From assembly GCA_977017575.1 (NCBI GenBank), contig CDRNVI010000164.1, positions 186,001-250,000 on the forward strand: a stretch of 64,000 bases of DNA, read 5' to 3'. This document shows positions 1-64,000 of the stretch, one piece after another. Under the pieces are notes generated by a model. The model was not told the origin of the DNA and made no database searches. It was given only the letters and a program-made list of their open reading frames with translations. How positions within the stretch are numbered: position 1 is the stretch's first letter; every line of letters starts with the position of its first letter. Source of the DNA: Paramoeba atlantica (taxonomy: Eukaryota > Protista > Discosea). The position numbers were made by a program, and so were the translations under genes.

Positions 1-826
1 ATCATGGCTTTGAAGAAGACAACGAAAACAAATAAGAACGGAACACTTAAAACAAAATCCATGGACAGTCTCAAAAGGATGTTTTGGACATTGTTTCTCC
101 TTCAAGGCCAACCCAGCACGGTCAACAACATTCACACTTGAACTACCTTCTGGTTGATGGCGTTCGCGTTTATGGTTTTGGGTAAAAATCGTCGAAGTGT
201 GAGAAGGATCACAAGTATCACAAATAAACATTTGGCAAAGGGGGCAGTACATCTCGGTTCTCTCTCCACAACTTTTAAAATTAAAGCATTCCTTTCTTTC
301 TGTTGAATTTTTGAATAAAAATAAAAAATTGACACAGACATAAAAAAAAAATATAAGAAAGAAAGAAACCGAGACCAACTGTTGGTTTGGCCAAAGATAA
401 CATGTTTGAAGAAACAAGAGCGTCAACCGTCTCAGGTATTAGATTATTCAATTGAAGAGATTCCACAGAAGTGCATTCGAAATTTTTTCGACAAACAGGA
501 CATCTTAATTGAAAAGAAGAAGAAGAAGAAGAAGAAGAAGAAGAAGAACTTTCACTCTTCTGTTGGCTCACCAGTTTTTCAAGACACTCAGTACAAAATG
601 AATGCCCACATAAGAGCATTCTCGGTTCTCTCTCCCAACACATCATCTCAAAACAAACCCCACAACGAAAACCATAATGGTCAGACTCCTCATCATCACA
701 TTCTTCTTTTGTTTTTTTTCTTCTGACAACTGGTTGAGGACCTCCTCCTCCTCCTCCTCCTCCTCCTCCCTCCCTCCGAACAACAACAACAACCTCTTCT
801 CGTTTTCTCTTTCCCTTCTCGTTCAT
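1..826 (-). CDS. RING-B-box-B-box (TRIM/RBCC-like) E3 ligase, 5' part; runs off the left edge
   Basis: ATG at 826 (MNEKGKRK). RING CGVCFEMM..CGHSFCTECL..(Ser-rich insert)..CPVCR. GT-AG intron 375..300 splices in frame to B-boxes CFNFKSCGERTEMYCPLCQMFICDTCD..H and CPKHP..GFCFKCSVLICFRCL..H. Clear paralog of the genes at 32069 and 37193. Confidence 0.85.
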
Positions 827-1162
827 GCAAAAAACGCACAAAACAAAATTGGCCGAGAAAAAAATGGCCATTTTTTTTGGCCGTGATTTTGGCCACCTAA
901 TAATGTTTGCTTGGAGATGGTCAGTTCTGAGTTAGTTCTTTGTAGATTTTGCATTTGGTCTCGATCGTTGGCGATCCTCTTTTGAGAATGAGACAAGACA
1001 AATTGCTCTTCTCCAAAATTTAGGTGGAGCTTGTGTTTGAGGATTCAAGAATATTGTTTGACTTTTTTCCCAAACAAATGAAACAAAAGAAAAAACAACA
1101 AAATTATGTTGTGTGTCTGTTTTTCTGTTTTTTTCATTTGAAATCCCCACAGTTTTTAATTC

Positions 1163-1888
1163 TCATTGTCTTGCAGATTTGATGTTTCTGAACTGATTTG
1201 TGACCCCACGAATCGTGTGAGAAACGATAAGTTGGAACATTTCTTCGACATTTGTTTTGAGCAGTGCACTTGTTTCAAGGAATGGAAGATGAAGAGAAGA
1301 TCCCAAATTTTCTCCTTCTATGGTTGAAACTTCTCTTTCTGATTCAAGATCACTTTTGTTTCCAATAAGAATTCCAATTGGGACATCTTCACTCTTCACT
1401 TTTTGAATTTGTTCATAAAAGGATCGAATTTCTTCAAACGAGGCTTTTGAAGTGACAGAATACACTAAAATAAAAGATTTGTTGTATTTCATATATGATT
1501 CTCTCAGTGTTGAGAAATTCGAGTGACCTCCGATATCTTTTGAAAGGGGGGGGGGGGGGAAATTATTTCATATCTCCTCTTTTTCTCCATCAAAAAAGAA
1601 AAGAACAAACCTTGAAAGATTGCGAGAGTAGCCTCCTTTTCATCCACCCCCTGAATATGCGTTTGATAACTGAAAACCCATTTCTTTTCAAAAAAGAAAG
1701 CCACAAAAAAAAAGAAAGGCAAGTATTTGAAAAAAGAAAACAAACTTATCTTCAACTGTTGGGTCATACACGCTCACAAAATGGTTCGAAAGAAATCGGG
1801 TCACCAAAGCAGTTTTTCCAACTCTTCCAGCACCCATGACAGCAAATTTGATTGAACCATTTCGTTTTCGAGAATGACTTGTCCCCAT
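1163..1888 (-). CDS. Ras-family small GTPase, atypical (3 exons: 1888-1746, 1669-1611, 1536-1163)
   Basis: Spliced product has G1 GAGRVGKT, effector YDPTVED, G3 DIGGH, G4 NKSD and G5 ETSAL. N-terminus MGTSHS; no CAAX; ends NIKSARQ*. Exon phases are consistent. Confidence 0.9.
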
Positions 1889-2126
1889 CTCCTTTCTCTG
1901 TCTCTCTCTCCTCTGTCTCTCTCTCTTTCTCTCCCACACCGTTTTTCTGTTTTCTCTCTCTCCCAAAGAATGATGTGTTGAAAAACTGTGTCTTATTTTA
2001 GAGACCCAAAAAATCAGCACCCCCAAATCAACTTCACCGAATTTATTTTTGCTTTTGTTTCTCTTTCTTTTGCTTCGACCATTCCCTTGCAATGCGCCAA
2101 GGAATCGTCGTTTTGAAAGGGTTTCA

Positions 2127-3197
2127 ATGGATCTGGTAAAGTTCTATTGGAAAGGATCCTTTGGTTACCTTTGTGAAGAGGGACATTCCATCGCTGATGC
2201 TTTTCGAAATCCAAGACGATTTGGAAATGGCGCTGCCATTTGCCAAAACGCGGTTGGTGTTGTGTGTTCCTCTCTGTCTGATCAGGAAGCAGCAGTTTGG
2301 TTTCGACGAGCCGCAGAACGTGGGAATGTCTACGCACAATGGAACTTAGCTTGGATGTATTCTATGGGTGAAGGTGTTGAAAAAGATTCTGAGGAATCGT
2401 TCAAGTGGTTCCAACTCAGCGCGGATGGAGGGTTTTCGCTCGCCCAAAATCATGTCGGGATTCTCTTTGAGGATGGGAAAGAAGGTGTTGCCCAAAGCTT
2501 CGAAAAAGCGGCAGAATATTATCGATTGAGTGCATTACAAGGTGATTCTTATAGTCAAACAAATCTAGGAAAATTGTATGAACTCGGGTTGGGGGTTCCA
2601 CAAGAACTTGATGAAGCGGTAAGATGGCATCGAGCGAGTGTGAAACAAGGAAATCCAGTTGCCCAAAATAATCTTGGACTTGCGTATGAAAGAGGGAGAG
2701 GTGTTGAATTGAATCAAAAGAAAGCATTGTATTGGTACAAAGCGAGCGCAGCTCAAGGTGATTCGTGTGGTCAAGCAAATTTAGGAAGGGCGTATCAAAA
2801 TGGGTGGGTCGATGGTTCTAAAAAGCCACTTGAGGAAGCGTCCAAGTGGTATCGTTTAAGTGCCAAACAAGGAAATTCCTCTGGGCAAGTGAATTTGGGG
2901 ATGATGTATCTGCGTGGATTGGGAATCGCGAAAGATGAACAAGAAGCTCTTAAATTGTTTCGATTAAGTGCTGAGAAAGGAAGCGCAGTTGGGCAATATT
3001 ACCTCGGATTTATGTTAGAGAAAAATGGGGATCACGATGAAGCAAAGAGATATTATCGTTTGAGTGCTGAACAAGGAAATGACCTCGCCAGAGATCGGTT
3101 GGCCGCAGTCTTGAACATCCACCCCAACAAAAACGAGAATGACAATATTCTCCCCCCTCCTGCTCCTTTTATCGACGAGAACATTGATAACAACTAA
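2127..3197 (+). CDS. Sel1-like repeat (SLR) protein, intronless
   Basis: Multiple repeats of A(Q)xNLGxxYxxGxGVxxDxxxAxxWYxxSAxQG. Likely ATG at 2127, in frame with the listed ORF. Divergent from the Ras gene. Confidence 0.9.
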   Translation: MDLVKFYWKGSFGYLCEEGHSIADAFRNPRRFGNGAAICQNAVGVVCSSLSDQEAAVWFRRAAERGNVYAQWNLAWMYSMGEGVEKDSEESFKWFQLSADGGFSLAQNHVGILFEDGKEGVAQSFEKAAEYYRLSALQGDSYSQTNLGKLYELGLGVPQELDEAVRWHRASVKQGNPVAQNNLGLAYERGRGVELNQKKALYWYKASAAQGDSCGQANLGRAYQNGWVDGSKKPLEEASKWYRLSAKQGNSSGQVNLGMMYLRGLGIAKDEQEALKLFRLSAEKGSAVGQYYLGFMLEKNGDHDEAKRYYRLSAEQGNDLARDRLAAVLNIHPNKNENDNILPPPAPFIDENIDNN

Positions 3198-3579
3198 AAA
3201 TAAGAGAGAATCTCCTTTTTTTTGTCAAACTTTGAAGAGCAGAGCAGAGAAAAAAAGAATGTTATGTAAGATGTAAAAAAAAGAGACATTCATGTTTATT
3301 TATTAAATGCTCCTTGTGGGAAAGAAAAATGCCTTTTGATTTTTTGTCCTTTTCACCTTGCTTTCCTTTTCACCACAAAAAGTAAAAACAATAGGACCTT
3401 CTTTTTCTCAAGCTTTTTCTTTCTGAGCTTTTTTCTTTGTGAGATTCTCACTCACTCTTCGGAGCCAGATATGCGCGCCCTTTCTTAGGAAGAAGGAGGA
3501 GGAGGGTTTGGCTTGAAACAGGCGGAAAACATTTGACATTCACAAATAAGATTTCCTCTCAGTCGCAATCGCAAAATTT

Positions 3580-4924
3580 CTATCGATACAATCGATAAAT
3601 ATGAACAGTACTTCGAACATCAACATCACCAGAATCTTCTTCGAACATGACAGGTTTCTTTGTTCGAAAGAGTAATTCAATTTTGAAGTTGAATGGAGGA
3701 TTCACAGCAAGCGTCAAGAATCGGAGGTCTTTTTCTTCATTTTCTGGAATGTGATGAGAGAAAGCAACGATTACCTTTTAATTTAATTTTTGAGGTGAGT
3801 TTAGTGACGATTTCAAAGAATGAAAAGGAGAGAATGAAAAGGAAATAAAACCTCTCCTGAAGGAGAAAGACAATTCTGGCAAGTTGTTAAAAGAGCAGAA
3901 TGTTCGGAGTGATTGAAGACTAAGTCTGCTAAGAGGATGACATCAAAGGGAGAAGAACGAGGAGAGAGAGAAGAAGAAGAAGGAGGAGGTCCATCACCAA
4001 CATCACCAACATCACCAAGACAAGTTGATAAGAGTTCCGATGGATCCTTTCCCCAAATATACCCACACACAGCTACAAAAAGAAACCACAGAGTTAATAT
4101 TGAGAGGATGTGGAGATATATGAAAAAAACTTCAATCAATATATACCGACTCGATTCTGAAGAGAAGAAGGAAGACAATTTTCAACATTCTTTCGAATGT
4201 TCTCCAAAAGTTCTGTGTCAGGATAATCTGAGATCACGGTTGACTTCGCACCACACAATGCAGAGACCTAGAAGAAAAAATTGTTGTCAGAATCAAAGAG
4301 AAAGGGTTCTTGAGAGTTAAAATAAAAGAAATTTTAACCAATGATGGAAGAGCAGAAGCAGCACCAAGCTCAAGAACTCGTTTTCCTGACACATCCAAAT
4401 ATGTTGCACATGATCCACAGGGTCTTTGAATTTTTGAAAGATGAGGCACAAGTTGAGAGTGATCACCTGTTTTTTGTAGAATCGAAAGGGGTTGACCACT
4501 AATCATATCTGTGATTACAATCCCTGTGTTGAAAAAAACCATTGAGAAAATTCGAGAGACCAAGAGAAAAAAAACCGAAAGGAAAAGAGAAAGAGAAAGA
4601 GAAAGAGAAAGAGAAAGAGAAAAAAGACCGGCATTCCAAAGACAATGTCCCCAGAGAGGATGGGAACCTACTAACTGCAGTTTCAATAAAGTACTTTGGT
4701 CTTGTTTTTCTCCTCCAGTTTGTTCTTCGATTTTTGACTCGCCACGAACTTGACATTGATGAGAAGAACGTCGAAATCGATACAACTTCACCGAACCTTC
4801 AGGTGGTTTCTCGTAGAAATCTGATCATTCGTTCCATCAAAACAAAAAAATAACAAGATAAAGAAAGATAAAGACCTTCATCATCAAACATCATCCCACC
4901 CATAACATCGCCATCATCATCCAT
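3580..4924 (-). CDS. Protein N-terminal/lysine methyltransferase, EFM7/NNT1-like (seven-beta-strand, multi-exon)
   Basis: Exon pieces give LVGSHPLWGHCLWNAG, GKRVLELGAASALPSL (SAM motif I), GYIWG, FDVILLADLVFNHSEHSALL, VAFSHH and VMFEEDSGDVDVRSTVH. ATG 4924 (MDDDGDVMGGMMF); TAG 3582-3580. Confidence 0.8.
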
Positions 4925-5129
4925 GATCGTTTGCGAGATCAAACGAAAAAGAGATAAAACGAAAAAGAGAAACACTTTCGCGGACACCATAGAGACGAAG
5001 AGGGACACCGACTTGATCGCCTCCTGTTGTTTGCGTTTTCACCTTGTTTCTTAATTGGGTTTAAGAAAATCACAAGAAATTGAATTGGTTTTTTTGAATG
5101 AATAATAAAAAAACTGGGAGGGATTCGTA

Positions 5130-5157
5130 AGATAGATAGATAGATAGATAGAGATAG
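5130..5157. repeat. (AGAT)n microsatellite
   Basis: agatagatagatagatagatagagatag read directly. Confidence 0.85.
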
Positions 5158-5208
5158 TTTATTTTTTTAATGTACAAGAATTTTTTTTTTTGGCTTCCCA
5201 ATACTTTT

Positions 5209-6228
5209 TCAATATTGGCAAGTCAGGTGGCGGTAGGAATCACCCCATGTTTGCGAGCGAGAAGGAGCCGCTGATGTTAAAGGAAAGAGGGGTGGTTGTT
5301 GAAGAAGTGTTGAGAGGGAGGGAAGAAGGGGTTGAGAAGTTTTGATTGGAGCAAATACTGGTTGGGAAAACGAGTTCGAAAAAGGGTTGTTGTGGAAAGT
5401 TGAATCATTAAGGATTGCAGAGGGAGGAGGGAGTCTGGGGGGAGGGAGAACTTTTTGTTGTTCAAAACAGCGGGTCGACGAGGAAAAGGGAACTGGTGGA
5501 AATAATTGTTGGAGAGGAGGTAACAAAAGGCAAGAAGGAAGAGCAGATCTCTCATTCATCTGAGGAAGAGGTGGGAGAAAGAGTGACTCCCCGCCGTCAC
5601 CAGAAGAACGCTTGAGTTTTTTTGGGGGAGGATGATTTTCTATTTCTGTTGTGAATCCGGTTCCGAGAGGTTGTGAATCAGGACTGATCGATCTTTTGCG
5701 GTTTTTGCATGTCGTCTCGCCCTCCGAAAGATTGATAAATTTTCCACTCTTGACAAGGCCTTTTAACTTCTCGATTGTAAGTTGCCATTCCAAAGAGTCT
5801 TCGTTGTTCTCAATTTTTTTCAGAATCGCAGGCGCCCCTCGTTGACGACGAGTTTTAAACCACTTTTGGACTTGAGGGTATTGAATGGACAATTCTTTCG
5901 CAAGTTGCGCTTTCAAGTAAGAGGTAGGGTATTTTGAGTGATTTTGGAAAACCCACTCAAGCACTCGGACTTGTTCAACAGCGAGGTTCACCCTGCCTTT
6001 GTAACCTCCTCGAAGCTTTCTGTTTCGAATCCACAGCCGAATTTGCTCTGCAGAAAGTCCTGTTGATTGAGACACTTCCAAAAATTTCTTTTTTTTGAGT
6101 TCATGTTTGTCGTCTTCGCAGCTGAGACCATCACTCTCAGCCTCGAGTTCCAAGTAGAGACGTTCAAGGGCTTCTCGTTGGGAAGGGGTATAAGTTGGAG
6201 TCGTATAAGTTTTTGTAATGCTCTTCAT
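5209..6228 (-). CDS. Double-homeodomain transcription factor with Pro/Leu-rich C-terminus, intronless
   Basis: HD1: YTPSQREALERLY...STGLSAEQIRLWIRNRK. HD2: EQVRVLEWVFQNHSKYPT..KAQLAKELSIQYPQVQKWFKTRRQR. Likely ATG at 6228. Confidence 0.8.
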   Translation of the reverse strand: MKSITKTYTTPTYTPSQREALERLYLELEAESDGLSCEDDKHELKKKKFLEVSQSTGLSAEQIRLWIRNRKLRGGYKGRVNLAVEQVRVLEWVFQNHSKYPTSYLKAQLAKELSIQYPQVQKWFKTRRQRGAPAILKKIENNEDSLEWQLTIEKLKGLVKSGKFINLSEGETTCKNRKRSISPDSQPLGTGFTTEIENHPPPKKLKRSSGDGGESLFLPPLPQMNERSALPSCLLLPPLQQLFPPVPFSSSTRCFEQQKVLPPPRLPPPSAILNDSTFHNNPFSNSFSQPVFAPIKTSQPLLPSLSTLLQQPPLFPLTSAAPSRSQTWGDSYRHLTCQY

Positions 6229-6958
6229 GGTCTTTTTTTCAAGAGAAAAGAAAGTGACAATTTGGAACAAAAACCGGAAGAGAACCTCGTTGCGACCCCC
6301 ATGACGAGGAACCGGAACAATCCGTGTTGGTTGCAACGAAGAATGAGGAAAAATCGTTGCCACGTCATCTTCTGCTCCCTTCTGAATTTTCTTTCCTTTT
6401 TTCCTCTGAGTGTAAAACAAATATAAAATATATTTTTAGAAAATTTTGTGGAGTATTTTTGTCCATTCTAAGATTGAGACCTTTTCCTGTTGACCAGAGA
6501 CGAGGAATGGTGGGATGTTCGTGTTTCTTCGTCCCAAAAAAGAACCCCATGATTTTGAGGTGTTTGTTCTTTCGAGGACTCAAAAATTCTAGATTGAAAA
6601 TTCGAATCTTGGTCCTCAACACTTTCGAATTTTTGAAAACCCTGGTAATTAAAAGTGCAAAAGTTTTTCACTTTTGGTTGGGAGAGGGAAACGGGGTGGT
6701 TGCCTTGAAGGTGAACTGTCTTCTTTTCAATCATAAAAAAGACACGTCTTTTGAACAACTTTGTTTTCTTTTCTTTTCAAGAATTTTCAAGAATAATGTT
6801 TTTTTTTTCAAATCATGATTTTCACAGTTTTGTTGTTTTGTTTTTGAAAACTTTGATTGGGCGAGTTCTTTTGAAAAGAACAACACCCTCTTCTTTTGTT
6901 TGTTTTGTCTCAAATTATTTTGAGTCCGAAAAATATTCAGTTCTCAGCTTTTTTTTTT

Positions 6959-7678
6959 TTAACTTTGCAGAGATCTTGATCGTTGTTCAAATGACTTGAC
7001 TTCTTGGACCAAAACATCATAAATCCGATGACAACCTTGTATCCCAAGCTTTAAAACCTTTTCATACGTGTCCAAATCTGCACGATAATCCATTTGCATC
7101 ATTATCACTTTATCTGACTTGGGTAAAATAGCGACAGGCATGTCAACTCCTCGAGCAGAATCTTCCAAATAATTCAAATCAAGCAAAGGAGTATTGTCAA
7201 TACAACCCGCTGCACAAGCAACCACAAAATCTTTCATTGGGATTCCTGCAACGACACAAGCCAGGGTAATTGCATTGATGCTTGCACAACGAGTTCCTCC
7301 ATCTGCTTGAAGAACTTGAACATAAATATTGATCATGGAACCAGGAAATTGAGTGACTAAGATTGCTTCTTCAAAAGTTTGTTTGATGGCAAGAGAGATT
7401 TCCAGATTTCTTCGATTTCCTTTTGTTCTTTGTTTTCTTTCACCAGTACTAAATGGAGCCATACTGTACTCGCAAGTTACAACAGCGCGATCGTGAAGTC
7501 CTTTTCCTCGTTTTGCTTCTTGTGGTCCGTACACAGCAGCGAGGACTTTGGTGTTTCCTTGTTCATAATAAGCGGAACCATGAGCATGTGAGAGAACTCC
7601 AACACGACAACGAATTCTTCGGAGTTCATTTGGTCGACGACCATCTAATCGAAGACCTTCTGGGGAAATGTACTCCAT
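6959..7678 (-). CDS. RRP41: Exosome complex component RRP41 (RNase PH-like)
   Basis: MEYISPEGLRLDGRRPNELR, GSAYYEQGNTKVLAAVYGP, YSMAPFSTGERK and QVLQADGGTRCASINA are diagnostic RRP41/EXOSC4 motifs. Single intact ORF. Confidence 0.97.
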   Translation of the reverse strand: MEYISPEGLRLDGRRPNELRRIRCRVGVLSHAHGSAYYEQGNTKVLAAVYGPQEAKRGKGLHDRAVVTCEYSMAPFSTGERKQRTKGNRRNLEISLAIKQTFEEAILVTQFPGSMINIYVQVLQADGGTRCASINAITLACVVAGIPMKDFVVACAAGCIDNTPLLDLNYLEDSARGVDMPVAILPKSDKVIMMQMDYRADLDTYEKVLKLGIQGCHRIYDVLVQEVKSFEQRSRSLQS

Positions 7679-8074
7679 CAGGAGACAAAAAGCAAACAGA
7701 GAGAAACGAAAGAACGAAAAAAAAGAGGAAAAAGAAAACGAAAAAAAGAAAAAAGAAACGAAAAAAAAAAAAAAATGTCAAAAAATATCAAAATTTGATG
7801 TCAAAAGAACGTTGTTGGTGCGATTTTTTGCTGTTTTTGCTTTTCGGTGAGGTTCTGTTTTGTTTTTTACGTTTTGGAGAATCTTTTTTCTTTTTTGTCC
7901 TTAAATTACTCAAGAAACATGATTTGGTTCCTTTTCTTTGCCTCTTTTTTCTTTCTGTCTTGGTGTTTTTCGAGTTGTGTTTGGTTGTTTTTGTTGGATT
8001 GTTGTTTGTTGTGGAATTTTCGACTAAGTTAAGGTGTTTGCTTGAGTTGGTGTCTGCTTTGGATGTTTGAGAGA

Positions 8075-11000
8075 ATGTTTCTTCTCCCAGAATTTGTGTC
8101 TAAATTTCCCTAAAATTTTTCCCTTTTCCCTTTTCTCTGCCAAAAATCTGTTCCTCTCCAGGGTTTATGGCGCTGGAATTGCAGTTACTTTGTCCGTGGG
8201 TGTCTACTATTTCTTCTTAAGGTCAACTGCTGCGGGGCAAATCACAAAAAACGATGAAGAACAAAAAGATCAAAACGAACAACAATCTCGTGAGATAGAT
8301 TTTGGAAGTGCATCTGCGAAAGAAATTGTTCCCTCAAAAGTTGATTTGAAGAAAAAGGAGGAAGGAGTGAGAAAGAAAAAAGAGGAGGAAGAGAAGAAGA
8401 AGAAAGAAGAGGAAGAGAAAAAGAAAAAAGAGGAGGAAGAGAATAAGAAAAGAGAAGAAGAGAAAAAGAAAAAAGCAGAAGAAGAGAAAAAGAAAAAGGA
8501 TGAAGAGGCAAAGAAAAAGAAAGCAGAAGAAGCGAGGAAGAAGAAGGAAGAGGAAGAGAAAAAGAAAAGAGAAGAAGAGGAAAAGAAAAGAAGGGAAGAA
8601 GAGGTGAGGAAAAAGAAAGCTGCGGAAGAAGAAGCAAGAAAGAAGAAAGAAGAAGAAAAGAAGAAAAGAGAAGATGAAGAGAAGAAAGAAGAAGAAAGGA
8701 AGAGGAAGGAAGAGGTGGCGAGGTTAAAGAAAGAAGAAGAAGAGAGGAAGGGGAAAGAAGAAGAAAGAAAGAGAAGAGAGGAAGAAGAGAAGAGAGAGAG
8801 AGAAGAGAGAAAGAAGAGGGAGGAAGAAGAGAGATTGAAGAGAGAAGAGGAAGAGAGAAAGAAGAGGGAAGAAGAAGAGAAGAAGAAAAAAGAGGAGGAG
8901 GAGAGGTTGAGAAAGGAAGAGGAAGAAAGATTAAGAAAAGAGAAAGAAGAGAAACAGAAAAAGGTGGAAGAAGAAGAGAGAAAGAGAAAAGAAGAAGAGG
9001 AGGAGGAGAGGCTTAAAAAAGAGAAAGAGGAAGAAGAGAGATTGAAGAAAGAAGAAGAAGAGAGGTTGAGAAAAGAAGAAGAGGAAAGACAGAAGAAAGA
9101 AGAAGAAGAGAGACTCAAGAGGGAAGAAGAAGAGAGACAAAGAAAGGAAGAAGAGGAGAGAAAGAAAAGAGAGGAAGAAGAGAGACTCCAAAAAGAAGAA
9201 GAAGAGAGACTCAAGAAGGAAGAAGAGGAAAGACAGAGGAAAGAGGAAGAAGAGAGATTGAAAAAAGAAGAAGAAGAGAGATTGAAAAAAGAAGAAGAAG
9301 AGAGATTGAAAAAAGAGGAAGAAGAGCGATTGAAAAAAGAAGAGGAGGAAAGACAAAAGAAAGAAGAGGAAGAAAGACTGAGAAAAGAAGAAGAGGAGAG
9401 ATTGAAAAAAGAGGAAGAGGAGAGACAAAAGAAAGAAGAAGAAGAGAGACTCAAAAAAGAAGAAGAAGAGAGGCAAAGAAAAGAAGAGGAAGAGAGACAA
9501 AAGAAAGAAGAAGAAGAGAGACTCAAAAAAGAAGAAGAAGAGAGATTGAAAAAAGAAGAGGAAGAAAGACAACAGAGAGAAGAGGAAGAGAGACTCAAAA
9601 AAGAAGAAGAAGAGAGACTCAAAAGGGAAGAAGAGGAGAGACAGAAGAGAGAAGAGGAAGAGAAGCAAAAAGAAGAGAAAGAAGAAGAGAAAGAAGAAGA
9701 GGGGAAGAAAGAATTAAAAGAAGGACAATATTTGTGCGCGAAATGCAACGAAGTTAACGAACAAGAGGACGTTTTCTGTGCGGAATGTGGCCATAAACGA
9801 GAGGAGAAAGAAGAAGAGAAAGAAGAAGAGAAGAAGGAAGAGAAACAAGAAGAAGATGGGATATATATTTGTAGTAAGTGTGGAGAAAAGAATCCAATCG
9901 ATGAAGGAGTCTTCTGTTCAGAATGTGGCCACAAAAACGAAATTGGAAAAAAGAAAGAAATTCCGATCCTTATTCTCACAGAAATTCCGTAATTCTCTTT
10001 ATTTTTTTACCCTCTCTCTCCTTCTCCCTTTCTCTCTTTTCCTTTCTCGAGCTCCTTTCCCTTTATTCTTGATCTCTCAATTTTCAACTCTCTTTTTTCT
10101 CTTTTAACTTTTCCCCTTTCACAGAAAAACAGAGAAAATTTTGACTCACCAAACAAGAGAAAGAGCAAGAACAGCAACCAGAAAACCATCACAATGGCCA
10201 CTTCCAATCGATATTTCTGTTACAGATTTGCAGTATGAGCCCAAAAAGGTATTTTTTTTTTGGAATTTTTTGGAATTTTTTGGAATTTTATTGTTTTGTT
10301 TTATTTGTTTTTTTGTAGTCGTTTATTCTAATTGTTTGTTGTGATTGATTGATTGTTGTTCTTGTTGGATCTTATTGTGGTAATCTTGGCTGTTTATTCT
10401 TCTCCATAACTCATTTTTTTTTGTTCAAAAAGGCTCCTCAATCAGCCGTTGGACGTCCAGGGATGGGAGGAATTAACCCTGGTCTTGCTCTTGCAGGTCT
10501 CCGAAAAACAGACTTTTCAAAATCAGAGGCGAGTTTTTTAGGTTTTCTCTCTCTCCTTGTTTTCTTTTTAAATTCTTTTGACTCACTTTTTGGTTTTCTT
10601 TCGTAGAATCGGGCAGCAGTTCCAAACCTGCACCTGCACCTGAGGGTTCAATTTTCTTTTGTCAGACCATTTTCTTTTTTTCTTTTTTTTTCTTAAAAAA
10701 TCTTTTCATAGAGGGTTCATTGGAGTCCAAACGAGCCGCTATTGCTGCAGGTAAGAGTTTTGCACAAAAAAAGAGAATGAGATTGAAGATTGTGAGCTGA
10801 CTTGAAAAAATAGTTGGGGGATTAGTGCGAAAAGATACAATGTCTTCATTCAATTTGGATCCCTTAGCTGCTTTGCGAGCGAAAAAGAAGAGTTTCCCTC
10901 CTCCCAAACGTTTGTATTTGTTTTTTTCTTTCTGTCAGAGAGGATGTTTTAATGTCTCTCTCGTTCTTAAACTTATTATTTTTTGTTTTATTTAGTTGAG

Positions 11001-12251
11001 GGCGAGGATGGTGAAGGAGAAGGAGGTTCTTTTTTTTTTTCTCTCCAAAAAAACAGAACCTTTGTCTCACCCTTTCTAAACTAGAGCCAGAAAAACCAGC
11101 AATTGATCCATTGGCAGCACTGAAAGCACGAAAAGCTGCTCGTTCTCCATCTCCAAACCCACCAGGAAGCGCCCAGGAAGAAGGTTTGAATTTTCACATG
11201 ATCACCAATGAAAAAGAAACCATTATCCTTAGCTCACAAATCCAATAAAATAGAACCAGAAAAACCAGCACTTGATCCATTGGCAGCACTGAAAGCCCGA
11301 AAAGCTGCTCGTTCTCCTTCTCCAAACCCGCCCCAGGAAGAAGGTTTGATTTTTCAGCAAATGAAAATCTGTGATCACTTCCTCACAAACCAAATACAGA
11401 ACCAGAAAAACCAGTAATTGATCCATTGGCAGCACTGAAAGCTCGAAAAGTCATTCGTTCTCAAACACCCAACCCACCAGGGACTGTCCAGGAAGAAGGT
11501 TTGATTTTTCACACAACAAATGGAAAAAAATCTGTGATCACTTCCTCACAAACCAAATACAGAACCAGAAAAATCAACACTTGATCCATTGGCAGCACTG
11601 AAAGCTCGAAAGGCCACCCGTTCTCAAACACCCAACCCACCAGAAAGTGCAAAATCAGGTTTTTCTCTTTCCTTCTAAAATTAAAACCACATAAGATAAT
11701 AAAAATCAAAGAGATAACAAACAATATTACCATCACCAAAACTCAATCATCAACAACAGAAGGATTAATTCGAACCAGAGTTCGAGCGGATACTCTGAAT
11801 TCACAACCCCTTGCCACTCGAGATCCTTTGGCTGCTTTGCGAGCAAAGAAGAAAGCAGCTGCTGAATCGCCTTCTTCGACTCTAAGAGTTGATTCTGACG
11901 AACAAGAAGAGGGTTTTGAATTTTTTTTTAAATCCAGATTCTTTTTCTTTTCGTTGACAAATCAATACACAGAACCTGCAAAACTTGACCCACTTGCTGC
12001 TCTCAAAGCAAAAAAGAGAGCTGGGACAGCTTCTCCAGCTCCAGCCAGCCCAGCCTCCCCAAATTTAATACAAGGTTCGTTTTTTTTCAAATCTCAATAT
12101 TTAATTAATATTTTTACTTGTCAAATTTTTGATTTTTAATTGAACTTTCTTAGAAGGAGCCTCACCCAAGCTAGATCCACTCGCTGCCTTGAAAGCAAAA
12201 AGAAAACAAGAAGGGAAAACAAGTACAGGTGCTCTGCGAATTGAGATGTGA
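8075..12251 (+). CDS. Paralog A: N-terminal TM anchor, ER/K charged single-alpha-helix tract, 2 zinc ribbons, CPI motif, LRKT motif, 8 DPLAAL[KR]A[KR] repeats (multi-exon)
   Basis: Proposed exon 1 at 8075-8097 splices (intron 8098-8161) to VYGAGIAVTLSVGVYYFFL. Long exon to 9988 with EEEERLKK repeats and CxxC..CxxC ribbons. LTHQTRERAR at 10141. Small exons carry DPLAALKARK. Ends GALRIEM* (TGA 12249-12251). The start exon is inferred. Confidence 0.75.
11085..11660 (+). repeat. Four tandem exon+intron units (about 150-170 bp) each encoding EPEK..DPLAALKARK..PNPP
   Basis: Both exons (aaccagaaaaaccagca..ttgatccattggcagcactgaaagc) and introns (gtttgatttttca..tgtgatcacttcctcacaaaccaaatacag) are homologous between units. 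Confidence 0.9.
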
Positions 12252-12411
12252 GTGAAAAAAAAATCATAAAGATCTCTTTTTTTTGAAATTTTTTTTTTCT
12301 TTTGGGAAGATTGAACAAATTGAAAGGGAACCAGAATCTCAATTCCCCAAAACTATTCCTTATGAACTCTCAAAACATCATTATCTGTCATCACCAACTC
12401 AAAGTCCGGCT

Positions 12412-12436
12412 CTAAATTTAGAACTCTAAATTTAGC
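12412..12436. promoter_or_regulatory. Two CTAAATTTAG palindromes upstream of the large ankyrin gene; candidate core-promoter motif
   Basis: Exact palindromes at 12412 and 12426, about 85-105 bp before ATG 12519. Related motifs recur upstream of other genes. Confidence 0.45.
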
Positions 12437-12518
12437 AACTGAAAAATTTGTTTTTTTGGTTTTTCTCTCTTTCTCTTTTTCTCTTTTTTTCTGTTCTGTG
12501 CTTTCCTTTTGTGTCTTG

Positions 12519-15500
12519 ATGTCTTCGCGAGAGACAAGTGAGACCTTGATCTCCGCGGTAAAGAGACATGACGTTGAACTAGTGAAAAAAGCACTTCTTC
12601 AACAAAACGCAGATGTGAATTATCAACCACAAAAGGTTACAACACCTTGGGGGATGTTTTTGGGATCACAATCGCATGAAGACAAACGTGATTGGTCTCC
12701 TTTGATGGAAGCAGTGACAAACAATTATGTTGATTTGGTTGAGTTGTTGTTTAATATGAAAGCGGATGTGAATTTGGAAGATAGTAAAGGGAATACTGCG
12801 CTTCATTTAGCTTGTGCGTATGGGAGAGATCAGATTACGACTCTTTTGTTTGAAAAAGAAGCGAATACAGTTGCCCAAAACCATCGAGGGCAAACTCCTC
12901 TTCATCTTGCAGCAGCTCACTCTCTCCCATGTACAAAACTTCTTCTTTTATCAGGTGTAGATCCCAAAACGCAATGCCATGAAGGATTGTCCCCTCTCCA
13001 TGAAGCATGCAAAGAAAATAATGTTGATATTTTGTGGATGTTGTTGTTGGCTGGGGGAGATATAGAACAAAGAGATAAGAATGGCGCAACTCCTGTTTTT
13101 TATGCTGCTTCTTTTGGGGCAACTCGGTGTTATGATATGTTGGTTGAACAAGGCGCTGATGTTAATGTTCCTACTTATGATGGCCAGACTTGTCTTCATG
13201 CCAGGTTTTTTTTTTTTTTTGTGTTTGTTTCTTTTGAAAAATGAGTTGTTATTTTTTTGAGAAACTTGGTTTTTTTTTTGTGATTAAAAAATGATTTTTT
13301 TGTTTTGTTTTTAGTATTCTGAACAAAGATAATGCTATTCTTTTCCGGCTCCTGGCTCGAGATAATGCAGCTGTTGCTGTGGAGAATCAACAAAAGCTTA
13401 CTCCTCTCCATCTTGCTGCTTCTCTTGGAAAGGTTCTTCTTCTCTTTTCAGTTTTTTCCCTCCCTTTTTTCTCAAGAGTTTTTCTAGGGAAGTTGTGCCT
13501 CTCTCTTGATCACAAAAGAAGCCTCTGTGGATGCGCAGGTACTTTTACTTTCTGTTTCTTTTCTAAACTTCCCTTTTTTTTTCTTTCTTTTCTTTCTCTT
13601 TCTTCATTTTCTTTTCCTTACCTTATCTTATCCCCCTCCTCACAGACCCACCTCGGAAATACCCCTCTTCATCTCGCAGTCCTCCGTCTTGGAACGACCC
13701 TCTCAAAAGAAGAAGAATTAAAAGCTATCTCGTGTATTGAAATCTTGTTAGACAAAGGAGCAGGATGGAAAATGCAAAATCATGAGGGGCTTACTCCTGT
13801 ACATATGGCCTGTTTGGTGGGGAATTCTATGGCGTTAAAATCGTTGTTAAATCATGCGCATCGAGTTGTTAGAACCCAGAAGAGGCAGGTTGTAAATGTG
13901 GGGAGTGTGGTTGTGCAGTGTCAACATAGTGTTTGTGGAAAGAAGAAGGTGTCTGGGTGGGATAAGGTGAGAGGGATGTTGAGGGGGGAGATGAACTCAG
14001 GTTTGATGGATTTTTTAAATTAAAAATTTAATTCTCCTTTTTTCCCTCCTTTCTCACCTTTTTTAATTAATTAGCGAATGTTGTTCGAACTGGTGTTTCT
14101 TGGGCCTTCAGCTCTGAATCTACTCTTTTGTCCTCTCCCTCTTCTCCTTCTTCATCCTCCACTAATTCTTCCTCTTCCTCTTCCACTCCCTCTTCCTCTT
14201 CCTCTTCCTCTTCCTCTTCTTCTTCCCTTATTTCTGCTTTATCTTCCTCAACACCTGCTCTATGTGCGGTCAAAGATCTTAAATCAGAAGAAAAAACCCC
14301 ACCTGGTTCTCCTCAAGTTCCAGTTCGAAGTCTCTCTTCTCTCCCGGCCGCGACATTTTCTCATCACTCTCGAGAGAAAGATCTTCCTACTGGCGGACCA
14401 GCGGCGGTACTAAAGAGACAATTCTCTCCTCAAAATCTTTTGAGGAAGACAAATTCAACTGACTACGCTTTTAATCCCCAAGAATCAACATCAACCAACT
14501 CGATGAAATCGGCGCTCCCTCCCCCTCTTGCAGCTCCTCCTGTCCCCGGCCCTCGTAAATCTGTGCCGCGTATCTTCCCCCGTTCTGGGAGTGGAGTGCC
14601 TCCTTCTGTCGCAAGGGATAATCTTTATCCTGAGTTGGAAAAAGATGGGAAGAGTGAGGATTCTCCTTTACATTTGGCGGTGATTTCAGGGGATTATTCC
14701 ACTGTTGAGATGATATTGCCTGTAGTGTGTCCCAGGTATTTTTTCCATTTATTGTGTAATTTCGCCCACTTTTTTTTGCATTGGTTTTTTTAACCTTTTT
14801 TTAGACAGAAAATGGAATTGGAGAATCGCCCAATTGACAAGTATGATGAAGGAGGTAAGTTTTTTCTTTTTTCCTTTCCTTTCTCCCCTTCTTCTCACCC
14901 TCCACAAAAAGGATTTACTCCTCTCTGTCTCGCCGCCTCATTAGGGCATCACAAGTTGATTGACTTTTTGTTAAAAAATGAGGCAGACCCAAACAAACCA
15001 GATTCAAATGGGAATACTCCTCTTCATTTAGCTGCAAGAAACCCTTCTTCTGAACACGCACTGGTTTATTTTTCATTTTTGTCACCCCTCTTTTGGTCAG
15101 AAGAAGGGTCGTTATTTTTCCTTTCCCCTCCTTTTTTTCCTCCTCCAATTCACTCTTTTTAAATCTAGTGTGTTCAAGAACTTCTTGCAAGTGGAGCGGA
15201 ACTTGACTCACAAGACAAACAAGGAAATACCCCTCTCCATGTCGCTTGTGAATCCGGAAGTCTCTCTTCAATCAATGTTTTAATCGAGAACGAAGCATCA
15301 ATTGATTCTTTAAATCAATATGGGCACAGTGCAATTGAAATAGCATGTTGGTATGGGTTTGAGAAAATATTGCAAACATTAATTCAATTTCGAGTGAAAA
15401 AAGCTACAACTCCTTCTCTTCCACCTCCACCATTTCCTTCTTCCATTTCTGCGTTACACATTGCGGCCTTTCGAGGGCATACAAGATGTTTGGCTTTGTT

Positions 15501-17509
15501 GTTGGAGAGTGGGATGGTCGTGACAAGGAATGATGACAGTGGGAGGAAAGCTCTTCATCTTGCAGCTGCGACAGGGGAAAGAGAATGTATTCAGTTTTTG
15601 TTGGCGAAGGTTATTTTTGTTTATTTTTCAGATATTTTTTTTAGTTGATTGTTTCAGTTGATTTTGCTGACATCTTTCTTTTCTTTTAGGGAGCGGATCC
15701 AAATGTAGAGGTTAAAGGATGTGGTTTAAGTGCAGCAGGAATTTGTTCAATTGGAGGACACCAAGATTGTTTGCCTCTTATCCATACACACAAAGGATCA
15801 ATGCAAATGGGAACAGGTTTTTTAAAGAAGGAACAAGAGATTTTTAAAAATCTAAAAATTTTGATATTATTCTAATACTGATTTACAAATACTAGGGCAA
15901 CATGCATTGCATTTTGCTGCTGGAGCTGGGATGGTTCCAGTTGCGAATTATCTTTTAGAAACAAGAACGAACCCAGAATGCGAAGACAGGTTCTTTTCTC
16001 TTCCTTAAAATTCTTTTCAAGTTCATTGGTTCTTCGAATTTAATTCTGAGTGATAAAAATAGTCAAAGATGGACTCCTTTACATTTTGCTGCATTTAATG
16101 GTCATGCTCGTTGTTTGGAGGTTCTTCTCAGTGCTGGAGCTTCGCCATGTTTCTTTTTTTTCTCCTTTTCTTCTTTTCTTTTGTTAGTTAATCTAAACAA
16201 ACTCCTTTTCCCGATTCGAACCCTCTTTTTTCCTCTTCCCACTAAAAAGGTGCAAAAAATAACAAAGGAGACACTCCGCTTCACTGTGCAATCTCAAAAG
16301 GAACACAACACTGCGCTAAACTCCTCCTCGAAAAAGACCCAGCCCCTCTCCAAATGGCAAACAATCAAAATCTTTGTCCATTACAATTGGCTGTGATACA
16401 TAAACAATTTCAGTGTATTGAGTTGTTGTTGAAAGGGAAGAAAGTGAGTGATCCGAATTTGTGTGGTGATGGGGAGAGTGTGATTCATACTGTGGCGAGA
16501 TTTGGTTGTATTGAGGCGTTCCCTATTTTGATTGGTTCTATTTTTTTTTGTATCTTTTTCTCCAGTTAACAAAAAAGAGTTATCAAACGTTAAAACAACT
16601 CTTAAACATCCAATTTAATTTGTTTCCTGGTGTTTAGATATGGGATATGATCCTCGCTCTCTCACAAAAGAAGGGTTTTCGATCTTTCATACTGCGGCAA
16701 TCTCAAATCAAGGAGAGTTTTTACAAAGTCTTTTATCTGGTGCGGATGCAGCGAGGGTGAACGGGTTTGTTTTGTTTCTTTTTTCTCTCTCCTTTTTTCT
16801 TCCCTCTTTTCTTCCATCAAATTTTTATATTTAATTTTATTTCTCATTCAGTTTGGATCCAAATTGTACTGATCAATGTGGAAGAACTCCTCTTCATGTT
16901 GCCACAATTGTTAGAGCTTGGAGTTGTGTTCAAGTCCTTTTAAAACATGGCGTGACAGCTGACCGAATTGATCAGGTGGATGACGAGGGTGTGTCACCAA
17001 TTATTCATGCTTTGGCACCCTATTCTCCTCCTGTTTATGCACTAAATGGAGCTATAATTTCTACTGAATTGTGTTTGGATTTTAGGTGCGCTTTTTTGTT
17101 GTTGGAGATGGGATGTTCTATTGTTCATAAGGATCAGAATGGAGAGAGCGCTCTTATGTTGGCAATTCATTATGCAAATGTAGCGAATGAATTTATTGTT
17201 CAGCAATTGAGCTCAGGAAGGAAGTGGTTAGTGGAGTTGGTGGAATTGTTGTTGCAGTTTCAGAATTGCAATGTGAATGAGAGGAATTCATTTGGGATGA
17301 CTTGCTTACATATCATTGCGGAAACTTTCCTCCCAAAAGGAGGAGAAGAAGGAACAGAGAGAATGAAATTGTGGGAAAAAATATTTGATTGTTTGTTGGA
17401 GAGTGGAGCGGATTTATCAGTCACCGATTTGGCTGGGAGAACTCCTTCTGATATTGCAGTTGAAGTTGGGAATCATTGGTTTGAAAACAGATGTAAAAGG
17501 AGAGAATAG
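12519..17509 (+). CDS. Large multi-exon ankyrin-repeat protein with a central Ser/Pro-rich insert
   Basis: Many TPLHxAA-type repeats across exons (GNTALHLACAYG, GQTPLHLAAA, GLSPLHEAC, GNTPLHLAAR, GRTPLHVAT). ATG 12519; TAG 17507-17509. Internal exon boundaries not all resolved. Confidence 0.85.
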
Positions 17510-17636
17510 CTCACAATAAAGGAAGGACGATGGGGAAGGAGGGTGGGGAGAGGAGCAGAAAAAGAATCATTAAAAAAAGAGAAAAATAAAGTTGTTCATT
17601 TTAAAAATTGGTTCGATTCTATTATCAAAAAAATGA
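17464..17636 (+). repeat. Segment A: last codons and 3' UTR of the large ankyrin gene; copied at 30511-30672
   Basis: gttgggaatcattggtttgaaaacag..gctcacaataaaggaaggacgatgg..ggttcgattctattatcaaaaaaatga matches 30511-30672. Confidence 0.9.
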
Positions 17637-17664
17637 AGACTTTGAACCCTCCCCTCTTCCCCCC

Positions 17665-17775
17665 CACCAAAAAAAGAGAAATGAACATAAGAAAGATATC
17701 TCTTTTATTTTAAATGTATTTCTCCCAATTCTGACTATTCCTTTACAATTCTCAGAAAAAGAGAATAAAAGGGAG
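17665..17775 (+). repeat. Segment B: about 110 bp direct repeat, second copy at about 24586-24700
   Basis: gaaagatatctcttttattttaaatgtatttctcccaattctgactattcctttacaattctcagaaaaaga recurs near 24611-24692 with small indels. Confidence 0.85.
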
Positions 17776-17978
17776 AAAAGTGAAAAAAAAAGATAAACCT
17801 TTTGAATTGTTTCTGACAAAAGAGAAAACCATTCACCACATTCAGAAGATTCAGTAAAATAGAGAGATAACTTTTTCACTTTTTCACTTTTTCATCAGAC
17901 TAATTTCCTCCTCCCAAAAAAGATGAATAATTAATTTTTTTATTATTTACAATAAATGTTCTATTCAATCTGATGTTC

Positions 17979-20900
17979 TTAATCTTCATTTTTTTTCGTA
18001 AATTTGTCTTTTAGATTCTTGTCACTGGGATTCCATTCTTTCTTTCCTTGATCGCCAGTCTCCCATTTTCGGATGATCTTTAATTGTCGAACTTCTCTTT
18101 GAGAACCCCACAAATCCTCATTCCCTTCATTTATTGTTGGGTGAACCGGGGTATTGCTCTGTCGTGTACTGGAAGAAGTTTCACCGAACTCCGATTGGAA
18201 AAATGCTGAGTAGTTGAATTGGAGTTGTAAGAAGAAGAGAAGGAAGACTTCAGTGATCATCAAAGTAATAAACATATAAACCGAAGATACAAATTCAATT
18301 GCCAAAATAAGAATAAATAGAAGACATCGAATGAAGAAAGAAAGAACGATTACACCCCCAATCACCATCACAAACCGTTTTGGTCGGCTCACTCTCTTTG
18401 ACAATTTGATCAAAGTGTACGAATAAAAACAAAAGATAGCTCCCAAAACAAACGTCACAGAAATGATCAACGATTGATAAATAATGGACAACGTTCGTGT
18501 GCTTTCTTCTTGTTTGTCATAAGAAGGCGCAACTCGTCCAGGACAAGGTGATTCTCCTTCTTCTTTCAGAATCACTTCAGAGTAAACAATCGTCACAATT
18601 ACCCAAAGAGACCACACAAAGATTAATCCCCAAATGACCGCTCCTTCTAATTTGTCAGAATCACGCATAAATGTCTTTTGAGCTACAACCTTTTGCCAAA
18701 AAAAGATGGATGTAATCACCACACTAAATAACAAAAAAGTTGGAATCTCAAAAACAATAAACTCAGCAAGTTCGTTTCCATCAAAAACCTCATTTGGATA
18801 TCCAAACATGAAAACAACTCGAAACACACACAAAATAATCAACAAAAACGAGATGATTCCCAACATTTGTGAGCTGTCACGATGTTGAAGGAAATAAACG
18901 AAATAGATTGACAACAGAGCAAAACAAATACAATAACAGACACCCAATGTGTACATCAAAGCACGTGTCTCTCGAGAAGTATACCCTTCTTCCCTCTCTT
19001 CATAATCTTCCAATCGGGAAATTGGATACAAACGAATTGTATTTTCGATCACTTCAGGAACATCTTCAACAACAATCGTACCACACCAAAACCGAGAACC
19101 AAAAACAAAAGATGTGTTCAGATCTGATATCCCAAGAGGATAAATTGTTCCCACAGCTTTCTTTGAGTATCCAATATCTGGTACTGGGTATTTTAAAATC
19201 TCTGTTGTTAAATGTTTTTTGTCACTCACCAAAAGACAAACCAAAAAAGATTTCACATTTATCAAAGTTCGAAAGGAAAGAACACTCCCATCTCCACGAA
19301 GAACACCAACTGTTGCAGATTTTTGATTCAACACAATCCCAAGTTGAAGTTTCTTTTCAAATTCAAACGAAATACTTGGGCGAGGTGGAGGAACAACAAA
19401 CCAAGCTTCAGAGACAATTGATAACTTCAACAAAGTACATCCTTCACGAATACTATCCAATGCAAAAGAAACTCTTGAAGATGGTCCTTTCACAAAAGAT
19501 GTTTCACCCACACAAGCACGTCTCACTCCGACTAATTCTTCCACCTCCTGATTTCCAACTTTTTGATTGTAACATTGGGGGGGATTGTTGTCCCCCTCAA
19601 CTGTCTCACTTGAATTGGAGAAACAATCACAGACTAACGAATTCAACGAAGAGGAAACATAATTGTTTTCACAAATCACTTCAGATTTTACCGCACAAGA
19701 AAATTGTTGTTCTTCCGTTGCTTCCAACCATTTTTGCAAGAGTTCAAAAGAGAGAGAAGGAGTCCATTGATATTTAACAACAGGTTGAATTTCTCTCCAA
19801 CGAAGTGTTCGTGAAACACCATGACTCCAAACACCTTGATACCATTCCCACGGATACTCAGAGATTCCACCACGACAATCACAATCTTCATCATCAAGCC
19901 AAAGTAATTGGTGCTGAATTAATGGTAGTTGACATCCATATCGACCATAATTTTTGTTTCTGCATTCTGTTTCGCTCATTGCTGGAGTTAACCACGTTCG
20001 CGCAGTTCCTGTGACTGGATTTGAAATACAACTCTCAGGAGATTGAACATAAGCCTCTCGACATCCACTCACAAGGCGATCTGTTGCATCTGGACAAAAA
20101 GTATATCTGAGTGTTGATACATAAATTCCAGATGTGAAACAAGCTCCAAACTGAACATCAATTTGATGGTCAGCATCAGATCGAATAATTGTTGTTGAAG
20201 GTCGGTCAGTGCAGTACCCAGAGTTTTCACACTCTTCTTGTGATTCACATTGATGCCATAAATCCACAAAACACTTCAAATATCGTTGGAATGTGGTTTC
20301 CCCATTACATGATGTTGTTTCCACAGATTCACATGTTTCCCAATTTGTGGAAGCATCAATCAATAAAGACAACTGCAAGTTTTGTGGAGTGTTTTGTTTT
20401 AGAATATGTGGAAAACACACAAAAAGAGAGGAAAAGAGAAAAAAAAAGAGAGAGGAAAAGAATGACCAAAAAAAAGAGAAAAAGAACCTCAGTACAACTC
20501 TCCAAAGTAGCATTTACAACACAAATCGAATCTTCATACCAAACAGCTCCAACATCAGAAATCCTGTTGAAACCTTCACAAAGACTTTCAGAATCAACAG
20601 CCACCAAACAAGCACCACGAAGTCCATCCAAAGACCGACAACTTTCTCCAGGACAATCAGTTGAGCAACGCCCAGTTTGTGCATAGCAATTTTCTGCAGA
20701 TAATCCAAAAATAATTTCGCCATCTCCCAACTCACAAGCCACTGTATTCTCACAAAAATCTTGATCACCAGGAATATAGATACATTCTTCATCTTCTCCT
20801 CCAGGACAATAAACACAATAATTCCCTTCTTTACATTTATCATCAGCATCATCACTACCACCATCACCACCACTCTCAGGAAGTCCAGTCACTGGACAAA

Positions 20901-23900
20901 CAATTGAAGATGAGGAACACTCAGCTTCAGATGATGCGTGAAACACATAAAGAGGAAGACATCGTGTGTAACACTGTGCTCCACTCTGTTTACAAGAAGT
21001 TCCAAGACAATAACCAGGAGGACAAATCTCATTCACACTTTCAATATCATCAACAGGAAGACCAAGAACCTCTGCTTTGCAAGTTAAAGATTCTAAAGCA
21101 GTCCAAACATAACGAGATCGTAAAAAGATATCTAGTGGTTCATTGGTTGCAACACAATCATCCACCAAAGCAGCAGATTTTAATCCAAGAAAGAATATTT
21201 CAGAATCACGAGACGCAAAGGAAGCTTCTTTAGGTAGAACAGTCCATCGTAAATAGTCTTCCAGTGAAGGACTCATTTTCGAGATGTAGCATCGAAGGAA
21301 TCCATCTTCAACCTCTGATGTTGTTCCTAACACACATTTTTTGGTTTGATGATTGCACTTTCCAGACCATTGTTCACATTGAAAATCAGCCACACAATCA
21401 ATTCCCTTGAAATCGTCTGTTTGTTATGTTGTTTAGAGAAAAAGAAAAGAATAAAAAGGGGGAGAGGGGGTGGTGAGAAGACTCTATCAATTTTCTTTTT
21501 CGAATTCACAAAAACAAAAACAAAAACATTGGAGAAAGAAAAGGAGAAAGAAAAGGAGAAAGAAAAGAAGAAGAAAAAATAGAACCTCGAAGACCTGCTT
21601 GATTCAGACATTCACGCACAACACGATTCAGTTCGTTATCAAGAGCATATCCCAACTCATTTCGAAAGTTCTGTGAAAAAAAACAAAAAAAAAACAAAGT
21701 GTCAATCTATCTCAACAATAAAAACCACTGAATATTTCTATCAAAAAAAAATCTCAAAAAAAAGAAAAGGAAAGACCTTAATACCAGAGGAACACCCTTG
21801 AACAAGATCTTTCACATGATTCAAAGAATGTGCCAAATCTTCAAAATAGGTATTGGCACATTCAGATACCCCACAAGTCGAAGAATCTGCTGTTGTAAAC
21901 TGTTCTTGATTTTGTGCGATTGTGAAAGGAGTACAACAATCAATTGCCTCCGCTGCAACAGCACAACAAGGACTCTTCTCATACTCTTCTGTTCCAAGTT
22001 CATACTGACAGAAACTTTGATCAACTAAAGTTACATTCTCAACTTGGGTATTCATCGCTTCAATTGCAGCTTCTTTACAAGAAGAACTCGCAATCCCAGC
22101 ACCTAAGATGTCGACCACATACTTTTTTATGGGGGGGGAGGGGAAGAAAGAGAGAAGATTGAAAGATCAGTAAAAGAAATTAACAAAAACAAAAACAAAA
22201 ACGAAGAAACAACAAACTTTGTGAAATTCAATTGTCTCTAAAGAATCTGATTCGAGGACTTCAGATAGCTCATCATTTACGATAATTTGGAGTCTCTCAT
22301 AACTTGTTTGATCACACAATTCTGAAAGATTGATTTGAGTGAAGGAAGATAGAGGGATTGTTGCCAAGTATTGACTGGGAGAAGCTGGAGTCTTCTCATT
22401 GAGATCAAATGCGTTATTAGGAAGCTCTGGAACCTCCCCAAGCTCATTGGTGATCGAGAGAAGTGCAAGAGAAACTTGTTCTAATTGATTACGAGGAAAG
22501 ACCACAGAAGAATCAATCGCAAGAAGAATCACTGCAGTCAATGTGTTTTTGAGAGGTTGAGCGCCAATCACGTTGTAATATTGTTCATACACATTAATCC
22601 CTTCAGTGTCAAACTTGGGTAACTGTGGAGAAGGAGGCCAGAAGATTAAAGGATCAGAAGTTGAAGGTACCATCCAAGCCTGACAAAAAGCTGGGAAGAA
22701 ATCTCCACAATTCGTCCCTGGAATTCCAAAGAGAGCAGGAGACATTGCAGACAAAGCTTCTTGGTAACTAAAACTCGCTGAAGGAGTGTTTACACTTGGG
22801 GGGGCTAATGGAATTAAAAGAGGAATTGAAACTGTTGAAAAAATAACATGTGTTCGCCCTGGAATCCAGAAAGTTGTACCACATCGAACATACGAAACAA
22901 CATCAGAGCACATTGAGAATGAAACCCGATTTTCTCCTCGACTATATCGTGAGATTAGAGAATTAGTCAAGTATGTGATCTGATTGGTATCTTTGGGCAT
23001 GCAATGAACGTCTACAAGGGGACCTTTCTCTTCTAAAGTCCCAGAAAACGAAACTTGGTGGCATCCTGCAAGTACAAAAAGAGATCTATCAATATAATGC
23101 AAAAGATTTTGAGAAGGAAAGAAAATCAGGTAATTAAATTACCTGGTGGAATTGGTAAAACAAATCCAGCAACTGAAGAAAAAGCTCTGCCAAAATCGAC
23201 TGTGAGGGTTTCTGTATCTTGGAGACAAAAAGTTGGTTGATCAGTTCCTGCTTGCGCTCCAATTATCTCACTTTCAGGAACATCTTTACAAAGAATTCTC
23301 CCAGGAGGAGGAACCAATGGATATTCTTGAGGAGAAACTTCGATTTTGACATCAAAAGACGAACTAAAAAAAGAATAAACTGCAAGAGAATACGTTCCTA
23401 ATTGATAGTCAATGTGAGCATTTGGACAAACAACTAGGAGGTTATTTAATGCCCACCCAAGCCCTGGTGGAATGTTGCCTCTTCTCCATTGTGTCTTTTC
23501 TGCAGTTGGAACAGCATACAGATTCGAGAGATAGACCAGAGGCACGCCATAGAGTGGACGTAGAGAAAGTTTAAATGGTTTGCAAGCATACTCTTCTGAA
23601 ACAAAAAACCGGAAGTAAACAGTTTCATCAGGTTCAAGAGTGAAGACTTTTGATCGTTCGTTAAGATTTAAAGTGTGATAAGGAGGAATAGAATCAGGTT
23701 CACACCATTCATTGACTTGATCCCAAGAATTATGATCACCTTTTTGAGCTGGACCACAGCACCGAACATCTTCACAACCTGTTGGCTTGGGGGTGGGGGT
23801 GGGGAGGTTTTAATGTCAGTCATGTGTTCTCACAAGACGAAAAACAAAAAGTAAAGAACAGAAAAAACCTGTTGTGATGACCAATCACAAGGAACACAAT

Positions 23901-24132
23901 TCGTTTCTGGACAATCCTTCTCAGATAGCCCACAAATAAAAGATTCTCCTCTCAGATAAAGCTCTTGATCAAATTCCATTTGAACCACAGCTGCTTCATA
24001 CTCAATGTTTAAAACAGTTTGATTGATAAACCAAAGTTTTTCATCAACAAGACGAGGGCGAATCGCAAAGACTTCAACAAACACAAGACCCAAAAATAGC
24101 ACCCAACCAAACGATTTTACAACGGTACCCAT
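17979..24132 (-). CDS. Giant signal-peptide/Cys-rich ectodomain protein with a C-terminal 7TM (GPCR-like) module, multi-exon
   Basis: ATG 24132 gives signal peptide MGTVVKSFGWVLFLGLVFVEVFA. Cys-rich exons follow. The last exon has seven hydrophobic helices (ALMYTLG.., LGIISF.., FEIPTFLLFS.., AVIWGL.., IIYQSLII.., FVMVIGG.., SVYMFITL..) and a Cys in ECL2 (PCPGRV). Confidence 0.75.
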
Positions 24133-24585
24133 TGCCTTCACCGCTCCGAACCAAAACGTCCCTGAGTTCCCCGTAAAACTACCAGGTTTTTTCGACTGTC
24201 GAAAAAATCCTGAACGAGGAAGGAAGTTGTTGTTCGCACCACCCCACCACAAGAGAGGAGGAAGTGTTCACGAGAACAGAGCGAGAGGGTCGAATCCCAA
24301 GGGTTCTTCTGCGCTCACCCAAGGTTTTTCCCGCTTTCCTTTCGGTGAGGTTTTGAGAAAAAAAATTTCGCGTTTTTTGAGATACCAGTTTTTGTTTCAC
24401 AAAAAGGGAGTTTTTGGAGAAAGAGAGTTTACAACAACAACAGGCTCTGCGACGGCAAAGCGTTTGCGCAAGAAGAGAAATGCGGAAAACAACAGCGGAC
24501 GGAGCAAAAAACCTATTTTGGTAAATTTTTACCAAATAAGGAATTTCAGGTTGAGGGAAGGGATACACAAAGACCCTCTTGTACA

Positions 24586-24700
24586 CCACCCAGAAGAGAA
24601 AAGAACAGAAGAAAGATTTTCTCTTTTCTTTTAAATGTATTTCTCCCAATTCTGACTCTTTTGCCTATTCATTTACAATTCTCAGAAAAAGAAAAAAAGT
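24586..24700 (+). repeat. Segment B, second copy
   Basis: Direct match to 17665-17775. Confidence 0.85.
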
Positions 24701-24743
24701 GGGAAAATTTTTTGCTTTTTTTTGTCTTATTTTGTAATGGTTT

Positions 24744-25899
24744 TCAGTGTCTTTTCGCAGGTTTGATGTTTGCAGCAGTTTTTGTCTGGATTAATTTGAT
24801 CTCGATGAGAATGTTGAAAAAGAGAAAAGGAATGAAAGAAATTAACTTGAATGAGTGTCTTTACTTCCTCTGATTTGGCAAGATCTGAAGCCAATTTACC
24901 ATCTAATTATTCAAAAATGAACATCAATTTCTCCCAAAGTTTAAAAAGAAAAAGACCTTTCTGCTCTGAGGCTTTAGAAAATGAAAGAGGAAAAAGAAGA
25001 GAGAAAAAGAAAAGAAAAAAAGAAAAGAGAAAAAGAAAAAGAAAAGAGAGAGAAGAGAGAAAATAAGAGAAAGAACCCGTTCTATTGAAGAATCAGCACC
25101 AAAATCGAGAAGCAATTCACACATCTGGCTGTGGTCGTATTGTGCAGCAACATGTAATGGGGTCTTTTTTGGTTTTGTCAAATTATTCATTTGGTTAGTA
25201 TTTTAGTTATTTGAGAAAAAAAATCATTTTTGGACCTCCCCCTGTTTTTAATTAGTTTAATTTGTTTCATTTTCAACAAATTTTCTCAAAAGAAAGAGAA
25301 AATTAAAGAGGAAAATAAAAACCCACTGAGAAGAAACACTTTAGTGAAAGAAAAAAGCCATCGAAAAACAAAGAGAGAAAAATAACTGCATCTTGAGAAT
25401 TAACTGTGGCGCCATGATCAAGAAGAATTTTGCCAGTATTCACACTTCCTCCTTGTGCTGCTGAATGTAATGGTATCTTTCTTTTCGTTAAAGAATGAAA
25501 GTAAGGAAGAGATTTTTGATTGAAAGGCAAACCGCGAACTAGAAAAGAAAAGAAAAAAAAAAAATTGTTAGCAACTCCAAAAAAATGCAACCAAAAAGAG
25601 GTACAAACAAAAACAGAAGAGGTGACAAACAAGAGGATCAAAAATAAAAATAAAAGTCACTCTCCTCTCTCTTTTTCTTTAGCAAAAAAAGAACTCAAAA
25701 AAAACAAAAAACAAAACAAAAACAAAAACAAAAAACAAACATTCCCACCACAGAACTCATCAACATCATTCCCCATCTCCAACAACTCCACCAAATCATT
25801 TGAAAGATCTTGATAGGCAACTGCACGGATATTTTGGAGACCTTTCTTCTCTTCTTTCTTCTCTTCTATCTCTTTCTTTTTCTTTTCTGTGTTGAGCAT
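24744..25899 (-). CDS. Small ankyrin-repeat protein, copy 1
   Basis: Exons: MLNTEKK..LVELLEMG, IPLHSAAQGGSVNTGKILLDHGATVNSQD, KTPLHVAAQYDHSQMCELLLDFGADSSIE, DGKLASDLAKSEEVKTLIQ, IKLIQTKTAANIKPAKRH* (TGA 24746-24744). Confidence 0.8.
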
Positions 25900-25995
25900 G
25901 AGGGGAAGGATTAGAGCGAACAAAACAAAAATTAAAGCTAATTTAGAGCTCTATTCTTTTTGTCGCTTCAAGAAGAATCTGAGTCCCCTTCGCAA

Positions 25996-26145
25996 AAGCA
26001 TGGTAAGTCATAAAGGTGTTTTTATTGGTTGATAATTCTAGCAACTTTTCATCAAGCCGACTTCGGCGAACAAACTCTTTCGGTGAAACAACCAATAAAA
26101 ACACGTCACATCAACCAAATCACTTTCATTTTTCCCAATTCGCCA
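25996..26145. repeat. DIRS left inverted terminal repeat
   Basis: 25996-26129 is the reverse complement of 30213-30348 apart from a 1-nt indel (GGTAAG vs GGATAAG). Weaker match continues to about 26145. Confidence 0.95.
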
Positions 26146-26163
26146 GTTCATAATTCGGACCAC

Positions 26164-27117
26164 ATGACAACACGTCAAGGAGGAGATGGAGGGGCTTCAG
26201 ACCGCCTGATTCAGCATCTTGAAGAACAAACGGGGATGATCAGCAAATTAACTACATCTCTTTCTGATTTACAAGATTCTTTTTCCTTGCTTTCTGAAAA
26301 GTTCGAACAGGAGAAAAAGAAGAAACCAATTACGCTCATTCCCGAGTCCGAACGCGAAAAACGAACGCCTTTCAAGACAATGATCGAATCAACAGCGCCA
26401 AAGGATTTGCTTTCGCAGCTTGTGACCGAGAGAGAGAAGGATCCATGGACACTCAAGTACGAAACAGCGGACCTCAAGTCTGTCAGGTCCTCCGTGAACC
26501 TTCCCGGAGTTGAAGCGCCGAGAATACCTGATCAAGTTTACCAAGCCCATGTGAGCAAGAAACCAATTGAGAAGGCTAAGGCTTCGGTTCTTCATGAATC
26601 AATGCAGGCTCTCAATTCCATGTTCAATGTGGCTGAGGTGCTCACCAACTCTGCGGAAGACAAGGAGAAACACGACAAGGCTTTAAATACGCTGAACGTC
26701 TTGATGATCATGGAAATGTCAAGACTGAACGTGGAGATGCGAAACGTTGCCAGACGATCGATGTCTCGTGATGAAGTAAAGATTGGAAGTAGTCATTCCT
26801 GCCTTACGGACGAGGATCTCGAGTTCTACAAGGAGAAGAAAGACGAACAAACGACCCACAATCTTATCAAGTCAGCTGTGAAGGCGGGAACCGGAAAAGG
26901 AAGCGGCAACAAACGAAGAAAAATTTCTCCTGCCCCATTTGGTGAACGACAAGATCGGGATTTTCATTCGAACAGAACTGTGACCTTTCAGGACGATTTC
27001 GATGACTTTTCGCATGATGCTCAGCGCAAATCAAATGGCCCCGGTCATGGGAGGGGGAGAGGATTTCGTGGCCAACGGGGAAGAGGATTTTCCTCTCAGA
27101 GAGGTTGGAAGAGTTGA
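26164..27117 (+). CDS. DIRS gag-like protein
   Basis: First ORF after the ITR (ATG 26164, MTTRQGG). Predicted coiled N-terminus and basic RG-rich tail (GRGRGFRGQRGRG); no CCHC knuckle. Confidence 0.8.
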   Translation: MTTRQGGDGGASDRLIQHLEEQTGMISKLTTSLSDLQDSFSLLSEKFEQEKKKKPITLIPESEREKRTPFKTMIESTAPKDLLSQLVTEREKDPWTLKYETADLKSVRSSVNLPGVEAPRIPDQVYQAHVSKKPIEKAKASVLHESMQALNSMFNVAEVLTNSAEDKEKHDKALNTLNVLMIMEMSRLNVEMRNVARRSMSRDEVKIGSSHSCLTDEDLEFYKEKKDEQTTHNLIKSAVKAGTGKGSGNKRRKISPAPFGERQDRDFHSNRTVTFQDDFDDFSHDAQRKSNGPGHGRGRGFRGQRGRGFSSQRGWKS

Positions 27118-29986
27118 GTCAAGAAACAAAGAGAGCAGGTCGACTTCAATCGACGAGATTCAGAGATGCGTGGAGATCAATCACGAGGGACAGTTGGATC
27201 TTGGAGACGATCAGACAAGGAGTTCGAGTCAACATTCAGAGAAATTTATTGAAAACAGCGGTGAAGATGAAGGAACCAAAAGAACTTTTGTGGACGGAGG
27301 AGATGGCAGTGGAACAATGGGACTGGAGAGACCTAGCGGAACAGTGGGAGGCGATCGAAGTAGTTCCAGAAGAGAGAATTGGAGAGAGTGGAGAACTCAT
27401 TCACAACCTAGTTACAGAACAGAAGAACGGACGCCTTTGCAGCAACACAAAGGAGCTCAACGCGATTACTGCGAAGATGAAGCTAAAGATGGAATCAATC
27501 AAGGATGTACGACAACGCTTAGAACAAGACAATTGGCTTTATCAGATCGACCTGAGCAAATTCTACTGGTCAATGTCGATCAAACCTGCTCACCGAAGAT
27601 ACTTTCGCTTCCGGATGGACGGAGTCCTGTACCAATGGCGAGCACTGCCGTTCGGCTTCAAGAACTCGATGCAAATCATGGCACGCATCATGGCCCCAGT
27701 GATCACCAAGATGGAGGCTTTTGGAATCGATGTAATCATCTGGGTCGACGATATGATTCTTCAGCTGGGAACTGTGAAGTCTATTGCTCGTCAGAAAGCT
27801 CTGATTGCCCTCCAGATTCTCCACGACCTGGGATTTTTAGTCAACACGGAGAAAACAGCAAAGGATGTTTCCAAGGAGGTGAAATTTCGAGGATTCTGTT
27901 GGAATACAAAGACTTTCACCATCTCAGCCCCAGAGAAAAAACTCCTGTCGATCAACAAAGCGGCCAAGAAAATCAACATGGAGTGTGCATCTCCCAAGGA
28001 CCTTGCATCTCTGATTGGCAAGGTGAGGTACATCTCACAAGTTCACACCCACACTATTGCTTGGATCGTGGAGCTGGAGATTCACAAGAACAATCTCATC
28101 AAGAAGGGAGGCTGGATGTGTCGAGCCCCAGTGCCAGAAGAAGCGAGAGTGGAGATCAGACACTGGAGATCCCGTTCCTTTCTTCTGTCTATGCCTCTCA
28201 GAACGGAGCTGCACCACATGATTCAGACAATGGGAGATGCAGGCCCACTGGGTTATGGCTTCCAGGGATTCGGAGACCAGGCTGGTCTGTGGACTCCCCA
28301 AGAACAGCTGAAGAGCACCAATTGGAGGGAGCTGGAAACATGGAGACGACAAGTCTTGGATTACTCCGAGGACCTCATGGACGAAGTTTCGATTTACGGA
28401 ACAGACTCTTCAACAGCGAAAGCTTACATTTCCAAAATTTATGGCAAGGAACCAACTCTTTCGAGGATGGCAGCAGCAACATGGAAATTTATGGAGAAAC
28501 ACAACATTCTACAACTTCCCATCCTGTTGTCTCAGGAGGAGATCAAGTCCTCAGATCATCTCTCTCGGCTGTCGGACAAAGAGGATTATTTTCTTCTGCA
28601 AGAATCGTTCGAGAACCTATGCTTCAATCTTCAGACATTCCCAACCCTGGACGCTTTTGCAACACGTTTTTCAACGAAAATGGAGAGATTTTGTTCTCGG
28701 AGGACCGATCCATTAGCAGTAGCAACAGATGCCTTCTCGATCCCATGGTCCAACGAGACAATTTACGCTTTTCCCCCATCTCATCTCATTCATCGAACTC
28801 TCTCCAAGGCCAAAGCAGAGAATGTGACACTCCTCCTGGTCCACTCATACGTCCCTTCAGCAACTTGGTTCCACAGAATCAACAAGATCAAAGTTACTTC
28901 CCTCTCTATTCATCAGAAGGCCATTCAATTCCCCCAAGAGACCTCGGACCAATCTTTTCGTTGGATGATCTCATTGATCCGGCTGTGAAGCAGCAGCGTT
29001 GGGGAATGACTGTGGGCACCACTACATTACTCGGAAAAGCTGTGGGAGAAGACACCTCTTCCCGCAGAGACACCAATATTGAAGCTTTTCGGAGGTGGCT
29101 GAGTTCCAAGGAGTTGTGGAGATTTAGTATCATCCATATTGTGGAGTTTTTGGCTCAAAACCAGTCGTCCTTTGCGAACCATCGAACTGCAATTGCCTCG
29201 CGCCTCCGTCTGAATGCTGGTATTGACATTGTTGAATTCCCTTTGATGAAGCGCCTCTCCCAAGCCATTAGGAGAGAATGTCCAATTGAGCCTAAATATT
29301 CAGAGATGTGGAATTTGGAAATCCTGTTTGATTACTTGAGGAAACACCTTCCAGAAGAAGGACATTTTATTAGTCATCGTGCAAGAGCGGTTACTTTGGT
29401 AAGAACTTCTATTGCTGGACGTACGAGTGATGTTGCACACATTCACAGGCCGTCCATGGTATGGACGGAGACTACAGTGAGGTTCCGGTTTTTCCACTGG
29501 AAGACACAGCACACAGAAAGGAGACGTTTTTCCAAATATTATGTGATTGAGAAATTACCCCTTGAAAAAGATCGTCCTATCTGTGCATTTTCTGCCCTGA
29601 AGGCTTATGTGAACCTCAATACGGCTGCTTATAACCTTTTGGATTGTGAGACCCTGTGGCTGCATCATCGAGGCAACCGGACGATAAAGCCGACCACGTT
29701 GGCTGGAGACACCCAGAAACTGATGAAGAATGCTGGGATTGACTCCAAGTTTGGGCCTGCAACCATCAGACATGCAACTATTACTTACTGGAGAATGATT
29801 GGCATTCCCATGGCTGTTGTTATGGAAAGAACTGGACACAAATTGAGGAATTTAGTGGAGAAATTTTATAATCGCGCTGATTTTGGTCCAGACCTGATGG
29901 TTCAAATTTTTGCCAATGCGATCCCTGAGGATGATGATCAAGATCTCGATGAAGAGGACTTTCTGTATGACCACGAGGATGAGTGA
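27002..29986 (+). CDS. DIRS tyrosine recombinase ORF (994 aa); N-terminal two-thirds overlaps pol in another frame
   Basis: ATG 27002. YR motifs after about 29000: GRTSDV (R), WKT (K), ATIRHA (HxxR box with first H replaced), TGH, KFYNR (Y); acidic tail. Confidence 0.9.
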   Translation: MTFRMMLSANQMAPVMGGGEDFVANGEEDFPLREVGRVESRNKESRSTSIDEIQRCVEINHEGQLDLGDDQTRSSSQHSEKFIENSGEDEGTKRTFVDGGDGSGTMGLERPSGTVGGDRSSSRRENWREWRTHSQPSYRTEERTPLQQHKGAQRDYCEDEAKDGINQGCTTTLRTRQLALSDRPEQILLVNVDQTCSPKILSLPDGRSPVPMASTAVRLQELDANHGTHHGPSDHQDGGFWNRCNHLGRRYDSSAGNCEVYCSSESSDCPPDSPRPGIFSQHGENSKGCFQGGEISRILLEYKDFHHLSPREKTPVDQQSGQENQHGVCISQGPCISDWQGEVHLTSSHPHYCLDRGAGDSQEQSHQEGRLDVSSPSARRSESGDQTLEIPFLSSVYASQNGAAPHDSDNGRCRPTGLWLPGIRRPGWSVDSPRTAEEHQLEGAGNMETTSLGLLRGPHGRSFDLRNRLFNSESLHFQNLWQGTNSFEDGSSNMEIYGETQHSTTSHPVVSGGDQVLRSSLSAVGQRGLFSSARIVREPMLQSSDIPNPGRFCNTFFNENGEILFSEDRSISSSNRCLLDPMVQRDNLRFSPISSHSSNSLQGQSRECDTPPGPLIRPFSNLVPQNQQDQSYFPLYSSEGHSIPPRDLGPIFSLDDLIDPAVKQQRWGMTVGTTTLLGKAVGEDTSSRRDTNIEAFRRWLSSKELWRFSIIHIVEFLAQNQSSFANHRTAIASRLRLNAGIDIVEFPLMKRLSQAIRRECPIEPKYSEMWNLEILFDYLRKHLPEEGHFISHRARAVTLVRTSIAGRTSDVAHIHRPSMVWTETTVRFRFFHWKTQHTERRRFSKYYVIEKLPLEKDRPICAFSALKAYVNLNTAAYNLLDCETLWLHHRGNRTIKPTTLAGDTQKLMKNAGIDSKFGPATIRHATITYWRMIGIPMAVVMERTGHKLRNLVEKFYNRADFGPDLMVQIFANAIPEDDDQDLDEEDFLYDHEDE
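27105..28988 (+). CDS. DIRS pol: reverse transcriptase - RNase H - Dam-like adenine methyltransferase
   Basis: RT: QIDLSKFY, YQWRALPFG, IIWVDD, LGFLVNTEK, FRGFCW. RNase H: MGDAG, WRELE, TDSSTA, SDHLSR. MT: LDAFATRFSTK..FCS, DAFSIPWS..YAFPP. 27105 is TTG; first ATG is 27267; the frame is open from 27018. Confidence 0.93.
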   Translation: MEELSQETKRAGRLQSTRFRDAWRSITRDSWILETIRQGVRVNIQRNLLKTAVKMKEPKELLWTEEMAVEQWDWRDLAEQWEAIEVVPEERIGESGELIHNLVTEQKNGRLCSNTKELNAITAKMKLKMESIKDVRQRLEQDNWLYQIDLSKFYWSMSIKPAHRRYFRFRMDGVLYQWRALPFGFKNSMQIMARIMAPVITKMEAFGIDVIIWVDDMILQLGTVKSIARQKALIALQILHDLGFLVNTEKTAKDVSKEVKFRGFCWNTKTFTISAPEKKLLSINKAAKKINMECASPKDLASLIGKVRYISQVHTHTIAWIVELEIHKNNLIKKGGWMCRAPVPEEARVEIRHWRSRSFLLSMPLRTELHHMIQTMGDAGPLGYGFQGFGDQAGLWTPQEQLKSTNWRELETWRRQVLDYSEDLMDEVSIYGTDSSTAKAYISKIYGKEPTLSRMAAATWKFMEKHNILQLPILLSQEEIKSSDHLSRLSDKEDYFLLQESFENLCFNLQTFPTLDAFATRFSTKMERFCSRRTDPLAVATDAFSIPWSNETIYAFPPSHLIHRTLSKAKAENVTLLLVHSYVPSATWFHRINKIKVTSLSIHQKAIQFPQETSDQSFRWMISLIRL

Positions 29987-30093
29987 TCTGCGACTTGAAT
30001 TGAACCTTGAGTTCCTTGTATGGGATCCAATCGAGGGAGATCTATGGTTTTGCTTTTTTCTGATTTTGGAGTGGGTCCGAATTTTATGAATCG

Positions 30094-30170
30094 AACACCT
30101 TTATGACTTACCATGCTTTGTTAACACGGAGGTCATGAACAATGACCGAAGTGTCAAAGCATGGATAAGT
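30094..30170. repeat. DIRS internal complementary region (ICR)
   Basis: aacacctttatgacttaccatgcttt is complementary to the left terminus and is joined directly to gttaacacggaggtcatgaacaatgaccgaagtgtcaaagcatggataagt, which is complementary to the right terminus. Confidence 0.95.
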
Positions 30171-30198
30171 TCGTGACCCTCCCACCTCTCCCTATCGA

Positions 30199-30385
30199 TG
30201 GCGAATTGTTGGATGAAAGTGATTTGGTTGATGTGACGTGTTTTTATTGGTTGTTTCACCGAAAGAGTTTGTTCGCCGAAGTCGGCTTGATGAAAAGTTG
30301 CTAGAATTATCAACCAATAAAAACACCTTTATGACTTATCCATGCTTTGACACTTCGGTCATTGTTCATGACCTCCGTGTTAACA
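30199..30385. repeat. DIRS right ITR plus 3' extension (gacacttcggtcattgttcatgacctccgtgttaaca)
   Basis: Reverse complement of the left ITR followed by a unique tail of about 37 nt that is matched by the ICR. Confidence 0.95.
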
Positions 30386-30510
30386 TACTGCAAGTCGAAG
30401 AATAAGAGGCCCTTCTCTTCTTTTGCAATTTTGGTATCCAATATCAATCCCCATAAACAAAAATAAAAAATAATCACAAAAACAATTTTAATCAAGCTTT
30501 TTTTGGAGAA
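30386..30510 (+). repeat. Segment X: DIRS right flank; second copy at 34308-34430
   Basis: tactgcaagtcgaagaataagag..ctcttcttttgcaattttggtat.caatatcaatccccataaacaaaaataaaaaataatcacaaaaacaatt recurs at 34308-34415. Confidence 0.9.
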
Positions 30511-30672
30511 GTTGAGAATCATTGGTTTGAAAACAGAGGAGAGAAGAGCTCACAATAAAGGAAGGACGATGGGAAGGAGGATGTGGAGAGGAGCAGAAAA
30601 AGAATCATTAAAAAAGAGAAAATAAAGTTGTTCATTTTAATGTTTGGTTCGATTCTATTATCAAAAAAATGA
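30511..30672 (+). repeat. Segment A, second copy (orphan 3' end of the large ankyrin gene)
   Basis: Direct match to 17464-17636. Confidence 0.9.
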
Positions 30673-30711
30673 GTACTTTTTTTGCTTTTTTTGCTTATTT
30701 TGTAATGGCTT

Positions 30712-31948
30712 TCAGTGTCTTTTCGCAGGTTTGATGTTTGAAGCGGTTTTTGTCTGGATTAATTTGATCTCGATGAGAATGTTGAAAAAGAGAAAAGGAA
30801 TGAAAGAAATTAACTTGAATGAGTGTCTTTACTTCCTCTGATTTGGCAAGATCTGAAGCCAATTTACCATCTAATTATTCAAAAATGAATTTCACTTTCT
30901 CCCAAAGTTTAAAAAGAAAAAGACGTTTCTGCTCTGAGGCTTTAGAAAATGAAAGAGAAAAAGAAAAGAGAAAAAAAAAAAAGAGAGAAGAGAGAAAATA
31001 AGAGAGAAGGAACCCCTTCTATTGAAGAATCAGCACCAAAATCGAGAAGCAATTCACACATCTGGCTGTGGTCGTATTGTGCAGCAATATGTAATGGGGT
31101 CTTTTTTGGTTTTGTCAAATTATTCATTTGATTAGTATTTTAGTTATTTGAGAAAAAAAAAATCTTTTGGACCTGACCCTGTTTTTAATTAGTTTAATTT
31201 GTTTCATTTTCAACAAATTTTCTCAAAAGACAGAGAAAATTAAAGAGGAAAATAAAAACCCACTGAGAAGAAACACTTTAGTGAAAGAAAAAAGTCATCA
31301 AAAAACAAAGAGAGAAAAATAACTTCATCTCGAGCATTAACTGTGGCGCCATGATCAAGAAGAATTTTGCCAGTATTCACACTTCCTCCTTGTGCTGCTG
31401 AATGTAATGGTATCTTTCTTTTTGTTAAAAGAATGAAAGTAAGGAAGAGAATTTTTTTGATTGAAAAGCAAACCCATAACTAGAAAAGAAAAGAAATGAA
31501 AGAAGAAAAATTGTTAGTGACTCCAAAAAAGTGCAACCAAAAAAGGTACAAACAAAAATGAAGGAGATAATAAGAGGTACAAAACGAGCAGAAGACAAAC
31601 AAAACACATCTCAGGGAGGTACAAACAAAAGAGGAAATAAGAGGTACAAACGAACACAGACAAACAATAACACATCTCGGCAAACAAAAACAAAAACAAA
31701 AACAAACAACCACAAAAAAACAAAAACAAAAACAAAAAACAAAAACAAACATTCCCACCAAACGCATCAACACCATACCCCTTCTCCAACAAACCCACCA
31801 AATCGGTTGGAAGATCTTGATAGGCAGCTGCGTGCATCTTTTGGGGATCTTTCTTTTCTTCTTCTTTCTTCTCTTCTTTCTCTTCTTTCTCTTTCTTCTC
31901 TTCTTTCTCTTCTTTCTCTTCTTTCTTTTTCTTTTCTTTCTTGAACAT
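30712..31948 (-). CDS. Small ankyrin-repeat protein, copy 2 (direct duplicate of copy 1)
   Basis: Same exons and homologous introns as 24744-25899. KE-rich N-terminus is expanded and the first intron is longer. Ends TASNIKPAKRH*. Confidence 0.8.
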
Positions 31949-32068
31949 TTTTTGAAGAAGGATTTTGAAGACAAAACAAAAGCTAACTTTAGAGTTCTTT
32001 TTCGTTTCTTTTCCTGTTTGAACTTGTTGTCTTTGTTGTTTGAATTGTTATTTTTTGGTTTTTGAAAG

Positions 32069-34223
32069 ATGAGGAGGGTGGCTAGGAAGTGTCCGAGTGA
32101 AAGAGGAAAGAGAAAGAGAGAAGAAACTGAAAGTAGTGAGGAAGAACTAGAAGGGAAAAGAAATCTAAAAAGAGAAAAGAAGGAAGAAAGAGATGCTGTT
32201 ATGATTGTTTGTGAGAGGCAAAAAGGATTTGAATGTGGAGTTTGTTTGGAATTGATGTGTTGGGAAAAGGAACCAAGAACTCTTCTTTCTTGTCCTCATT
32301 CCTTTTGTTCTCCTTGTCTCTCTAAACTCTTTCAACCCCATTCTTCTTCTTCTTCTTCCTCTTCACCCTCTTCTGAGAGGTCTTCTTCATCATCATCAGC
32401 TCCCACTTCCTCTTCCCCTTCCTCTTCCTCTTCCCCTTCTCTTTCTCCTTCTCCTCCTCAATCTTCATCTTCTTTGTCTTCTCGTTCGAGTGGTGGTGTT
32501 GTGAGATGTCCTGTGTGTCGAAAAGCGAATGAATGTGAATCAATAGAATCATTTGAATTCAATTTCTTAATTCCTGAAACGATTGATGTTCTTGTTTCTT
32601 CAAAGGTGATCTCTTTACCTCATCAACAACAATTACCAGGTTCCAACCTCCTTTTTCTTTCTTTTTCTTTTCTTTTTGATTCAAAAAACAGTGAACGAAA
32701 TGAAATGTGTTAATTTCGAAACTTGTGGAGAACAAACTAGAATGTATTGTTCTGATTGTAAAATGTTCATTTGTGACACTTGTGATTCTTCCCACACTTC
32801 TTCAATTTTCACACAACACCACAAACGCAAACCATGTGAGAACAGAACTCTTTGTGGTGGTAGTGAAAATGGAGATGGTGGGAGTGTTGGTGATGGATTG
32901 GAGATGATGAAGATGAAAGAATGTTTACAACACCCATCTGAAAGAATTAGTGGGTTTTGTTTTGAATGTTCTGTTCTTGTTTGTCTTCGGTGCGCTCTCG
33001 AAAATCATATTGAACACAATCAGAAAGTGAGTTCGGTTGAAGAGACTCTTGAAAAGAGAAGAGAACAAGTTTTGAAAATGGGAGTGAAATTAGAAAACAG
33101 ATTGAAGGAGATTGAAGTGAAGGATAAAGGAATTGAGGAAGAAGTGAAAGAATTAGAAAAGAAATTGGAAAAGAAAAGAGGTGAAAAGAAAGAAATAGAG
33201 TTAGAGAAAGAAGATTTGAAAATGAGAAAAGATTCAATTATTCGATTATCAAGCATCACACCAACTGATATTTCATTCTTTTTTGATGAACAACTCTTTT
33301 CCACTCTTCTTCAAACTGCTTCTGAGATTGTCCATGAAGCAATAGTGGATTGTTGTGGAGATGGGTTACCAAAGAAGGGATCGATTTGTTGTGATGGAGT
33401 TGATTTTGTCTCTTCTTTTTCTCTCTCAGAGGATGAAACCCCTACGGGAGTATTACGGATGAACAGTGCTGGGACTTTATTTATTATTGCTGCTGATGGC
33501 TTGATTCGTCTAAGAGACAGAGAAGGGAATGCGATGAATGAATCAGTTGAAGAAGCGATCAATTCTCTTGACTCAGTTCCTCTTGATGTGGCAATTGGAT
33601 TAGATGGTCAAATTGTGATTCTTGATTCAAAGGAATTGGATTTTCAGGTTGTAGTGTTGAACAAAGAAGGAGAATTTCTGAGATCATTTGGATCAAATGG
33701 TTCTAAATCTGGTCAATTCAACTTTCCTTGTGGTATAGCTGTTGATAAAGAAGGCCATATTATTGTTTCAGATACTGGAAACAATCGAATTCAAGTATTT
33801 GACAATGATGGATGTTTTATTCGTTCTTTTGGTTCTTTTGGGTCTGCTGAAGGTCAGTTGAATGATCCAATGGCGATTGCGATCGATAGAAGAAATGGAC
33901 ATCTCGTTATTTGTGATCGGGGAAATTTTCGAATTCAAGTGATGGATATTGAAGGGAATTTTATTCGATGTTTTGGAACAAAAGGAGACGGAGATTCTCA
34001 ATTCGTTTTATTAAATGATGTGGATGTGGATGGGGAAGGTCGTATTGTTGCTGTTGATTGGAAAACTGAGAGAGTGAGTGTGTTTGAGAAAGATGGAACG
34101 TTCCTTTTTTCGTTTGGAGAAGACGATCATCCACACGGGGTTGTTGTTGATCCTTTTGGTTCAATTTTTGTTTTTGATGCTGAATGGAATTCTGTGAACA
34201 TGTACTATTCAGGAGTAATTTGA
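32069..34223 (+). CDS. TRIM-NHL-like E3 ligase (RING, 2 B-boxes, coiled coil, NHL propeller), copy 1
   Basis: RING CGVC..CPHSFCSPC..CPVC. Intron 32640-32691 splices in frame. B-boxes CSDCKMFICDTCD and CLQH..CFECSVLVCLRC. NHL repeats FNFPCGIAVDKEGHIIVSDTGNNRIQVF. Confidence 0.92.
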
Positions 34224-34307
34224 AAGTGGAAGGTTTGATTTTGATGATATTTCAATCTCGAATTTGTCAATTTCCTTCTCACGAGGCAATCAGGACATCT
34301 CGCAATA

Positions 34308-34430
34308 CTACTGCAACTCGAAGAATAAGAGACCCTCCATTTCTCTTCTTTTGCAATTTTGGTATGCAATATCAATCCCCATAAACAAAAATAAAAAATA
34401 ATCACAAAAACAATTAAGCTTTTTGGAGAA
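34308..34430 (+). repeat. Segment X, second copy (candidate DIRS empty-site homolog)
   Basis: Matches 30386-30510 and is preceded by TCGCAA, the hexamer found immediately left of the DIRS element. Confidence 0.85.
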
Positions 34431-34471
34431 CCTTTTACAAGGGAAGAAAGAGTAGTTATCTTCACAACACA

Positions 34472-34740
34472 TCAAACCCAAACAACTTCAAATTCTTCCC
34501 CCTCCTCACTACTGTCTTCTTCATCCCCTTCCTCTGCATCAACTTCTTCCTCCTCACCTTCCTCTTCTTCTTCCTCGCTTCCTTCTTCATCGCTTTCCTC
34601 TCCATCAACTTCTTCCTCTCCCCCTTCTTCATCGCATTCTCCTTCATCATCATCCTCTTCTTCCTCGCTGCTTCCTTCTTCATCTCCGCTATCGTCTTCG
34701 TCTTCGTCTTCAGAGAGACCTGTGTTAAAAACCAGAAACC
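34472..34740 (-). other. Asp/Glu-rich low-complexity ORF or orphan exon between the convergent TRIM genes
   Basis: GLSEDEDEDDSGDEEGSS..EEGEEFEVVWV* follows a cag acceptor. No convincing upstream start exon found. Confidence 0.35.
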
Positions 34741-34920
34741 TTGTGAGAAGAGAAGAGAAAAAAAGGGGAAGGAACATGACGAATTGACACAGCAATCAAA
34801 CAACAAATTCCCCTTCATCAATTACTCTCTTCACTCCCTTTGTTTGCTCAAAAACATGAAATTATTTTGAAAAAAAACTTCAAAGAAAAGACAAAATATC
34901 AGGGAAACACAAAAAAAAAA

Positions 34921-36322
34921 CTACCAACCTTCCTCTTCCAAATCAATCTTAAAACTGTACAATTCAACCGATTCCAATTCACTATCCAAAACAAAAATTG
35001 AACCATTTGAATCAACAACAACTCCAGTAGGATGCTCCAAATTACTTTCACCAAAAGAAAAGAGAAATGTCCCATCTTCCTCAAACACACTCACTCTCTT
35101 TCTCATTGCATCAGCAACAACAATACGACCTTCCCCATCCACATCCACATCAATTGGAAGGTCGAAATCAAATGGAGAGTCTGTTTCATCATCTCCTCCC
35201 AAACTACGAATAAAATTCCCTTCAATATCCATCACTTGAATTCGAAAATTAAATTTATCACAAATAACGAGATGTCCCTCTCTTCTATCAATCGCAACTT
35301 TCGCAGGAGAGTGAAATTGACCTTCAGCAGACCCAGAAGTACCAAAAGAACGAATAAAACATCCATCATTGTCAAATACTTGAATTCGATTGTTCCCAGT
35401 ATCTGCAACAATAATATGGCCTTCTGCATCAACAACCACACCCTGTGGATTGTTGAATTGACCAGATTTAGAACCTTCAGATCCAAACGATCTCAGAAAT
35501 TCTCCTTCTTTGTCTAATACTAAAACTTGTTCCTCAGACAGAATCACAATTTGATCACCTAATCCAATTGTCAAAGCGACTAAATTCAGAGGAAGAGAAT
35601 TGATTGCTTCTTCAACTGATTCGATCGCATTCCTTTCTCTGTCTCTCACTCTCACAAAACATTCTTCTTGATCGGCATCAGTAGCAATAATAAATAAAGT
35701 CCCATCACTGTTCATACTCAATCCACTGTGGAAGTCCTCTTCGCCAATAAAAAGAGAAGAAACATAACCAACTCCATCACAACAAATCGATCCCTTCTTT
35801 GGTAACCCATATCCACAACAATCCACCACTGCTTCATCAATCTCAGAAGCAGTTTGAAGAAGAGTGGAAAAGAGTTGTTCATCAAAAAAGAATGAAATAT
35901 CAGTTGGTGTGATGCTTGATAATCGAATAATTGAATCTTTTCTCATTTTCAAATCTTCTTTCTCTAATTCTATTTCTTTCTTTTCACCTCTTTTCTTTTC
36001 CAATTTTTTTTCTAATTCTTTCACTTCTTCCTCAATTCTTTTATCCTCCGTTTCGATCTCCTTCAATCTGTTTTCTACTTTCGCTCCCATTTTCAAAACT
36101 TGTTCTCTTCTCTTTTCAATCGTCCCTTCAACCGAACTCACTTCCTTATTATGATTAACATGCTTTTCAAGAACACACTGAAGACAAACAAGAACAGAAC
36201 ATTCAAAACAAAACCCACTAATTCTTTCAGACGGGTGTTGTAAACATCTTTTCATCTTCATCATCTCCAATCCATCACCAATACTCCCACCATCTCCCCC
36301 AATAATTTGAGTGGTTTGAGGA

Positions 36323-36357
<35 letters not shown>

Positions 36358-37193
36358 TCGAATGTGGTTTCGAGTCGCAAAATAAGAAGAGTGAGAAGAA
36401 TTACAAGTGTCACAAATGAACATTTTACAATCGGAGCAATACATTTGAGTTCGTTCTCCACATACTTCAAAATTATCACATTTCATTTTGCTCTGATTTC
36501 CTAATTCTTTTTGATTTAACAAAACGCTCGACTCAAAGAAAAAGAAAAAGAAAAAGAAAAAGAAAAGAAAAAAGAAAAAGAGTAAAAAGAATAAAAAAGA
36601 AGGAAAAAAAGTAAAAAGAAAACAATGAAGGAAAGGGGATTGAAACTTGACTGTTGTTGATGAGGTAAAGAGATCACTTTTGAAGAAACAAGAACATCAA
36701 TCGTTTCAGGAATTAAGAAATTGAATTCAAATGATTCTATTGATTCACATTCATTCGCTTTTCGACACACAGGACATCTCACAACACCACCACTCGAACG
36801 AGAAGACAAAGAAGATGAAGATTGAGGAGGAGAAGGAGAAAGAGAAGGGGAAGAGGAAGAGGAAGGGGAAGAGGAAGTGGGAGCTGATGATGATGAAGAA
36901 GACCTCTCAGAAGAGGGTGAAGAGGAAGAAGAAGAAGAAGAATGGGGTTGAAAGAGTTTAGAGAGACAAGGAGAACAAAAGGAATGAGGACAAGAAAGAA
37001 GAGTTCTTGGTTCCTTTTCCCAACACATCAATTCCAAACAAACTCCACATTCAAATCCTTTTTGCCCATCTCTCTCTTCCTTCTTTTCTCTTTTCATCTT
37101 TCTCCTCCCTTCTAATTCTTCCTCACTACTTTCAGTTTCTTCTCTCTTTCTCTTTCCTCTTTCACTCGGACACCTCCTAGCCACCCTCCTCAT
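34921..37193 (-). CDS. TRIM-NHL-like E3 ligase, copy 2 (inverted duplicate)
   Basis: RING exon nearly identical to copy 1, one phase-1 intron, B-boxes, coiled coil, NHL repeats FNNPQGVVVDAEGHIIVADTGNNRIQVF; polyQ insert. Confidence 0.92.
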
Positions 37194-37433
37194 CTTTCAA
37201 AAACCAAAAAACAAAGAAAACAACAATAATACAACAAGTTTCCAACAACAACGAAAACGAAAAAGAAACGAAAAAGTAACGCTAATTTTAGAGCTCTTTT
37301 TGTCTTGAGAAATCATTTTGTCTGAAAAGAGAGATTGTTGGACCAACAATCCATGTAATCCAAGAGAGAAATGGAACTCAAAATTTCTTTCTTTCTTTTT
37401 TGGTTGAGAAACAATAAAGACCTCGCCACTTGT

Positions 37434-39338
37434 TTACTTATTGCTTGTAAAATTTTTCATTTTTTCCCAATTTTTCATTTCATTTTTTGGAGCTGGTTTG
37501 ATATTTTTGCCCTACAAAACCAATCAAAAATGTTAAAAGAAAAAGCAGTGAGAGAAAAGAAATCAAACCCTTTCTTGAAATCTCTTGATCAGTTGAACAA
37601 CCCCATCACCTTTTGCGAGGTCGAAGGCTGTATCTCCGCCCTGACAAAAAAGAAAGTCCAAAAAAAAAGAGCCACTCACTCCACACACTCCCCCCAAATA
37701 ACAATCAAAACTTGATGAGAAAAAGAGAGAGAAAGAGAAAGAAAATCAAAACATTATCTTGGAGATGAATGTCGGATCCATGATCAAAAAAATTTCCACA
37801 ATTTTTTCAAAATCATTGTAAGCAGCTTTGTGAAGAGGGGTCTGTGCTCTCTTTACAAAGAAAAATTTTGTTAAAAGAAAAATCACACAACCAACACAAC
37901 AGTCAATATTTGATGAAATAACAAAACCAAAATTTGAATAAGAAAATCAAAACTTCATCTTGAATATCAACATTCGCTCCATGTTCAAGAAGAATTTTCA
38001 CTATTTCTTCATAACCAGACTCAGCAGCCCAATGGAGGGGAGTCTCTTTAAACTTAACAAAAAGAAATTAAAAAAAAAAAGAACAAAAAAGAAAAAGAAA
38101 AAGAAAATTAAAACTCGATCTTGAAGATCAACATTCGATCCATGTTCAAGAAGAATTTTTACAATTTCTCGAAAACCATGGGAAGCAGCGAGGTGAAGAG
38201 CAATCTGTCGACTCTAAAGAAAAAAAAGGACAAAATAAATCACACAATCATCACATCAAAACAATCAAACAAAAACAAAAATGAAAGAGAAAAAGAAAAA
38301 TCAAAACTTTGGTTTGAAGATGAATGTTGGATCCAGGTTCAAGAAGAATGTTTATAATTTCTTTAAAACCATACGCAGCAGCTAAGTGAAGAGCAGTCCA
38401 TCCATCCTGAACAAAAAAAAGAACAATAAAACAGATTATATCAAACATTTCAAAATTAAATAAAAATGAAATAAAAAACATGCTCATAAAAATCATCACT
38501 TGCTCCATATTCAAGGAGAACTTTCACAACTTCTTTAAACCCTTTCCAAGCAGCTAAGTGAAGAGCAGTCTGTCCACGCTAAAAACAAAATGAAAAAACA
38601 ATCAATGAAAGTAAACAACAACAAAACAAAAATGAGAAAGGGAGAAAAAGAGAGGGAAATAAAAAGAGAGGAAAAACAAATTGAAAAGAAGAAAAAGAAA
38701 ATCAAAAACTTGATCTTGAAAATCAATGTCAGATCCATGTTCCAGAAGAATTGTCACAATTTCTTCACCACCATTCTCAGCAGCTTTGTGAAGAGCGGTT
38801 TGTCCAGCATAAACTCCATCCTGAAATTGTTTTGAAACCAAACTCAAAACACAACCATCTCACCCTCTCTCTCATTGTATCAAAACAATCATGAAAAACA
38901 AAAACAAAGAAAAAGAAAAACAAATATAAAACAAAAAAATTGAAAGAAAAACAACAAAAGAAAAAGAAAGACATTGGTTAGAAGATGGACATTGGATCCA
39001 TGTTCAATCAGAATTTTCACAATTTCTTTCAAACGTTTCTCAGCAGCTTTGTGAAGAACGGTCATTCCCTCCTGAACAAAAAAGAAGTTTTCAAAAAAGA
39101 TTTGTTTCAAAAATCAAAATAAATCACACACAATTCTCGAACTCTCAAGAACAACAACAAGAGAGAAGAAATAGAAGAAGAAAAAAAATCAGTTTTTTGA
39201 AACCTTGTCTTTGAATTGGAAGTTCAGATCAAGTTTGTGGTTTGGTTTTTGAAGAAGAACTTTGACAAGTTCTTCATCTCCATTCTCAATAGCAACAAAA
39301 AGAATCTAGTTTTCTGATATATTTTCCTCTTCTGTCAT
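37434..39338 (-). pseudogene. Ankyrin-repeat gene with one repeat per exon; premature TAG and a homopolymer frameshift (pseudogene or assembly errors)
   Basis: Exons such as GMTVLHKAAEKRLKEIVKILIEHGSNVHLLTN, ETPLHWAAESGYEEIVKILLEHGANVDIQDE and GGDTAFDLAK, then GKNIKPAPK..*. In-frame TAG at 39308-39306; a 7-T run near 37786-37792 breaks the frame. Confidence 0.7.
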
Positions 39339-39404
39339 TCTTTGTGTTTTTTGTGAGAGAAAGAGTCAAATTGTCGACCTAGGGGCTCAGAATAAGAATC
39401 GAAA

Positions 39405-39740
39405 GTTGCCAAAAAAAGTTTGTTTTGTTTGTTCCTTTTTCGTTATTTTTTCTTTTTCTTTTTCTTTTTCTTTTTCTTTCTTTTTCTCTTTTCTTTGTTT
39501 TTTCTTTTCTTTCTTTTCTTTTTTTTTCTTTCTTTTTTCTTTTCTTTCTTTTTTCTTTTCTTTTTCTTTTTCTTCTTTTTGTTTTTCTTTCTTTTTCTTT
39601 TTCATTCTTTTCTTTTTCTCTTTTTCTTTCTTTTTCTTTCTTTTTCTTTCTTTCTCTCTTTTTCTTTTTCTTTCCTTTTTCTTTTTTTTTCTTTCTTTTT
39701 CTTTCTTTTCTCTCTTTCTTTCTCTTTTTTTATTATTTAT
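39405..39740. repeat. Long polypyrimidine (T4-5C)n low-complexity tract
   Basis: About 330 bp that is almost entirely T/C on the + strand. Confidence 0.85.
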
Positions 39741-39744
39741 TCAG

Positions 39745-40324
39745 CAAGAAAGAACTACAAAACTCAAATTCAATTTTCAATTGGTTGTACAAATGACAAG
39801 TGTACTTTTAAACTCTTCGGGGTCTTTTCTCATTGTGGAGATTTTGGTTTTCTTTCTTTTCTTTCTTCTATTATCTTCTTTTCTTTTCTTATTTTCTTTT
39901 TTCTTTCCATTTCAAAAAAGGAGAAAGATATTATTCTTGCAGTGAACATATTTGTCTTAACCATTCATGCCAACTAAAGACTTTCTACAAAAAGTTTGCA
40001 CTTTCTTCAAATGAATTGACGCAATTGAGGAGGATTGAAGATCTTCTTCGTGAAACTCTTGAGCCTTCTTATTCTCAAATTGAAAATGCTATTGTTGATG
40101 CCCTGCCTATTACTTTGGGAGAATTGAAAAATATGAAAATGAACTTCCTTTGTTCATTTTTTGCAACTATCAAAAAAGCAAGAGAGGTAAATTTATTAAT
40201 TTTTTCTTTTTTCTTTTTTTTTTTCTAATTGTTTGAATAGAATCTTTATGGTTCATTTGAGGAAGGAGTTTCAAAACTCCCTTCCTTACAATCTTGGCTT
40301 GATCTTCAAGGATGCGCAAAGTAA
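39745..40324 (+). mobile_element. Mutator-like (MULE) transposase N-terminal fragment, with introns, truncated before the DDE core
   Basis: Spliced IGCTNDKCTFKL..HICLNHSC fits the MuDR C-x4-C..H-x-C zinc finger. KKARENLYGSFEEGVSKLPSL matches the MuDR-type 'YGS.EE...LP' segment. Stop at 40322-40324; no TIRs found. Confidence 0.55.
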
Positions 40325-40351
40325 AGTTGGTCTATGAGCAGTTAGGGAAGA

Positions 40352-40907
40352 ATGAGCTTTTGATCACACTCGCCCAGCTGTTGCTGCTGGCGTTGTTGGT
40401 TTAGCACAACAGGCATTGGATGAGGCTCGCCAGTATGCTTTGGAACGAAAGACCTTTGGAACTCATATCGCAAATCACCAGGTAATTTCTCTAAAATCTT
40501 CAAAAATTCTCTTTCCAAAAGAGCCAACCTTTTTTCACATTTAGGCAGTCGCGTTTATGATCGCTGAAATGGCCATGGGGATCGAAGCTTCTCGTCTCTT
40601 AACCTTGCGAGCAAGTTGGGAAATTGACCAAGGGAGGAGAAACACCTACTTTGCATCTTGTGCAAAGGCACTCCCTTCTGATGTTGCAATGAAGTCTGCA
40701 ACCGACACCTGTTCAGGTTTTCAAAAAAAAAAAACACAGTTCTTGTAACCCTTTTATTCATTTTCCCGACAGATCTTTGGAGGAAATGGCTACAACACCG
40801 AATATCCAGTCGAAAAATTGATGCGTGATGCCAAGATCTTCCAAATTTATGAAGGAACTTCGCAAATTCAATGTGTGATCATTTCAAGGGAGCTTCTCAC
40901 ACAATAA
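40352..40907 (+). pseudogene. Medium-chain acyl-CoA dehydrogenase C-terminal fragment (5'-truncated, frameshifted, introns retained)
   Basis: [37 protein letters not shown]|AVAFMIAEMAM..RRNTYFASCAKA..ATD|[33 protein letters not shown]. In-frame TGA just upstream; 1-nt insertion near 40708. Confidence 0.85.
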
Positions 40908-42032
40908 GCCAACAAAGGAAAGCAAAAATTTGAAGTGAATAAAAAAAGTTTATTTCAAATATTCTGAGTTAACTTGCCTTGCACTCCAATCCTTGGTTTC
41001 GTACGGGAACCTGGACAACTTGTGAGAAAGGAAAAAAGAACAACAGGATTCGACGATACAACAATAAGATCAGAAACGAGGAATTCATATGCTCCTTCAG
41101 GGAAAATCAGGCAACATGGGTGAAGGGGTCATCAGGAAAGAAAGGAAACCAAAGTTCAAAAAAAAAGAAACCTGGAAAGAAAAGTCAGAAAAAAAACAAA
41201 AAAAAAGAGAAAGAAAGTGATAGAAAAAGATCAGGAGAAAAGGAGTTCTGTCAATCCCCATGGTTTTGTAAGACTGGGGCGACAACTTGGGTCATCATTT
41301 CAGAAAGAAACACAACAACAAAAGAAAAAGAAAGGAACCTGAAAAGTTTGATCGTCGAAAGAAGGAAGTCGAAAAATGGAGCCTCGAAAACCGTTCCGCC
41401 AAAAGTATTCCGGAATTTCAAAAAAGGAAAAACCTAAAAAGAACCATAAAAATCGAGGGTCATGCCACAATACTGCGACTTATGATTTGTGTGACTACCC
41501 TTGACAATATTGACAAGTTTCTGTCGAAAAAACTTTTTCTCCCCCTTTCCTTTTTTTTGCACCAACCACAGCGTGTTTTTTCAGCTGAACATTTTAAGTT
41601 GAGAGTGAAGGAGATCTAAATGAATCAAAAAAAAAGATATCCCGGTGGCTATTTCACACCAACACCCCCCACGGAAGAGAAGAGTCATCGACGCGGCGTG
41701 TTTTTTGATTATTTGCCTAAAAAAGATGTTGTTTGTTTGATATTCTGACATGGTGATAAAATATCATGAAAAATAATATATTTTTTAGAGTGCTAAATTT
41801 TTCACAGCCTTGTTTCTGAAAAGAGAGATTGATCGACACCTTGCTCTCTCAGTCTCTCGCCTTCTCTCTCTTCAAACTCCTCCCTTCAAATGTTTCTTTC
41901 CCTTTGACCCAATGGAAATAAAACTTCAAAAACATTTTTGATCCAACAACTTTTTGATGAGATCAACCTTTTTATTTTTCTCTCAAATCTTTTTTTTTAA
42001 AAAAGAAAATTAAAAGTGGAAGAAAAAGAGGA

Positions 42033-45000
42033 TTACATATCAATTCTTAAGACTGCCCTCTTCTTTCCACTGTCAGCTCCACCTTGGTTCTTCTTTTTTG
42101 CTTTCAGAGCAGCCAGTGGGTCTTTCTTTTTTTCTTCTTCTCCATTTGGTGATTCTTCTATATTCAAAAAAAGGAAAAAGGAAATCAATTATTATCAATT
42201 CTTTTGGGAATTATTATCAATTCTGAATTTGTTTCCATTTAAAAAGAGAGAAAACCTTGCGCAGGAGCCGCAGAACCCCCAGCTTTCTTTTTTGCTTTCA
42301 ATGAAGCAAGAGGATCTTTCTTTGGAGGTGCACCAACAGTTGCCGCTCTCATTCTTTGCTCATCAATTTCTGATTCTCCTGTCTCATCACCTGTTTTGCA
42401 TGTTTTGTTAACAGAGTTTGAGTGGAAAGAAATCAAATATCAAAGATCAAAGTACCTTTTGCAGCTCGACGAGCTTTGAGGGCAGCCAATGGATCTGGTT
42501 TGTTTGCTGTTTCTTCAACAACTTCTGAAAAAAGGACAAATTATTCAAAACTTCTCGAAAATTAAGAAAAGAGAGAAAAACCTTCTGGTACAACCAGTTC
42601 ATAACTCGATTTCGTTGCTTTTCTTGCTTTAAGAGCTGCCAATGGATCTGGTTTCTTCGTTGTTTCTTCAACAACTTCTGAAAAAAGGACAAATTATTCA
42701 AAACTTCTCGCAAATTAAGAAAGAGAGAAAAACCTTCTGGTACAACCAGTTCATAACTCGATTTCGTTGCTTTTCTTGCTTTAAGAGCTGCCAATGGATC
42801 TGGTTTCTTTGGTTCTTCTTCTTCCACTTGATAGAAAAGTTAGATAAAGAAGCAAATCTTGAAAAAAAAAAGAAAAAGACATACCAACTGTGTCCATTGA
42901 TTCATCAGAATCTGGTGCCTCTGATTTCGTTGCTTTTCTTGCTTTGAGGGCTGCCAAAGGGTCAGGTTTCTTGGTTTCTTCAACAATTTCTAAAAAAAAA
43001 AGATTGAGACACGAAAGGAGAAAGAAGAGAAAGCTCAAAAGCTCAACCTTCTGAATCTTCCGATGTTTGTGTGCCCTCAGAGTCAGGCGATGCAGCTATT
43101 ATTCAATTTTATTTGACGAAACAATTCAAAAAGAAAAGTTTGAATCTCAAAAACAAACCTTTTGTCGCTTTTCGTGCTCTAAGTGCAGCAAGTGGGTCAA
43201 CTTTTGGAGCCTCTTCTGAAAACAACAAAATTAGCATCAAGGCTTACGAAAAAAACAAACAGAAAGGGAAAGGGAACCAGAATTCTCCGCCTCTACATCA
43301 AGAACAGGGGCAGAAGCTAAAATAAAAGAACAGTTAAATGAAAAGAAATCAAGAAAAGAGAAAAGAAGACGAAAAAGAACCGAATTTTGCAGATTTTCGA
43401 GCTTTAAGAGTAGCCAGAGGATCAATTTTTGGTGCTTCTGAGTCTTTTACACACAGTTAGAAAAAGAACACATGGAAATCAAAACAAAAGAAAAGAAAAA
43501 CCTTCTTCAGAATCACCTGTACTTGGAGAATCTGACAATTCAAAGAGAAAGGAAGAGTTAGAGCAGGAATAAATTTCCAAAGAAAGAGAAAGAAAGAAAT
43601 CAAAACCTGCTTGAGCTGCTTTTCGAGCTTTGAGAGCAGCAAGGGGATTGGGTTTTGGTGCATCTTCTTCAGAAACCTCACTTGGGGCATCTAGAATGAA
43701 AAAAAAAAGAGATTAGATTAAATAAAAAGTATTGAATCCCTCAATCTCTCTCTTCTTTTTTCTTTTGAAAGAGAAAATGTCACCGCCATCTCCTTCAACT
43801 TTTGCCTTGAGCGCAGCCATGAGGGGGTTTGGTGCAGCTCCCTAAAGAGAAATCGTAAATATCAAAATTCTAATTTCAACTTTTCTCCAACAAACACAAC
43901 AGGACAATCTACTCTTTTTTCCCACATTTGCAATCAAAAGTACCTTGGTTGGACGGCGGAGTGCCTAATCAGACGAAAAATGAGTCATTTTATTTAAACA
44001 CATCAAAAAGAAAAAAGAAAAAGAAAAACAAACGCCAGCAGAAAGAACAGCTGCTCCAATTCCAGCCATTCCCATTCCAGCCATTCCCAATGCTTTTGCT
44101 GCCGACGTATTTAAGGGGTCTTTCAACTATTAAAATAAAATAACATAAGAAAAGAAAAAGAAAAAAGGAGTTTTTTTAATTCATTTGATAATAAAAAGAG
44201 GAGAAAAAAAGAGAGAAAGGTACTGATCGAGGAGAGCAAGATGGTTCTGTAACAGCAATAGATACAGCAGGTCGAGCACGTCGGACTGCATTCTTCCTTG
44301 CTCGGCTATGAAAACAAATTATTTTTAAGAGAGAAGGGAGAGGAAGAGGGAATGAAAAGAAAAAAGAAGAGAGAGAGAAAAAGAGGATGTGGATAGCAAA
44401 AAACCTTGGGCGATTTTTCGTAAAGTGGGACAAATGAGAGGACAATTTCCTGCCTTGTGAATCAATCGCCAAACTCAACACAGACGCTTTTTTTTCTTCC
44501 TTTTCTTCTCTTTTATGGCCACATTCTGCACAGAAAACGTCCTCTTGTTCGTTAATTTCGTTACATTTCGCACACAAATATTGTCCTTCTTTTAATTCTT
44601 TCTCTTCTCTTTTATGACCACATTCCGCACAGAAAACGTCCTCTTGTTCGTTAATTTCGTTACATTTCACACACAAATATTGTCCTTCTTTTAATTCTTT
44701 TTTCCCCTCTTCTTCTTTCTCTTCTTCTTTTTCTTGTTTCTCTTCCTCTTTCTCTTCTTCTTTCTCCTCTTGTTTATGGCCACATTCCGCACAGAAAACG
44801 TCCTCTGCTTCGTTAATTTCGTTGCATTTCGCACACAAATATTGTCCTTCTTTTAATTCTTTCTTCCCCTCTTCTTCTTTCTCTTCTTCTTTCTCTTCTT
44901 TTTGCTTCTCTTCCTCCTCTTCTTTCTCTTCCTTTTTCTCTTCCTCGATCTCTTGCACTTCTTTCTCCTCTTTCTTCAGTCTCTCTTCTTCCTCTTCTTT

Positions 45001-48000
45001 CTTCAATCTCTCTTCCTCTTCTTTCTTCTGTTTCTCTTCCTCCTCTTTCTTCAATCTCTCTTCTTCCTCTTCTTTCTTCTGTTTCTCTTCCTCTTCTTTC
45101 TTCAATCTCTCTTCCTCCTCTTTCTTCTGTCTCTCTTCCTCCTCTTTCTTCAATCTCTCTTCCTCTTCTTTCTTCTGTTTCTCTTCCTCTTCTTTCTTCA
45201 ATCTCTCTTCCTCCTCTTTCTTCAATCTCTCTTCCTCCTCTTTCTTCAATCTCTCTTCCTCCTCTTTCTTCAATCTCTCTTCCTCCTCTTTCTTCTGTCT
45301 CTCTTCCTCCTCTTTCTTCAATCTCTCTTCTTCTTCTTCTTTCTTTTGTCTCTCTTCCTCCTCTTTCTTCAGTCTTTCCTCTTCCTCTTTTCTTAATCTT
45401 TCCTCCTCTTCCTTCCTCAACCTTTCTTCTTCTTCCTTCCTCAACCTTTCTTCTTCCTCCTTCCTCAATCTCTCTTCTTCTTCCTTCCTTAATCTCTCTT
45501 CCTCTTCCTTCCTCAATCTTTCCTCCTCTTCCTTCCTCAATCTCTCTTCTTCTTCCTTCCTCAACCTTTCTTCTTCCTCCTTCCTCAACCTCTCCTCCTC
45601 TTCCTTCCTCAATCTCTCTTCCTCTTCCTTCCTCAATCTTTCCTCCTCTTCCTTTCTCAGTCTCTCTTCTTCTTCCTTTCTCAACCTTTCCTCCTCTTCC
45701 TTCCTCAATCTCTCTTCTTCCTCCTTCCTCAACCTCTCCTCCTCTTCCTTCCTCAATCTCTCTTCTTCTTCCTTCTTCAGTCGCTCTTCTTCCTCCTTCC
45801 TCAACCTCTCCTCCTCTTCTTTCTTCAGTCGCTCTTCTTCCTCCTTCCTCAACCTTTCTTCCTCCTCCTTCTTCAATCTCTCTTCCTCCTCCTTTCTCAG
45901 CCTCTCCTCCTCTTCCTTCCTCAATCTCTCCTCTTCTTCTTTTCTCTTTCTCTCTTCTTCCTCCTTCTTCAGTCGCTCTTCTTCCTCCTTCCTCAATCTC
46001 TCTTCCTCTTCTTCCTTTTTCAACCTCTCCTCTTCTTCCTTCCTCAACCTCTCCTCCTCCTCCTTCTTCAATCTCTCCTCTTCTTCCTTTCTCTTCCTCT
46101 CCTCCTCTTCCTTCCTCAATCTCTCTTCCTCTTCTTTCCTCAATCTTTCTTCTTCTTCCTTTCTCTTCCTCTCTTCCTCTTCCTTCCTCAATCTTTCTTC
46201 TTCTTCTTTTCTCTTTCTCTCTTCTTCTTCCTTCCTCAACCTCTCCTCCTCTTCTTTCTTCAGTCGCTCTTCTTCCTCCTTCCTCAATCTCTCTTCTTCT
46301 TCCTTCTTCAGTCGCTCTTCTTCCTCCTTCCTCAACCTTTCCTCCTCTTCTTTCTTCAGTCGCTCTTCTTCCTCCTTCCTTAATCTCTCTTCTTCTTCCT
46401 TCTTCAACCTCTCTTCCTCTTCTTTCCTCAACCTCTCCTCCTCTTCTTTCTTCAGTCGCTCTTCTTCTTCCTTCCTCAACCTCTCCTCCTCCTCCTTCTT
46501 CAACCTCTCTTCTTCCTCTTTTCTCAACCTCTCCTCTTCTTCTTTTCTCTTTCTCTCTTCTTCTTCCTTCTTCAACCTCTCTTCCTCCTCCTTCCTCAAC
46601 TTCTCTTCTTCTTCTTCTTTCTTCAATCTCTCTTCTTCTTCCTTCCTCAACTTCTCTTTCTCTTCCTTTTTCTTCCTCTCTTCCTCTTCCTTCCTCAATC
46701 TCTCTTCCTCCTCTTCCTTCCTCTTTTTTTCTTCTTCCTCTTTTCTCAATCGTTCTTCTTCCTCTTTTTTCTTTCTCTCTTCCTCTTCTTTCTTCAATCT
46801 CTCTTCTTCTTCTTTTTGGAGTCTCTCTTCTTCCTCTTTCTTCTGTTTTTCCTCTTTTTCCTTCTTGAGTTTCTCTTCTTCCTTCCTCTTTTTTTCTTCT
46901 TCCTCTTTTTTCAATCGCTCTTCTTCCTCTTTTCTCAATCGCTCTTCTTCCTCTTTTTTCTTTCTCTTTTCCTCTTCTTTCTTCAACTTCTCTTCTTCTT
47001 CTTTCTTCAATCTCTCTTCTTCTTCTTTCTTCTGTTTTTCCTCTTTTTCCTTCTTGAGTCTCTCTTCTTCTTTTTGGAGTCTCTCTTCTTCCTCTTTTTC
47101 CTTCTTGAGTCTCTCTTCTTCTTCTCTCTTCTGTCTTTCCTCTTCTTCTTTTCGCACCCTCTCTTCTTCTTCTTTCTTCAATCTCTCTTCTTCTTCTTTT
47201 TTCTTTTTCTCTTCTTCTTCTTTTCTCACCCTCTCTTCTTCCTCTTTTTTCAATCTTTCCTCCTCTTCTTTTCTCTTTCTCTCTTCTTCTACAAGATCAA
47301 CCACAATCTCGACTTCAATTCCTCTTTCCCCTTCGGCCTTCTCTTCTTTTTTTTTCAAGCGAGCTTCTTCTTCAAATAGCCCCCATCCTCCCTTTTCACC
47401 CTCTTTCTTTTTCTCCTCTTTCTCCTGCCCTTCAACTTTTTTGTTTTTTTCTTTTTTCTTCGCTTCAGCCTCTTCTTCGAAAAGTCCCCACCCTCCCCTC
47501 TCACTCTCCCTCTTTTCTTCTTTTTCCTCTTTTTCCTCTTTTTTCTCTTTATCTTTTTTCTCTTTCTCCTCTTTCATTACTTTGTCCATTAACTCTTTTG
47601 CTTCGCGTTCTCCTTCTTCCTCGAACTTCTTGAGCTCTTCTTTTTTGATTACTCTTTCTTCTTCTCTTTTTGGTCCAAAAGAAGAAGAGATTTTGGGAAT
47701 TGGAAGTGCAGCTGGAAGAAAAAAAAAGTAAGTTATTAAAAATTTCAACACAAAAAAGGATTTTGTTTTGAAAACAAACACCAAACAGAGACAAACAGAC
47801 AACCATACAAATTAATCGACCTTGAGGATGTAAACCCCAACAAACATCTCTCAAAATGATCTTATTTCGAAAAAACAGAGTAGGAAAAAATAGCAACAAA
47901 ATCCACACAATCCAAAGAAAACAACTCTCACTTTACAATAATTATCGAGTAAACTTTTTTTAACAAACACCTCTTTCGACCAAAGAATATTTTTTTCAGG

Positions 48001-48652
48001 ATATCTTAAATGTTTAAAAGAGAACAGAACAGAAAATGAACTTCTTCGAAAAAGATGGAGACAGACGGTACCAAAAAACGAACAAACTTTCCAGAAAAAC
48101 AGATCAAAAAAGAAAAAGAAAGAAACCTTTTGCCATTCCAATCGGAAAAAAACAACATAAAGAACCAAAATATTTCCCAAACAGAACACTTTCAAATAGA
48201 ACAAGAACAAGAATCCACAAATAATAAATAAAATCCAACAAAAATAAAAAAACCTTTTTCTTTACATTCATGAAGAACAACATCTTTAACAAGCATTTCT
48301 TCTTTACAAACAGAACATTTTACAGGAAAATCGTCAATTGGCCCCAATTCGTCCAGTGGATCCGATCTTGGCGGTTTGACCTCCCCACCTTGAAAAAAAA
48401 AGAGAGACGAATGAGTTCCGGTTTTGTGTGGAAAGAGAGAAAGAGAGGAAAGAAAAGAAAGAACAAAAAGAGAAAAGAGAAAAGAGAAAAGAGAAAAAGA
48501 AAAAGAAAAAGAAGACCTCTTCCTCCTCCTCTTCCACCAGCCCCTCTTCCTCTCCCAGCCCCTCTTCCCCTTCCGGCCCCTCCCCTCTCATTCCGACTCC
48601 TATCATCCCTCCTCTGCTGTGGTGGTGACTCTTTACTTTGTGACTGTCCCAT
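42033..48652 (-). CDS. Paralog B: putative N-myristoyl start, very long ER/K single-alpha-helix tract, 3 zinc ribbons, CPI motif, about 10 DPLAALKA[RK] repeats
   Basis: ATG 48652 gives MGQSQSKES. Giant exon about 47715-44405 of (EEEERL[RK]K)n plus YLC.KCNE.NE.EDVFCAECGHK x3. LSHFTKNRP; small DPLAALK exons; ends AVLRIDM* (TAA 42035-42033). Linkage of the 5' exons to the long exon is inferred. Confidence 0.72.
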
Positions 48653-48812
48653 CACTCACCCCCTTCTCCTCTCTCTTCTTTCTTTTTCACCTTTCTCTCT
48701 CTTTTCTCTCTCTCTTTCTTCTCTTATTTCTCTCTCTCTTTGACACGCCCCACCTCAAAGGGCTTTGACCCAAAATGCGCAAAAGCAAAACGCAAAATTC
48801 AACCAAAGGAAC

Positions 48813-48896
48813 GCTAATTTAGAAACCTAAAATTTAGCAATAGCCAGACTCTTTTCCCTTTTTTTAGAACTCATTTTTTAGACCTCTAAAATTAGC
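48813..48896. promoter_or_regulatory. Three GCTAAWTTTAG-like motifs in the divergent promoter between paralog B and VPS13
   Basis: GCTAATTTAG (48813), CTAAAATTTAGC (48827) and CTCTAAAATTAGC (48884). Confidence 0.45.
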
Positions 48897-49050
48897 TTGG
48901 CTTTTTCTTTTCTTGCGTTTTCTTGGCTTTTCGCAAGGAACGAAGAGAAAACTCCTCCACAAAGAGGAGAGAGAAAAGAGAGAGAGAGAGATCTTCTCTG
49001 GATGGTTTTGAGGGTTTTCTTGGTTTAGATTTGTTGTTGAATATCACAAC

Positions 49051-52000
49051 ATGTTGGAAGGAATTGTTGCTGATCTCCTCACTAAATACTTGGGGGATTA
49101 TGTTCAGGGATTGGATCAAGAGAACCTTCGTCTGAATGTTCTCTCGGGACAGGTCTTTTTCACTTTTTCTTCTCATTTTTTCCCCCTCTTCTCAACTTTT
49201 TCTTTGGTTTTTGTGTTTTAGGTAAAACTTCGCAATCTTCAACTGAAGAAATCAGCCCTCGAAGAAATCGATCTTCCAATCGAAGTAAAATTTGGTTTTC
49301 TTGGTGAATTGAGTTTGGACGTTTCTTGGAAAGCGCTCAGTTCTAAACCTGTTATTGTTCGAATTTCTGATATTTTTCTTCTCGCTTGCCCAACTTCTCG
49401 AAATCTTGACGAAGAAGAAGAACTTCGAAAAAAAAGAGAAAGAGGTTTCAGGCAAAAGAGGTTGATGCTCGCAGAATTGACTGGAGCAGATCCAATTGCT
49501 GACGCGAAAAAGGCTGACGAACCCCCCAAAACTGGTGATTCTTTTGCAGAGAGAGCAGTTAAGAAGATTGTTGACAACATACAAGTTTTTGTCGAGCGAA
49601 TTCATATTCGATTCGAGGATGATATCACTTCTTCTGATGGAATCCCATGGGCTATGGGAGTAACTTTGCAAGGGTTTCATGCCGAGTCCACAGATGAAGA
49701 AGGAAATCCCACTTTTATCTCTTCGAGTGGTGCGATTGTTCATAAATCTGTTACTCTGACCAATTTGGCAGTTTATCACGATTGTGGGAGCAAATTTATC
49801 GAGAATCTTGGACCACAAGCGGACATTCGAAAGATTTCAAAGAAGTATATTTACCAGACTGAAACAAAAGGGAAAGGTGTTACCTCTCGAAAGCTCCATC
49901 CAGGCAAACAAAGTGAAGGAGAGGGTGAAAACCCACCTCATCATTTCGTTCTTTCTCCATTGTCTTCCACGCTAAAGGCAAAGCTCAATTCAGATGATAC
50001 AAACTTCAATCTCCCAAAAATTGCTGCAGAATTGATTCTTCAATCGATCGATTTGTCTTTATCTCAGGCTCAATGGCGAACATTAGATGACTTCCTTGCG
50101 TGGACGAAGAATTTTCAAGTCTCTTCTCCTTATCGAGAATTGCGCCCTCCGATGTCCCCAAAACAAAACCCCTCTGCTTGGTGGAATTATGCTTATCAAT
50201 GTGTCGTAAAAGAAAACCAAAAAAAGAGACAAGTGTGGGATTGGGAGAGGTTAAAACAGAGGAAAATCTTACGAAAGAAGTATGTTGCGTTGTATAAGAA
50301 GAAACAACGAAAGACGATTCGTCCTGAAGGGTTGAAGGAGATAACGAGATTGGAGTTGGATGAAGAACTTTTGTCTGTCGAGGACATTTTGGTGTTTCGG
50401 AGTATTGCTTCAACTGTGTTGAAACAAGAGTTAGAACTAGAGAAAAAGACGAAAGAGGAAGAGAAAGCAAAAAAAGAAGAGGAAGGTTGGGGAGGGTGGG
50501 TGTCATCGTTTTGGGGCGGAGAAGAGAAAAAGCCTGAGAAAAAAGAAAAAAAGGAAGTTGCACAAAAAAAGAAACTCGAAGAAACTGTAGCTTTGGAAGA
50601 GAAAGTCTCTCAGAAATTATGGGACGAATTATACGCTGCTGTGGGTGATGAAGGAGAAGAAGGAGAAAAAGAAAAGAAGAAATCATTAATTAAAGTTCCA
50701 GATGATTACGTTAAAGTAAACGCAAATTTCGTCATCAATAATGTCTCCATTCGTCTCCTCGATTCTTCTTTTCCAAGCCCTGAAGAAGAACAACATTCAA
50801 ATCTCCTTGGCAAACTCCCCCATCTCTCTCCAATCCTCTCGATCGCTCTCCAAAACTTGAATCTCTCTCTCCACCAAAGAGAAACCTCTCTTTCTGCGAA
50901 AGGAGTTCTTCAATCAATCCAAATTTCAGACTTTATCTCTGCACCTGGTCTTGTTCTTCGATTGGTTGAGGAGAGTTCCGCTTTAGCTAAGAGCCGCTTA
51001 GTAACGAAAAGAGGGAAGGAAAGTGATTCTCTTTTATCGATTGAGTTTGATGATCATCCTCTTAAAATGCCAGATATTGACTATGCTTTGAAGTTGATCT
51101 CCAAGCCAGTGGATATTACTCTCGCTCGCCCAGTTTTGAAAAGATTGATGAAATTTTTTATCCAAGATACTCTTACTGAAGAAGACAAAAAACTCATCGC
51201 TTATTTGGGTCAATTAGAGAGTGAGAAGCAGAAAAAAGCGGAGAGAGAAAAGCTTGAAGAAAAGATATCTGATGTGGGAAAGAAGAAGGGAGGGGGAGGA
51301 GCAATTCTCCAAGCTTTGAATGACGCAGCTCAATACCAAATCGATGCTGCCAGACAAACTGCCGAAGCGCAATTGGAAGCAATGAAGTTGATGTTGGCAC
51401 AACAAAAGAAACCAAAAATCTTGTTGGATGTGTTGATTGAGGCTCCAAATGTGCTTATTCCACGAGATGTCGACGCACTTCTCTCTCGAATGGACCCTTC
51501 TTCTTCTTCTTCTCCCTCTTCGTCTTCTTCGGCTGTTGCCCATATCTCTTCCTCTTCGAAAGCCATTAGCTCTGCTGATTGTCTCCTTTTGGAATTGGGA
51601 TCCATCTCCATTTCTACGGTTGATCAACCAAAATCAGAAGAGGGATCAAAAGAAAAAGAAAATTTCTATGACCAATTTGCGATCTCTGTCACTGGAATGA
51701 GAGCCTCTTTCGCAGATTCTTCAATTTGCCATCTCGCAGATCTTGGAGGTGGAGCAATTAGCCTGTCCACTGGACCAATCCTCTTTTCAGATCATGGTCT
51801 TATCGAGAAAATTACTTTTGATGTGAAAGCTGGGGTGTGCAAACTCCCTGTTGGTCATCTCCCAAAAATTAAACTCGATATTCAATTTCCTTTGTTGGGT
51901 GTGGTTGTTTCTTCGACAAAGGTCAGAAAATTAATTGAGATTGCGAAGGGGTGGAAAGAATTTGGGGATTCTGCTCCTTTGGAGAGTGCGGCTCCTTCAT

Positions 52001-55000
52001 CTTCATCTTTGAGTATTCCCCAAACTTCTTCGACTCCTTCCTCTACTTCCTCTCCTTCACCATCTGCTGAATCTTCTGATCTTCCCCCTGAAGAAAAGCA
52101 AATTGAATTGAATTTTTCACTTGAAGAAGCCCGAATCACAATCGCTCGAGAGCACAAGGATCAATCCTCGGATCATGAGTTTTCTTCTGAACCTCTTCTT
52201 CTCTTCTCCTTGAAGAACACAAGTGTTTATTTCGAAAAGTCGAGTTACAAACAAAATGCGAACTTGGTCTTGGGGTCTTTTTCGGTGGAAGATTCTCTTC
52301 TTCCTCTCTCCGTCCCTCCTGAATTTCGTTACCTTTGTACTTCCTCGTCAAAATTTCACCAAAAATTGTCATCTTCTCAAATACAAGAAGAAGGAAAATT
52401 AGTGCTAATCGAATATGATGGGACCCCCTCTGATTCTCCCGTTTATGACAAAGCAGAAGCTGAACATGTCGTTAAAGTGGTCACTTCGACTCTCCATGTG
52501 AATGTGAATCGTCCTGTTATTGTTTCTGTATTGCAATTGTCAAAGGAGGTGGTGGATTCGTTGGCAATTCTCGGTCCCCCTCCCTCAAAAGAAGGTGAGA
52601 TCCAAGAGATTAATCAAGTCGAGAAAGAAGAGGGAGCTGAAAAACGAGAGTCACTGGAGAAAATCCGAAACCAAAATCGAAAATTTGTGAAATCGATAGT
52701 TCTCTCCTCTGCAGCAGAGGAATCGGTGAGTCCCTCTCCAGCTTCTTCTTCCTCTTCTACTCCTTCGATCCCAATGCTCAAAGCAAATGCCATTCTTGGT
52801 TCCGTCACTCTTTCTCTCAATATTGAAGAATACTCCGGTTCAGAACGAAACATTGAACATATCCAGAATATGAAGCAATTTCTGTTTGCTGGGCTTGGTT
52901 CTTCTGCTATTGATACGATTATTGGATCAAATGGTGAAATTGATTTGAAAGGAAATGTTGGTACAATTCAATTGAAAGATTTGAGAGAAGGAGTCTGTTG
53001 GCCTAATGTTGTGGCTATTCAAGAGAGCGAAAAACTAATTGATTTTGCTGTTAAAATTTCGAGTTCGCCTTCGATCCAACTGCCAAGAGGGTTACCTGCA
53101 GCAGCAGAAGAAGAGAAACTTGGAGAGAAAGAAAGAGAGAAAGAAGAAGAGGAAGATAGCCAGGAGGAAGGGGCGTTGGTCCCTCACCAATCTGGGGGAG
53201 GAAGAGGAGGACTTGTTTCTATTGGCCCTGTCCAAGTTATTGAAGCAAACGTTCAAATGAGTTCAGTTGAAGTTGTTGGGAAGTCAGAGCTCCTCCCAGA
53301 AGTTTTGGACTTTTTCGATATCTTTACGGAGATGCAGAAAGAGCTCGCAGTGAAGGCCGCTCCTCAAATGACTGTTGCTGTTCAACAACGACCTTCACCA
53401 CCTCAACCACAACAACAAATTTTGATCATCAAACTGAATGTCAAAATTAACAATTGTTTCGTCGTCGCGCCATTGGATACAAGCACTGCCAATTCACCCA
53501 TTGTTCGATTTGATTTTGGTCGAATTTCCATCTCAAACCAAGTCTTTTGCCACGTCCCAATGGTCCCCCAACTCGCCATTCCAATGGACCAAATGCTTGT
53601 AAAAATCGAAGATATGAAACTCCAAACATGTTTCCCATCTCATGAGTCACACGGTTTTCACCAAAAAAATCTCCAGGAGTATGTCTTAGCGGATACCAAT
53701 ATCTACATCGGTTTGATTCGTCCGTTGGTTTCTTTAGATGGATTAGTTGAGGAATTTTCGAGCCCTGGAATGCTCCCTGTTCCTCTTGCGATCTCTCTTG
53801 AAATCCCAAAGATCGAAGTTACTTTGGCTGAAGAACAGATTTACTTTTTGTTGGAAGTTGCGGTCAATTCGGTTAATGCGATGCAACAAAAAAAGAATCC
53901 TCCTCCTTCCCAAGAAGCAATTCCTTCTCCTTCTTCTGGTCCAGAAGAGGAAAAGAAGGTTGTTGAAGGAGATAGCGCCCGCCCATCCATGGATCTTAGT
54001 GTCTCTCTCGGTTTATTCTCAGTCTCATTAAGCCGTTTCGCAACCAAAGATGAAGAAGACCAAAAAGAAGAAGACCAAAAAGAAGAAGACCAAAAAGAAG
54101 AAGACAAAGAAACCAAAGTAATCGAAAAAGAGACAGATTACTCTCTTTCAGAAGGTGTGGTCTTATTAGAGATGAAAGAAATGAGACAAAAAATGACAAT
54201 GTATGTCGACGGGGGAATGCAAATCCTTTTATGTATTACCGAAATTGCTGTCGAAGATACGCGGCAATCTCCTTCCCAATTTCGAAAAATTCTTTCTCTC
54301 CACTCTCACTCTCACGCTGCTCATTCTCGTTTTTCTTCCTTTGATCCAGGATCAACACCAAACCGAGAGAGTGTCCATTCCTCTCTCCCTCCCTCTCTCT
54401 TGCTCTCTCCCTCTCCCTCTCCTCTCCCTCTTCATAAGAGAGAGAGTATTGATATGATTGTTGTGAGATTTAAGAAGGAAGTTGCTGTGAAGTGGGCGGA
54501 GGGGGCAAAGTTTGGTCATGAAACTATTCCTGGGATGGATATTGATGTTAGCATGAATAACCCGGAGGTTTTCTTTTCTCTTAGTCTTCTCAGATGATTA
54601 CTTTCTCTTTCTTTCTTCACTCTTTTTTTTAATTTTGTGTTTACAGATTAGTTTAGAACCGGAGGGAGTTTTCGAAATTTTAAAATTTGTTTTACAATTG
54701 TCCGATTCCTCTTTAAAAACTTTGGCAAAGATGTCTCCTCCTTCTCCTTCTCCTTCTCCCTCTTCCCCCTCTTCCCCCTCTTCTTCCTCTTCCTCTTCTT
54801 CCTCTTCTTCCTCTTCCCCCTCTTCTCCTTCTTCCTCCCCTCCCCCAGCACCCTCTCTAATGCACATCTCATTAGTCCTAATCAGACCAATCATTTTAGT
54901 GCCTTTTAAAGCCAACAATCGTTATAGTGAAAGATTGGGTGTTGTCTTAAATGTCGAGTTGAAGATGGATTTCTTTCCTGAGGAAGTTTTGTCTTCTTCT

Positions 55001-58000
55001 TCTTCTTCTTCTTTTGTGGTTGGTCAAAGTCTTGATGTGAAAATTGATCAGCTTCGTCTTTTTAAAGATGGGGTTATTATCGAAGAGAAAGAAGAAAGAG
55101 AGGAAAAAGAGCATTTGGAGAGGTGGAGAGAGATTATTCTTTATCCTTCAAAGCTGCAATTAACTTACTCTGCTATCCCCACAAGGTTTCTCTTTCATCT
55201 CTTATTTCTTCTCTCTTATTCTGATGAGGAACTTACATTCACTTTTTCTCCTTTCTCTTTCTTCTCTCACAGACAACAACTTATCGTGGCAGAAGGAGAA
55301 ACAATTGATTTTGCGATTTCATTCAGCGATGTTAAGTCACTCTTAAAATTACAAGAAACTTGGATGGGGAAATTGGCTGATTTTAATGGGTTTATGAGCA
55401 AGAGAGGGGAGGGAGAGAAAGAAGGGGAGAAAGGAGGAGAGAAAGAAAAGAAGAAAGAAGGAGAGATCGAGAAGAAAGAGAAGGAAGAGAGTCCATCTTC
55501 TTCAATGACAGAATCTGTGTCTTTTTCGTTTCAATTTATTGGGATTACAATCATTGATGATTCGAAAGAAGTTCTTCAAACTCGTGGTGAAGTTCCTCTT
55601 GTTCGAGTTTATCTCAAGGTTAACCTGTTTCTTTTTTTTTCTTTTTTTTCTTTTTTTTTGAAACTATTTTCTCCAAAGTTTCTCTCTCTTTTCTCCTTTT
55701 CTCTTTTAATCTTTTGTTTTTGAAGACCCTGAGTGGCGGAGCAAGCAATTGGAGTAATCCTGATCTTCTAGAAGCTCAAGTCTCTCTCCCAACGATTCAT
55801 GCCGACTTTTTTAATGATGTGATGGAGGTTCCACTGATTTCTTTTCCCCTTCCTGATTCATTCTTTCTCATTCTTTTCCTTTTTTTTTTAGGATTGGGAA
55901 CCAATTCTTGAAAAATGGGAATGCGGATTTCGTCTTGTCCCTCTCGAACAAGAAGGACAAATTGAAGAAATTGATTCTTCTTCTTCCGCTTCTTCTTCCT
56001 CTCTTTCGACTACCTCTTTCCCTTCGATGCCAGAAATCCCCACTTCCGAACAAAAGAAAGGAATGGCCATCTCGATTTGTTCTCCCTCGATTATGAATAT
56101 CAACTTTTCCAAACAAATGTTGTCATCTTTGTTAAGGACTTTACGATCATGGTCCAATGAGAACATTGAAGGTGAAGAGGGAGAGGAATCGTCTGTCGAG
56201 GGAGGGGAAATAGCTCTGCGAACTTCTTCTATTTCTTTGAAGAAAAAGAAAAAGAGAGGGGGATACTTTATTCGAAATTTAACTGGATTTAATGTTTATT
56301 GGGCTGCACATAAAGATCTTGATTCTGAAGAGAAGAAAGAGGAAGAACAAGAGGGAGAGAGAGTAGAGGTTCGGGTGTTGCCTGATAATGCTCAACAACC
56401 ATTAGGTTTTTTTTATGATTTGTTTCTTTATTATTGAGAAAAAAGAAAGAAGAAAAGAAGGTTTTGAGAAAAGAAAAGTCCAAAAGAAGGAGAAAAAAAA
56501 TGAAACTCAAGTGTTTGTTAGGTCGAGGATTCCGTCGAAGAGGGAGAAGAGTTGGTGCTTCTTCTTCATTTGCCCAAGCCTCTGTCTTAGAGTCTTATTT
56601 TGTTTCATTGGAGATGGAATACTTCCTCCCCCCGCCTTCACCAGAAAATCCAGCAAGTTTGTATTCATTTTGTAAAAAGAAAAAAGAGAAAGAAAATAGA
56701 AAAAAAAAAATCGCGAAAAAAAAATAGCGAAAAAATAAGAGTTGATTGACTACGATGGGACTTGAACCCACAACCTTCGGCACCGTAGACCGACACTCTA
56801 CCAATTGAGCCACGCAGTCATTTCTTGTTATTGCTATGAAAATTTAACTTAGTTATATGAAATATTGCGTCGGATTCTTTCTCAGCTTTTTTTTTTTCAG
56901 GGTCACAAAAGGAGGAAGGACCCCCGCATATCCAATTAGATCATTCTGACGAAAGTGAAGTTGATCAAGTTTTTTCTTTTCTTCCTTTTCTTTCTCCCCT
57001 CTCTCTTCCTTCTCCCTTCTCCTTTTTCATTCTCTCTCCCTCCAGTCTGGGCCGATTATCCTCCCAGTCCAAAACATTTCCCTCAAAAGAATCGGAAACT
57101 ACATGGCCAAACTTCCCCAACTCAACATGATTTGCGAAGTCTCTTCCGTTGAGACATCAAAAATTCTTATTATCCGTTCCCCTCTCACTTTTAAGAATTC
57201 CACTTCTATTTCTCTTTCTCTTCTTTTGACTTTACCTTCTGTTGTTTCGTCTGGAAGCTATCCTGTGATGACATCATTTTCTTCGATTGTAAAGGCAGGA
57301 GAGAGTTATTCAATCCCATTTCAATTTTTGAGTGGTGGACAAATTAAGATTTGTCCGATACCATCTCAGGTAATTTGATTTTCTCTTTTTTTTAAAAAAA
57401 AAAAATATGATTGAATCGATCAACTTAATCAATAAAAACAGAATGAAGATGGTGATGATTATCTTGATGCTCAAAAATTCCTCCTTTCTAAATCAATTGG
57501 GTCATCAAAAGAAGTAGAAGATGAGGCAATATCTTCGCCTTACAACTGGTCCCGTCCACTGGACGTCGAAGATGCTTTCGCCTCCATTCGAGATTACAAA
57601 TTCAGAAAATCAAAAGAAAAAGGAGGAGATGGAAATTATGTCCTTGCAGGGTGTCACAGTTTATGTAATGCGATGTGTAGGTTGAAGAAGGGAGAGAGAG
57701 AGGAGAGATGGGAGGAAGAGAGAGAAGAGGGAGAGGAAGAAGAGTTTGTTGAGTCGAATTTGTTGTTGTCGCCGAAGATTGAGAGGAGAAAGAAAGAGTG
57801 GCCGAGAATTTGGAATGGTTTTCTTGGGTGGGAGGAGAGAGAGATATTGACTTTGATGAATGATGATGATTCTATTTTGAAAGGTTTATTTTTATGAATT
57901 TTAATTTACTTTCTAATGCATTGTCAATATTTTAATACCAAAAATATCTTCTTTATTTAAAATGAATTAAAACTATTCATGACTCATAAAAATAAATTAG

Positions 58001-61000
58001 ACAAAGGTCCCTCAAGAGAAATGTTCTTTGTTGCGCAAGCTCCCTTAACAATCGAAAACCGTCTTGTTTGCAAGTTTGTTTCTTCCTTCTTTTTTCCTTT
58101 TTTCCTTTTTTCCTTCTTCTTCGTTATCTCTTCTCTTCTTCTCACTTCGTTTTTCTAGATTCGAATTTAAATTGGAATTTCATCTCCCAAAAGAGAAGCA
58201 AGAGAGAGATCAGGAAAATGCAGCACCCTCCAATACCCTAAAAGGAGGAGAAAATGTCTCCAAAGAAAAGAAATGTTTTTTCTTCTCTTTCTTTTTTCTT
58301 CTCTTTCTTGGAATAACTCTCTCTCCTCTCAGCCAACAAACAAGCCATAAAAGGAAGAATCCGAAAAGGAAGGAATTTAGAAATCTTTTCTCTTCCACAT
58401 GTGGAAGTTATCCAAAACAAAACTCCCACAGCAAAATTTTCGGTGAAAATGAAGGGTTATAGGTGGAGTCGGCCAGTGGACGTTGTTCTTCCTTCTGTTC
58501 AAGAAAAGGTTTTTTTTCTCTTTCTCTTCTCTTGTCTCTTTGTTTATTTTTTTGGTTTTCTTTTTTTTTTGTATATTTATTGAAATTTTTCATGAAAAAT
58601 AGCCAAATATGAAAACCTACAATACCAAAATTTCGTTTAAAGATGGAAAAGGAAGAGTATTAAACTTGTCTCTTCAAAACGCAATCAGTGAAGGTTCTTT
58701 TAATTTTTTTTTTCCCCTCTTTTCCTTTTCTCCCCTTTCTAAATCCCTTCCTTCTTCTCCCTCTCTTTTCTTTCTATCTCTCTCTTCAAGGTGGGCAAGC
58801 TTGTGGGAGATCTCTCACTTTGTATTGTGATTATTGGATCCAAAATGAATCTCAAATTCCTCTTATTTTCTCCGGAACAAATAAAGAAGAAGGAGATGGT
58901 TCTTTTTTCTTTTCTCCTTTCTCTCTTCTTTCTCTTTCTCCCTCTCTTTCTTTTTCTTTTCCCTCTCCATTTTTTCTCTCTTTTTGATTCTTCTCTCTTT
59001 TTTTAGGATTGGCTGCGGGGACTGAGTTAGTAAATTCTGCCGCGAGAGCTTTCTCTTCTTCTTATTGGGGAGAGAAAAAAGCAAGAGAGAAATCAAGAGA
59101 AAGAACCTTTTCTTCTACTGCTTTCTCTTCTTCTTCTCTCTCTCTCTCTTCTTTCCAAGAGGAGAGTCTCACTTTATCTTTATTGCGAAGGCCATTTATG
59201 TTTTCAGGGAAAAAGATGAAAATGAAATTAAGTGACAAACCAACCAAATGGAGCGAGTCTTTGGATTTAACTGGGAATTATTTGACTGGTGTTGCAGAAG
59301 TAGAAGGGAAAAAGAAAAAAGAAAAGAAAGAAGAAAAGGAAGAAGAGAAAGAAGAGAAAGAAAAAGAGGAAAATGAATTGTATGGATTTGGAGTGAATAT
59401 TCATACTGCGCCTGCGCCTTATTGGCGAACAAAAATTGTGACAATTAAGCCCCATATTTTGTTTGTTAATTTGACTTCTTTCCCTCTTCTCTGTTCTCAA
59501 TCGATCGGTTTCTTTCTCTTTATTTTCTCTCTCTCTCTCTCTCTCGTCTGGCTGTCTCTTTTTCCTTACTTTTCTCTCCCCCTTCTTCTCTCTTTCTTCT
59601 CTTTCTCTCTCGTATCTCTAGGGTTTTCCTCTCTTTCCAGCTCTTCTCCCACCCCAGCTTTCCCAATTACAACTCTCAGCCCCGGAGAAGAGAAAGTCTT
59701 TCATTGGTCTTTTAAACCATTGAAAGATAGTTTGCAAAAGTTACTTCAAGTTTCCTTGTTGACAGGAACGAATGTTGATATTGGGGCGAGCGGATCTAAT
59801 GTTGATACTACAAGTTTTTTTTCTCTCTTTCTTTTTCTCTTTTTTCTCTTTAAATACCTCTCTTTTGGAAAGATTTTTCTTTGTGAACCAAAAAAATGGT
59901 GTAAAAAGAAAACAGTTAAAAAATATCACTTTTAAATTAAAAAAGAGAAAGAGAGAAAAAATAATTAAATACAATGATAAAATAGGTTGGGATTGGAGTT
60001 GGTCATCAGGGATCCCAATCCTCGATGGTTCAACACGTTTTGAAGTGAAAATTCGCCGATTTGGAACAATGTCTAATCGTGTGAGATCTTATGGAAGAGA
60101 AGAAGAAGAGGAGGAAGAAGAAACGAATGGGAAAGAAGAGGAGGAGGGAAAAGAGAACGGAAAGAAGAAAAAGAAAGGACAGAAAATGTTGGATTTTGAT
60201 GAGTATTTTATGGTTTGTGTGACTGCCAGCATCTCAGGATCAACTGTTGTTGTTGAATTTACCCATCAAAAAGACCAAAAGATTTATGAATATGTTCTCG
60301 AAAATCGCACCGAAAAGTAATCTCTTTTTTCTTTCTTTGTCTCTTTCTTTTTTGAAGATTTTAAAATTCTTTTTTGAGGGATGTGATTCGTGTTCGACAG
60401 AAAGATTTGCCATTGTTGGAAGAGAAAAAGAGACCCGCTGCACGCGCACAGGTATACTTTTCTTTGTCTCTTTTCTTTTTTTTTCCTTTTTCCACTTTTT
60501 GAACTCTCTTTCAATCTCCTCTCTCTCTCTCTCTCTCTCAGGCCTCAGGAATCTCTGGGTTAATGGGATCACAATCAATGGCAATAATGGAAGAATTCTT
60601 TGACAAAGATCGCAGAGACATTTTTGACTATGTCATCCCTCCAGGATATTCTGTCCCGTTTTTCAAGGACGATTTTCGGGGGTCTGCAAAAGAGGAAATT
60701 GAATTTTCTGTCATTCAAACTGGCGGCGAGAAGGTTTGATTGTGGGAAAGAAAAGAAAGAGGAGAGAGAATTAGAAAGAGAGGGAGAGAAAAGAAAAAGA
60801 AAAATACTATCGTTCCGAGATAATTGTTCATTTTCCCTGACAAATGTCTTATTTTAGATAATTGAGGTGACACATTCAAGTTTGTCTTTGAAAAAATTGA
60901 AGAAATATGATTCAATTAAGGTTTTGGACCACAAAGTGTATCCAATGGTTCTATTTTTTCGTTTAATTTGATTCAATTTTATCGTCTTTCTTGGCTAATT

Positions 61001-64000
61001 TTTGTTTTTCTCTTTTTTTTTTTTGAATTTCAATTTAGGTTGTTGCTCAAGGACCAACCAAAAAAATCATCTTCGCCACCTCCAAAAATGTCCCCGACCT
61101 CGACGAACCAACAGACCAAAAAGACCAAAAACAACTCCAACAACATCAACAATCTTCTTCCTCTTCTTCACTCAAATTCTCTCTCATTTTATATGGGATT
61201 GGGATCTCAGTTTTGGACGACATTCCAGAAGAGTTGATGTATCTTTCGATTTCTGCCCTCAAATTCTCTTATTCTCTCTCTCCTTCTGATATGTCTGTTG
61301 AATTGAAAATTGGGCGAATGCAAATTGACAATCAAGTTTTTAATACTCCTTTTCCGATTGTTTTGTTTCCCGTTTTGTCGAAGGTGGAGGGAAGTGAAAC
61401 GGATTTTGAGCCTTTTTTGCATTTTACTGCTGTGAAAAGTACTTTGAAGGTTTTTTATTCTTTTTTTTTTCTCTCTCTCTGTTGGGAGTTTTTATCTTTT
61501 TTTTGAAAGTTTTTCTTTTCGTTTTTTTTTTGAAATTTTGTCTTTTATTTTTAGGAACATCAAGGGATCGATTACTATCGATACATTGGTTTTAGAATTT
61601 CAAAAATTGATGTTGAAGTGGACGAAATCTTCCTTCTCAAAGCACTCAGTTTTGTTGTAGAAATTAACAAGTTTTTGAGTGAAGAAGGTTTGTCATTTTG
61701 AATTCTTTCCCAAAAAAAAATGATTCAAGTGGTTCAGTAAATCATGAAATCTAACAAAATACACAAATAGCCACAAAAGGAACAGCGGATGCCCTCGTGA
61801 CAGACAGAGCCAATTTCCTCGACAAAGAATTGACCAAAGCCCTCCAACTCAGAGAAGAAAGAGAAAAGAAAATTGGAGTTGCGAAAGAAGCGGATGTGAT
61901 GGTTTATTCGGAATGGATTCAGATTAATGCGATGGTTGTTTGTGTTTCATTTTTGTCGACGCCTTGGAGGGAGATGACTCAGGGGACGGATTCGAATGTG
62001 ATTGAGTTGATGGTTTGTTTATTTATTTATTTATTTATTTATTTGCTGTGCCAAAAATAATTTATTTGATCATAATTTATCAATTATTTAAAAATGAATT
62101 AGGTTAAAAATCATTCTCTCATTTTTGTTTTTCTTCTAGGTCCACTATTTGGGAAGCTTTTCGAATCTCGAAGCTGCGCCAATCAAATTAAATGCGTTGT
62201 ACATTCAAAGACCATTTTGTACAATGTCTAATTTGCAAAATACAATTATTCAACATTACATCCGACAAGGACTCTCTGAGTGGTACAAGGTAATCTTTCT
62301 TTCTTTCAAATTAGGTCCAATCAATTCGTAAAATCATTCATTCTTCTTTCCTTCTTTCTCCAATAGATTATCGGATCAGCAGCAGTTCTCGGTTCACCCG
62401 TGACGCTCGTTGACAGACTCGGAACAGGATTTTATGATTTCTTCCACGAACCAGCGCTTGGTTTTGTTGCTGGTCCAGAGCAATTTGGAAAGGGGTTGGC
62501 AAAGGGGACTCAATCTTTGATTAAGAATACTCTTTCTGGGTTGTTTGGGAGTGCTAGTAAGTTTACTGATGCTGTTAGTGGGGGGCTTGTGAAGGTTTTT
62601 TTGTTTTGTTTTTTCTTGTTTGACTTTTTAAAAAAGAAAAGAAAATTACATTCAATCTTTGAGTAGTTTTATTCTTTTGTAATTAACTCTTTTAAAAATT
62701 AAATAGGTTGGTATGGATGATGACTGGGAAAGAGAGCGACGAATTGCTGCTCTCAAAAAACCAAAACATCTCGGAGAAGGATTACAACAAGGGTTTATGG
62801 GTTTGGGAGAAGGTGTTTTCAAGGGTGTAACAGGTTCTTCATTTTTCCTCACAAATTATTTTTTGTTACTTATTTTGATTTCTCTTTCTTTTTGAACCCG
62901 ATTTTGCGTTCTCAATCTCCAAAAAACAGGTGTGGTAATGCAACCAGTGAAAGGATTCCAAGAAGAAGGTGCTCTTGGTCTTGTCAAAGGGCTCGGAAAA
63001 GGTACAGCAGGGCTTGTTTTGAGACCTGCTGTTGGTGTTGTTGATGTTTTTACTCGGACTGCTGAGGGAATGGAGAATATGGGCAAGTTTATTGGTGGTG
63101 ATGGAAGAAGGGTTCGTATTCGCCCTCCTCGTTCTGTTGGCAATAATCAGGTTATTTGTTCTTTCCATTTTTTGGGATGTTGTTGTAATAATTATATTAA
63201 TTCTTTATGATAATATCGATTCTTTTGCTCACAAAATCTATCTTTTTTTTGTAAAATAGGACAAATTATTAAAGCCATTTACATGGGGTCAAGCAGCATT
63301 AGATACTGTCGCTCGAGAAATGGAAGATGGGAAATATGCAAAAGTGGGTTGGAATTACAGATTTTCTTTGTTCCCTGTTCCTTTGGATGATTTGCAATGG
63401 ATGACTATTGATTTGGAAAAGATTGTAAGCCTTTATTTTAAATATAAGAAAGAAGAGAAAAAAGAAAAAAGAAAAGAAAAAAGAAAGGAAAAAAGGATTG
63501 GACTGAGACTTTCTTTTCCCCACAAAAGCGAGGAAGCTGGCTTTTTATCTCTCCAGATCGAATCCTTCTCTGCGCAGGGTCAGTCGACGCAGCTCGCCAA
63601 ACTCTCGACTGCAAATGGAACAAACAAATGGAATCAATTGTCAAATTCACTCGTTCTTCCAAAGGAATTAATGTTGTTCTTCGAAAAGAAAGTGAAGAAA
63701 TTATTGTTTCAAAAGAAATGGTCGAGAAAATTTTGGTGGCTTTGAAGGCTTGTCAGAGTGTCAAGGGGAAGTCTCACGGAGGGAAGAGGAAGAGTGTTTT
63801 GAGAAAGGGAATGTTGGAAAAGAAAGACCCTGTTATTTCGAGAAAGTCATACCAGCCGATTGGGTTTTTTTCTTCTCTCTTTCTTTCTTTGTGTGGATTT
63901 GTGAATATTTTTTTCTTGATTTCTTTCTTTCTTGTTTCTTCTTGTTGAATCATTTTTGTTCTATTTTTCAACTTACAATTTCTTTTCAGGTCAGAAGAAG
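49051..64000 (+). CDS. VPS13: VPS13-family bridge-like lipid transfer protein, multi-exon, runs off the right edge
   Basis: Chorein-N MLEGIVADLLTKYLGDYVQGLDQENLRL..GQVKLRNLQLKKSAL; AWWNYAY; VLIEAPNVLIP; WEPILEKW; VAB-type LYCDYWIQNES; LKIGRMQIDNQ; C-terminal GTGFYDFFHEP..FGKGLAKG..GVFKGVTG..PVKGFQEEGALG..RVRIRPPR. Confidence 0.95.
56747..56819 (-). tRNA. tRNA-Arg(ACG), antisense within a VPS13 intron
   Basis: GACTGCG TG GCTC AATTGGTA GAGT G TCGGT CTACGGT GCCGA AGGTT GTGGG TTCAAGT CCCAT CGTAGTC A forms a full 73-nt cloverleaf; T-run Pol III terminator downstream. Confidence 0.95.

Follow-up and report, generated by a model that had tools for sequence, protein, structure and literature searches.

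The window, a 64,000-nt stretch of Paramoeba atlantica contig CDRNVI010000164.1, carries gene A on its forward strand and a diverged paralog, gene B, on the reverse strand (Table 1). For gene A, a 14-exon GT-AG model (8162-12251) gives a single open frame of 999 amino acids plus a stop. The encoded protein shows, in this order, a hydrophobic N-terminal helix, a helix rich in E, K and R, two C4 zinc ribbons, a segment (LTHQTRERAR..RKP) that resembles the CPI motif of capping-protein ligands, a Gly/Met-rich segment ending in LRKT, eight DPLAAL units and the C-terminus ALRIEM. Spliced contigs from two public runs, X5 and X1, contain GT..AG joints at, or equivalent to, all introns from 9988/10125 to 12074/12154; donor 9988 is joined to 10125 in an X5 contig, and the joint 10645/10712 was deduced from the arithmetic of one contig. 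These data confirm that gene A is a real, expressed multi-exon gene and, since the contigs match the predicted introns, that transcripts carry the exon with the CPI-like motif in the frame of the model. The use of another frame in this exon, which the original prediction had named as one of the findings that would overturn it, was not seen. The large exon has no in-frame methionine, and an upstream exon is therefore needed. Phase-compatible ATG/donor pairs were enumerated, and among many candidates 8075-8097 was the only one followed by a short pyrimidine-rich intron.

Table 1. Features of gene A and its paralog in the window
Feature	Position	Strand	Basis
Putative exon with the start codon (ATG, MFLLPEF + 2 nt); the GT..AG intron after it has 64 nt	8075..8097	+	Inferred from sequence only
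Gene A, exons 1-7 of the model	8162-9988, 10125-10248, 10433-10541, 10607-10645, 10712-10750, 10814-10909, 10996-11025	+	
Gene A, exons 8-14 of the model	11085-11183, 11254-11343, 11400-11498, 11563-11658, 11760-11912, 11973-12074, 12154-12251	+	
Large exon: hydrophobic helix, ER/K helix and two zinc ribbons	8162..9988	+	ORF; X5 spliced contig
Hydrophobic 19-aa segment VYGAGIAVTLSVGVYYFFL, candidate signal-anchor or TM helix	8163..8219	+	Kyte-Doolittle mean 1.66; AF2 helix
ER/K-type charged helix, 477 aa	8316..9746	+	Composition; i+4 pairs; AF2
Zinc ribbon 1, C-x2-C-x10-C-x2-C (RanBP2-like spacing C-x2-C-x3-N-x6-C-x2-C)	9735..9788	+	Pfam Zn_Ribbon_1, DZR
Zinc ribbon 2, C-x2-C-x11-C-x2-C	9870..9926	+	Pfam Zn_ribbon_3, DZR
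Hydrophobic patch IPILILTEI, preceding the CPI-like motif	9960..9986	+	A/B alignment
CPI-like motif LTHQTRERARTATRKP	10141..10188	+	Regex scan; consensus of PMC10381072; solved peptides; in-frame splicing
Family-specific element SQWPLPIDISVTDLQYEPKK	10189..10248	+	DNA alignment to L003; P0008 counterpart
Gly/Met-rich segment ending in LRKT, GMGGINPGLALAGLRKT	10460..10510	+	Counterparts in L003/P0007, P0008 and B
Second Ala/Gly-rich L-x-RK-x-T segment RAAIAAVGGLVRKDT, interrupted by an intron	10732..10839	+	Spliced model
Eight DPLAAL[KR]A[KR][KR] units (starts 10858, 11105, 11274, 11420, 11583, 11822, 11987, 12174)	10858..12203	+	
C-terminus ALRIEM + stop	12231..12251	+	Spliced model
Paralog B	42033..48652	-	Gene model; CPI region aligned to L004

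The hydropathy of the N-terminal segment is borderline for a transmembrane helix and its start exon is putative; AF2 places a helix at residues 5-24, and the protein is probably membrane-anchored through it. As criteria for an ER/K single alpha-helix we took at least ~75% E/K/R, opposite charges at i to i+4, no heptad and a predicted continuous helix. The charged region of gene A consists of 45% E, 26% K and 14% R, has 0.35 E-to-K/R i+4 pairs per residue and a hydrophobic spacing of 8 rather than 7, and AF2 predicts a near-continuous helix at residues 66-517 (pLDDT 60-77), so that composition and structure prediction agree in assigning it to this class. With an E/K/R content of ~85%, densely packed i to i+4 salt-bridge pairs, no heptad seam and a predicted continuous helix, it resembles the single alpha-helices of myosin VI/X, caldesmon and MAP-type proteins, but compared with these the helices of A (477 aa) and B (835 aa) are exceptionally long and lie between a candidate membrane anchor and a motif-rich tail. 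Ribbon 1 scores 24.9 bits with Zn_Ribbon_1, against a Pfam cut-off of 25, and its DNA is 88-91% identical to that of the paralog B ribbons. Both second-species orthologs, L003 (A-type) and L004 (B-type), lack zinc ribbons, and by this comparison the ribbons of A and B are species-specific. Every element originally proposed for gene A was recovered in its place and order: the SAH-like helix (477 aa, where ~430 had been noted), two Pfam-matched CxxC ribbons with Cys spacers of x10 and x11, eight DPLAAL repeats and the LRIEM end, the last two in the spliced model.

The original prediction had read the segment after the ribbons as a CPI motif. The CPI consensus, LxHxTxxRPK(6x)P, has seven fixed residues (PMC10381072). 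A regex scan showed that gene A does not carry the full consensus: it matches 4 of the 7 residues (L, H, T and R), with P9 replaced by A, K10 by R, and the last proline at +16 instead of +17. When the window is translated in six frames, the core L.H.T..R appears just twice, once in A and once in B at their homologous site; for L.H.T..R[PA], 0.1 matches are expected by chance. Peptides of CARMIL1 and CD2AP with structures solved on capping protein were drawn from the PDB with a short consensus-based probe and scored against the window. The gene A motif scored 18-19 with these peptides and on its own is not significant (~3,000 equally good matches expected per 10 million residues). The top 10-mer of the six-frame window was that of paralog B, with 39 against the CARMIL1 peptide 3AA0_C (next best in the window, 25) and 34 against the CD2AP peptide 3AA6_C; proteome-wide, this match is borderline (E ~0.2-0.6).

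Paralog B starts with MGQSQSK and continues with an RGG tract, a CxxC..HxC knuckle, the 835-aa ER/K helix and three zinc ribbons (Pfam Zn_Ribbon_1, 49.1; DZR, 44.5; RanBP, 30.8 bits). Its tail holds an intron-split CPI motif (LSHFTKNRP/S.., with the L at 44433) that matches 5 of the 7 consensus residues, 10 DPLAAL-type units and the end VLRIDM; the motif order of gene A is thus kept in the diverged paralog, as had been claimed. We identify L004 as the syntenic ortholog of B in the second species because VPS13 is its divergent neighbour, as it is for B, and because it shares with B the ER/K repeats and a start of the form MGxxxSK. At the homologous CPI site L004 reads LTHTTLSRPKPQRKNIP, a 7/7 match to LxHxTxxRPK(6x)P, and the spliced CPI region of B aligns with the intron-free ORF of L004 without gaps (20 of 37 residues identical). 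Across ~198,000 six-frame positions, L004 supplies the single strict 7/7 match, and L.H.T..R is confined to the homologous site in the three genes A, B and L004. The N-myristoylation pattern of PROSITE is G-{EDRKHPFYW}-x2-[STAGCN]-{P}; the conserved starts MGQSQSK (B) and MGNNESK (L004) fit it, and the modification is predicted from sequence.

The basic residues of the motif are kept more widely. The triplet [KR]-x-R follows the threonine in A (TRER), B (TKNR), the A-type relative P0008 (TRSR) and L003 (TRQR), and A has R at position 10, where B has S. Mutation of CARMIL1 K987/R989 abolishes capping-protein binding, and in MavH the basic residues R73/K75 are required for it (PMC10381072). By reference to the solved peptide, the T-[KR]-x-R basics of the family would correspond to K987/R989. 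Profile methods, which are weak on motifs of 10-17 residues, gave no such indication: in HMMER searches the CPI segments of A, B and L004 and an A+B profile found only chance matches in the PDB (an integrase, YfcG and a streptococcal surface protein), and Pfam CARMIL_C and the solved CPI chains showed no similarity to the family segments. The CPI reading holds in part: the family site has a genuine consensus in L004 and in B tops the window against the solved peptides, but the motif of gene A itself is degenerate. Its CPI segment may bind capping protein and, since the core is degenerate, the affinity may be weak.

Conserved elements flank the motif. The hydrophobic patch upstream of it corresponds to SVLSLAID of paralog B and to SLLSLATQ of L004. 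Within the A lineage, conservation is highest outside the CPI core, in SQWPLPxDISVxxLQYEPKK, which lies directly after that core and has the counterpart TQWPLPYDISVSE in P0008; a capping-protein contact of gene A may rely on this adjacent element. The CARMIL CSI motif was considered as an explanation of this element and rejected, as the CSI consensus RxDEGxEEFFxKR (PMC5491179) is unlike it. Membership in the CARMIL family was rejected on the same dissimilarity of the post-CPI sequence and on the absence of PH, LRR and dimerisation domains in Pfam. The LRKT at the end of GLALAGLRKT (position 10510) had been called WH2-like, a claim that is weak. We required for WH2 an amphipathic helix, a short linker and then LKK[TV]; Gly, Met and Pro, not an amphipathic helix, precede LRKT, and Pfam WH2 (PF02205) matches neither the LRKT exon of gene A at E up to 10 nor P0004 and P0008 at E up to 1. 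The second Ala/Gly-rich segment aligns to GAAVLSAGALRRPT of B. The DPLAAL units that follow are encoded one per phase-1 exon, and spliced contigs bear out the intervening introns. The C-terminus is also alike across the family, with VLRLG in L003, L004 and Paramoeba aestuarina.

A homolog search with a profile of the tail, made against 1.84 billion proteins, recovered only 10 relatives, and in P0004, P0008, L003 and L004 the tail sits on different N-terminal parts. By these comparisons it is a conserved module of a small undescribed protist family. No Pfam family matched any tail exon, no PDB entry matched the DPLAAL repeat profile, no match was found in the ESM Atlas, and the literature on DPLAAL strings yielded nothing relevant and no paper describing the tail, in line with the earlier statement that no described protein has this architecture. 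When the B ORF, with its ribbons and CPI region, was used as the query of a word search, E/K words swamped the result and nothing was recovered. The P0008 tail and the CPI exon of L003, searched in this way, retrieved no sequence beyond themselves and P0004. In metagenome DNA the pattern DPLAAL[KR]AR, probably too short or too low in complexity as a query, was matched 404 and 369 times in two scans, but no match passed tblastn.

We propose, at a probability of about one half, that gene A encodes a membrane-anchored ER/K rod whose tail binds or modulates capping protein through its CPI segment, while the repeats bind a second partner. The protein of ~1,000 aa would comprise four parts: a probable membrane helix, an ER/K spacer of ~70 nm, two C4 ribbons and a disordered tail. 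Along the tail would follow the hydrophobic patch, the CPI segment, the [D/S]I[S/T/A]V patch, the Gly/Met-rich LR[KRS]T, tandem DPLAAL[KR]A[KR]K helices and the [AV]LR[IL]x end. The CPI segment would grip the stalk of the heterodimeric capping protein, which could be recruited or allosterically modulated at the far end of the anchored rod, and the DPLAAL array might bind its partner multivalently, actin being the leading guess. Insertion of the N-terminal helix into a membrane and a fixed-distance role of the rod are likewise plausible parts of this proposal. A bolder form of it, in which the tail is a new actin-assembly module that captures capping protein while its array binds several actin subunits or another cortical polymer, and which, on ER/K rods of 70-125 nm anchored by a TM helix or myristate, sets barbed-end capping and freeing relative to the membrane, seems to us improbable.

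The alternative that we take most seriously, while doubting it, is that an ancestral CPI motif was kept in the B lineage and decayed in A, so that A no longer binds capping protein and SQWPLPxDISVxxLQYEPKK, LRKT and the repeats serve other partners, A acting as scaffold or tether for another client. The 4/7 match of A and its non-significant score of 18 with CARMIL1 would fit such a decay, as would the relatives: P0008 has Pro for the CPI histidine and Gly for the proline, and L003 has no clear LxH, although the best donor and best acceptor of its CPI exon are out of phase and the exact N-terminal residues are ambiguous. Furthermore, the only gene A DNA that can be aligned to L003 (78% over 76 nt) is the QWPLP..YEPKK half of the exon. 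Yet L, T, [KR]-x-R, the basic run and an equally spaced proline persist in both A and P0008, and the far weaker match of Samd14, with 3 of 7 residues, binds capping protein (PMC9282853).

That the likeness to CPI is coincidental throughout the family is quite improbable in our view. The basic segment would then have another function, such as localisation or phosphorylation, in a charged, repeat-rich structural or nucleic-acid-associated factor, a picture consistent with the RGG tract and RanBP2-type fingers of B, the Ala/Lys-rich repeats, the lack of profile-level similarity to any CPI family and the occurrence of chance LxHxTxxRA strings such as that of YfcG. However, a strict 7/7 match has a chance of ~1e-9 per position and is found at the exact homologous site in L004, B and the CARMIL1 peptide have 7 of 9 residues in common, the second-species orthologs do without the fingers, in which acidic residues replace RNA- or ubiquitin-binding ones on inspection of the sequence, and the start of B, which is of the myristoylation type and conserved, points to the membrane as its location. 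We give still less credence to the tail as primarily an actin-assembly device, in which LRKT and the DPLAAL helices are compressed WH2-like monomer sites of a tandem nucleator or elongator and CPI is accessory. Legionella MavH joins CPI, a WH2-like helix and membrane binding (PMC10381072), P0004 ends in WMSRLKKT followed by PPPPP, L[RK][KRS]T is conserved across the family, and the units are short D-P-capped amphipathic helices in 4-11 copies; against this, besides the failed WH2 and PDB searches and the Gly/Met/Pro context of LRKT, the helix is not long enough, and the usual spacing of helix, linker and LKKT is missing.

The CPI-binding rod that we favour can be set beside known systems. With CARMIL, CD2AP/CIN85, CKIP-1, CapZIP, WASHCAP/FAM21, twinfilin and the fungal Bsp1/Aim21 the family shares a short motif set in a disordered stretch of a protein that is unrelated in other respects and, in the family, probably membrane-associated. 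It differs from them in having no sequence relation outside the motif, a putative TM helix (A) or myristoylation-type start (B) as anchor instead of PH or SH3 domains, a predicted ER/K helix of 70-125 nm, and the new follow-on elements QWPLPxDISV, Gly/Met-LRKT and DPLAAL repeats. MavH, like the proposed rod, combines a membrane-binding part, CPI and a short WH2-like helix for actin in one small disordered-rich protein (PMC10381072), but this bacterial effector has a PI(3)P-binding domain and carries its single WH2-like helix on the N-terminal side of CPI, whereas the candidate actin-type motifs of gene A are C-terminal and repeated. As in the WASHCAP/FAM21 tail, one CPI motif lies in a long disordered tail with many short linear repeats, which FAM21 uses multivalently; the FAM21 repeats, however, are acidic, retromer-binding LFa motifs, while those of the gene A family are basic D-P-capped helices, and a WASH-binding head is absent.

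CPI-motif proteins are believed to set the sites near membranes at which capping protein is active, and those known come nearly all from animals and fungi, with CARMIL also in amoebae. A lineage-specific family would extend the CPI principle to marine amoebae; in it, a very long, rigid helix would link the motif to a lipid or TM anchor, and an undescribed array of repeats would follow. Two paralogs of a single cell, with spacers of 477 and 835 aa, would form a natural 'ruler' by which the effect of membrane distance on capping control becomes testable, and the paired orthologs would offer ready affinity variants of the CPI motif (7/7, 5/7, 4/7 and histidine-less).

The DNA of the window is eukaryotic and its introns are short and of GT-AG type; chaining canonical splice sites gave for gene A 14 exons in a single frame (8162-12251; 999 aa plus stop). 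Contigs from two public sequencing runs, X5 and X1, omit exactly the predicted introns, with GT..AG ends. The RNA label of these runs is itself a guess, and their RNA origin was read from the structure of the contigs, since these are intron-free with exact GT..AG joints. The original prediction had allowed that cDNA could reveal another frame; the exon carrying the capping-protein-interaction (CPI)-like segment is transcribed, and the spliced contigs keep the predicted frame. In two further runs, X2 and X4, gene A DNA is present unspliced. An in-frame AAAGAA insertion relative to the window was observed after 11911, at the end of the exon finishing at 11912, in X1, X2 and X5, and X4 carries a variant of it. 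No in-frame Met was found in the large exon, and an ATG at 8075 followed by a 64-nt intron appears to be the sole attractive start.

Features of the two paralogs and their neighbours, with CPI sites in the family (matches to the seven consensus residues)
Feature	Coordinates	Strand	Remark
RNase PH/RRP41-like ORF	6959-7678	-	single exon
Gene A, hydrophobic 19-mer	8163-8219	+	Kyte-Doolittle mean 1.66; helix in AF2 prediction
Gene A, E/K/R-rich (ER/K) region	8316-9746	+	477 aa; 85% E/K/R
Gene A, spliced joint	9988/10125	+	X5/X1 contigs
Gene A, spliced joint	10248/10433	+	X5/X1 contigs; reported as equivalent 10241/10426 owing to shared CAAAAAG
Gene A, spliced joints	10541/10607, 10750/10814, 10909/10996, 11025/11085, 11183/11254	+	X5/X1 contigs
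Gene A, spliced joints	11343/11400, 11498/11563, 11658/11760, 11912/11973, 12074/12154	+	X5/X1 contigs
Gene A, spliced joint	10645/10712	+	from arithmetic of contig record 21
Ankyrin-repeat gene	12456-14023	+	with introns
Paralog B	42033-48652	-	part order as in gene A
Paralog B, intron within CPI motif	44306-44404	-	multiple of three, no stop codon
Paralog B, putative first exon	48517-48652	-	MGQSQSK then RGG/GRG tract; phase-compatible
VPS13-like gene	49309-54597	+	first 1,762 codons intron-free
CPI site, gene A			LTHQTRERAR....RKP; 4/7, K to R, proline one place early
CPI site, paralog B			LSHFTKNRPS..; 5/7
CPI site, L004 (B ortholog)			LTHTTLSRPKPQRKNIP; 7/7
CPI site, P0008			LAPLTRSRGK.....RRP; L, T, R, K

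The spliced model contains the predicted parts in the predicted order. The charged helix holds up: AF2 predicts near-continuous helix over residues 66-517, E-to-K/R i+4 pairs number 0.35 per residue, and the leucine spacing of 8 residues means that no heptad is present. C-terminal to it lie two C4 zinc ribbons (Pfam matches Zn_Ribbon_1 and DZR), after which come, in this order, IPILILTEI, LTHQTRERARTATRKP, SQWPLPIDISVTDLQYEPKK and GMGGINPGLALAGLRKT. A second segment, RAAIAAVGGLVRKDT, is succeeded by eight DPLAAL[KR]A[KR][KR] units, one per phase-1 exon, and the terminal ALRIEM.

The gene model of paralog B bears out the claim that this order recurs in a diverged copy: an ER/K helix of 835 aa leads to three ribbons and to LSHFTKNRP|S RARKNAVRRARP (intron at the bar); then come the Gly/Met-rich segment, here with ALRRPTK, and ten DPLAAL-type units before the final VLRIDM. 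Upstream, two phase-compatible exons supply an MGQSQSK start, with an RGG tract and a knuckle (CxxC..HxC) after it. The pair is a mosaic, because the 88-91% DNA identity is confined to the ribbons and flanking E-rich DNA (9623-9861 versus 44487-44942); elsewhere only the DPLAAL cores are alike. Since the remainder is unalignable and both second-species orthologs lack ribbons, the likeness suggests that gene conversion or domain transfer took place recently between paralogs that are themselves ancient.

A profile built from 18 repeat exons and searched against 1.84 billion representative proteins found only 10 at E ≤ 0.001, mostly metagenome or metatranscriptome fragments, with one from Paramoeba aestuarina (P0010). 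Two matches, L003 and L004, come from contigs of a single ENA assembly. Its source is a second, clearly diverged species, whose VPS13 N-terminus shares only 39-67% identity with that of the window. L004 adjoins VPS13 divergently, exactly as paralog B does; its product starts MGNNESK and has a CxxC knuckle, EEEERLKK repeats, the CPI and Gly/Met-rich segments, four repeats and VLRLG at its end. L003 is A-type: one exon contains ..PRRSPSQWPLPQDISVGELQYEPRK, GMGAMPAGGFSLRKT comes next, an exon VRRDTMSAQPLAAKDPLAALRAKKK is the counterpart of the 11760 exon of gene A, and the end is VLRLG. The A/B duplication is therefore older than the divergence of the two species. Neither the ribbons, absent from L003 and L004, nor the EEEERLKK helix, absent from L003, defines the family. 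The tail is attached to quite different N-terminal parts in P0008, a transcript of 65% GC, and in P0004, which has ankyrin repeats and ends WMSRLKKT then PPPPP. A frameshift in the P0008 contig (L001:3100-3465) turns DPLAALRARK into RPVGCSPRT in the called protein, so the gene's repeats number four and its end is ..TAPGDNR instead of VLRLG. The extreme C-terminus is conserved (gene A, 12231-12248; paralog B, 42036-42053; VLRLG in L003, ~7180-7198, L004, ~6430-6448, and P0010; VLRLGL in P0006). A Pfam search with all tail exons returned zero matches, and the repeat had no match in the PDB or the literature. The tail module is undescribed; the claim that no described protein has this architecture stands for the tail.

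The published CPI consensus is LxHxTxxRPK(6x)P (PMC10381072, PMC9282853, PMC5491179). Across ~198,000 six-frame positions of the window and four loci, the strict seven-residue pattern occurred once, in L004, and L.H.T..R only at the homologous sites of gene A, paralog B and L004. When the window was scanned with CPI peptides from PDB complexes, CARMIL1 (3AA0_C, LEHFTKLRPKRNKKQQPTQ) and CD2AP (3AA6_C, LLHLTANRPKMPGRRLPGR), the paralog B site ranked top with both (39, next best 25; 34, next best 29), and exact score distributions give for this match an expectation of 0.2-0.6 per 10 million residues. If its CPI intron were retained, ~33 hydrophobic residues would be added and Ser at position 10 would become Arg; L004 is intron-free there, and the gapless alignment of its ORF with spliced paralog B (20/37 identical) validates the intron.

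The gene A site scored 18-19, non-significant when taken alone by the same distributions, yet a perfect consensus, with a chance of ~1e-9 per position, occupies the homologous place in L004, which makes the positional argument decisive. The T-[KR]-x-R basics are retained in gene A, paralog B, P0008 and L003, and by our own mapping we infer them to be counterparts of CARMIL1 K987/R989. Matches far poorer than these can suffice for binding: Samd14 binds capping protein with a 3/7 match (PMC9282853). Against this, the CPI reading is weaker for gene A because the histidine is lost in A-type relatives and the best-conserved A-lineage element, SQWPLPxDISV..LQYEPKK, lies directly after the core; it is the sole gene A stretch alignable to L003 at the DNA level. 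A reading of this element as the CARMIL CSI motif was rejected, the sequences being dissimilar. Judged by sequence, L004 would belong to the CPI class, with paralog B and gene A as imperfect matches. We put capping-protein binding by the B lineage at about 0.7; for gene A itself it is close to a coin toss, if slightly short of one.

The family conserves L[RK][KRS]T, preceded by a Gly/Met-rich stretch; the element has no Pfam WH2 match and no amphipathic helix before it, and its WH2-like reading is a lead rather than a membership. The DPLAAL units look like D-P-capped amphipathic basic helices of 10-12 residues joined by Pro/Ser/Glu linkers. Actin as their ligand is a guess from context only: the CPI motif, the LKKT-polyproline end of P0004, and MavH, a precedent for a CPI motif beside an actin-binding helix (PMC10381072). 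For paralog B, the myristoylation-type start, kept between species (MGxxxSK; MGNNESK, L004:2589-2735), is a candidate membrane tether. The putative TM helix of gene A is a plausible anchor; caution is due because its end, VGVYYFFLRS, has a loose likeness to a motif that is soluble and repeated in relatives: VPAFYLA..KK in L003, where SIRASNVPAFYLA(L/Q)TAKKA occurs seven times (L003:3000-5618), and LVYYMT.KQPRL in P0008 and P0004, each with two copies of LVYYMT(V/L)KQPRL or LLYYSTLKRP. This likeness could be accidental; alternatively, the 'TM' is perhaps related to that motif.

The original observation is thus confirmed. Its interpretation is partly supported, and better at the level of the family than the reading of a single window allowed; the protein would work like a CPI-motif membrane adaptor.
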